From: a virus
Taxonomy: Duplodnaviria; Heunggongvirae; Uroviricota; Caudoviricetes
Length of the DNA stretch: 18,162 nucleotides
Virus record (IMG/VR): IMGVR_UViG_2526164594_000016
Span: 1-18,162 of that record
Direction: 5' to 3' (one strand)
Within the stretch, counting starts at the first letter, position 1; every line of letters begins with the position of its first letter. Shown here one piece after another: positions 1-18,162 of this stretch. The notes beneath the pieces are model-generated. The model had not been told where the DNA came from and made no database searches. It saw nothing but the letters and a program-made list of their open reading frames with translations. A program made the position numbers and the translations under genes.

Positions 1-76
1 GCATATTGATAATATATTGACAGGCATCATTGCTGTCTAGTGAAAAATAAGTCTCTACAAACATATAAGGCCTTTT

Positions 77-116
77 AGCCAGCGTCTTCTTTCAGGTCAG
101 TCGCTGGCTCTTTTTT
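77..116 (+). terminator. Possible intrinsic terminator (hairpin agccagcg...cgctggct then T6), abutting the nanS-p-like stop
   Basis: 8-bp inverted repeat 77-84/102-109 followed by TTTTTT 111-116; the loop is long (17 nt), so weak. Confidence 0.3.
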
Positions 117-117
117 A

Positions 118-1968
118 TTATGCTGCCGGTGCATTTATCTCCAGCACCAGACTTTCTATCTCAACGCCATACGCTGCATTTTTTGTAACATCCGTCAGCG
201 TCAGCGCATTCAGTCCCAGTGTCAGACTGTCTTTTATAACCTGGAATGCCGGGCCAGCCACTCCATTCAGTTTCGGAGTAACCGTGGCACTGCCGGCGGT
301 GAACACCAGCTCCAGCGTCTGCCAGTCGTTACCGTAATCGCCGAACTCCCCCAGCTTCGTGTTTCCGGCTTTCCTGTGATGCATCAGATTCACTCTGCCG
401 TCAGTGGTCTGAGTGAAGTACGACATCAGGAACGGATTACCGGTACCCGTCATCGCCACACCATCAGGAACGGGAGCGTCCGTATACAGATAAATCCCCA
501 GCCCGAACTGATTGTTGGTCAGTGCGCCTGACAGGCGGAACTTACAGGTCAGTCTGCCGCCCTGTGTCAGCAGGGTAATTGCGTCATCCACCGGATGCGT
601 CAGGGACCAGGTTTTATTGCTCTGCCTGGTGATCTTAAATACACCATCTGACAACTGAATTCCGCCATCCTTAATGCTCCAGCCCTGCGCAGCAGCCTCT
701 CCGGCTGCCGGCAGCAGGGAGATTGTGCGAACGGACGTATCTGCAGACGGACCCGATGGCGTGTTGCCGCCGGGCGAGGGTTTGATTTCCGGTGCCTTAC
801 CACTGATGAAGGCTGAGGTGCGCCCGGCTGCGTTCAGAATAGCGGTTGCCAGACGATCCGGAATAATGCTCCTGCGCGCCCATGAACTGAAATGTGTCGG
901 GCAGTTTGATGATACCTGGTTTCCATTCGTTCTCGATGCCGCACCGTAATATCCTGATGCCGGAATATCCGGATCTTCTGCCGGCGCGTTAGTGGCGGTA
1001 TTGACGCCGTTACCGTCTGTCATGAAGGGCACAAAATAAACGCCCTCACTCTCCCTGTTTTTATACCCGCCGTACACGGTGTCGTACTGGGTAGCGTATG
1101 TATTTTTCCAGTAATACGTCGTGTCACCACAAATCCACGGCACATCTGCAGCACTGCCACCATGGCACTGCGCGTTAAACACGGAGAGGTCAGCACGAAA
1201 CTGTGTCAGCATGGCTGTAAACAGCGCAGGTTGCTGTGCGTGGGTGGCGGCGCTCATGTCAAACTCTCCCTGCATCCAGCACACCGCCAGCAACACATTT
1301 TTCGGGTTCTTCTGTAATGCAGCTTTGGTGCGCGCAATCAGGTCCTGATATAACGGTTTACCCACACCCCAGCGCGCCGAATCCTGGCTGGCCCCCGTGG
1401 ACTCGCTGAATATCCCCTCCGCGCCCTGGGTAAATGCCGAACCACCACGACAGCATGGTACCAGCAGGATCCCCGCGTTATTCGGGATATACGGGAGCAG
1501 TTTTTTGGCAATATGTAACCCCTGGCCGACACAGCCGTACTGCCCTTTGCTCAGGTCTGCCTTCGGATGATTCAGCGTACTCATATCCTGCACATCATGC
1601 AGGCAGTGGTCGGCCGGAATAATATCGTTATATCTGCAGGCAGCCCCACCCGGCGTCACTGTACTGCGGCGCGCCAGCTGTTTAATGCGCGGATCCGGAG
1701 CATCGTATGAATCCGGCAGCGGAAGCCCTTCACCGTAAGCCATGGCATTGGACTGCCCGGCCAGTACGATGACGTAGTACCAATCCGGCTCAGTTGCACC
1801 ACTGACCACCACATCACCTTCTGCTGTAATCGCCTGCATCAGGGTATAAGGGGTTATGGCCACCGGACTACCAAACGGCTGCCAGCCCTCTTTCAGTTTG
1901 TGTGTCAGCTTTTCCGCAAGGTCTGACGGCGACGCCGCCCTGACAACATCATAATGTTTAATCGACAT
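118..1968 (-). CDS. Prophage NanS-p-type sialate O-acetylesterase (N-terminal DUF1737-like, central SGNH/DUF303 esterase with GQSN motif, C-terminal carbohydrate-binding-like region)
   Basis: 616-aa ORF; motif VIVLAGQSNAMAYGEG typical of the sialate O-acetylesterase family; ATG with GGGAG Shine-Dalgarno 8 nt upstream; position between Q/tRNAs and where lysis genes would follow, as in Stx-type phages. Confidence 0.7.
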   Translation of the reverse strand: MSIKHYDVVRAASPSDLAEKLTHKLKEGWQPFGSPVAITPYTLMQAITAEGDVVVSGATEPDWYYVIVLAGQSNAMAYGEGLPLPDSYDAPDPRIKQLARRSTVTPGGAACRYNDIIPADHCLHDVQDMSTLNHPKADLSKGQYGCVGQGLHIAKKLLPYIPNNAGILLVPCCRGGSAFTQGAEGIFSESTGASQDSARWGVGKPLYQDLIARTKAALQKNPKNVLLAVCWMQGEFDMSAATHAQQPALFTAMLTQFRADLSVFNAQCHGGSAADVPWICGDTTYYWKNTYATQYDTVYGGYKNRESEGVYFVPFMTDGNGVNTATNAPAEDPDIPASGYYGAASRTNGNQVSSNCPTHFSSWARRSIIPDRLATAILNAAGRTSAFISGKAPEIKPSPGGNTPSGPSADTSVRTISLLPAAGEAAAQGWSIKDGGIQLSDGVFKITRQSNKTWSLTHPVDDAITLLTQGGRLTCKFRLSGALTNNQFGLGIYLYTDAPVPDGVAMTGTGNPFLMSYFTQTTDGRVNLMHHRKAGNTKLGEFGDYGNDWQTLELVFTAGSATVTPKLNGVAGPAFQVIKDSLTLGLNALTLTDVTKNAAYGVEIESLVLEINAPAA

Positions 1969-2054
1969 CGAATTTCTCCCGTGTACAGGAACAGAGTTAA
2001 AAAGCCGGAACCGGAATCAAATCACAGGATGACCATCTGCCAGTGGCTGGTCGT

Positions 2055-2082
2055 AAAAAAAAGCCGCGCCATGCGCAGCCGG
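2055..2082 (-). terminator. Intrinsic terminator (GC-rich stem with one G-U pair, followed by U8 on the minus strand)
   Basis: plus-strand A8 at 2055-2062 followed by gccgcgcc..cgcagccgg inverted repeat. Confidence 0.4.
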
Positions 2083-2281
2083 AAATAAAGGGATAACGAT
2101 GATAGTTTGAGAAAAACAGAAACAACACTTTTGTGGCAAAGCATGGTGCCGGGTGCCTCCCGGTGAATTCAGTACCAGCACCTGAATCCGCGATTATCCC
2201 ATATACCTGGTTGCTGATCGCCCCTCCGCACAGGGGGATTCACCATGCAGAAGTGTTTTTAATAAACAGCAAACAAAAAAA

Positions 2282-2449
2282 TCAAGCATTATGCAGGCTG
2301 TTTCTTTTTATCACCGGCCACAGCAATACCACAATGCCGCAGACCAGCACCCCATCCGCCAGCACCGACATGATTCTGCTGGTGAAATCCACCATCACCA
2401 CCAGAAACAGCAGGAGTGCAGCCACAGCCAGGCGCAGTTTTACCGTCAC
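2282..2449 (-). CDS. Small hydrophobic peptide (about 55 aa from GTG, or 37 aa from internal ATG at 2395), predicted single transmembrane helix
   Basis: ORF not in supplied track (<60 aa); GTG start overlaps the TerB-like stop (GTGA); sequence VTVKLRLAVAALLLFLVVMVDFTSRIMSVLADGVLVCGIVVLLWPVIKRNSLHNA by manual translation. Confidence 0.3.
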   Translation of the reverse strand: MTVKLRLAVAALLLFLVVMVDFTSRIMSVLADGVLVCGIVVLLWPVIKRNSLHNA

Positions 2450-2907
2450 AGGTGATTCTCCAGACGAAGACCCAGAACACCGGCAATCTCTTCCAGCACC
2501 TTGCGCTCTTCCGGCTCAATTTCGCCGTCTGCCTCCGCAATGGCCACCGCCACATCCAGCACATCTTCCGCTTCACGCGTATCGTGTTTCACATCCTCGA
2601 TCTCACGTAACGCCGCACGACGACCAGTTTTAAAGTTCGTATCCAGCTGACCGATAATGGTTGCGCTAATCGCATTAATTTCTGACGTAAACGCGGACAG
2701 CGCAGGCTGATTACGCAGTACCTGTTCGATCTTCGCTTTCTCGGATGCCTCACATTCACCATCTGCACAGGCCACCAGGTATGCGGCGTTAATCACCACC
2801 TGTGCCAGATCGCGTTTTTCAAACTTTTTAATTTCCGTTGCCGCTCTGCGGGCTTTTTTTACCAAAAATACCAAACATCGTGACGTTCCTTTGGGTGGGT
2901 GAGCCAA
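2446..2907 (-). CDS. TerB-domain (tellurite-resistance TerB-like) protein; start uncertain (TTG at 2907, or ATG at 2878 in another frame joined through an A7 tract)
   Basis: 153-aa ORF with TerB-like signature (AAYLVACADGE..., AIAEADGEIEPEE); no in-frame ATG anywhere in the ORF. Confidence 0.6.
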   Translation of the reverse strand: MAHPPKGTSRCLVFLVKKARRAATEIKKFEKRDLAQVVINAAYLVACADGECEASEKAKIEQVLRNQPALSAFTSEINAISATIIGQLDTNFKTGRRAALREIEDVKHDTREAEDVLDVAVAIAEADGEIEPEERKVLEEIAGVLGLRLENHL

Positions 2908-3010
2908 CGCCCGGGAGCGATCTGCCCACAGAGAAAGTCACACTGACCACTCCGTAAGCTCACCCCCGAAAGGCTCTGTGGTTGGTATGCGCCGGGCGTG
3001 GCGCAGATAC

Positions 3011-3034
3011 AAAAAAGGCCCGCCGAAGCGAGCC
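3011..3034 (-). terminator. Intrinsic terminator downstream of tRNA-Arg (stem GGCUCGC/GCGGGCC with UUCG tetraloop, then U6)
   Basis: plus-strand aaaaaa ggcccgc cgaa gcgagcc at 3011-3034. Confidence 0.5.
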
Positions 3035-3047
3035 TGGAAAATAAGTG

Positions 3048-3124
3048 TGGCGCGTTGTAGTGGAGTCGAACCACTGACCGATTGCTTAGAAGGCAATTGC
3101 TCTGTCCGGCTGAGCTAACAACGC
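3048..3124 (-). tRNA. tRNA-Arg (anticodon UCU)
   Basis: Manual fold of reverse complement: acceptor GCGUUGU/ACAACGC, D stem GCUC/GAGC, anticodon stem AUUGC/GCAAU with loop CUUCUAA, T arm AGUGG-UUCGACU-CCACU, discriminator G, CCA encoded. Confidence 0.85.
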
Positions 3125-3224
3125 AGAATACCGATAATGGACCGCCATCGGGGACCCGGCCCCGCACCAACAACCCTGTTATGGTGTCGTCTGCTCTTCC
3201 TGATAAGCTAATGGCGGTTTGTGA

Positions 3225-3300
3225 TGGTGGCCCTTGCTGGATTTGAACCAGCGACCTGGCGATTATGAGTCGCTCGCTCTCACCACTGAGCTAAAGGGCC
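3225..3300 (-). tRNA. tRNA-Ile2 type (anticodon CAU, ileX/ileZ-like; formally could be tRNA-Met)
   Basis: Manual fold: acceptor GGCCCUU/AAGGGCC, anticodon loop CUCAUAA, T loop GGUUCAAAUCC, CCA encoded; closely resembles E. coli ileX from memory. Confidence 0.8.
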
Positions 3301-3328
3301 GAGCCAAAAAATAATAATCAGATGAAAA

Positions 3329-4042
3329 TCAATAATCAAGCCCTTGCCTGGATACATATCTGTCTGGCGGGAAGCCATAATAGCGGTGAAATACAGAAAT
3401 AAAGTAGGACCGGCTTGAATAACCACATTTTTCTGCTACAGCCTGTCCATATCCATACCGGGAACATAACATATTTACAGCAACACGCATCCGCTCTTCC
3501 AGCAACAAGCGACTGAACATGCCCCCTTCATTTTTCAGTTTTGTCTTTAACAAACTCTCACTCATATGCAACTGTAGAGCAATCGCACCAAGCGTCCAGC
3601 TTGCTGATATATCTGTCTGAATTATCGCCCTGACTTTGGCACTTATGCTGGATAAACATCCACTTAAAAACAATGACATCCGTTCATCTGTTTCAAACAG
3701 AGACAGGCAGGCCATCATAAGAAACATATCCGTGACCTCTCCGGAAAATCCCTGGCTGGTAATTAAAGCCGCAGCCAACGCAGGATTGTTGGGTTCCAGC
3801 AACAGGTAAAGCGGAATGTCAGTCAGACGAGTCCTCGTCAGCTTATGCTGACTTTCCAGATATTGACTTACGACGGATTCGCTTATATCGACAATTTTAA
3901 CTTTGCCATAATGCATAAGGAAAAGCTCCCTGATGCATTTGGTGGCCAGAACGACTGAGCCTGGCTTAAGTGACAACGTATCCTTTTCAAGAAAAATATT
4001 AATTGGGGAGCAAACCATGATAACTGAACAGACAACAGCCAT
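3329..4042 (-). CDS. AraC/XylS-family transcriptional regulator (prophage moron; resembles the prophage-encoded PsrA/PsrB/PatE class in general architecture)
   Basis: 237-aa ORF; C-terminal double HTH typical of AraC family (…GYSSRSYFISVFHRYYGFPP…); no clear Shine-Dalgarno at the first ATG, so start uncertain. Confidence 0.75.
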   Translation of the reverse strand: MAVVCSVIMVCSPINIFLEKDTLSLKPGSVVLATKCIRELFLMHYGKVKIVDISESVVSQYLESQHKLTRTRLTDIPLYLLLEPNNPALAAALITSQGFSGEVTDMFLMMACLSLFETDERMSLFLSGCLSSISAKVRAIIQTDISASWTLGAIALQLHMSESLLKTKLKNEGGMFSRLLLEERMRVAVNMLCSRYGYGQAVAEKCGYSSRSYFISVFHRYYGFPPDRYVSRQGLDY

Positions 4043-4136
4043 TATAATTTTACTTTCATTAGCAATTGGTTAGCTCAATTATAGCCCCAAAAGGTAAATT
4101 ATCATCAACACATAAGCAAAGGACTGACAGGTGCCG

Positions 4137-4144
4137 CCCCCCCC
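4137..4144. repeat. Homopolymeric C8/G8 tract in the intergenic region upstream of the AraC-family gene
   Basis: cccccccc at 4137-4144, read directly. Confidence 0.9.
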
Positions 4145-4177
4145 ACCAGCCGCCCATTTACCACAAATAAAAAGCCT

Positions 4178-4375
4178 TCAGGACTGAATGCGTCTGTAAC
4201 AACCGCACTGATAGTCTGCCAGACCCGCCATAACCAGCTGGGTCAGTATTAACTGGCAGCGTTCGCGTGAAAGGTAAGTATTCTGCGCAATCTCCCCGAC
4301 TGTCGCCGGTTCGGTAACGCTTAATTCATTAAACACCACTCTGGCGGTTTCTGTCATATCCTGCTGTTTTAGCAT
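4178..4375 (-). CDS. Small putative winged-helix DNA-binding protein (65 aa); the longer 106-aa form from ATG 4498 is less likely
   Basis: ATG at 4375 preceded by AAGGG; the longer form would start directly after the terminator U-tract with no ribosome-binding site. Confidence 0.4.
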   Translation of the reverse strand: MLKQQDMTETARVVFNELSVTEPATVGEIAQNTYLSRERCQLILTQLVMAGLADYQCGCYRRIQS

Positions 4376-4498
4376 GTCTTTTTCCCTTTTCCGGTTAACG
4401 TGACATACCAATAACTCTTGTCGAAAAAGCCAGCAAGTTGAAAGACCGGTATTAGCAACCACCAGCGCGTTTAACGCCCCGTGCCGTTTTTCAGTCAT

Positions 4499-4522
4499 AA
4501 AAAAACCCGCAAAAAGCGGGCT
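4499..4522 (-). terminator. Intrinsic terminator downstream of the Q-like gene (tR'-like position)
   Basis: minus-strand GAGCCCGC-UUUUU-GCGGG followed by U7 (plus A7 at 4499-4505). Confidence 0.55.
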
Positions 4523-4599
4523 CTTTCAAATGTCCATGTCTGCTATTCGCCTCGCGGTACAGCTTTGCGAAGCTTACCGGAATTGAAGCAGTTTTTACG

Positions 4600-5166
4600 T
4601 CAAAAAGCAATAACTTTTTTCTCTATACCAAAAGCCATAACCATTGGTTTGTACAAAATAAATTCTGCCACCTTTAGCCAATGCTCAATGCGTCTTTCAC
4701 AGGTTCTTAAACTCCATTCCGGATGTGCATCATTCAGCAATTCAGCCATTTTGCGCTTAGTCATCCCCCGCCCCACATAACGCTGACTCAGAACATTGAG
4801 CAGCCCGGGATAACCTGCCAGTACTTCACCAATAACCCTATCGATTATTAACGCCTCTGAATCGGTACAATGTGCCAGCCAGCTTTTTTGATTGCCGTTG
4901 ATCATATCCCGCAAAAAAGCCTCAAGTTCAGGTTTGTCCAGACCCGCTTTTTTCATCCTCCGGAGCGCCTCGTTAATTGCCGTTTTTGTCAGCTTTTTAG
5001 AGGTCAGTAATTGGTTGAACATATTTCCCGTCTTACCGTCGCCAATATACGACCAACGCCCCCACATACGCAGTTTCCCCTGGATCCAGACACTTTCCAG
5101 CGTTTTCAGGCGTAAATGCTCACCGCTTTTGCCTGTAATTTCCGGGTATATCATATTTATGCTCAC
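4600..5166 (-). CDS. Putative late-gene antiterminator Q-like protein (non-lambda Q type); first ATG at 5154, ORF opens with GTG at 5166
   Basis: 188-aa ORF directly downstream of rusA and upstream of terminator, tRNAs and late-region morons; assignment by synteny, not by recognised motif. Confidence 0.5.
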   Translation of the reverse strand: MSINMIYPEITGKSGEHLRLKTLESVWIQGKLRMWGRWSYIGDGKTGNMFNQLLTSKKLTKTAINEALRRMKKAGLDKPELEAFLRDMINGNQKSWLAHCTDSEALIIDRVIGEVLAGYPGLLNVLSQRYVGRGMTKRKMAELLNDAHPEWSLRTCERRIEHWLKVAEFILYKPMVMAFGIEKKVIAF

Positions 5167-5216
5167 TCACTTTCAATTTTGTAAATCTTCACGCCCAGCC
5201 GCCCACCAGAAACGAG

Positions 5217-5522
5217 CTAGCCGCGCACAATATTGATTTCATCAAACTGCTCGTCGTCTATGAGAAGTCCGGCATGCGTCAGCGCATCCAGTGGTGCTTT
5301 CAGGATATTGTCCAGGTCACGACGGCGCTTATCCGGTGGCTCTGCAATAATCTTTATCGCCAGCCTTCCGGACAGGTTTAATTTCAGCCGCTGCTGGCGA
5401 ACAATAAGTGCCACATCCCGGCGATAACGCTCACCGGCTTTTGATACAAAATATGTGCTGCCACGACGTCGCCAGTAGGTGTTCACCGTCGGCGGGTAAG
5501 GCAAAACAAACTCTATACGCAT
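5217..5522 (-). CDS. rusA: RusA-family Holliday junction resolvase
   Basis: 101-aa ORF, motifs PPTVNTYWRR and DKRRRDLDNILKAPLDALTHAGLLIDD match the RusA family; AGAGG Shine-Dalgarno 8 nt upstream of ATG. Confidence 0.85.
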   Translation of the reverse strand: MRIEFVLPYPPTVNTYWRRRGSTYFVSKAGERYRRDVALIVRQQRLKLNLSGRLAIKIIAEPPDKRRRDLDNILKAPLDALTHAGLLIDDEQFDEINIVRG

Positions 5523-5534
5523 CAGTAACCTCTT

Positions 5535-6638
5535 TTACCCGAGCACGCCGGTTGCAAAGGCGTGATCAAGAAAACGAAAAATTAAATCAACCTGGGAACC
5601 ATGCTTTTCTTCGAACGCCAGCGGATCCGCATGAAGCTCGTTGTGATGCTCCCGACACAGCGGTAGCGTGAAAATATCGTGGGATTTTGTTCCCATTCCG
5701 CCCTGACCATGACCAATCAGATGATGAGGATCGTCCGCTGGCTTACCACAACACGCACACGGCTGTGTCTTTACCCAGCGTGTGTATTTCTCATTTACCC
5801 AGCGGCGACGTTTAGGTCGTTTCATGAAGGATTCCGGAGACTCCGGATCAACGGCAATGCTGACCACCGTCTTTTCCTGTGGTGGGTTCTGTTGCTGGTG
5901 GGTGTGAGGCGGTAGCGCAATATTTTTTGTGCGCTGCTTCAGTATGCTGGTGGCGGTCTGTTCTCCCGGTATGATGTCGCTTTCACGGTATACGGAGCGG
6001 ATTTTTTCCGCCGGTAATCCCAGAGAGCGACGCGATACTGCCTCAGGTAATGCGTCCACCACCTGATTGCAGACTGCCCACCAGGATAATTCAGCCAGCG
6101 ATAATTCCCGCTCCTGCGTGCCATTCATTACATGGCGTATGACGTCAATCATCCAGGCTGTCAGATTTTGTTGAGTAAGTTGCTCAAGTGATTCGGAGGT
6201 CTGGTCGCGCAGCTGGTTGTCGCAGTGCCAGCACAACACCATTGCGCCAGCACCGTAACTGTGAATAACGGTTTCGCTGTGATGATAATCGCCGTGTGGC
6301 CACTGGCAGGATTTCACGTGACGTAATAACCAGTCAGACAGTGCACCAGCGCCGCCAGCTGCACGAATCACCCGCTCATCGCTGAAAAATGGCAGCAGTG
6401 ATTTATCTTCCGCCAGCGGCTGGCGAACAGCAGGAACCGCTCCAGATGGCAGCGCCCGCATGTTTTTCGGTTCCGGCTCCACCAGCACCCTGCCGCGATG
6501 AAAAACTGGCAATGATTCACGACCGGGCTTAAGGACCACCAGCCCGAGTTCCGGAACCAGAACAGGTCGAAGTAATACCCGCACATTACCTCCAGACGCG
6601 CTGACGGTAGCAGGCATGTGTCCGTGGCAGATGTGCAC
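5535..6638 (-). CDS. DUF968-family lambdoid prophage protein (YdfU-like) with C-terminal HNH-like Cys/His motif; start uncertain (GTG 6638 or ATG 6617)
   Basis: C-terminal CACCGKPADDPHHLIGHGQGG…LCREHHNELH motif; position between rem-like ORF and rusA. Confidence 0.7.
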   Translation of the reverse strand: MHICHGHMPATVSASGGNVRVLLRPVLVPELGLVVLKPGRESLPVFHRGRVLVEPEPKNMRALPSGAVPAVRQPLAEDKSLLPFFSDERVIRAAGGAGALSDWLLRHVKSCQWPHGDYHHSETVIHSYGAGAMVLCWHCDNQLRDQTSESLEQLTQQNLTAWMIDVIRHVMNGTQERELSLAELSWWAVCNQVVDALPEAVSRRSLGLPAEKIRSVYRESDIIPGEQTATSILKQRTKNIALPPHTHQQQNPPQEKTVVSIAVDPESPESFMKRPKRRRWVNEKYTRWVKTQPCACCGKPADDPHHLIGHGQGGMGTKSHDIFTLPLCREHHNELHADPLAFEEKHGSQVDLIFRFLDHAFATGVLG

Positions 6639-6858
6639 GAACAGGAAGATATACAGAAACGGTCCAGGTCAGACGATCAGCGTTCAGACTCCGCTCCACA
6701 CAGACACCGCGACGCAGATACGCCTCTTGAAGCATATCTGCCTCATCGATCGTACAGAACAGATAGTGAAACCAGCCATACTGAGGCGCACGAAAACGCC
6801 TCCCCTGCTTAATTTCCGGGTCGGCTTCAGAATTGTGGGATTTTATGTGTTGTGTCAT
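6586..6858 (-). CDS. Small hypothetical prophage protein (90 aa) in the rem position of Qin-like prophages
   Basis: ATG with GGAG 8 nt upstream; overlaps the 5' end of the DUF968 ORF in another frame. Confidence 0.4.
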   Translation of the reverse strand: MTQHIKSHNSEADPEIKQGRRFRAPQYGWFHYLFCTIDEADMLQEAYLRRGVCVERSLNADRLTWTVSVYLPVRAHLPRTHACYRQRVWR

Positions 6859-6935
6859 CGGATTCTCCGGTGACAGCAGGTGTCAGTTGTTCAGGCTGAC
6901 TGCGCGAATTGTAAGGCAATACGCCGGAATGTACA

Positions 6936-6964
6936 AACAGAAAACCCGTCAGTAAGACGGGCTT
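6936..6964 (-). terminator. Intrinsic terminator downstream of the ygiW-like gene
   Basis: minus-strand AGCCCGUC-UUACU-GACGGGUU followed by a U-rich tail. Confidence 0.5.
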
Positions 6965-6979
6965 AACAAGCAGGGGCGG

Positions 6980-7324
6980 TTACTTTAATAATTTCAGTGC
7001 CTTTACATCAACTTCAACACTGCTCAGGTCTTTATCAATTTCACCCTCAATTCTTACTTTGTCTTTCGGAGAAACATTCTGCCCGGCCCATACGCTGTCA
7101 TCAATATCCGTGACAATTGTCCCGCTATTGTCACGAAACTCATAACGTTCATCACCCACTTTTTTAACGATGCTCCCTTCAAGGATAACCCATGCATCAT
7201 CCTTCAGTTCTTTTGCCTGCGCTACTGTTGAACGCTCTGCTTCTGGCCCCTGGAAACCACCCTGCTGTGCAAAAGCGCCAAAAGACACACCGGAAATAAG
7301 TGCTGCAATCAATACCTTTTTCAT
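6980..7324 (-). CDS. YgiW/YdeI (BOF, OB-fold) family periplasmic protein with signal peptide
   Basis: 114-aa ORF, N-terminal MKKVLIAALISGVSFGAFAQ signal sequence; family resemblance from memory. Confidence 0.75.
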   Translation of the reverse strand: MKKVLIAALISGVSFGAFAQQGGFQGPEAERSTVAQAKELKDDAWVILEGSIVKKVGDERYEFRDNSGTIVTDIDDSVWAGQNVSPKDKVRIEGEIDKDLSSVEVDVKALKLLK

Positions 7325-7443
7325 TCATAGTCCTCTTTCAGAGATGAACATTCAAACAGCATTTTCAGTATGGTAAAGCGCGGGTGCGTTGAGGATGCCT
7401 GACACATCAGAGGTGGCGGGAGATTACTCCCCCGCCTGGTCTC

Positions 7444-7599
7444 TTACTTCTCAGATTCGTAGTCTACGAAGACAGCGACCTCCGTCTGACCGGTTCGGAT
7501 TCGCACCTCGCAGAGGTCTTTCCTCGTTACCAGTGCCGTCACTATGACGGTTAAACAGATGACGATCAGGGCGATTAACATCGCCTTTTGCTGCTTCAT
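7444..7599 (-). CDS. hok: Hok/Gef-family type I toxin (HokD-like, 51 aa)
   Basis: MKQQKAMLIALIVICLTVIVTALVTRKDLCEVRIRTGQTEVAVFVDYESEK matches the Hok family; AAGGAG upstream; in-frame upstream extension to 7656 is in the usual mok position. Confidence 0.85.
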   Translation of the reverse strand: MKQQKAMLIALIVICLTVIVTALVTRKDLCEVRIRTGQTEVAVFVDYESEK

Positions 7600-7889
7600 A
7601 GCCTGCTTCTCCTTGCCTTTCGGCACGTAAGAGGCTAACCTACATGTGTTCAGCATGGATTGAGCCTCAGATTAATGTTAAGCGTCTTGCAGGACGCGTA
7701 ATGTTAACTGGGGCTTTTCTCTATCTGCCGTTGGTGTTCATGCCCGAGGCAGATAGCCTCAAGCACCCGCAGCAATTCTACTTAACTATCCTTTTCCCGC
7801 AAACCGTTTTTATCCCCAGCGGCAAATCGAATACACCACCAGCGCCACCGCCATCGCAATTCCTACCGTTGTGAATGCTTCAGGCCAGG

Positions 7890-8447
7890 TCATTGATTCA
7901 CCTCCTGCGGCGGTTCTGGTAGCGACATCCAGTGGGTTGCTTGCCTAAGATCATTACCCGGACTAACTGCTATACCTCCGCGCCGGAACGTGCCTCCGAG
8001 ATAGCGTGCGGAATATATTAATGGCCCAGCCTCGCTATCGATATTCATCGAAATAAGCACGTTCTGGCTCTTTTCAGGCATTCGCTCAGTACAGCTTATC
8101 CAGCCATCCAGAGTTATCGGAGATCTGGTTGACGTTTCCGAGATTTCCCGAAAATTGTTGGTTGACGAATTCTTATTTTCCCGAAAGTTTCCGGCCTGAA
8201 GCATGGCGACGCGGCAGGCGTTCCAGCCATCAGCATATGTTTTAGTTACACCGTCGAGATGGCAGGTAAGCAAATCCATTTCATCAGGCACTACCATTGC
8301 TATCGGCTCTGCTTCCAGTGATGCCAGCGCGATACGAAACACATTAGCCAGCAGGCTGTCTGAAGACTTGTTATCGTGCGCCGAGTCGCTCAGGAAGCCT
8401 GTGATGTATGATTTAATCTCCGCGCGTTCTCTGGTAATAGTGCTCAT
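7890..8447 (-). CDS. DUF551-domain prophage protein
   Basis: 185-aa ORF; C-terminal WISCTERMPE … THWMSLPEPP pattern typical of DUF551; AAGGA upstream of ATG. Confidence 0.6.
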   Translation of the reverse strand: MSTITRERAEIKSYITGFLSDSAHDNKSSDSLLANVFRIALASLEAEPIAMVVPDEMDLLTCHLDGVTKTYADGWNACRVAMLQAGNFRENKNSSTNNFREISETSTRSPITLDGWISCTERMPEKSQNVLISMNIDSEAGPLIYSARYLGGTFRRGGIAVSPGNDLRQATHWMSLPEPPQEVNQ

Positions 8448-8448
8448 A

Positions 8449-8667
8449 TCAGTTTTCCTTATACGGATTAATTTTATTGTGCAGTGCGCTGAATGATTCC
8501 CATGTCACATCGGTATATAGCTCAATAACTGGTTCAAATGTCCTTCCAATTATCCAGACCAGTAATAGCGGGGATATCGGTATCATCAACACTATAAACA
8601 GAATGAAAAACAGAAACTCTGTTGTTCTGCTCTTTCGTGGGTAATTTTTTTCTAAATAATGTTTCAT
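8449..8667 (-). CDS. Small predicted membrane protein (72 aa)
   Basis: Hydrophobic core FLFFILFIVLMIPISPLLLVWIIG; ATG preceded by a hairpin and an upstream AGGAGG. Confidence 0.4.
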   Translation of the reverse strand: MKHYLEKNYPRKSRTTEFLFFILFIVLMIPISPLLLVWIIGRTFEPVIELYTDVTWESFSALHNKINPYKEN

Positions 8668-8794
8668 TTCTTACCGCCCTTTCGGGCGGCCTCCTGATGT
8701 TCTGAGGGTGCAGGAATCCCTCCGGTTAAGGATTTAATAAAAATCGTTTCTGATTTAAATCTTCAGTATTTAGTTGTTAGTTGGTTTATCGCCT

Positions 8795-9106
8795 TTATGC
8801 TTCAGCCTTATTTCGCAACCAGACACAAACCGGGCCATCTTCCGTATCATGAATGGAACCAATAAACCAGCCATCGCCCTCTGGTCGTTCCGGTTCCCAT
8901 GCAGAAATATCAGCATCACACGCATCAAGGTCAGCACATCCTTCATCTCTGAAGCAGAGGACGTATTGAAGATTATTTTCCTCCATCCAGGCGTTAAACT
9001 CTTCCGTTGAAATATATTCCCGACCATCACAGAATTTTTCATATTCAGGATGTGTCCAGTAGCCATATCCGTCACGAACTACCGGCATTTCTTTAATTTC
9101 ACTCAC
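8795..9106 (-). CDS. Hypothetical acidic prophage protein (103 aa, GTG start)
   Basis: AGGAGG 7 nt upstream of GTG; start overlaps the stop of the upstream gene by 8 nt. Confidence 0.5.
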   Translation of the reverse strand: MSEIKEMPVVRDGYGYWTHPEYEKFCDGREYISTEEFNAWMEENNLQYVLCFRDEGCADLDACDADISAWEPERPEGDGWFIGSIHDTEDGPVCVWLRNKAEA

Positions 9107-9326
9107 TGTTAACCTCCTGCAACGCTACACGATACGCCTTCTTTATCCACGCCTTACTGCCATATAATTTCGTCTTCATAATAAACACACCTGCACGACT
9201 CGCCGATATCCCCGGACAGGTTAACAGCACAGCATCCACCACACGGTTATGCTTCCGAAACTCCATTACAGTACTGCTGATAACCACCTGCCCCACCGGG
9301 CCGTAATCCTGATACAGGATTTTCAC
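9099..9326 (-). CDS. Hypothetical prophage protein (75 aa, GTG start)
   Basis: AGGAGG upstream; GTGA overlap with the upstream gene stop. Confidence 0.45.
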   Translation of the reverse strand: MKILYQDYGPVGQVVISSTVMEFRKHNRVVDAVLLTCPGISASRAGVFIMKTKLYGSKAWIKKAYRVALQEVNSE

Positions 9327-9604
9327 GCAGACACCCTCCTGTCGAAATAAACGTAGTTATTCACTATGCGCAGCGGCATGCCTAATTTTCTGGCAATTTC
9401 CCTTCTTTGCATGCCTCTCTGATGCAGTTGCCGCGCCAGCTCAATATCACGCTGAGAATATTTTGCCGACGGGTGAAAATCACCACGTAACATCATGCTG
9501 ATGCCCAGCTCCCGTGCCTTCGTTCTCACTGCCGCTTCAGTTCGTCCGATAAGTGCGCCAACGCTTTTTACCTTCATCGTTCCCGCACACTGCCGGAGTA
9601 TCAT
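9323..9604 (-). CDS. Putative HTH DNA-binding protein (about 93 aa); start uncertain
   Basis: Two HTH-like segments (GALIGRTEAAVRTKAREL; RREIARKLGMPLRIV); ORF open to 9727 but that would overlap the upstream gene. Confidence 0.45.
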   Translation of the reverse strand: MILRQCAGTMKVKSVGALIGRTEAAVRTKARELGISMMLRGDFHPSAKYSQRDIELARQLHQRGMQRREIARKLGMPLRIVNNYVYFDRRVSA

Positions 9605-9636
9605 GATTTCCGCCCGGCACCACGTCTTCCACCCAC

Positions 9637-10353
9637 TCACCGCTGCTGTTCTCTGGTGGCGGTAATATCCCGGAGAATATCCCGGCACTTGTTCAGCTCC
9701 CGCAGCGCGGCGCAGACTCGCTCCCACTTCTGAACCTGACCTTTTGCCCGGCGCAGCTCGCGGTTAGCCACATGCAGCGATGGTAAAATCAGACCATCCG
9801 GATGCTTTCTGGTGAACGACGGCTGTGACTGCACTGTGACCGCCACACTTTCCGTTTTTATTTCTTCCTGTGTTTCCGCTTCCCCGACTGGTAACGCAAC
9901 ACCTGCTGGCTGAGGAAAGGCTTTACCATCCGTTTCCGTTATGGATGCGGCTTTCGGCTCTGCCGGTAAATCAGCGCCCGGTATGCAGTACCGAAATTTA
10001 CCGCCCTGATTCACGCGAATCAGACGCCCTTTGCTGATTGCCATGGCCAGTGATGAATTCGCCCGGCGGGAGGTAATCCCGAACATCAGTGCCAGCTCAT
10101 CCGCCGTTTGTGGGCCATGATGTTCAATCGCCTCAGTCAGCATTTGCGCTGTCACTTTCGGTACCGGTGACACTGGTTCACTTTCACCAGTCTGAGTCAG
10201 CCACCACATCGACCCCTTGTTATCCGCTTCACCACGGCGCTTCAGTTTCCACAGTTCGTTGACAGCATCTTCGCGGCTGATTCCAAGGCGCGATGCCACT
10301 ACCTGTGAAGAGGCTTTTTTCAGTGCTTTCAGTGCGTCAAATACGGTTTCCAT
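9637..10353 (-). CDS. Prophage protein with winged-helix-like N-terminal regions (possibly DUF1627-like)
   Basis: 238 aa from the ATG at 10353 with GGAGG 8 nt upstream; the ORF opens at TTG 10371. Confidence 0.5.
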
Positions 10354-10386
10354 TAATATTTCCTCCGACAAAATCGTTTCTCAGAT

Positions 10387-11049
10387 TCAAATAAAACCAG
10401 CTGCCTTCCGGCGTTCGTATTCCTGTTTCAGCCGTTCAATTGGCGTTGGCCCTTGCGGGTGTTTCGCCCCTTCCAGTTGTCGTCGCACTGGCGGAACACT
10501 CATCCCGTTACCAACATGCTTTGCCCATTTCGTCAGTTGCCGTTCCGCAAGTCGTTTTAACTCACCTTGCGTCATCTGGCGCTCAATCCCTCTGGTACGC
10601 ATTTCGAGGCAGATGTGGTACAGCACAGGCTGTGGCCACGGGTATTTATCACTCCCGTCGTATCGCCAGGATTCATTGCGCCAGCGCCGGTACTCTTCCA
10701 TCACGGCATCCACCGTAAGACCAAATGGATTTGCCCCACTCTCCGAAATCAGCGCAACAAACTCAGCCAGGTCCGGGGGCCACGTTTCACCCGCCCGGCA
10801 GCGGTCCATGCACTGACGGCACACCAGACGGATTTGCTGTTCAGTCATCGCACCAATCTGGGCAATCCAGAGCTTCGAAGGTGCGGCCCCGTTCTTCTGA
10901 GTCCAGCGGTTCGAATACACCTCCCCCATGAGCTCCCACAGCTTCCAGGCCGTTTCCGTTGCTGATAAATCCGTTGTCACGTTCCCACTGTTCGCGTGCA
11001 GCCCGGATTTCCTGAACTGCCCGTGATGCCGTGCCACCTGATGCTGCAT
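10387..11049 (-). CDS. Lambda P-like replication protein (helicase loader); start uncertain (ATG 11049, 10929 or 10848)
   Basis: C-terminal two-thirds resemble lambda P from memory (…WPPDLAEFVAL…YPWPQPVLYHICLEM…); no Walker A motif. Confidence 0.7.
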   Translation of the reverse strand: MQHQVARHHGQFRKSGLHANSGNVTTDLSATETAWKLWELMGEVYSNRWTQKNGAAPSKLWIAQIGAMTEQQIRLVCRQCMDRCRAGETWPPDLAEFVALISESGANPFGLTVDAVMEEYRRWRNESWRYDGSDKYPWPQPVLYHICLEMRTRGIERQMTQGELKRLAERQLTKWAKHVGNGMSVPPVRRQLEGAKHPQGPTPIERLKQEYERRKAAGFI

Positions 11050-11896
11050 GGCTTCCCCCCTTGCTGACTGGTTTTACCTGTGCCCTGACGTGCTGCACGT
11101 GGCGGGCAAATTTCTGCTCCCACTGAACCTGCGTGAAAACCTTCCCCTCCGCCATCCAGTAATCCCGGAATGCGGCAAGCTCAGCAGGTGTAAATTCCGG
11201 CTCAGGCAGAGCCATACCCCACACTGCTGCCCGTTGTCGAAAATCCGGCGACGGCTGCCAGACAGTAGTCATCGAAAATTTCCCGATCGGTTCGCTCAGG
11301 CCGTCCAGGTATTCAGGTTCGGCTGTCTGCAACGGCGCACCATTCGACTCACTGGTCGGAATACTCTCGCGCGCGTTATGTGTGGGGTTTAATTCTGTAT
11401 CTGTATCTTTATCTGTATCTTTATCTGTATCTTTATCTGTCGTGACTTGTCGTGACAGATGCGTGACACGTCGTGACTCATCGTGACAATCAGCATTATG
11501 TTTCCGCAGCTTTTCCCGCTCCCGCTGCGCTCTCTTGCGCTCTGCCGGGGATTTTGCCGTTTGCGAAACGTTACCATTGTCCTCTTTCAGCACCTGACGT
11601 TTTTCCCATCCGGAAATAAGGTCACCATCCAGAACCCGCCCCTGCATTGCATGCAAAATTGAATCAATTACGTCTTCCGTCACATCAAGCGCACTTGCTA
11701 AATCTTCCGTCGTGACATCAATGTGACCACGTAGTGACACGCCGTGACATGTCGTGACATTTCGTGACGCGCTCACCAGAAGATGGATATACACTGCCAT
11801 CACTGTTGCGATTGGCTGTCCTGATACCCTGGCAATCGTTCGCCACTTGGGGTCATTTGGCATGTCATGCCACAATCTGAGCCAGGCATTAGCCAT
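10841..11896 (-). CDS. Lambda O-like replication initiator (replisome organiser); origin iterons lie inside the gene
   Basis: 351 aa from ATG 11896 (GAGGTGA upstream); N-terminal DNA-binding-like domain, DKDT-repeat linker, C-terminal domain; iteron arrays within the coding sequence. Confidence 0.75.
   Translation of the reverse strand: MANAWLRLWHDMPNDPKWRTIARVSGQPIATVMAVYIHLLVSASRNVTTCHGVSLRGHIDVTTEDLASALDVTEDVIDSILHAMQGRVLDGDLISGWEKRQVLKEDNGNVSQTAKSPAERKRAQREREKLRKHNADCHDESRRVTHLSRQVTTDKDTDKDTDKDTDTELNPTHNARESIPTSESNGAPLQTAEPEYLDGLSEPIGKFSMTTVWQPSPDFRQRAAVWGMALPEPEFTPAELAAFRDYWMAEGKVFTQVQWEQKFARHVQHVRAQVKPVSKGGSHAASGGTASRAVQEIRAAREQWERDNGFISNGNGLEAVGAHGGGVFEPLDSEERGRTFEALDCPDWCDD
11394..11441. 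repeat. Tandem hexamer/dodecamer repeat (tctgta/tcttta x8), AT-rich, encoding the DKDTDKDTDKDTD linker of the O-like protein
   Basis: Read directly from sequence. Confidence 0.9.
11441..11490. repeat. Iteron array A: five phased CGTGAC repeats (spacing 10-11 bp), the likely origin iterons
   Basis: cgtgac at 11441, 11451, 11462, 11472, 11482, next to the AT-rich tandem repeat. Confidence 0.7.
11709..11770. repeat. Iteron array B: six phased GTGAC repeats (spacing 9-11 bp) inside the 5' part of the O-like gene
   Basis: gtgac at 11712, 11723, 11734, 11745, 11754, 11764. Confidence 0.6.
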
Positions 11897-11964
11897 ACTC
11901 ACCTCTTCTGATACCGAACTTTACCCTCGAACATCCGGAAGAAATCCGGCATGAATATTGTTGG

Positions 11965-12390
11965 TCAATGCACGACAACAGCATTACCAGGCTGACCCCC
12001 ACTGTTAGTCAGGGTGCCCCAGGCGATCGCCGCTGCGACAAAATCATCCACATCTTTCACCAGCCGATCCCTCCGTTCGACGATCTCACGGTAATATTCA
12101 GAGCTGTGACTGCGCATACGGGCCACCAGCAGAGGCGGCATTGCCTTTTCGATCGCCGGTAACAGAGCCTGCATTTTTTCAACTGCATCAGGGGTGTCTT
12201 TCTCTATCCAGCGGAAAATTTTCTGGGTATTGCGAGCCAGGGCTTCCGGATGGCTGTCGTCGTACAGTTCAGGAAACGTCATACCCAACTCAAAATAAGC
12301 CTGGGTTATTCCAGCTGCCGGAACTTTTTCGCCATCAGGACGCGCCCAGGCATTCATCGCCATGCGGATGTGTTCATGCTTGATTTTCAT
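11965..12390 (-). CDS. YdaT-family protein (cII-position gene of Rac-like prophages)
   Basis: 141 aa from ATG 12390 (GGGGGG upstream); starts MKIKHEHI and ends VVVH like Rac YdaT from memory. Confidence 0.65.
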   Translation of the reverse strand: MKIKHEHIRMAMNAWARPDGEKVPAAGITQAYFELGMTFPELYDDSHPEALARNTQKIFRWIEKDTPDAVEKMQALLPAIEKAMPPLLVARMRSHSSEYYREIVERRDRLVKDVDDFVAAAIAWGTLTNSGGQPGNAVVVH

Positions 12391-12458
12391 GAATCCCCCC
12401 TTGGTTAGAAGGCGGATTATGATCAGAATCGGGAATGACAACCGTCGGTATGTGTAAC

Positions 12459-12617
12459 TCATATTTGAGCGCCCCGGCAGTGACTGGCCTGAATTAGCAA
12501 CGCCCATTTCCACGGAACGTCTTCCCCCCACATGCTGACTGTGGTTTTTGACGTTCCTAGAGCGGCGGCTGTTTTAACAACTCCGCCAAAATAGCCTAAT
12601 ACTTCTGATTTTTTCAT
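12459..12617 (-). CDS. Cro/YdaS-like small HTH repressor (52 aa)
   Basis: ATG 12617 with GGAG upstream; YFGG-x-x-K-x-A-x-x-LG HTH motif; divergent from the cI-like gene. Confidence 0.6.
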   Translation of the reverse strand: MKKSEVLGYFGGVVKTAAALGTSKTTVSMWGEDVPWKWALLIQASHCRGAQI

Positions 12618-12708
12618 GAGTCGCTCCATAAAACTGAACGCCAAAAGTTTAATAATCAAAACCAAAGAAAGTCAAGAAACAAAACCATCTGTGTTTTAAA
12701 ATCAAAAC
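12618..12708. promoter_or_regulatory. Divergent promoter/operator region between cro-like and cI-like genes
   Basis: 91-bp AT-rich intergenic region with repeated CAAAAC/GTTTT half-site-like motifs and short inverted repeats (for example aaaaccatctgtgtttt). Confidence 0.4.
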
Positions 12709-13347
12709 ATGAACAAGCAAACAATATCTGAACGCATAACCCAACGTATGCATGCGCTAAACTTGAAAGGCAAAGACCTTGTCAATGCCACTGGCGCATC
12801 AAAAGGCTCCGTAAGTCAATGGATGAACGGTGGAGGAGCGCCGTCCTCGCGTTACATAAGTTCACTGGCAAAGATATTGAAAGTAAACGAAAATTGGCTT
12901 CTTAATGGAGGAGAGTTAAATACAGGTGATTCGCTTGATCTATCTTTACCGCCGATAAAAACGGTTCCGCTACTATCACTTCAGCAGGCAGCAAGCTGGA
13001 GTGATTATATGAAAAATTCCTCAATAACCTCTTGTGTGCAGCTTGTCGGAGAAATCCCGGCCAATACCTTTGCTGTTGTTCTAGAGAGTGACAGTATGTC
13101 GACATCTGGTGGTGGAGTTTCCATCCCAAATGGTTCAACAGTTTTTGTTGATCCCGATCGAATCGTACAACCAGGAAATATTGTCCTTGCCTTACCCAAA
13201 GGGACCACAACGCCTGTCATTCGCAAACTGGAGATAGAAGGGCCGGATATTCTTTTAGTCCCCACGAATCCTCGCTACCCTTCAATTATGCTGGATGATC
13301 TATCTTGCATATTGGGAGTATGCTTTAAAATTCAACAAGATATTTAA
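12709..13347 (+). CDS. cI-like prophage repressor (N-terminal HTH-XRE, C-terminal S24 LexA-like autopeptidase)
   Basis: 212 aa; HTH near N-terminus; S24 motifs (ESDSM serine region, IRKL lysine region); ATG without Shine-Dalgarno. Confidence 0.85.
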   Translation: MNKQTISERITQRMHALNLKGKDLVNATGASKGSVSQWMNGGGAPSSRYISSLAKILKVNENWLLNGGELNTGDSLDLSLPPIKTVPLLSLQQAASWSDYMKNSSITSCVQLVGEIPANTFAVVLESDSMSTSGGGVSIPNGSTVFVDPDRIVQPGNIVLALPKGTTTPVIRKLEIEGPDILLVPTNPRYPSIMLDDLSCILGVCFKIQQDI

Positions 13348-13639
13348 CCAACCTCATCTATTTGATTAACTGTATGCCATCGTAGTGATGGCGTAACAGC
13401 TGCCTGCTTAAAATGTTTTGATAAAAAAACATTGACCTTAAATGTTCGCTTTTCTAAACTTCATTCATTCCCTCACCCCGCCCCACAGAATGCAGGGCAA
13501 TACTTCGAGTTACCAGGCAGTGGTCAGGGGTTAAGTAGCCAGCCCGAGGCGTAAGAACATGACGGCAGGGTTCAACTTTAATAACTATGCAGCAGGTTTT
13601 TGTTCCGCTACCCCGGCGTTAAGGGGAAATGAGGTCAAC

Positions 13640-13792
13640 ATGGATACGCTCAATCTTGGCAACAACGAATCTCTGGTATGTGGCGTGTTCCCCAACCAGG
13701 ACGGTACGTTCACCGCGATGACGTATACCAAAAGCAAAACGTTTAAAACTGAAGCTGGCGCGCGTCGCTGGTTAGCCAGAAACACTGACTGA
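13640..13792 (+). CDS. YdfA/YdaF-like small prophage protein (DUF1391-like, about 50 aa)
   Basis: ATG 13640 with GAGG 5 nt upstream; ORF opens at 13559; position directly downstream of the repressor as ydfA in Qin. Confidence 0.5.
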   Translation: MDTLNLGNNESLVCGVFPNQDGTFTAMTYTKSKTFKTEAGARRWLARNTD

Positions 13793-13803
13793 TGAGGTTG
13801 ACG

Positions 13804-14442
13804 ATGGAATTTAAAGATTTACCTCCTTCAATCCAGGAGATTGCAGCACACACACTTCGTCATCGTCTGAACGAACTTGAATTGGAATCGGTAACGAAAA
13901 AAGACACTGATAATATGGCTCGTAATGTGCGCGATGCGTTTACCGGATTGTATTTCTGTGCGTCTATAAATAAACACGACTCAGAGAGTGTGGCAAATAA
14001 AATTGCAGAAACGACAGCGCAAAACATCAATACGAAACCAACGGAAGAAGAAATTGATCAGTTTGCTCATGATGCTGGTTTAAAAAACAAGAAAGAAAAA
14101 TCGCCATATGCGGGGAACATGTTTGTTTATGACAATCTCATCAGAATTCGTGGCGAAATTCCGGCGGAATACCTGGCAAGAGTCCATCAGGCATTGCTTA
14201 AAAATTTGGAAACAGAATTATTTGATGGCAACACTAACGGTTTCTTCATGGTATCAGGCCTTGAGAAAGACTGGGATGCAGAAAAACGCTGGAATGTTGC
14301 TACATGGTTATTCAGTAACAGAGCCGCTGCACTGGAAGCTTCGGCATGTATTTGCGGCCTGTTCTTAACAGACCACAAATATAATCTGGATGTGTACAGT
14401 TATATTTACGCTGAACACGGTCCACTCTGGATTGACTGGTAA
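13804..14442 (+). CDS. Uncharacterised protein (212 aa from ATG 13804; 216 aa from ATG 13792), no recognisable motif
   Basis: GAGG 5 nt upstream of ATG 13804; upstream ATG 13792 overlaps the preceding stop (TGATG). Confidence 0.6.
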   Translation: MEFKDLPPSIQEIAAHTLRHRLNELELESVTKKDTDNMARNVRDAFTGLYFCASINKHDSESVANKIAETTAQNINTKPTEEEIDQFAHDAGLKNKKEKSPYAGNMFVYDNLIRIRGEIPAEYLARVHQALLKNLETELFDGNTNGFFMVSGLEKDWDAEKRWNVATWLFSNRAAALEASACICGLFLTDHKYNLDVYSYIYAEHGPLWIDW

Positions 14443-14652
14443 TTATAAGGAAACACCAGCAGGGCCGCGGCGACCAACAGAACGATTAAAATCAATAATG
14501 CCATTATAAAGGACATTATTTAATTTATCGTCGAATGCTGATTCTGTGAGCCTCAACTCTGAATGAGTTTTTAATAACCCTGATTGCCTGAGTTGATTTA
14601 CCAGGCATTCAATCTGTTTTTCAATAAGCGGATTTCTTTTTTTGTTTGGCAT
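14443..14652 (-). CDS. Small convergent ORF (69 aa) of unknown function
   Basis: ATG 14652 preceded by GGAGG at 5 nt; stop codon directly abuts the stop of the 216-aa gene (TAATTA). Confidence 0.3.
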   Translation of the reverse strand: MPNKKRNPLIEKQIECLVNQLRQSGLLKTHSELRLTESAFDDKLNNVLYNGIIDFNRSVGRRGPAGVSL

Positions 14653-14989
14653 TTTATCCTCCATTGAGGTTCTGGGTTAAAAATGGAGACCAACACGCTG
14701 TCACGTGTGGTCGTGCGCCGGACACGGATAAGAATCCGGTACTGACAGTTTACTGAAAGGATATTTCCCTGAAAAGTCAGTGCATAACGCGAAAGCGTAC
14801 GGCGAAGCTCTTTCCCTTAGAAGGCTTGTCGTTAGATTTCTTCGAACGTGCGCTTCCGGTTGTGGCACTCCGCGAAATGGCGCGGCGGTAAGTATGGCGG
14901 GGTTATTCCTTCCCCATTGAGGACACCGGGTTGTCAGGTTGACCATACGCTTAAGTGACAACCCCGCTGCAACGCCCTCTGTTATCAAT

Positions 14990-15048
14990 TTTCTGGTGAC
15001 GTTTGGCGGTATCAGTTTTACTCCGTGGCTGCTCTGCCGCCCTTTTTA
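14990..15048 (+). ncRNA. dicF: DicF small RNA (ftsZ-targeting sRNA of the dicB operon)
   Basis: ttctggtgacgtttggcggtatcagttttactccgtggctgctctgccgccc followed by ttttt matches DicF from memory with about one mismatch; lies just upstream of dicB as in Qin. Confidence 0.65.
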
Positions 15049-15216
15049 AAGTGAATTTTGTGATGCGGTGAATGCGGCTAAGCGCACGCGGAACAGTTAA
15101 AACCAAAAACAGTGTTATGGGTGGATTCTCTGTATCCGGCGTTAATTGTTAACTGGTTAACGTCACCTGGAGGCACCAGGCACTGCATCACAAAATTCAT
15201 TGTTGAGGACGCGATA

Positions 15217-15405
15217 ATGGAAACGTTATTACCAAACGTTAATACGTCTGAAGGTTGTTTTGATATTGGTGTTCTGCTCAGTAACCGGGAGTTTACTGAA
15301 GATGCCATTAACATGAGGAAATATGAGCCTTATCTGCTCAATGATAATTCCATACTTTCCCGAATTGCTCTTCTTGAACTTGGTATTTTCGGAGAACGTC
15401 AATGA
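15217..15405 (+). CDS. dicB: DicB cell-division inhibitor
   Basis: 62 aa, METLLPNVNTSEGCF… matches K-12 DicB N-terminus from memory; GAGG 8 nt upstream. Confidence 0.8.
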   Translation: METLLPNVNTSEGCFDIGVLLSNREFTEDAINMRKYEPYLLNDNSILSRIALLELGIFGERQ

Positions 15406-15590
15406 CTTCAGCATTTGCACTGATGATGACGGTTTTTCTTATAACGGGTGAATCACAGAATGTGATTACCGGAATTTATGCCAGTAAAGAATCCTGCCTC
15501 CAGGCAAGAGACGAGCAAAAAATTTCTGGTGAATGCCTCCCGGTAAAAAAAGTATCGCTGTACCTGAATAACGAAACACCGGCTGGATAA
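15402..15590 (+). CDS. YdfD-like small membrane/lysis-type protein (62 aa)
   Basis: ATGA start/stop overlap with dicB; GGAG upstream; N-terminal hydrophobic segment FALMMTVFLITG. Confidence 0.55.
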   Translation: MTSAFALMMTVFLITGESQNVITGIYASKESCLQARDEQKISGECLPVKKVSLYLNNETPAG

Positions 15591-15682
15591 CCCTCCAGCC
15601 ATATTAACACCATACCAACGGATTAAAAATGCCAGCAATGGCAGGGATTTGTTCACCCTTAAATCTGTAATGAGGTTTATCA

Positions 15683-16927
15683 ATGAGCACTGATAAAGAA
15701 GAATTTGCGCTATATTGCGAAGCAAAAAATGACAAAGTCAGAAAACGTCTGGGAATTAAAGGTGGTTTTTACTGGACTACAGCAAAAAAATTATCTGTTG
15801 CCATCTCCCGCTGCATTACCGCAATGGATGACAACGATTATGATGAAGACGACTTTAAAAAACCCGTTCGCGTCCATTTACCCGTTGTGAATGACCTTCC
15901 ACCTGAAGGCGTGTTTGATACCGAATTCTGCAACCGATACGAAAAAGGCGGGGAAGATGGCATTACAATGGTATTTATCGCGCCCTCTCCCTCCGTGCAG
16001 GAGAAACCAGCCAGTACTGACAATACCAACGTCAACGGCGAAGACATGACGGAGATTGAGGAGAATATGCTCCTGCCGGTTTCTGGTCAGGAGCTGCCCA
16101 TTCGCTGGCTTGCGCAACACGGCAGCGAAAAACCAGTAACGCACGTTGCACGGGAAGAACTTCAGGCATTACATATAGCACGGGCGGAAGAACTGCCGGC
16201 TGTTACTGCCCTGGCCATTTCTCACAAAACAAAGCTGCTCGACCCGCTGGAGATTCGCGACCTTCACAAACTGGTACGCGACACTGACAAAGTTTTCCCT
16301 AATCCCGGTAATTCAGACCTGGGACTGATAACTGCTTTTTTCGAGGCATACCTGGACGCTGACTACACTGATCGGGGTCTGCTGACAAAAGAGTGGATGA
16401 AAGGAAATCGTGTTTCGCGTATCACCCGTACGGCTTCCGGTGCAAATGCCGGTGGCGGGAACAAAACCGATCGCAATCCGAATTTAGTACACACCTTCGA
16501 TACGCTGGATGTGGAGATTGCAGCAGCCACACTTCCGATGGATTTTAATATTTATGAAATTCCGGGCAGCGTTTATCGTCGCGCAAAAGAAATCGTCCTG
16601 AAAAGAGAAAGTCCGTTCAAAGAATGGTCCGCAGCACTTCGCGCAACCCCGGGTATTCTGGACTATTCCCGCGCCGCTATTTTTGCACTTATCCGGAGCG
16701 CTCACCCTGAGTTTTATCACTACCCGGGACGCCTTCAGGGGTATATCAACGCCTACTTAACGGAGACTGATCACGAGAACCCCAGCAAGGAAACTCTCAC
16801 TGCTGCACGACATACACCGGAAAAAGATATCCTGGAAGAAGTTAACCGCGAACTGTCTGCTAAGCAGGAAACAGAAGAAGAAAATGATGAAGAAAAACCG
16901 CAACCATCTTGCGCAATGGCAGAATGA
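15683..16927 (+). CDS. Uncharacterised acidic protein (414 aa), YdfE-position gene
   Basis: GAGG 9 nt upstream of ATG; no catalytic motif recognised; stop overlaps the ATG of the integrase fragment. Confidence 0.6.
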   Translation: MSTDKEEFALYCEAKNDKVRKRLGIKGGFYWTTAKKLSVAISRCITAMDDNDYDEDDFKKPVRVHLPVVNDLPPEGVFDTEFCNRYEKGGEDGITMVFIAPSPSVQEKPASTDNTNVNGEDMTEIEENMLLPVSGQELPIRWLAQHGSEKPVTHVAREELQALHIARAEELPAVTALAISHKTKLLDPLEIRDLHKLVRDTDKVFPNPGNSDLGLITAFFEAYLDADYTDRGLLTKEWMKGNRVSRITRTASGANAGGGNKTDRNPNLVHTFDTLDVEIAAATLPMDFNIYEIPGSVYRRAKEIVLKRESPFKEWSAALRATPGILDYSRAAIFALIRSAHPEFYHYPGRLQGYINAYLTETDHENPSKETLTAARHTPEKDILEEVNRELSAKQETEEENDEEKPQPSCAMAE

Positions 16928-17460
16928 TAATCAGAAGAAATCTGGCAAAAGACCGTTTTACAGTACCAAAAACACAGGCGGGAACCAATCGTGTGATTCA
17001 CCTTATTAAGCCCGCAATCGACGCTCTCCGGAGTCAGATGGCACTAACGAGACTGAGCAAAGAGCATATCATCGATGTTCACCTCAGAGAATTCGGCAGA
17101 ACAGAGAAACAAAAATGTACCTTTGTTTTTCAACCTGAAGTGTCAGCGAAAGTAAAAAATTATGGCGACCATTTTACCGTTGACTCAATAAGGCAGATGT
17201 GGGACGCAGCGGTAAAGCGTGCCGGAATCCGCCATCGCAAATCGTATCAGTCGAGACACACTTATGCCTGCTGGTCGTTAACAGCAGGAGCTAACCCGGC
17301 ATTCATTGCAAACCAGATGGGCCATGCAGATGCGCAAATGGTGTTTCAGGTGTACGGGAAATGGATGTCAGAAAATAATAATGCGCAGGTAACGCTGTTA
17401 AATACACAGTTAAGCGAGTTTGCCCCAACCATGCCCCATAACGAAGCGATGAAAAGTTAA
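16909..17460 (+). pseudogene. 5'-truncated tyrosine recombinase (phage integrase) C-terminal catalytic fragment
   Basis: Contains the beta-hairpin Lys region (VPKTQAGTNR), the RHTYA and GHAD…QVYGKW catalytic-domain motifs, but lacks the N-terminal half including the first catalytic Arg; first ATG at 16924. Confidence 0.7.
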
Positions 17461-17637
17461 TTTTTTATTTATCAATTAGTTAGATTGAATGACTCTTGAA
17501 ATCCATAATTCATAGATGTTTTTTACTATTCTGTGGGTTTTTGGGTGTTTTCTAAGTTTTTTCAGATGGTTGTATTTTTTCTAAAAATCCCTAATCTCGA
17601 TTTTGCTGTTTATTTGAGGCCTTTTTATGTCCCATAT

Positions 17638-17880
17638 ATGCCCCACAGATACCCCGCAGCCAAAATCAACAAAATGCCAAAAGGTTCTGTTCCTGCCCTG
17701 CAACAAGAAATGCTGCGACGTGTCAGTAAACGTTATGACGATGTAGAAGTGATCATCAAATCCACCAGCAACGATGGCCTTTCAGTTACTCGCACCGCCG
17801 ATAAAGATTCTGCAAAAACTTTTGTTCAGGAGACGCTGAAAGATACCTGGGAGTCTGCTGACGAGTGGTTTGTTCGCTAA
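17638..17880 (+). CDS. DinI-family (DinI/MsgA-like) protein, about 80 aa
   Basis: C-terminal [15 protein letters not shown] closely resembles DinI (ILQETWESADDWFV) from memory; start uncertain (ORF opens at 17533). Confidence 0.6.
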
Positions 17881-18162
17881 TTAACGAGTAAAATCAGTAA
17901 CGGCTGGAAATCATTCAATACTCGCACTATCGAAAGTTCACCAGCCAACCGCAGCACGTTCTTGCATACGAGGTGCCGCGTTTTACATGCTGTACCGAGA
18001 ATTAATTTCATTTTACGAAAAGTTAACCCGCCATTGCTATCTTAATTTTTTAAAACGAAGTTACCTCTGTCAGAGTCAAAAGCACAATTATCTCTTCCTA
18101 CAATCATTGAAACTGCGATTGATTCCCTGCTCAAAGGATGAGCCGCCCTTGTTTTAACAAGA

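Follow-up and report, generated by a model that had tools for sequence, protein, structure and literature searches.

A described relative of the locus discussed here is the tciA-tciB-tciC module of phage P1 (P1_gp074-076). TciA of P1 is a TerB-domain protein and TciB is a small DUF3927 peptide whose gene starts at the tciA stop. The function of the P1 module is assigned by homology only, and the 'tellurite resistance' label on Tci proteins is one of homology too. The literature we found on TciA, TciB and DUF3927 consists of such labels, a CRISPRi study of P1 and expression changes in an hfq mutant, and we found no experiment on a Tci protein in it. By CRISPRi the P1 tci genes are non-essential, and they are dispensable for lytic growth. 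RefSeq gives the two genes of our locus the names 'tellurite resistance TerB family protein' and 'DUF3927 family protein', and does so in hundreds of E. coli genomes. When both proteins are intact we take them to have a putative membrane-associated stress function of the TerB type. Other described relatives are TerB of the ter operon (Klebsiella, 2JXU) and the TerB-like protein 2H5N. A short membrane peptide partner and an N-terminal MFG..KK are specific to the Tci group as against the TerB of ter operons.

The DNA that we analysed, called the window below, is the whole of an 18,162-nucleotide stretch of the IMG/VR virus record IMGVR_UViG_2526164594_000016. We assign it to the defective lambdoid prophages of O157:H7-type E. 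coli. Over 17.9 kb it shares 99.8% identity with one such prophage from O157:H7. The orthologous O157:H7 prophage has a truncated integrase and a truncated recE. It is important to keep this in mind, because gene decay is to be expected in a defective prophage. The gene order is a Q-like antiterminator (DUF1133), an AraC-family regulator, two tRNA genes, tciA, tciB, an sRNA of the STnc100 family, and nanS-p. The original prediction, which was made from the letters of the DNA, placed the pair between the phage tRNAs and nanS-p in the slot that holds stx in Stx phages. This is correct, judging from phage phi24B (record H153), where a remnant of stx2A is bordered by matches to the tRNA and nanS-p flanks seen here. 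In phage phi296, a relative without stx, the slot is empty. The features of the locus are these, in the direction of transcription:

3225-3300, minus strand: phage tRNA gene with a CAT anticodon, called Met by ARAGORN; RefSeq calls the same gene Ile.
3048-3124, minus strand: phage tRNA-Arg (TCT), the upstream neighbour of tciA.
3016-3035, minus strand: terminator-like hairpin with a T run, between tRNA-Arg and tciA.
2886-2891, minus strand: AAGGAA Shine-Dalgarno sequence, 7 nt before the ATG at 2876-2878 and 11 nt before the TTG at 2874.
2446-2878, minus strand: tciA-like TerB-domain gene, a frameshifted allele, with matches in Pfam, PHROG and PDB; relative to the ancestral ATG its body lies in the +1 frame, as far as the TGA at 2446-2448.
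2828-2878, minus strand: 16 codons of residual frame from the ancestral ATG, reading MFGIFGKKSPQSGNGN and then TAA at 2828-2830.
2872-2874, minus strand: TTG start chosen by RefSeq/PGAP for the 142-aa model WP_001303509.1, which begins MVFLVKKARR.
2854-2860, minus strand: A7 tract, where one A has been added to the ancestral GGT AAA AAA GCC (A6).
2740-2742, minus strand: GAG codon of the family-invariant Glu46, intact as GAG in the window and TAG in most other A7 copies.
2282-2449, minus strand: tciB-like DUF3927 gene of 55 aa, whose GTG start overlaps the tciA stop (GTGA, 2446-2449).
2062-2080, minus strand: second terminator-like hairpin, again followed by a T run; it lies past both tciB and the STnc100 match.
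118-1968, minus strand: esterase of the nanS-p type, with DUF1737, SASA and DUF6645 domains, the downstream neighbour.

By sequence the locus can be recognized as the known phage pair first named in P1, tciA for the TerB-domain protein and tciB for the small membrane peptide. The likeness to P1 is extensive. Both TciA proteins have about 141-143 aa, the N-terminus M-[FL]-G-..-KKK and 40% identity over their full length; both TciB peptides have 54-55 aa, the common motif VDFTS.I.SVL.DG.LV and a start at the tciA stop; and both modules adjoin phage tRNA genes. There are differences too. The window has no homologue of P1 tciC (35 codons), and the 31-codon ORF that follows tciB (2194-2289) is unrelated to it. 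The tciA of the window is frameshifted, and it belongs to a lambdoid late operon. The three-gene layout of P1 is found again in a relative 51% identical to our copy, and in a Pantoea prophage the TerB gene stands alone, downstream of a Q antiterminator gene. In contrast to ter-operon TerB, the TerB of the window stands alone, without the partners terZACDE.

Closer relatives are found in the O157:H7 prophages themselves. The RefSeq proteins WP_001303509.1 and WP_000216636.1 (DUF3927) from these prophages are identical to the products of the window, and an 801-nt region of strain 4276 is 99.9% identical to it and has the same neighbours. The coding sequence of WP_001303509.1 is 3127-3555 of an O157:H7 locus (L001 in our set), which corresponds to 2874-2446 of the window, and its exact product is our database protein P0121. 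RefSeq models this gene as intact from the TTG, whereas our comparison indicates a frameshifted allele. There are also in-frame sisters, WP_001302123.1 and WP_000466957.1 (MFGIFKKKT...), which are the same gene in the same slot with the same tciB partner. The body of WP_001302123.1 is identical to the copy in the window. Unlike the copy in the window, the sisters have a 5' end in frame and are under strong purifying selection.

The TerB domain is confirmed by Pfam PF05099, which the ORF matches over its residues 41-148 (52.4 bits against a cut-off of 24.4, 7.7e-14). When the tract is read with six A's, the product matches the PHROG family phrog_632, 'tellurite resistance', over residues 1-143 of 143 (2.5e-68), and only this reading aligned with PHROG 632 from end to end. 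The nearest solved structure by sequence is the PDB entry for TerB, 2JXU (E=2.9e-7, residues 15-137). An AlphaFold2 model of an in-frame relative with 97% identity is all-helical, with seven helices and a pLDDT of 87.6. Its top Foldseek match in the PDB is the TerB-like protein 2H5N (PG1108), with a probability of 1.0 and a TM score of 0.55-0.61 at a weak E-value of 0.026; globin matches ranked below it and we regard them as noise. TciA is an all-helical TerB-domain protein of about 143 aa with the conserved N-terminus MFG.F.KK. A search of the PADLOC defence profiles gave only PDC-S48 for the TerB protein (E=0.006 over 35 residues) and no match for TciB, so these profiles lend no support to a role in phage exclusion or defence.

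The tciB product matches Pfam DUF3927 (PF13064) with 62.3 bits against a cut-off of 25 (4.3e-17) and the 'TciB-like' family phrog_1470 of PHROG (4e-30). A 55-codon ORF with a GTG overlapping the TerB stop had been predicted at this place and is present there; its product was thought to be a single-helix membrane peptide, which is not so, as it has two hydrophobic segments at about residues 5-20 and 26-47. The coupling of the peptide to TerB is real and conserved, since the homology search leads to TciB/DUF3927, which follows tciA in P1 and in the 51%-identical relative. The gene has a GGAG of its own at 2458-2461, 8 nt upstream of the GTG. Of 47 copies from the A7/A6 lineage, 45 keep all 55 codons, and the GGAG is conserved. 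In short, tciB remains intact beside the frameshifted tciA. A tciB-like gene is also present beside a SASA esterase in phages 434 and 2B8 (records H147-H149) and in record H145, all without a match to tciA, so TciB can occur without TciA. Two database proteins of 170-197 aa (P0012 and P0065) have the TerB domain fused to DUF3927 by a frameshift at the GTGA overlap. These fusions are another sign of frequent small indels at the tciA-tciB locus.

It had been suggested that the TerB gene is a moron. A promoter scan from the tRNA terminator to tciA found no site like that of sigma-70 on the minus strand, which leaves a moron with its own promoter without support. The pair is probably transcribed as part of the late operon.

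The problem with this locus is the start of tciA. The TerB-domain ORF, read from the sequence as 2446-2907 on the minus strand, has 153 codons from a TTG at 2907 to the TGA at 2446-2448 and not a single in-frame ATG. The ATG at 2876-2878 is one base out of register with it. If one A is deleted from the A7 tract the reading becomes MFGIFGKKARRAATEIKK..., in which six A's give MFGIFGKK-ARRAATEIKK... and run into the TerB ORF. All of this had been noticed in the original prediction, from the missing ATG and the out-of-frame AAGGAA and ATG to the A7 at 2854-2860 and the MFGIFGKK/ARRAATEIKK join, and all of it holds in the sequence. The A7 run by itself is not unusual, as the window has 10 such runs and 7.6 are expected. 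Its significance comes only from its position.

The position of the ancestral start can be read from the homologues. Twenty of them, 52-96% identical to our copy and found in Klebsiella, Salmonella, Serratia, Pantoea, Enterobacter and jumbo Erwinia phages, have the N-terminus M-[FL]-G-..-KK-A-[RK], and Gly3 and Lys7 are invariant in the alignment of 20 sequences. P1 TciA, at 40% identity, also begins M-[FL]-G-..-KK. The N-terminus MFG.F.KK of the homologues is encoded in the window by the out-of-frame ATG, so the window must have undergone an insertion from A6 to A7. By this comparison the ATG at 2876-2878 is the ancestral start of tciA. A full-length TciA that begins with MFG.F.KK cannot be read from this ATG in the window, where the A7 puts it one base off. 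The idea of a frameshifted gene, one of several left side by side in the original prediction, is thus supported, for every distant homologue begins at the equivalent of the out-of-frame ATG. None of the distant homologues has a start equivalent to the TTG, and the TTG start in RefSeq/PGAP is probably an annotation rescue.

We therefore think it likely that this copy of tciA is an early-stage pseudogene with an ordinary decay lesion and an ORF that is still open by chance, and that it is not a switch. The course of events would have been simple. A single A was inserted into the ancestral GGT AAA AAA GCC, taking the run from A6 to A7. Ribosomes would now load at the AAGGAA and the ATG, make a peptide of 16 residues and terminate. 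The TerB frame could be reached only through the weak TTG, which lies 4 nt past the ATG and 11 nt from the Shine-Dalgarno sequence, or through rare slippage, and little or no TciA protein would be made. Translation of tciB would proceed from the GTG that overlaps the tciA stop.

The in-frame sisters show how alleles are exchanged at this locus. Their 5' end reads GGA ATC TTC AAA AAG AAA ACC, which is in frame and in which the A run is interrupted. We call this the K allele and the frameshifted form the G allele. In strain MD2019EC2705C4 of O157:H7 the same prophage carries tciA in frame. Comparing two O157:H7 strains with the same prophage gives 10 differences over 6.8 kb, 8 of which lie within 18 nt at the 5' end of tciA:

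2853-2870 of the window (3131-3148 of L001, compared with L002): 18-nt patch that swaps the frameshifted G/A7 5' end for the in-frame K sequence.

The mosaic allele with the patch is found in 247 complete genomes. This indicates micro gene conversion between paralogous prophages. Since 8 of the 10 differences fall in the one patch, ON/OFF differences at this locus come from micro gene conversion and slippage in the tract is not involved.

Selection differs between the two lineages. Our sample has 48 copies of the A7/A6 (G) lineage, of which 44 are full-length A7 and 4 are A6, and 75 copies of the in-frame K lineage. The codon for Glu46, a residue invariant in the family, has become TAG in 27 of the 44 full-length A7 copies, though these are not 27 independent losses, as the mutation was one event spread by descent and recombination. 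Among complete E. coli genomes, 576 have the TAG allele, at 961 places altogether and with a maximum of 5 copies in one genome; PGAP flags such copies 'internal stop'. In the whole sample TAG is carried by 29/48 of the G lineage and by 2/75 of the K copies (Fisher p=3e-13). K alleles are intact in 71 of 75 cases, and two of the four exceptions are recombinants with the same TAG.

The substitutions can be compared as well. Of the 8 changes confined to the G lineage, 7 are non-synonymous or nonsense and 1 is synonymous. This pattern, which rests on those 8 changes, is compatible with neutrality and has to be read knowing that recent polymorphism is rich in non-synonymous changes even where a gene is functional. 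The changes confined to the K lineage divide into 13 non-synonymous or nonsense and 60 synonymous (p=1.5e-4). Restricting the K lineage to rare variants, which allows for the time-dependence of dN/dS, gives 10 against 18 (p=0.016), a control that corrects only partially for the non-synonymous excess of recent polymorphism. In-frame tciA alleles are under strong purifying selection, and the A7 lineage looks unconstrained. It shows the three marks by which a pseudogene is known: a lesion has cut off the ancestral start, other disabling mutations are present, and the substitutions fit neutrality. The copy in the window has the first of them alone: it has the frameshift and no TAG, and its ORF is open for 142 codons.

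This last point speaks against a pseudogene and for the likeliest of the alternatives. The gene could be functional from the TTG at 2874, as WP_001303509.1 is annotated by PGAP, if the insertion of an A had merely exchanged the first seven residues for a similar N-terminus, hydrophobic and then basic. The TTG is in the TerB frame and within reach of the AAGGAA, the ORF behind it is open in the window, the allele is very common, and MVFLVKKARR does resemble the native MFGIFGKKARR, in our view by coincidence. However, the invariant Gly3 is lost from this N-terminus, and a better-placed ATG 4 nt upstream competes for ribosomes. Most copies of the lineage have the nonsense codon at Glu46, the private changes are 7 to 1 non-synonymous, and the TTG is used by no distant homologue. 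The original prediction had allowed for a TTG-initiated gene, and the part that stands is that RefSeq does annotate TTG 2874; the relaxed constraint on the A7 lineage speaks against the rest. We consider a functional gene from the TTG unlikely, though some functional protein may be made.

It is less probable still that the A7 tract is a recoding site. On this account slippage of the polymerase (-1 A or +2 A), or a +1 slip of tRNA-Lys on AAA-AAA-A, would give MFGIFGKK-ARRA... in some fraction of the products and keep the level of TciA deliberately low. The geometry fits, because a P-site tRNA on AAA can re-pair one base downstream on AAA with GCC as the next codon, and slippage at A runs can rescue nearby frameshifts. 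But the run here is only 7, and reports of efficient slippage in E. coli usually concern runs of 8-9 or more. Baranov et al. (2005) give frameshift rescue of about 10% at an A8 run and 50% at an A9 run; their examples are of A8 and A9 only, and we found no figure for A7 among them. A programmed shift site should be conserved in homologues, and this one is not: the distant homologues are in frame without the tract, and in the sister allele it is interrupted (AAAAAGAAAA). The frame downstream of the site is also without purifying selection.

A related idea, and one to which we give just as little credence, is that A7 is kept as a throttle on a costly TciA. The out-of-frame ATG would absorb ribosomes, rare starts at the TTG or rare slippage would yield some TciA, tciB would be expressed independently, and the ON state would be regained through gene-conversion patches. 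If this were true, an E. coli genome with many prophages would be a reservoir of switchable accessory alleles. We prefer to see this copy of tciA as an early-stage pseudogene, and the tract counts, taken up next, also belong to that argument.

We searched 5,426 complete E. coli genomes for the exact context of the tract: 549 records have A7, 3 have A6 and no record has A8. In IMG/VR, A7 is present in 41 of 42 contigs. The product called from the TTG is found on at least 993 contigs, against 4 for the A6 product. We are dealing with an old insertion that is stable and widespread. This bears directly on the possibility, raised in the original prediction, that tciA is a phase-variable gene, here understood as a contingency gene switched between ON and OFF when replication slips on the A tract. 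Three A6 copies do exist, in the assemblies CP017249, CP157165 and AP042673, and one of them differs from the assembly of its own parental strain. Two of the three A6 genomes still have the internal stop at Glu46 (TAG), and these copies are hence not ON. The third genome comes from a laboratory strain derived from 86-24, and the parental assembly has A7 together with several other 'frameshifted' phage genes, structural ones among them, which suggests homopolymer errors in the parental assembly. We therefore reject the three as cases of switching, two for their TAG and the third for its disagreement with the assembly of its parent. An 800-nt match (H4) that might have been counted as an A6 allele was rejected too, because it has a different 5' patch.

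In a contingency locus the tract should vary in length among close relatives and the frame should be kept open in OFF alleles. Neither is what we see: the lengths are as given above, and TAG is present in 27/44 A7 copies and in 2/4 A6 copies. The ON/OFF difference at the orthologous locus is the 18-nt conversion patch, and tract length is not its cause. Phase variation is thus unsupported, and we would put its chances very low indeed. Homopolymers are error-prone, but a sequencing or assembly indel in the window, also suggested originally, is refuted by the identical A7 context in the 549 complete genomes, the 41 IMG/VR contigs and the at least 993 contigs of many origins.

What the locus teaches is modest, as the gene pair is already known and catalogued and the lesion is ordinary. 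Its value is partly one of annotation: the very common RefSeq model WP_001303509.1, with its TTG start, is probably a frameshifted tciA allele, and many of its sisters have an additional nonsense codon. The locus also illustrates, cleanly and on a small scale, two processes that are well documented in O157 prophages. One is the decay of an accessory gene after a homopolymer insertion disconnects its start, and the other is the trade of patches, down to about 18 nt in length, between paralogous lambdoid prophages, which can break or repair a gene. The locus raises no new question about Shiga-toxin phages or phage defence, and anyone who wants to study the function of TciA and TciB would do better with the in-frame allele.

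The surroundings of the pair offer a few minor observations. The DUF1133 protein at 4600-5166 (minus strand) also matches Phage_antitermQ with 33.1 bits against a cut-off of 26 and is probably the Q-type antiterminator of the prophage. Between this gene and the tRNA genes, at 3329-4042 (minus strand), lies a gene for a 237-aa regulator of the AraC family (HTH_AraC, HTH_18), which may resemble the PatE/Psr regulators that EHEC prophages encode; in other relatives this position is taken by a DNA methylase or is empty. The only two tRNA genes of the window are separated by a gap of 100 nt (3125-3224, minus strand), whereas many relatives have three closely spaced tRNA genes (Ile, Arg, Arg), so that the window seems to lack the middle tRNA-Arg, through loss or decay. 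The prophage sRNA family STnc100 is matched over its full length at 2105-2277 on the minus strand (Rfam RF02076, 102.7 bits, E=8e-22), directly behind the tciB stop and ahead of the terminator at 2062-2080. Strain EDL933 has 11 copies of STnc100, which are transcribed, and STnc100_10 is listed with the same 'tatgggata' string and with ribosome footprints. A 2026 preprint relates STnc100 to the PasD sRNAs and describes TerB as a conserved neighbour of PasA/PasC. Farther away, a match to the sok antitoxin RNA (7594-7768, minus strand, 113.5 bits) lies beside a Hok/Gef gene and a match to DicF RNA (14991-15042, plus strand, 75 bits) lies near dicB, both typical of this class of defective prophage.

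What the first reader, a model, noticed from the sequence alone, without database searches (positions are those of the whole stretch)
3329..4375. AraC-family regulator moron with small wHTH ORF and an upstream G8/C8 tract
Downstream of the Q terminator sit a 65-aa winged-helix-like ORF and a 237-aa AraC-family regulator, the class of prophage regulator that can rewire host virulence and acid-resistance regulons. A C8 homopolymer (4137-4144) lies about 95 bp upstream of the regulator start, a plausible slipped-strand phase-variation element.
Basis: partly seen in the sequence, partly recalled or inferred. Interest (0 to 1): 0.45.

Follow-up and report, generated by a model that had tools for sequence, protein, structure and literature searches.

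The report
Known prophage regulator psrB locus
This stretch is the already-studied psrB gene of an E. coli O157:H7 prophage, an AraC-type switch for acid resistance and virulence secretion, next to a small uncharacterised DNA-binding-fold gene; the run of eight C/G bases in front of psrB varies in length between strains but does not look like a dedicated on/off switch.

Summary
The sequence features are all real, and all genes lie on the minus strand. The 237-aa AraC ORF (3329-4042) is 100% identical to Sakai ECs_2191 in prophage Sp11 (EDL933 OI-57). By gene order it is Z2104, the published regulator PsrB. It is 90.7% identical to psrA (ECs_1087), matching the published figure.

The 65-aa ORF (4178-4375) is a genuine, conserved gene with a confident stand-alone winged-helix model. 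It is not tied to psrB. It also follows Q in more than 1000 E. coli genomes and in Stx2a phages that lack psr, and it is frameshifted in psrA-type loci.

The C8 run (4137-4144) is real but no more than chance gives in 18 kb. It lies 31 nt upstream of the predicted -35 box, overlaps a Chi site and sits at a mosaic junction. psrA-type loci have GGGTGTTAG there instead, with an otherwise almost identical promoter.

Run length does vary among complete genomes: C6 in 3, C7 in 29, C8 in 288, C9 in 14 and C10 in none. It is sometimes the only difference across 8 kb, but it agrees across repeat assemblies of one strain. I read it as a slippage hot spot, not a demonstrated phase-variation switch. The locus is already known and of low interest.

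The parts
4600..5166 (-). Late antiterminator Q gene (DUF1133 type); context, upstream boundary of the region
   Evidence: Pfam DUF1133 3.7e-105 and Phage_antitermQ 5.9e-08. It corresponds to Sakai ECs_2193.
4497..4522 (-). Intrinsic terminator about 80 nt past Q (tR'-like), upstream of the small ORF
   Evidence: RNA fold -18.2 kcal/mol, z -4.7; 13-bp stem followed by U7. Its role as the Q-dependent tR' is inferred from position only.
4178..4375 (-). 65-aa stand-alone winged-helix protein gene (Sakai ECs_2192; Z2103 by gene order); function unknown
   Evidence: ORF. 302 homologs of 63-65 aa across Enterobacteriaceae. pN/pS 0.15-0.36. AlphaFold pLDDT 89.8. Foldseek best fits are IclR and MarR winged-helix domains, TMq up to 0.81. 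PHROG 331, unknown function.
4165..4191 (-). Weakened hairpin plus U-run overlapping the small ORF stop codon (leaky terminator in this allele)
   Evidence: The psrA-type allele folds as a clean 7-bp stem with U6. The window allele has a C-to-A stem mismatch and U5, and no stable fold (-6.8 kcal/mol, z +1.5).
4143..4150 (-). Chi site (GCTGGTGG) whose last two G are the first two G of the run
   Evidence: Homology with psr-less prophages and Stx2a phages ends within about 10 nt of it.
4137..4144 (.). C8 (+) / G8 (-) homopolymer, about -73 to -66 from the predicted psrB transcription start
   Evidence: Length classes in complete genomes: C6 3, C7 29, C8 288, C9 14, C10 0. Replaced by GGGTGTTAG in psrA-type loci.
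4078..4105 (-). Predicted sigma-70-type psrB promoter (-35 ATGATA 4105-4100, 16-nt spacer, -10 TATAAT 4083-4078)
   Evidence: Consensus scan, 10 of 12 matches. Both hexamers are invariant in all 8 intergenic variants. Not experimentally mapped here.
4042..4059 (-). Five-codon upstream ORF (MKVKL) whose TAA stop overlaps the psrB ATG (TAATG)
   Evidence: Read directly from the sequence. Invariant in all intergenic variants. Function not tested.
3329..4042 (-). psrB: 237-aa AraC/XylS-family regulator, YdeO/GadX-like
   Evidence: Pfam. 100% identical to the Sakai ECs_2191 ORF and 90.7% to ECs_1087/psrA. NCBIfam YdeO model aligns over the full length, 106 bits. PDB GadX DNA-binding domain 2e-18. 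Literature identity Z2104 = PsrB in OI-57 (PMC10877973, PMC8565820).
3225..3300 (-). tRNA with CAT anticodon, annotated ileZ in Sakai; right-hand boundary of the insertion
   Evidence: ARAGORN, Rfam tRNA 72.5 bits, Sakai annotation ileZ5. Homology with Sp10 resumes at 3301.
3048..3124 (-). tRNA-Arg (TCT), argO, followed by a terminator at 3016-3035

Best explanation
The region is the psrB locus of the lambdoid prophage Sp11 (CP-933O, O-island 57) of E. coli O157:H7.

**psrB.** It is an AT-rich moron inserted between the late antiterminator gene Q and the phage tRNA genes. It encodes a YdeO/GadX-like AraC/XylS regulator. According to published work, PsrB binds the gadE and hdeA promoters, turns on glutamate-dependent acid resistance and, through GadE/YhiF, lowers LEE type III secretion. 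In the lysogen it is most likely transcribed from its own promoter (ATGATA-16-TATAAT, about 30 nt before the ATG). After prophage induction it would also be read as part of the Q-antiterminated late transcript. Both steps are inferred.

**The 65-aa ORF.** It is an independent, widely distributed stand-alone winged-helix protein of unknown function. It belongs to the region just downstream of Q, not to the psrB cassette.

**The G8/C8 run.** It lies at the junction between that backbone and the psrB cassette, overlapping a Chi site. It is a derived feature of psrB-type alleles and slips by single bases on evolutionary time. It is therefore a mutational hot spot, but most likely without a dedicated switching role.
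For: **Identity**
- The window is 99.78% identical to Sakai Sp11 over 13.4 kb.
- The protein is 100% identical to the ECs_2191 ORF and 90.7% to ECs_1087, which is psrA according to PMC13502914. This matches the published '90% identity' between PsrA and PsrB (PMC10877973, PMC8565820).
- OI-57 ends with nleG2-3, nleG6-2 and nleG5-2, as Sp11 does.
- The published tags Z2101 (endonuclease), Z2103 (unknown) and Z2105 fit the order RusA, Q, small ORF, PsrB, TerB.

**Family**
- Pfam AraC HTH domains score above their cut-offs.
- The best NCBIfam models are YdeO over the full length, then GadX. The best PDB match is the GadX DNA-binding domain.

**Moron status**
- Sakai Sp10 has Q followed directly by ileZ. 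Window 3302-4545 is the extra segment.
- GC content is 38-47% across psrB against 50-57% in the flanks.
- The same slot holds a DNA methylase in a Stx2a phage and a psrA-type gene in phiSTEC1575-Stx2k.

**Small ORF independence**
- It occurs next to Q without psr in strain M16807, representing more than 1000 genomes with only the 39-nt match.
- 22 of 23 phage records carry only the ORF segment.
- It is frameshifted after residue 49 in psrA-type loci.

**The run**
- It lies 31 nt upstream of the predicted -35.
- It is replaced by GGGTGTTAG in 27 of 43 fetched loci whose promoters are otherwise nearly identical.
- Length classes are 6, 7, 8 and 9.
- O145 loci L050 and L051 differ in 8 kb only by C6 versus C7, and there psrB is already cut by an IS element.
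- Three 86-24 assemblies all read C9 and two RM9872 assemblies both read C7.
Against: - No transcription start was available. The promoter is only a consensus match, so the run's position relative to the real start is inferred.
- Length polymorphism between near-identical loci is what a contingency locus would also show. For example, 86-24 differs from Sakai by one SNP and the run across 1.7 kb.
- Some length calls may be long-read homopolymer errors.
- The primary PsrB papers (Tree 2011, Yang 2015) could not be read here. The Z2104 = ECs_2191 equivalence therefore rests on synteny, reviews and the 90% figure.
Confidence: 0.85

Rival explanations
1. The G8 run is a true slipped-strand phase-variation element. 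Gaining or losing one G changes the helical phasing between an upstream binding site (or AT-rich curved DNA) and the psrB core promoter. Subpopulations would then differ in PsrB level, and so in acid resistance and type III secretion.
For: - Run length differs among otherwise near-identical loci: C8 versus C9 in O157, C6 versus C7 in O145.
- It is the only hypervariable spot in a 150-nt regulatory region that is otherwise more conserved than synonymous sites.
- The run is specific to psrB-type alleles.
- G/C runs of 8 or more are used as predictors of phase variation in other bacteria (general knowledge).
Against: - The run is outside the predicted -35/-10 spacer, at about -73 to -66.
- It is absent from psrA-type alleles with the same promoter.
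- It varies equally where psrB is IS-disrupted.
- Repeat assemblies of the same strain agree.
- 86% of homopolymer-bearing records share one length.
- E. coli has active mismatch repair, and 8-nt runs slip far less often than classical contingency loci (general knowledge, not tested).
- No C10 or longer was found.
Confidence: 0.08
2. psrB has no significant promoter of its own. It is expressed mainly by read-through from the upstream transcript (late promoter, tR', small ORF), so the run is simply part of an intergenic mRNA segment. The psrB-type allele favours this read-through because the terminator after the small ORF is weakened.
For: - The hairpin at the end of the small ORF carries a stem mismatch and a shorter U-run in this allele, and no longer folds stably.
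- psrB lies in the late operon in the same orientation as Q.
- Z2103 and Z2105 gave substantial array signals in EDL933 (PMC2907692).
Against: - A perfect TATAAT with an acceptable -35 lies about 30 nt before the ATG and is invariant in all alleles.
- Published work treats PsrA and PsrB as expressed in lysogens (reviews).
- A strong tR'-like terminator stands upstream.
- The array probes cross-hybridise among paralogous prophages.
Confidence: 0.15
3. The 65-aa winged-helix protein and PsrB form a two-gene regulatory cassette, with the small protein controlling the psrB promoter or partnering PsrB.
For: - The two genes are adjacent and in the same orientation, and they travel together behind three different Q types.
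- The fold is a DNA-binding winged helix.
Against: - The small ORF is found without psr in more than 1000 genomes and in 22 of 23 phage records.
- It is frameshifted in many psrA-type loci, including Sakai Sp4, where psrA is the functional paralog (PMC8565820).
- Homology with psr-less elements ends between the two genes.
Confidence: 0.1

Closest known systems
PsrB (Z2104; ECs2191 by gene order), prophage-encoded secretion regulator B of EHEC O157:H7 (Tree et al. 2011; Yang et al. 2015, as summarised in PMC10877973 and PMC8565820)
   Same: Amino-acid sequence identical to the Sakai Sp11 ORF. Same prophage (Sp11, OI-57) and same neighbours (Q, small ORF, ileZ, argO, TerB, pchB further on). 90.7% identical to psrA, as published.
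   Different: Nothing detectable. The only addition here is the description of the upstream run and the module boundaries.
PsrA (Z1789 in the reviews; ecs1087 on Sakai Sp4 in PMC13502914)
   Same: 90.7% identical protein. Same small ORF - AraC - ileZ module and almost identical 150-nt upstream region, including the predicted promoter.
   Different: Has GGGTGTTAG instead of the G run, a stronger terminator after the small ORF, a frameshifted small ORF, a different Q type and three tRNAs.
YdeO, GadX, GadW and AppY, the chromosomal or cryptic-prophage AraC/XylS regulators of the E. coli acid-resistance network
   Same: Same family and overall architecture. The YdeO model aligns from residue 1 to 229, and the GadX DNA-binding domain is the best solved relative. 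Published targets overlap (gadE, hdeA).
   Different: Scores are far below the equivalog cut-offs (106 versus 348 bits for YdeO), so it is a distinct subfamily carried on lambdoid prophages.
Promoter homopolymer phase variation (for example the Bordetella fim C-stretch, or Neisseria and Haemophilus promoter-spacer repeats)
   Same: A G/C homopolymer upstream of a regulated gene, with inter-strain length differences.
   Different: Those tracts are usually longer. They lie within or directly next to the -35/-10 spacer or between an activator site and the -10, and they switch at high frequency. Here the run is 8 nt, about 31 nt upstream of the -35, is dispensable in paralogous alleles, and sits in a mismatch-repair-proficient host.
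Winged-helix domains of IclR, MarR and TrmB regulators
   Same: Three helices plus a beta-hairpin, TMq 0.7-0.8 and rmsd 1.5-2.5 A to IclR and OhrR N-terminal domains.
   Different: Only 65 aa, with no effector or dimerisation domain. Sequence similarity to TrmB is below the Pfam threshold, and there is no solved homolog by sequence.

Membership tests
AraC/XylS transcription regulators | C-terminal DNA-binding domain of about 100 aa with two helix-turn-helix motifs | tested here: met
   Pfam HTH_AraC 50 bits (cut-off 26.6, 2 stretches). HTH_18 37.8 bits (cut-off 33.6), residues 155-230. GadX DNA-binding domain 3mkl 2.2e-18, Rns 5e-16.
PsrA/PsrB prophage secretion regulators | Sequence identity with the named gene and location in OI-57/Sp11 | tested here: met
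   100% identical to the Sakai ECs_2191 ORF. Window 99.78% identical to Sp11. 90.7% to ECs_1087/psrA. OI-57 content from PMC8565820. No Z2104 sequence was compared directly.
PsrA/PsrB prophage secretion regulators | Activates gadE/hdeA and represses type III secretion | not testable with these tools
   Taken from reviews PMC10877973 and PMC8565820. The primary papers are not held.
Phage moron | Present or absent between conserved phage genes in related phages | tested here: met
   Sp10 has Q directly followed by ileZ, so window 3302-4545 is extra. Other phages carry alternative cargo in the same slot.
Phage moron | Own promoter and terminator, and deviant base composition | tested here: inconclusive
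   Consensus promoter 4105-4078. GC 38-47% against 50-57% in the flanks. No terminator lies between psrB and ileZ; the first one is at 3016-3035, after argO. No transcript data.
Simple-sequence-repeat phase-variation (contingency) locus | Repeat inside the reading frame or the core promoter spacer | tested here: not met
   The run is intergenic and lies 31 nt upstream of the predicted -35, not in the 16-nt spacer. This rests on a predicted promoter.
Simple-sequence-repeat phase-variation (contingency) locus | Repeat length differs among closely related strains | tested here: met
   C6 3, C7 29, C8 288, C9 14 records. It is the only difference in 8 kb between two O145 strains. 86-24 and 493/89 have C9 at the orthologous locus.
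Simple-sequence-repeat phase-variation (contingency) locus | Length heterogeneity within one strain or culture, at high frequency | tested here: inconclusive
   No reads were available. Three 86-24 assemblies all read C9 and two RM9872 assemblies both read C7. This argues against very frequent switching.
Simple-sequence-repeat phase-variation (contingency) locus | Length change alters expression | not testable with these tools
   Needs reporter fusions.
TrmB family (Pfam PF01978) | Score above the Pfam gathering threshold | tested here: not met
   18.3 bits against a cut-off of 25.6. No NCBIfam hit. The NCBI name 'TrmB family transcriptional regulator' appears on cluster members.
Winged helix-turn-helix fold | Three-helix bundle followed by a beta-hairpin wing | tested here: met
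   AlphaFold pLDDT 89.8: H4-16, H26-33, H37-49, E53-56, E59-62. Foldseek to the IclR winged-helix domain 2g7u gives TMq 0.81, rmsd 1.5-1.9 A.

The most novel reading that the evidence does not exclude
The length of the G run (6-9 nt, or its GGGTGTTAG counterpart in psrA-type alleles) tunes psrB transcription by changing the phasing of upstream DNA relative to the promoter. On this reading, heritable run-length differences between EHEC lineages (for example C9 in 86-24 and 493/89, C8 in Sakai) contribute to lineage differences in acid resistance and type III secretion. They could also help explain why psrA and psrB deletions behave differently despite 90% identical proteins.
Probability: 0.08. 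Interest if true: 0.45.

Novelty: already known. Interest (0 to 1): 0.2.

Why it matters
PsrB links prophage carriage to acid resistance and type III secretion in EHEC, but that link is already published. This check adds three small points:
- The neighbouring winged-helix gene is a separate, widespread and uncharacterised gene downstream of Q. It also sits upstream of stx2 in Stx2a phages.
- The slot between that gene and ileZ is a recombination-prone cargo site next to a Chi site.
- The G run is a lineage-variable hot spot.

None of these changes current understanding unless run length proves to affect expression.

Tried and rejected
- **Primary papers.** I tried to read the PsrB and PatE papers (PMC4288888, PMC3416394). 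They are not held. A full-text search for ECs2191 and Z2104 returned only reviews. The 2026 HnrS paper has no held supplements.
- **EDL933 record.** NC_002655 is not in the collection, so Z-number identity was inferred from Sakai synteny and reviews.
- **Run as an RNA element.** Rfam found only the two tRNAs above threshold. The weak isrK hit (E 0.17) lies upstream at tR', not at the run.
- **Sigma-54 promoter.** I read the CGGCAC...TTGC next to the run as a possible sigma-54 promoter. I rejected it because the spacing is 11 nt instead of about 5 (read from the sequence).
- **G-quadruplex.** Only three GGG runs are available, so this was rejected (read from the sequence).
- **106-aa version of the small ORF.** It would start at 4498. 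I rejected it because that ATG lies inside the terminator hairpin and homologs in other genera are 63-65 aa.
- **HnrS sRNA.** I asked whether this locus encodes it. The paper places it on Sp9, Sp10 and Sp12, not Sp11.
- **C9 as independent recurrence in O157.** The flanking haplotypes conflict with the run state. Recombination in the TerB region could explain that equally well, so this stays open.

Full report
**Observation**

Reading the window and listing ORFs shows that everything in the finding lies on the minus strand. Downstream of a DUF1133-type antiterminator gene Q (4600-5166; Pfam 3.7e-105) the order is:

- a strong hairpin plus U-run at 4497-4522 (-18.2 kcal/mol, z -4.7);
- a 65-aa ORF at 4178-4375;
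- the C8/G8 run at 4137-4144, the only G/C run of 7 or more in the window;
- a 237-aa ORF at 3329-4042 with AraC HTH domains above the Pfam cut-offs;
- two tRNA genes at 3225-3300 and 3048-3124.

Ninety-four nucleotides separate the run from the ATG, so 'about 95 bp' is right. One C8 in 18 kb is not unusual: 65 of 200 shuffles contain at least one.

**Identity of the regulator**

The 1.4-kb region is 100% identical in many O157:H7 genomes. The window matches Sakai prophage Sp11 at 99.78% over 13.4 kb. In Sakai numbering the AraC ORF is ECs_2191, the small ORF ECs_2192 and Q ECs_2193.

Sp11 ends with nleG2-3, nleG6-2 and nleG5-2. These are the genes that close O-island 57 of EDL933 (z2149-z2151; PMC8565820). 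An EDL933 array paper lists Z2101 as an endonuclease and Z2103 and Z2105 as unknown CP-933O genes. That fits the order RusA, Q, small ORF, Z2104, TerB.

Reviews name Z2104 as PsrB, a prophage AraC-like regulator 90% identical to PsrA. According to those reviews it binds the gadE and hdeA promoters, raises acid resistance, and represses type III secretion through GadE/YhiF. The window protein is 100% identical to the Sakai Sp11 ORF and 90.7% identical to ECs_1087 on Sp4. A 2026 paper calls ECs_1087 psrA.

The best family models are YdeO, aligned from residue 1 to 229, and then GadX. The best solved relative is the GadX DNA-binding domain. The full-length YdeO alignment also shows that the 237-aa start is correct and the 195-aa Sakai annotation is too short. 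The regulator is therefore PsrB, already characterised. I could not read the primary papers.

**Moron status and boundaries**

- Sakai Sp10 has a homologous Q followed within 140 nt by ileZ. Relative to it, window 3302-4545 is extra DNA.
- psrB is AT-rich: 38-47% GC against 50-57% in the flanks.
- A consensus promoter lies at 4105-4078 (ATGATA, 16 nt, TATAAT). It is invariant in all eight intergenic variants I collected.
- The first terminator after psrB lies beyond the tRNAs, at 3016-3035.
- The same slot holds different cargo elsewhere: a psrA-type gene behind other Q types (Sakai Sp4, O55:H7, and phiSTEC1575-Stx2k directly upstream of stx2k), a DNA methylase in Stx2a phages, or nothing.

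**The small ORF**

It is a real gene.

- 302 homologs of 63-65 aa occur in Escherichia, Shigella, Salmonella, Klebsiella, Citrobacter and Buttiauxella, with an invariant ERCQLILTQLV motif.
- pN/pS among alleles is 0.15-0.36.
- The AlphaFold model is confident (pLDDT 89.8): three helices and a beta-hairpin.
- Foldseek places it on the winged-helix domains of IclR and MarR regulators, TMq up to 0.81.
- It fails the Pfam TrmB threshold. It belongs to PHROG 331, of unknown function.

It is not specific to psrB.

- An 81-nt probe showed that more than 1000 genomes match only the 39 nt from the ORF end to the run.
- In strain M16807, one of those genomes, the ORF follows Q and is followed by a DUF3927 remnant and iraM.
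- In 22 of 23 phage records only the ORF segment is present.
- In psrA-type loci, including Sakai Sp4, the ORF is frameshifted after residue 49.

**The run**

On the coding strand the sequence reads GGCGGCTGGTGGGGGGGGCGGCACC. The Chi octamer GCTGGTGG (4143-4150) overlaps the first two G of the run. Homology with psr-less prophages ends at window 4134, and with Stx2a phages a few bases further on. The run therefore sits at a mosaic junction.

psrA-type loci, Stx2a phages and M16807 begin this segment with GGGTGT. The homopolymer is thus a derived state of psrB-type alleles. Apart from this segment, the 150-nt upstream regions of psrA- and psrB-type loci differ at only two or three positions.

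**Length variation**

Exact-flank probes against 5426 complete E. coli genomes gave the following counts:

| Run length | Records |
|---|---|
| C6 | 3 |
| C7 | 29 |
| C8 | 288 |
| C9 | 14 |
| C10 | 0 |

- IMG/VR loci gave C7, C8 and C9 in 1, 7 and 2 cases, against 26 with the interrupted sequence.
- C9 occurs at the orthologous Sp11 locus in 86-24 and 493/89.
- In a five-strain alignment, the 1.7 kb around psrB differs only at the run and at one SNP.
- Two O145:H28 loci differ in 8 kb only by C6 versus C7. In those strains the psrB-like gene is cut by an IS3-family element after about codon 20.
- Three 86-24 assemblies all read C9, and two RM9872 assemblies both read C7.

The run is clearly the fastest-changing site. 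However, it is stable within strains, it changes where no regulation can be selected, and some calls may be long-read errors.

**Interpretation**

With the predicted start near 4071, the run spans about -73 to -66, outside the core promoter. Four points make a dedicated phase-variation switch unlikely:

- its absence from psrA-type alleles that share the promoter;
- its short length;
- the mismatch-repair-proficient host (general knowledge);
- its stability within strains.

I put that reading at about 8%. The more economical reading is a slippage-prone sequence at a Chi-associated recombination junction.

One allele-specific detail might affect psrB expression. The hairpin after the small ORF carries a stem mismatch and a shorter U-run in psrB-type loci, which could allow more read-through. 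This is untested.

**Verdict**

The central object is already known as PsrB. Interest is low.

Noticed in passing
window 4143-4150(-), 4459-4466(-) and 7 other sites: Nine Chi octamers in 18 kb against 0.6 expected from shuffles. Two on the same strand bracket the 65-aa ORF, and homology breakpoints with other prophages and phages cluster just past the one at 4143-4150.
   Followed up: partly
window 3302-4177; L048 (Stx2a_WGPS2), L049 (phiSTEC1575-Stx2k), L004 (M16807), L002 (Sakai Sp10): The slot between the small ORF and ileZ carries alternative cargo in different phages: psrB, a psrA-type gene (directly upstream of stx2k), a DNA methylase upstream of stx2a, or nothing.
   Followed up: partly
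window 4042-4059(-): A five-codon upstream ORF (ATGAAAGTAAAATTATAA, MKVKL) whose stop overlaps the psrB start (TAATG). It is invariant in all eight intergenic variants collected. It could mean translational coupling or nothing.
   Followed up: no
L050 and L051 (O145:H28 strains RM12367-C1 and RM9872), about 2505-3880: The psrB-like gene is interrupted after about codon 20 by an IS3-family element, so this regulator is inactivated in these O145:H28 strains.
   Followed up: partly
L047 38343-38582 (Sakai Sp4 ECs_1086) and ten other psrA-type loci: The 65-aa winged-helix ORF carries a one-base deletion after codon 49 and continues in another frame. The gene is therefore decaying next to the functional paralog psrA.
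   Followed up: partly
window 4165-4191(-): The hairpin plus U-run at the end of the small ORF is a clean terminator in psrA-type loci. In this allele it has a C-to-A stem mismatch (which also changes Leu63 to Ile) and one fewer U.
   Followed up: partly
window 4500-4573(-): The short region between Q and the strong terminator gives a sub-threshold Rfam hit to the Salmonella Gifsy-1 sRNA isrK (19.8 bits, E 0.17). It may be a short late-promoter RNA of the kind described for StxS.
   Followed up: no
window 2853-2870: A cluster of eight differences, including one extra base, sets this window apart from four other O157 strains (Sakai, PV15-279, 86-24, 493/89) near the start of the TerB-like gene.
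   Followed up: no
window 118-1968(-); L001 5906-7763: The 616-aa sialate-O-acetylesterase-like gene (DUF1737, SASA, DUF6645) is intact here but annotated as frameshifted in strain PV15-279. An indel next to the A8 run at 2055-2062 differs among strains.
   Followed up: no
window 3329-4042(-); L003 39932-40519: The Sakai annotation of ECs_2191 (588 nt, 195 aa) starts at an internal Met. The YdeO family model aligns from residue 1 of the 237-aa ORF, so the longer NCBI pipeline call is the better one.
   Followed up: yes

Follow-up and report, generated by a model that had tools for sequence, protein, structure and literature searches.

A candidate two-array, iteron-type replication origin within the coding sequence of a phage replication initiator

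Two-locus iteron systems include P1 incC/incA, F ori2/incC, phage P4 ori/crr and SaPI ori; in these, one repeat cluster lies at the unwinding site, the other is auxiliary or regulatory, and the clusters are intergenic or flank genes. Origins are also known from within the gene of their own initiator. In phage lambda, the iterons of ori and an AT tract are located in the middle of gene O, and origin variants of Stx phages contain six iterons, the extra distal ones being weakly bound yet needed (PMC7466680). In SPP1, oriL lies inside gene 38 and oriR constitutes a second gp38 site (PMC6316719). In the RepA_N group, iterons are mostly semi-palindromes centred on poly-A (PMC7145576), and Eru typing of Stx-phage replication regions leaves DnaT and repeats unmentioned (PMC8044961). 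The candidate origin described here is, as judged from its sequence, an uncharacterised variation on the in-gene origins of lambda O and SPP1 gp38. No earlier description of this two-array in-gene origin was found in the literature, nor any experimental characterisation of this type of initiator, be it binding, footprinting or origin mapping in a family member, and the literature searched on RepA_N and DnaD-NTD initiators does not describe a bipartite array lying in a loop.

The window, the entire stretch of 18,162 nucleotides of Caudoviricetes DNA that was analysed, contains the gene for this initiator and a gene for a helicase loader (Table 1). The initiator comprises a winged-helix N-domain (aa 1–100), a helix (aa 117–143), a disordered linker (aa 144–190) and a DnaT-type single-stranded DNA-binding domain (aa 207–275). 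PF17948 (DnaT) was its sole match in a Pfam scan at E ≤ 0.01, which found neither Phage_rep_O, Phage_rep_org_N nor PF06970 RepA_N, and a profile of the family gave zero matches to PDB sequences at E ≤ 1. Weak matches were obtained to PHROGs 4880 (3e-7), 5968 (1e-4) and 10469, ‘DnaD-like’ (5e-9), and NCBI labels close relatives ‘phage replisome organizer’. The N-domain is predicted to fold as a winged helix similar to those of DnaD-NTD and the RepA_N initiators. The C-domain has the DnaT single-stranded DNA-binding fold; equivalence to full-length DnaT was rejected, as NCBIfam PRK02854 (DnaT) scored 94.5 bits against a cutoff of 201 and matched over profile positions 82–156 only. The protein is a fusion of a ‘replisome-organizer-like’ winged-helix N-domain and a DnaT-type C-domain, and the name O-like, given to the gene in an earlier note on this DNA, holds by analogy but not by domain content. 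The downstream gene product matches PF06992 Phage_lambda_P (1.3e-15, Pfam), PHROG 109 ‘P-like helicase loader’ and RefSeq ‘replication protein P’, and is the proposed partner that brings the host DnaB helicase.

Table 1. Positions, within the window, of the features of the candidate origin region
Feature	Position	Strand	Description
Lambda-P-like helicase-loader gene	10387..10848	-	Directly downstream; 8-nt overlap with initiator stop
Replication-initiator gene	10841..11896	-	351 aa counted from ATG
AT-rich tandem repeat	11394..11440	-	TRF 12-bp unit x3.9; abuts array A
Array A	11441..11487	-	Five GTCACG iterons, coding strand (CGTGAC on +)
Inverted motif copy	11679..11683	+ (GTCAC)	GTGAC on coding strand, codons Val72-Thr73
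Array B	11711..11768	-	Six GTCAC(G) iterons, coding strand

Array A encodes aa 137–152 of the linker. Its GTGAC units start, on the plus strand, at 11442, 11452, 11463, 11473 and 11483 (spacings 10, 11, 10 and 10 bp), all five reading CGTGAC, and TRF reports a period-10 array at 11439–11488. The tandem repeat adjoining it is purine-rich on the coding strand, (GATAAAGATACA)n, and codes for DKDT repeats. No 40-mer of the gene is less stable than the one at this repeat (−43.0 kcal/mol; gene mean −58.6, sd 4.0), which lies about 3.9 sd below the gene mean, and a stability minimum directly 3′ of array A recurred in all 11 genes profiled. In relatives, array A is kept directly upstream of an AT-rich run, and an IMG/VR scan with the family alignment, which returned close E. 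coli relatives only, showed this run to comprise between 3 and 9 hexamer units in different E. coli prophages. The repeat is a candidate DNA-unwinding element, and array A is proposed, from its sequence and place, as the candidate origin-proximal set of initiator sites. The earlier note had likened this arrangement to the origin iterons inside lambda O, and array A with its adjoining repeat of low stability does reproduce the lambda layout, in which an AT tract follows the iterons in the linker-coding part of the gene (PMC7466680).

Array B lies in the coding sequence of the N-domain, 128 nt into the initiator reading frame and upstream of the loader gene, and corresponds to aa 43–62, a loop of the winged helix modelled at low confidence (pLDDT about 70) that tolerates insertions. 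Its six GTGAC units, which occupy 11712–11768, start at 11712, 11723, 11734, 11744, 11754 and 11764 on the plus strand (spacings 11, 11, 10, 10 and 10 bp); four of the six are CGTGAC, and TRF detects a period-10 array from 11734 to 11768. This allele has a 21-bp insertion, seven codons or two iterons, relative to most relatives. Measured from first copy to first copy, the arrays lie 270 bp from each other, and the gap from the last B copy to the first A copy is 229 bp (188–319 bp in relatives). The 270-bp distance and the placing of array A in the linker and of array B in the N-terminal domain agree with the earlier note. An inverted copy of the motif does exist between the arrays, though at the site in Table 1 and not at about 11672–11680 as first reported. 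Its codons fall in the turn between helices 63–70 and 74–84; Val72 is GTG in 18/18 GTCAC-type relatives, and in the GTAAC-type relative L027 the position reads GTTAC, the reverse complement of that gene's own motif. A second inverted copy (11621–11625) is missing from the close relative L002 and the other relatives tabulated, and was for this reason treated as chance. Promoter and terminator consensus matches at the arrays were no commoner than in shuffled sequence.

One reading is that the repeats have no DNA-level function and arise by chance or as a by-product of a repetitive peptide (VT/SR/CH); Val-Thr dipeptides do recur in the encoded loop and linker. The total number of GTGAC motifs in the window is unremarkable (41 against 30.7 expected). 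In 2000 first-order Markov simulations of the window, however, the largest cluster on one strand within 60 bp held one to four copies, four being reached in 2/2000, so that the observed clusters of six and five exceed every simulation and chance clustering was rejected. Elsewhere in the window, a motif pair at 9825/9836 consists of two copies only, both TGTGAC.

Reading frames, alleles and the statistics of synonymous sites all led to the rejection of a codon origin. Copies of the motif are spread over all three frames, and different alleles encode different peptides at the same iterons, as in the array A of E. coli alleles, where RVTHLSRQ is replaced by ICHDMSRR with the DNA motif unchanged. 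In a codon alignment of 21 GTCAC-type relatives (median nucleotide identity 66%), synonymous sites are saturated except at motif codons, and the invariant codons cover arrays B and A and the inverted copy. In array B these are Ser44 (TCA, 20/21), Val47 (GTC, 21/21), Thr48 (ACG, 21/21), Gly57 (GGT, 21/21), His58 (CAC, 20/20), Val61 (GTC, 21/21) and Thr62 (ACG, 20/21), whereas three to four codons are in use at the control Val, Thr and Gly positions; in array A, His is CAC in 18/18, Ser TCA in 20/20 and Val GTC in 20/20. Purifying selection acts on the nucleotides of both arrays irrespective of the protein that they encode, and by these sequence criteria the arrays behave as real cis-acting DNA elements; that they are functionless by-products of the peptide or of chance is exceedingly improbable.

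Comparison with about 60 distinct relatives, a course proposed in the earlier note, revealed that the two clusters have been retained and that their DNA varies in concert. Three motif types occur, GTCACG, GTAACG and CGAACG, each found in both arrays of the same gene. The motif class agrees between the array-B and array-A regions in 45/46 genomic loci (array A being located by fixed coordinate windows), a count that ignores kinship and may represent perhaps 4–6 independent switches; by class, the loci divide into 24 GTCAC, 10 GAACG, 4 GTAAC, 7 with neither array and 1 having array B with a weak A. Agreement was also seen in 13 further IMG/VR viral lineages, an out-of-sample set drawn from two scans with divergent queries. 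The close relatives L012 (GTCAC) and L026/L027 (GTAAC) differ from one another in both arrays. Array A occurs without array B in three lineages (L218, L219 and L222). In L218 and L219, array A is of the GTCAC type and the loop peptide is still GAACG-like (NATERGH), while neither motif, the former GAACG or the new one, is present in the loop DNA, indicating that array-B nucleotides are apparently kept only when they match array A. These three lineages, together with the seven loci having neither array, show that array B is not obligatory. Taken together, preservation and covariation point, at the level of sequence comparison, to a widespread two-part replication origin.

The same comparisons bear on what reads the arrays. 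Both share the core (T)GTCACG(A/C), which recurs on one strand at roughly one copy per helical turn, and their flank profiles are alike, with G at +6 in 86% of units and A or C at +7. The genes upstream show no relationship from locus to locus, and the arrays persist through changes of downstream gene and C-terminal domain: the downstream loader is P-like in 17 loci spanning all motif types and belongs to other families elsewhere. The N-domain is thus the only constant partner of the arrays. A different reader for array B, be it another phage or host protein or one acting on an mRNA or single-stranded form, had been anticipated in part by the suggestion of sites for a second protein. The DnaT-type C-domain does bind single-stranded DNA, and since the arrays lie within the gene of the N-domain, linkage and comparison by themselves cannot single it out as the reader. 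Identical core and flank preferences, concerted switches and the inconstancy of neighbouring genes and C-terminal domains nevertheless speak against a separate factor; a host factor is further disfavoured by the variation of motif type among phages of the closely related hosts Erwinia, Pantoea and Enterobacter, and an RNA-level reader by the conserved, covarying inverted copy, which fits recognition of duplex DNA. A different reader is accordingly quite improbable, and reading of both arrays by the initiator's own N-domain is preferred.

It would be conceivable that array B is a second, independent origin, produced by duplication. It has at least as many iteron copies as array A, and in some of the profiled genes the DNA just after it ranks second or third in instability. 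This dip, however, is about 1.6 sd below the gene mean as against about 3.9 sd after array A, and disappears in GC-rich hosts. A (GATAAA)n run follows array A in nearly all loci that have this array and has no counterpart after array B, which lacks any comparable AT-rich stretch. The two-array layout is, moreover, conserved across Proteobacteria, and such an old arrangement is not a recent duplication. A duplicated origin is therefore very improbable, and of the three options raised in the earlier note a bipartite origin fits best.

These results have led us to propose a model in which arrays A and B together form one bipartite, iteron-type phage replication origin inside the initiator coding sequence, a reading that we consider probable on the sequence evidence. 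The winged-helix N-domain of the initiator would read both arrays, its copies being bound in phase along a single face of the DNA. Array A and its AT-rich tract would serve as the site of unwinding and helicase loading, as in the lambda ori; the DnaT-type C-domain and the P-like loader would then recruit host DnaB. Array B, the candidate auxiliary or control set of initiator sites, would act in an auxiliary way by increasing the occupancy by initiator locally; oligomers of the initiator would probably connect it to array A, looping the DNA in between. The loss of array B from a few lineages suggests that it is helpful but not essential.

The spacing of the arrays is suggestive of helical phasing between them. 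Within arrays across the family, 135 spacings are of 10 bp and 36 of 11 bp, and 15 of 19 distinct inter-array gaps deviate by at most 2 bp from a multiple of 10, which is suggestive only. The gaps between arrays follow a period close to 10.0 bp (R = 0.71) and not the 10.5 bp of relaxed B-DNA, and shared ancestry and the arrays' own period are confounding, so that looping on one face is not demonstrated by these figures. Tentatively, a phased filament of initiator might bridge B and A and wrap the intervening 20–30 turns, in which its own DNA-binding domain is encoded; such a filament would represent a new architectural class of phage origin. There is very little likelihood that the array-B loop forms part of the DNA-reading surface of the N-domain, in which case the same nucleotides would be both the site and the code for its reader, and a change in array B would alter the two together and could drive concerted switches of specificity. 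On inspection of the alignment by eye, no residue elsewhere than in the loop was conspicuous as distinguishing the motif types.

The evidence for a shared reader, namely covariation, codon invariance and a common profile, would apply equally if the initiator bound both arrays and array B were a negative-control element instead of a helper. Control could be exerted through titration of the initiator, through handcuffing with array A or with a sister copy, as for P1 incA and F incC, or through a roadblock that represses transcription of initiator and loader once the initiator has accumulated. The place of array B early in the initiator frame and ahead of the loader suits autoregulation, it has no unwinding tract of its own, and it has been lost without loss of array A, as expected of a control locus; second iteron sets with established control roles are known from the iteron plasmids P1, F and RK2. 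Sequence cannot tell a positive from a negative effect of array B. A phage origin used in the lytic cycle, however, is less obviously in need of copy-number restraint than a plasmid, and the extra distal iterons of Stx phages are required for efficient replication and are not inhibitory (PMC7466680). Negative control is on balance rather unlikely, and the auxiliary role is retained in the bipartite model. Array B can be destroyed by synonymous changes, making its role testable without altering the protein.

Compared with the known systems, the candidate origin resembles that of lambda O in lying within the initiator gene, in the linker-coding part between the DNA-binding and partner-binding domains, in its order of iteron array and AT-rich tract, and in the P-type loader gene downstream. 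It differs in that the initiator has no Phage_rep_O domain and a DnaT-like C-domain, in its iterons, which are about 19 bp and dyad-symmetric in lambda but here are 10–11-bp units with the asymmetric 6-bp core GTCACG in a single orientation, and in the presence of a second array, 229 bp off, within the coding sequence of the DNA-binding domain. SPP1 gp38 offers a second parallel: a replisome-organizer-type initiator is suggested by the weak PHROG 4880/5968 matches and the NCBI naming, direct repeats, the predicted initiator sites, lie within the gene together with an AT-rich candidate unwinding element, and there is a second set of the same sites, which in SPP1 has a non-initiating role (PMC6316719). 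The SPP1 sites, in contrast, are about 13 kb apart and each has an AT-rich element, whereas here both arrays belong to one gene with one unwinding tract; the sequence relationship to gp38 is weak, and neither the window nor the 24.6-kb locus L001 contains a further CGTGAC cluster that could be a distant, oriR-like site.

The modelled N-domain fold is like that of RepA_N proteins (pSK41/pTZ2162 RepA, PLE RepA) and DnaD-NTD, but membership at the sequence level is absent. The gene order of ydaS/ydaT-like genes, initiator and loader is that of the Rac ydaU/oriJ region, and the DNA of the C-terminal half of the initiator gene (10841–11424) shares 87.5% identity with ydaU of phage Rac-SA53. The N-terminal half is unrelated to that of Rac-SA53 YdaU, where an inverted repeat, TGTTCAAACA...TGTTTGAACA, replaces the GTCACG arrays; the mosaic joint falls in the AT-rich repeat.

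Like the two-locus iteron systems, the locus has one cluster at the putative unwinding site and one that would be auxiliary or regulatory, but both are within coding sequence and one is within a structured domain, which ties the evolution of the iterons to the limits set by the codons and to indels in steps of 21 bp. The array sites are parts of the protein tolerant of change, a surface loop and the linker. The arrays grow and shrink in steps of 21 bp (seven codons, two iterons), by which the reading frame and the 10–11-bp repeat period are both kept, and in one frame a GTAACG iteron would introduce the stop codon TAA. The locus offers a clean natural case of overlapping codes, in which a candidate protein-binding array is kept within the coding sequence of a folded domain and leaves its mark on codon choice, usable iteron frames and indel size. 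The candidate origin can now be defined in concrete, testable terms by its 6-bp core, its two arrays and a single unwinding tract. Its specificity types, at least three, could underlie replication incompatibility or immunity between co-resident prophages. This type of initiator is common: the 661-bp region was matched in 1818 of 5426 complete E. coli genomes, with at least 80% coverage in 683; the matched genomes include O157 and O103 STEC prophages, and relatives extend to Pseudomonas, Bordetella, Acidovorax and Sphingomonas.

The window is a lambdoid prophage, identical (100%) to E. coli strain 272 over a 661-bp query (11300-11960) that has related copies in 1818 of 5426 complete E. coli genomes. 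Its genes run in the order LexA-like repressor, Cro-like, YdaT/CII-like, initiator, lambda-P-like helicase loader and DUF1627 gene, and the initiator gene contains two phased arrays of GTGAC (GTCAC on the coding strand). PHROGs places the initiator in 'replication initiation protein' families, with weak matches of its N-half to 'replisome organizer' and 'DnaD-like'; the NCBIfam DnaT score falls below the family cutoff. An earlier note had called the gene O-like, a label that does not survive domain comparison: the sole Pfam match is a DnaT single-stranded DNA-binding domain (aa 207-273), and by sequence the protein is not a lambda O homologue. In the AlphaFold2 model (mean pLDDT 72), a winged-helix N-terminal domain (N-domain) is predicted. 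Since the model puts a loop of this domain at aa 46-62, array B, which codes for aa 43-62, would encode the winged-helix loop, while array A (aa 137-152) would encode the end of a helix and the start of the disordered linker.

Features of the initiator gene, its predicted protein and related loci
Feature	Position	Strand or orientation	Remarks
Initiator gene	10841-11896	minus	351 aa from ATG; contains both arrays
Array A	GTGAC starts 11442, 11452, 11463, 11473, 11483	plus	5/5 are CGTGAC
Array B	GTGAC starts 11712, 11723, 11734, 11744, 11754, 11764	plus	motif scan
Single inverted motif copy	11679-11683	opposite to arrays	motif scan
12-bp AT-rich unit, x3.9 (AT tract)	11394-11440		directly abuts array A; TRF
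N-domain	aa 1-100		confident in AlphaFold2 model
N-domain loop	aa 46-62		lower confidence in AlphaFold2 model
N-domain helix-turn-helix	aa 63-70, 74-84		AlphaFold2 model
N-domain beta wing	aa 85-96		AlphaFold2 model
Helix	aa 117-143		AlphaFold2 model
Disordered linker	aa 144-190		AlphaFold2 model; DnaT domain follows
5-bp-spaced runs or palindrome	L012, CDS nt 160-181, 412-426; L008, L010, L020, L029, nt about 149-165

Motif positions and TRF bear out in every particular the arrays, spacing and inverted copy described in the earlier note. Every spacing inside the arrays is 10 or 11 bp, and TRF independently found period-10 arrays at both sites. The same-strand maximum within 60 bp was at most four copies in 2000 first-order Markov simulations of the window, against observed clusters of six and five. 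No further clusters of the hexamer were found in the window or the surrounding 24.6 kb of the identical strain 272 prophage. Within the DUF1627 gene, two plus-strand copies of TGTGAC are spaced 11 bp apart (9825-9840); this pair is probably due to chance, as it comprises just two copies without the C of CGTGAC.

The 10- or 11-bp spacing brings the motif into all three reading frames, where it is read as A-S-R, V-T, C-H or G-H, and a swapped 10/11-bp spacer pair makes the same five array-A iterons encode RVTHLSRQ in one E. coli allele and ICHDMSRR in another. A codon alignment was made of 21 GTCAC-type homologues (median nucleotide identity 66%) from Enterobacterales, Pseudomonas, Bordetella, Acidovorax, Chromobacterium and others. 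Conserved residues are generally saturated for synonymous codons, Val32 being encoded by GTG (5), GTA (2), GTT (7) and GTC (7) and Thr20 by all four Thr codons. Codons at the motif are frozen in array B (Ser44 TCA 20/21, Val47 GTC 21/21, Thr48 ACG 21/21, Gly57 GGT 21/21, His58 CAC 20/20, Val61 GTC 21/21, Thr62 ACG 20/21), in the inverted copy (Val72 GTG 18/18) and in array A (His CAC 18/18, Ser TCA 20/20, Val GTC 20/20). This synonymous freezing rules out VT/VS codon repetition as the explanation of array B, the outcome that the earlier note had set as refuting; judged by codon usage, both arrays are DNA elements and not codon repeats.

To compare relatives, 49 homologous loci (L-numbers) were gathered from one-genome-per-species contigs, and 46 usable genes were classified by the dominant coding-strand pentamer in fixed windows over the loop (B, CDS nt 118-205) and linker (A, nt 340-520). 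Both arrays were GTCAC in 24 loci, GAACG in 10 and GTAAC in four; seven had none of these motifs in either window, and one (L042) had GAACG in B with weak or no motif in A. The GTAAC type occurs in unrelated backgrounds (Sphingomonas L004, Marinobacter L036, Pantoea/Enterobacter L026/L027), and Erwinia L012, with GTCAC in both arrays, is a close sister of L026/L027; in L027 the inverted copy has changed too, to GTTAC. Array types also agree in 13 additional distinct lineages from two further IMG/VR scans with divergent queries, used as an out-of-sample set, among them GTAAC (L135, L136), GAACG (L215-L217, L220) and GTCAC (L221). Three environmental lineages (L218, L219, L222) keep array A (GTCAC or GTAAC at 10-bp spacing, nt about 360-420) and the purine-rich tract, with no array B at CDS nt about 105-250. 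The loop peptide of L218 and L219 is still GAACG-like (NATERGH), but GAACG is absent from their loop DNA, and so is GTCAC, the motif of their own array A. Array-B nucleotides appear to be retained solely while they match array A. Position profiles of 88 array-B and 81 array-A units resemble each other: each array reads (T)GTCACG(A/C), and 86% of its units have G at +6, from which we infer that a single specificity reads A and B.

Overlapping runs at 5-bp spacing, GTCACGTCACGTCACG, or a palindrome, GTCACGTGAC, occur in some arrays, and the basic site may be a half-site also usable as a dyad. Two longer initiators with an extra segment after the N-domain (L039, a Serratia MAG, 397 aa; L049, a Pantoea genome, 435 aa) are without array B; at the array-A position (CDS nt about 320-370 and beyond), (A)CTACG(T) repeats are clustered in L049, and L039 has a comparable stretch rich in CTACG. 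Entomomonas and Ventosimonas loci (L024, L031, L038) have a (GATAAA)n run preceded by at most 1-2 AACG-type copies, with no motif copies in the loop; their initiators may use degenerate sites, or sites elsewhere.

Genes upstream of the initiator are unrelated from locus to locus, the downstream gene is P-like in 17 loci representing all motif types and of other families elsewhere, and the C-terminal halves of the initiators vary. Of the protein modules, only the winged-helix N-domain accompanies the arrays in every case, and we infer that it reads both. Reading by a host factor is unlikely, given that motif type differs between phages whose hosts are closely related, as is reading at the RNA level, since the reverse-complement copy is conserved and covaries.

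In 11/11 genes profiled, the least stable 40-mer lies immediately 3' of array A and is a purine-rich run of (GATAAA/GATACA/GAGAAG)n; the AT tract of the window reaches -43.0 kcal/mol, where the mean is -58.6 (sd 4.0). The lambda-like pairing of array A with an AT-rich repeat proposed in the earlier note is thereby upheld. No comparably unstable stretch follows array B in the genes profiled, so by this measure the system has one unwinding element, adjoining array A. This argues against the duplicated origin that had also been suggested and would make array A plus the AT tract a lambda-like core (compare PMC7466680).

At the sequence level, then, these comparisons show two co-evolving, nucleotide-constrained arrays with the same core and one unwinding tract beside array A. 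We propose a model whereby the N-domains of the initiator bind along the phased repeats in both arrays, opening occurs at array A with the AT tract, and the DnaT-type C-domain and P-like loader deliver host DnaB, with array B serving as an auxiliary array bridged to A via protein-protein contacts. The main rival, drawn by analogy with the plasmid incA/incC loci, which are iteron control loci, is that array B would be a negative-control array acting by titration, handcuffing or as a roadblock in its own gene. SPP1 oriR, a second initiator-binding locus with a non-initiating role (PMC6316719), offers a precedent for array B as a second, non-initiating initiator locus.

In its layout, a proposed origin inside the initiator gene, the system resembles those of lambda O, SPP1 gp38 and RepA_N. 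However, the window initiator has neither a Phage_rep_O nor a RepA_N domain and only weak replisome-organizer similarity; by sequence membership the system belongs to none of the three. What is new is a second array inside the coding sequence of a folded DNA-binding domain, conserved and switching in concert with the first across Proteobacteria, and leaving codon-level footprints. No earlier description of the two-array layout was found in the full-text literature searched, outside which lie many subscription papers, so prior work is possible.

In most relatives array B holds four copies and array A three or four. The six and five of the window allele come from two separate insertions of seven codons (21 bp) each, TCHGVSL in the loop and HLSRQVT in the linker; 21 bp is the shortest stretch divisible by 3 that also lies near a whole number (two) of 10-11-bp iteron units. 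Loop insertions elsewhere span 7 to about 22 aa, each built of extra iterons. Among 80 E. coli-type IMG/VR contigs, array B has six copies in 70 and four in 10, array A has five or four, and the AT tract has 3-9 hexamer units. Spacing inside arrays across the family is 10 bp (x135) or 11 bp (x36). For 15/19 distinct values, the gap from last B to first A is no more than 2 bp off a multiple of 10 (circular R 0.71 at period 10.0, a figure confounded by relatedness and the arrays' own period, and for that reason only a hint of a stereospecific relation between B and A).

The DKDT-coding AT tract (a hexamer or 12-mer repeat) varies from 3 to 9 hexamer units among E. coli prophage genes otherwise 86-99% identical (L055-L134). 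The C-terminal half of the initiator gene (10841-11424) has 87.5% DNA identity to ydaU of phage Rac-SA53 (L224, 1501-2571), homology stopping within the AT-rich repeat; the N-half of the Rac-SA53 gene is unrelated and has, instead of GTCACG arrays, an inverted repeat TGTTCAAACA...TGTTTGAACA beside a similar GATACAGATACAGAT run. Recombination looks to have joined origin-binding modules at the AT-rich tract.

Among the neighbours, a 212-aa ORF at 12709-13347 (+) has the CI/LexA-type repressor layout, with HTH_3 (aa 17-64) and Peptidase_S24 (aa 113-197); the identical RefSeq record gives just a 112-aa 'LexA family protein' at 13009-13347 and the adjacent Cro/CI gene as frameshifted. The mechanically called P-like loader ORF (10387-11049, minus) begins 209 nt inside the initiator gene in another frame; its RefSeq start is 10848, an 8-nt overlap. 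PHROG 15931, a 482-position profile, covers both proteins, which suggests that some phage annotations fuse or merge the two. In databases, a great many copies of the initiator protein are 'partial', their contigs stopping within the gene, and up to five places per genome match it; assemblies appear often to break at this gene where prophages are co-resident.

Follow-up and report, generated by a model that had tools for sequence, protein, structure and literature searches.

Which genes follow the repressor of this prophage, and are they made in the lysogen or only once its early genes are switched on? The window analyzed here, 18,162 nucleotides of phage DNA, carries three small genes downstream of a cI-type repressor gene: a ydfA-like gene and two convergent genes, which we call A and B. 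The original prediction took this group for lysogen-expressed exclusion or defense cargo in a rex or sieB position. The host element of the region is an E. coli O157-type prophage, and the region is 100% identical to O157:H7 genomes in RefSeq, in which all three genes are annotated by RefSeq/PGAP. The features of the locus, in window coordinates, are as follows.

12,459–12,617, minus strand: cro-like gene (Pfam P22_Cro, E 6.7e-11, profile positions 1–42 of 60 only), predicted start of the divergent early-right operon
12,647–12,708: OR-like operator region, with two copies of GTTTTGATNNNNAAAC (12,647–12,662 and 12,693–12,708)
12,709–13,347, plus strand: cI-type repressor with HTH and S24 peptidase domain (Pfam Peptidase_S24, E 8e-13; HTH_3)
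13,415–13,460, plus strand: OL-like operator (13,415–13,430) and predicted pL/dicBp-equivalent promoter TTGACC-17-TAAACT (13,432–13,460)
13,640–13,792, plus strand: ydfA-like DUF1391 gene, 50 aa (Pfam DUF1391, E 3.6e-30), predicted head of the early-left operon
13,804–14,442, plus strand: gene A, 212 aa (phrog_2151, E 2e-147); the 216-aa version of this reading frame begins at 13,792
13,804–13,977: shared N-domain of A, residues ~1–58
13,960–14,650: exchangeable part of the cassette, comprising the 3′ body of A and B minus its first 1–4 codons
14,089–14,439: type-specific C-terminal "domain X" of A, residues ~96–212
14,443–14,652, minus strand: gene B, 69 aa (phrog_4274, E 1e-51), convergent with A, in the sieB slot
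14,653–14,712, minus strand: leader or "head" of B, with ribosome-binding site, inverted repeat CTCCAT...ATGGAG and hairpin
14,991–15,042, plus strand: DicF small RNA (Rfam RF00039, 75 bits against a gathering score of 48, E 2.9e-15)
15,217–15,405, plus strand: dicB, cell-division inhibitor (Pfam DicB, E 6e-37)
15,402–15,590, plus strand: ydfD-like DUF1482 gene (Pfam DUF1482, E 3e-15)

The open reading frames of 50, 216 (13,792–14,442) and 69 aa were all present as originally described, as were the ribosome-binding site GGAGGATAAAATG preceding B and the abutting stop codons of A and B (TAATTA, 14,440–14,445). The ydfA-like protein is 88% identical to K-12 YdfA, and its DNA is homologous to both Qin and Rac; the cro-like gene is called frameshifted by PGAP in the identical O157 locus. 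The MRLT start first assigned to the 216-aa frame, coupled through TGATG to the preceding gene, is probably not real, because PGAP, the PHROG profile and every homolog begin at MEFKDLP (13,804, giving 212 aa) and because the MRLT extension is missing wherever another gene precedes A. The MEFKDLP start sits 6 nt after a GAGG. The slot had also been judged 0.9 kb larger than that of Qin; the excess is about 0.5 kb (1199 nt from the ydfA stop to dicF versus 719 nt in K-12), and about 0.9 kb is the length of the segment that has no alignment to Qin (13,793 to ~14,705).

The arrangement of operator-like sequences places these genes in a transcription unit separate from the repressor gene. Exactly three copies of the 16-bp motif GTTTTGATNNNNAAAC are present in the 18-kb window, against 0.13 expected by chance. 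Two copies lie in the cI–cro spacer, one of them overlapping the −10 element of a minus-strand promoter-like site (TTGACT-18-TAAACT, 12,675–12,646), and the third abuts the −35 element of the promoter ahead of ydfA, a sequence between cI and ydfA that resembles a sigma-70 promoter. The ydfA (DUF1391) gene is promoter-proximal; DicF, dicB and the ydfD-like gene lie downstream of the cassette on the same strand, and the window DNA apart from the cassette is homologous to K-12 Qin. In K-12, transcription of the operon begins at dicBp, ahead of ydfA, and is repressed by the prophage repressor (PMC10448788). Given this operator and promoter, the genes downstream and the K-12 precedent, ydfA and A appear to be early, repressed genes of the early-left (dicBF, pL-equivalent) operon rather than lysogen-expressed cargo, and the promoter ahead of ydfA is predicted to be under prophage-repressor control.

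This bears directly on the proposal that ydfA and the 216-aa gene are rex-like cargo, co-transcribed with cI in the lysogen and acting as an exclusion system. Both genes do lie downstream of cI and on its strand, and no clear intrinsic terminator follows cI (a hairpin at 13,376–13,392 lacks a T-run). They are not directly downstream, however: a 292-nt spacer containing the operator and promoter separates cI from ydfA, and the genes lie beyond it, as what would be the 5′ part of the dicBF operon, which is repressed in K-12 lysogens (PMC10448788). The same cassette is moreover found behind unrelated repressors, and no RexA/RexB or other defense family was matched in Pfam, NCBIfam or PADLOC. The rex-like reading is thus largely refuted, and we consider it very improbable.

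A and B are genuine genes, not chance open reading frames. The reading frame of B is unbroken in 21 distinct DNA variants and has dN/dS values of 0.19–0.27 between allele groups; dN/dS for domain X of A is 0.15–0.19. The 69-aa frame, whose conservation had been in question, is therefore conserved in related prophages. Homologs of A numbered 153, all from Escherichia or Salmonella, and those of B 36; an exhaustive profile search of 1.84 billion representative proteins found only P0175 and P0188 as distant relatives of domain X.

No family assignment emerged for either protein. No informative match came from Pfam, NCBIfam, PADLOC or PDB sequences when they were searched with A and B, with their alignments or with the other cassette types described below, and the PHROG matches were to families of unknown function only. 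PADLOC 2.0 returned no match for A or B and no meaningful one for the other cassette types. Neither A nor B contained a toxin, antitoxin or defense domain detectable with Pfam, NCBIfam or PADLOC, and in no A type did profile searches find a secretion or delivery domain or an identifiable toxin domain. The literature yielded nothing on A or B by accession, name or PHROG number. AlphaFold2 models were of low confidence for both A (pLDDT 64, pTM 0.43) and B (pLDDT 60, two short helices). Structure searches gave generic matches only; Foldseek comparison of the A model with viral structures gave nothing below E 0.01, and we treat these fold searches as uninformative. The description of the 216-aa and 69-aa proteins as uncharacterized was borne out, in that no Pfam, NCBIfam, PADLOC or PDB family was matched and the profile-HMM and structure searches brought out no well-characterized family. 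A holds the position that N holds in lambda, and we considered it as an N-like antiterminator; this reading was rejected because A has no arginine-rich motif, is swappable and is missing from Qin and Rac.

Comparison across prophages showed that the pair is polymorphic. At least six cassette types were found, each with its own A C-terminus and its own small convergent open reading frame (61–105 aa); the 5′ heads of both genes are common to the types and the 3′ bodies differ. Homology to the five other types stops at 13,941–14,011 and resumes at 14,640–14,651, or at 14,713 for two types, which places the breakpoints of each gene within its 5′ end, in A at codons 46–69. Five of the B types correspond to PHROG families, the N-terminal 55–79 aa of A match four further PHROG families, and some 45 representative proteins resemble A in the N-domain only. 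Elsewhere the slot holds ydfB–ydfC (Qin), sieB (Rac) or another convergent 211-aa reading frame (prophage locus L066). These alignments point to the region being one allele of a polymorphic convergent two-gene accessory cassette in a variable slot of a dicBF-type early-left operon. The cassette is present in about a tenth of complete E. coli genomes (572–586 of 5,426), with up to four matching places per genome; among its carriers are numerous Shiga-toxin-producing (STEC) strains, both O157:H7 and others. No locus turned up when a single genome per species was scanned.

The two genes of a cassette also stay together. A domain-X gene was present in all 79 fetched loci with a B-like gene, and the module is kept next to many different repressors, which had been proposed as a check on the pair: the flanking repressors are 100% identical, ~30% identical or undetectable, and the flanking dicB alleles range from 47% to 100% identity. 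The most distant pair is in Salmonella, where the B homolog (46% identical, E 3e-13) faces a domain-X gene; identities across this pair are 38–40% for domain X and 46–47% for B. The Salmonella genes are likewise convergent, with 3′ ends overlapping by 11 nt, and stand in a different operon, after cox, where the N-terminal domain, operon and flanks all differ. The A relatives there (P0175 type) have a cI-like HTH between N-domain and domain X and directly follow cox in a P2-like switch region; PHROG matches of this HTH include repressors and a "CII-like regulator". In Salmonella, the coding sequence of A contains a terminator-like hairpin for B. Domain X (0.5–0.6) and B (0.31–0.46) have comparable synonymous divergence, and the N-domain reaches 1.5, which indicates that the N-domain has a separate history. 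By these comparisons, domain X and B appear to be inherited as a unit, as far as the Salmonella relative, although co-inheritance of abutting genes is partly expected from linkage alone and the independent lineages are few, about five.

Defective loci occur on both sides of the pair. A is found without an intact B through a 163-bp deletion in three loci and through a rare A6 frameshift of B, and in one locus B is intact and A frameshifted. Since both A-only and B-only loci exist, these orphans do not show which partner is harmful. Viral contigs derived from drafts gave the impression that the A6 allele is frequent, but complete genomes seldom carry it (at least 6 of 586), and it is for that reason not a strong argument. 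Some N-domain proteins, such as that of Stx phage PA2, have no convergent partner annotated.

The comparison with sieB gives the slot a possible meaning. In lambda, sieB (34,482–35,036, plus strand) abuts N (35,037–35,438, minus strand). In Rac, the order is ydaG, ydaF (DUF1391), convergent sieB, kilS and kilR, with the 3′ ends of sieB and ydaF overlapping by 4 nt; homology between Rac and the window covers the flanks, namely the leader, the DUF1391 gene and the small-RNA region. The sieB position originally claimed for the whole group holds for B, which like sieB of lambda, P22 and Rac lies antisense in the early-left operon and abuts, at its 3′ end, the early gene before it; it does not hold for ydfA and A, which are on the operon strand. 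B has no sequence similarity to SieB and no Pfam or PHROG SieB match, and is a 69-aa protein without membrane segments on sequence inspection only, whereas Rac SieB has 162 aa and hydrophobic stretches. Relative to the Qin dicBF operon (ydfA-ydfB-ydfC-dicF-dicB-ydfD), the locus has homologous ydfA, DicF, dicB and ydfD-like genes, a homologous leader and a predicted repressor-controlled promoter upstream of ydfA (PMC10448788 for K-12). It differs in that the A/B cassette, with one gene on the opposite strand, replaces ydfB and ydfC, and in that the repressor is of the cleavable cI type with an S24 domain and not the short DicA of Qin.

Because A and B move jointly, as one cassette among several that can replace each other in a superinfection-exclusion slot, they are probably matched antagonists. 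Our leading, though tentative, proposal is that their expression is reciprocal and follows the exclusion-and-escape logic of SieB and Esc. In the lysogen, pL would be off and B would be made from a promoter of its own. Upon induction, or infection by a heteroimmune phage, transcription from pL would run antisense through B, silencing B and producing A, whose domain X would bind B. B would then be a lysogen-expressed interference or exclusion factor and A an early, type-specific escape factor that neutralizes it; this assignment of roles is the least certain step. Cassette diversity would set which lambdoid phages grow on which lysogens. The parallel is with sieB/esc/sas, in which a lysogen-expressed factor is countered by the phage's own early program: in P22, SieB is controlled by an antisense RNA and by Esc (PMC12197685). 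The putative escape function would here reside in a separate convergent gene, A, and not in an in-frame fragment of the same reading frame. In concept, the locus also resembles BstA/aba of BTP1, a prophage accessory locus by the immunity region whose harmful activity is switched off for the phage's own lytic growth. BstA has no homology to A or B; it is one large protein, accompanied by a DNA anti-BstA element, and lies on the repressor side of the switch. Against exclusion and escape, B has no similarity in Pfam or PADLOC to SieB or any defense protein and no sign of being a membrane protein, and the cI-like HTH in the Salmonella A relative is more in keeping with a regulator than with a simple escape factor.

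The leader of B was analyzed for expression signals. An alignment of 34 distinct upstream sequences contained no conserved sigma-70 promoter in the ~55-nt B-specific leader, and expression of B in lysogens is accordingly assumed from position only. The best candidate promoter in this leader, GTGACA-17-TTTAAC, was rejected because neither the second allele group nor Salmonella conserves it. The leader has a folding z of −2.0. An SD-sequestering hairpin formed by CTCCAT and ATGGAG was also considered: the repeat is conserved, yet the minimum-free-energy fold does not form it, and because the repeat is invariant it has no covariation support. A dedicated promoter for B, its expression in lysogens and the binding of A to B are what we infer for the exclusion-and-escape model. 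The A and B transcripts must overlap at their convergent 3′ ends.

A toxin/antidote relationship, which the original prediction had also suggested and which is in itself doubtful, is nearly as likely as exclusion and escape. Early A would harm or take over the host, B would be the small cognate antidote that neutralizes leaky A in the lysogen, and pL transcription would shut B off on induction. The architecture of A, a conserved N-domain with a variable C-terminal "warhead", and the adjacent reading frame of 61–105 aa accompanying each type are those of polymorphic toxin–immunity cassettes, as is exchange at conserved flanks; B has the size typical of an antitoxin or immunity protein, and the A–B pair is kept as far as Salmonella. 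dicB and dicF, in the same operon, are toxic when derepressed (PMC5069750). Unlike polymorphic toxins, however, A has no secretion or delivery domain, and no recognizable toxin, antitoxin or immunity fold or domain was found in the searches above. The genes are convergent, unlike the usual co-directional, autoregulated type II toxin–antitoxin operon, and their regulation would be opposite instead of co-transcribed. Loci with a deleted or frameshifted B also retain an intact A. For K-12, toxicity of the operon upon induction has reportedly been assigned to dicF and dicB, which is a weak argument against a toxic A because the K-12 operon carries a different cassette.

Two further readings are unlikely. 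A could regulate the early phase or the lysis–lysogeny decision, with the B protein, its 3′-overlapping antisense mRNA, or both modulating A, in the manner of lambda OOP against cII or of the small anti-regulator proteins of other temperate phages. The P0175-type relatives argue for this through their cI-like HTH, its PHROG matches and their place directly after cox, as do the obligatory transcript overlap and the Salmonella terminator-like hairpin within A. No recognizable DNA- or RNA-binding domain was found in E. coli A, however, and a core regulator would not be expected to come as interchangeable cassettes or to be missing from Qin and Rac, so that we give this explanation a low probability. 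The other reading, which we find equally improbable, holds that A and B are unrelated accessory genes that merely co-travel, their stops abutting and the mosaic breakpoints happening to fall in their 5′ ends. It is consistent with the use of the slot as a general swap site (ydfB–ydfC in Qin, sieB in Rac, the 211-aa frame in L066), with N-domain proteins that exist without a partner and with the small number of independent lineages. Against it stand the retention of the pair at 38–47% identity in Salmonella despite a different N-terminal domain, operon and flanks, the matching of each A C-terminal type with its own B type, and the finding that no B-like gene was seen without a domain-X gene.

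Returning to matched antagonism, the wider generalization is that, in enterobacterial lambdoid prophages, an unrecognized family of polymorphic, convergent exclusion–escape (or toxin–immunity) pairs may occupy the slot bounded by the DUF1391 gene and the DicF/KilS small RNA. Each pair would combine a small lysogen-expressed protein with an early lytic protein whose variable C-terminal domain is its match. Such pairs would be type-specific, would decide whether heteroimmune phages grow and would be expressed in a mutually exclusive manner through head-on transcription. We regard this generalization as a speculative possibility. The cassette lies within the operon encoding DicF and DicB, which published work connects with cell division, resistance to phages and the regulation of EHEC virulence. 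Even without a function assigned, convergent genes with conserved heads and swappable bodies are a clean example of module exchange that preserves expression signals. If the cassettes do encode type-specific antagonists, they would represent several new small-protein inhibitor/target pairs and a second layer of phage–phage incompatibility above repressor immunity, and would help explain the coexistence and recombination of the many lambdoid prophages of EHEC.

The window is a lambdoid prophage of the E. coli O157:H7 type. Many O157:H7 chromosomes match its segment at 13348–15100 (1.75 kb) with 100% identity, and at least 80% of that segment was found in 572 of 5,426 complete E. coli genomes. 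The 50-, 216- and 69-aa ORFs of the original prediction were all confirmed in the sequence, and PGAP calls all three genes in the identical O157 locus:

13640–13792, operon strand: ydfA-like ORF, 50 aa (Pfam DUF1391/YdfA, E 3.6e-30)
13792–14442, operon strand: 216-aa ORF, the originally predicted version of gene A
14443–14652, opposite strand, convergent with A: gene B, 69 aa, with GGAGGATAAAATG ahead of its start

The stop codons of A and B adjoin (TAATTA, 14440–14445). The 216-aa ORF is present, but its start at 13792 (MRLT) is probably not the real one: A almost certainly begins with MEFKDLP at 13804, giving 212 aa, because PGAP, the PHROG profile and all homologues begin there. GAGG lies 6 nt upstream of this start, and the MRLT extension is absent wherever another gene precedes A.

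Sequence comparison indicates that both A and B are genuine genes. A has 153 homologues (65–100% identity), all from Escherichia or Salmonella, and its C-terminal domain shows a dN/dS of 0.15–0.19. B has 36 homologues, is intact across 21 distinct DNA variants, and gives a dN/dS of 0.19–0.27 when its two allele groups are compared. Neither protein matched Pfam, NCBIfam or PADLOC families or PDB sequences, in agreement with the earlier description of the larger one as lacking a known motif; their PHROG families have no known function, and no publication turned up under their accessions, names or PHROG numbers. Confidence in the AlphaFold models is low (for A, four helices followed by a beta-beta-alpha-beta-beta-alpha-beta domain; for B, two helices), and fold searches with the structures returned generic folds only. 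A and B define new protein families.

The rex-type slot originally proposed for these genes was not borne out. A promoter-like site (TTGACC-17-TAAACT, 13432–13460) lies between the cI stop (13347) and ydfA. Exactly three copies of the 16-bp motif GTTTTGATNNNNAAAC are present in the 18-kb window (0.13 expected by chance; 0 of 200 shuffles reached that number), two in the cI–cro spacer and one at 13415–13430, adjoining the -35 of this site. A putative promoter/operator therefore separates cI from ydfA. DicF (Rfam 75 bits vs. a gathering score of 48), dicB, a ydfD-like gene and a RecE-like gene follow downstream on the strand of ydfA and A. In K-12, dicBp upstream of ydfA drives the operon, is repressed by the prophage repressor and has been called a pL equivalent (PMC10448788). 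Because of the promoter and operator motif ahead of ydfA, the dicBF genes downstream and this Qin precedent, ydfA and A are predicted to be early genes under repressor control, not rex-type cargo transcribed with the repressor.

The window aligns with K-12 Qin over ydfA and its leader and, further on, from ~14710 through dicF and dicB; only the cassette, the A/B pair between the ydfA-like gene and DicF, differs, Qin carrying ydfB and ydfC there. The ydfA stop and dicF lie 1199 nt apart, against 719 nt in K-12, so the excess is ~0.5 kb and not the 0.9 kb first estimated.

B is the sole opposite-strand gene, antisense inside the operon, and its geometry is exactly that of lambda sieB (34482–35036, +) relative to N (35037–35438, -). 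In the K-12 prophage Rac the order is racR, ydaG, ydaF (DUF1391), convergent sieB, kilS small RNA, kilR and recE, and sieB there has the same geometry, with a 4-nt 3' overlap with ydaF. The suggested sieB position is thus correct for B and incorrect for ydfA and A. Rac and the window are homologous in the leader (87% identity), the DUF1391 gene (86%) and the small-RNA region (78%). The kilS region and the sequence upstream of kilR (3750–3954 of the Rac locus) are 78% identical to the DicF-to-dicB segment at 15004–15201, so that the small-RNA and division-inhibitor parts of the two operons are homologous; kilR and dicB nevertheless encode different proteins.

The prophage itself is probably defective. 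The cro-like gene (12459–12617) aligns to the 60-position P22_Cro profile over its first 42 positions only and is flagged as frameshifted by PGAP in the identical O157 locus, where the RecE-like ORF (15683–16927) is annotated as a partial pseudogene. Elsewhere in the window (7594–7768, 2105–2277 and 3051–3300), Rfam identified a sok antitoxin RNA (113 bits), next to which O157 has an annotated Hok/Gef gene, as well as the STnc100 small RNA (103 bits) and two tRNA genes. A 2016 paper reported phage genome databases without DicF or DicB (PMC5069750); ydfA and DicF flanks of 91–95% identity now occur in sequenced temperate phages, e.g. OV696610.1 (Tritos) and LR597641.1 (mEp460), with DicF annotated in one such record. 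No isolated phage genome was found to carry the A/B cassette.

Conservation of the gene pair beside repressors in other prophages, originally proposed as a check, was observed: among 80 viral-contig loci encoding A, nearly all those long enough to show B carried it in convergent orientation. The pairing persists beside repressors that are identical, ~30% identical or undetectable, and with dicB identity from 47% to 100%. Conversely, in a second set of loci with a B-like gene, which shares many contigs with the first, 79 of 79 contain a gene for domain X, the type-specific C-terminal domain of A (~residues 96–195). When 1.84 billion representative proteins were searched exhaustively by profile, domain X came up in only two others, both of Salmonella prophages. 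There the domain-X gene is convergent with a 64-aa B homologue (46% identity, E 3e-13; 3' ends overlapping by 11 nt) in a different setting, a P2-like switch region where the pair follows cox. At synonymous sites domain X (0.5–0.6) and B (0.31–0.46) have diverged to a similar degree, and divergence reaches 1.5 in the N-domain, which argues that the N-domain recombined independently. Judged by sequence co-inheritance, for which independent lineages are few, A and B are one unit. In some Salmonella A relatives a cI-like HTH separates the N-terminal domain from domain X. One of these, in a Salmonella enterica locus (L086, 6185–7108), lies after cox beside a P2-type integrase and repressor, and a strong terminator-like hairpin for the small convergent gene (6245–6270; 11 pairs and a T-run) lies inside its coding region.

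The first 55–90 residues of A (MEFKDLPxxIQEIAA...NVRDAFTGLY) head many proteins with unrelated C-termini. Several N-domain types share one layout, in which each type has its own C-terminus and, facing it, its own small ORF of 61–105 aa, with stops that adjoin or overlap by 12–33 nt. At least six cassette types were found, and five of the small ORFs, B among them, are PHROG families. Between types, DNA homology (72–93% identity) ends at 13941–14011, codons 46–69 of A, and restarts at 14640–14651, the first 1–4 codons of B (a common 'MEDKM/MPNK' head), or in two types only at 14713. These limits indicate that both genes keep their 5' ends and expression signals while the 3' bodies are swapped jointly. 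Prophage accessory modules that occupy the sieB slot of an early-left operon are a familiar kind; the head-conserved, body-swapped convergent design is unusual, and the A/B cassette is previously undescribed. A 147-aa protein with A's N-domain (42% identity over 86 aa) is encoded in the Stx-type phage PA2 (L300, 4001–4444). In Stx2a-converting phages its gene follows those for gam, recT, exonuclease and ssb in the early-left operon, with no convergent partner annotated beside it.

Three loci (L066, L076, L080) have a 163-bp deletion (window 14489–14650) that removes most of B and leaves A intact. A different convergent ORF of 211 aa is inserted further right (L066, 4350–5113), belonging to phrog_1244, of unknown function, with no Pfam or PADLOC match; the slot therefore accepts other antisense cargo too. 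An A7 run on the coding strand (14636–14642, B codons 4–6, just past the start) is shortened to A6, a frameshift, in 8 of 80 viral-contig loci. This allele is rare: at least 6 of 586 complete E. coli genomes (e.g. O145:H28 RM12581 and O26 RM8426) have it as their best match. It could reflect slippage-based on/off variation or, in part, draft sequencing error. One locus has A frameshifted and B intact. Every variant of the other small ORFs is intact, and variation among these is low. The 55-nt leader specific to B yielded no conserved sigma-70 promoter, and an inverted repeat (CTCCAT...ATGGAG) could block the B ribosome-binding site. Structured elements lie between B and dicF (window 14653–14760, minus strand; L086 5900–6000): an invariant hairpin, GCCGGA...TCCGGC, and a second with compensatory variants, CCACACG/CGTGTGG in E. 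coli and CCCAGC/GCTGGG, CCCGAC/GTCGGG or CCCAAC/GTTGGG in Salmonella. One Salmonella variant allows G-U pairing only on the operon strand, and the comparison suggests that this hairpin functions in the dicBF transcript.

By analogy with SieB/Esc, B would be a lysogen-expressed interference factor and A an early, type-specific escape factor, the reading we favour, if tentatively. In the lysogen B would be expressed from a promoter of its own; on induction, transcription from pL would run through B and switch it off as A is made. Domain X and B would bind one another, and the variety of cassettes would determine which heteroimmune lambdoid phages are compatible. A toxin/antidote pair, with A as effector and B as antidote, is nearly as likely, if still doubtful; it suits the conserved head and variable C-terminus of A, and the size of B fits. 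The HTH in Salmonella A relatives hints at a regulatory role, which we consider improbable, and an equally low probability attaches to pure linkage, since the Salmonella pair makes linkage alone unlikely.

Under the SieB/Esc analogy, a family of polymorphic exclusion-and-escape pairs might, though this is rather unlikely as matters stand, govern interference between prophages.
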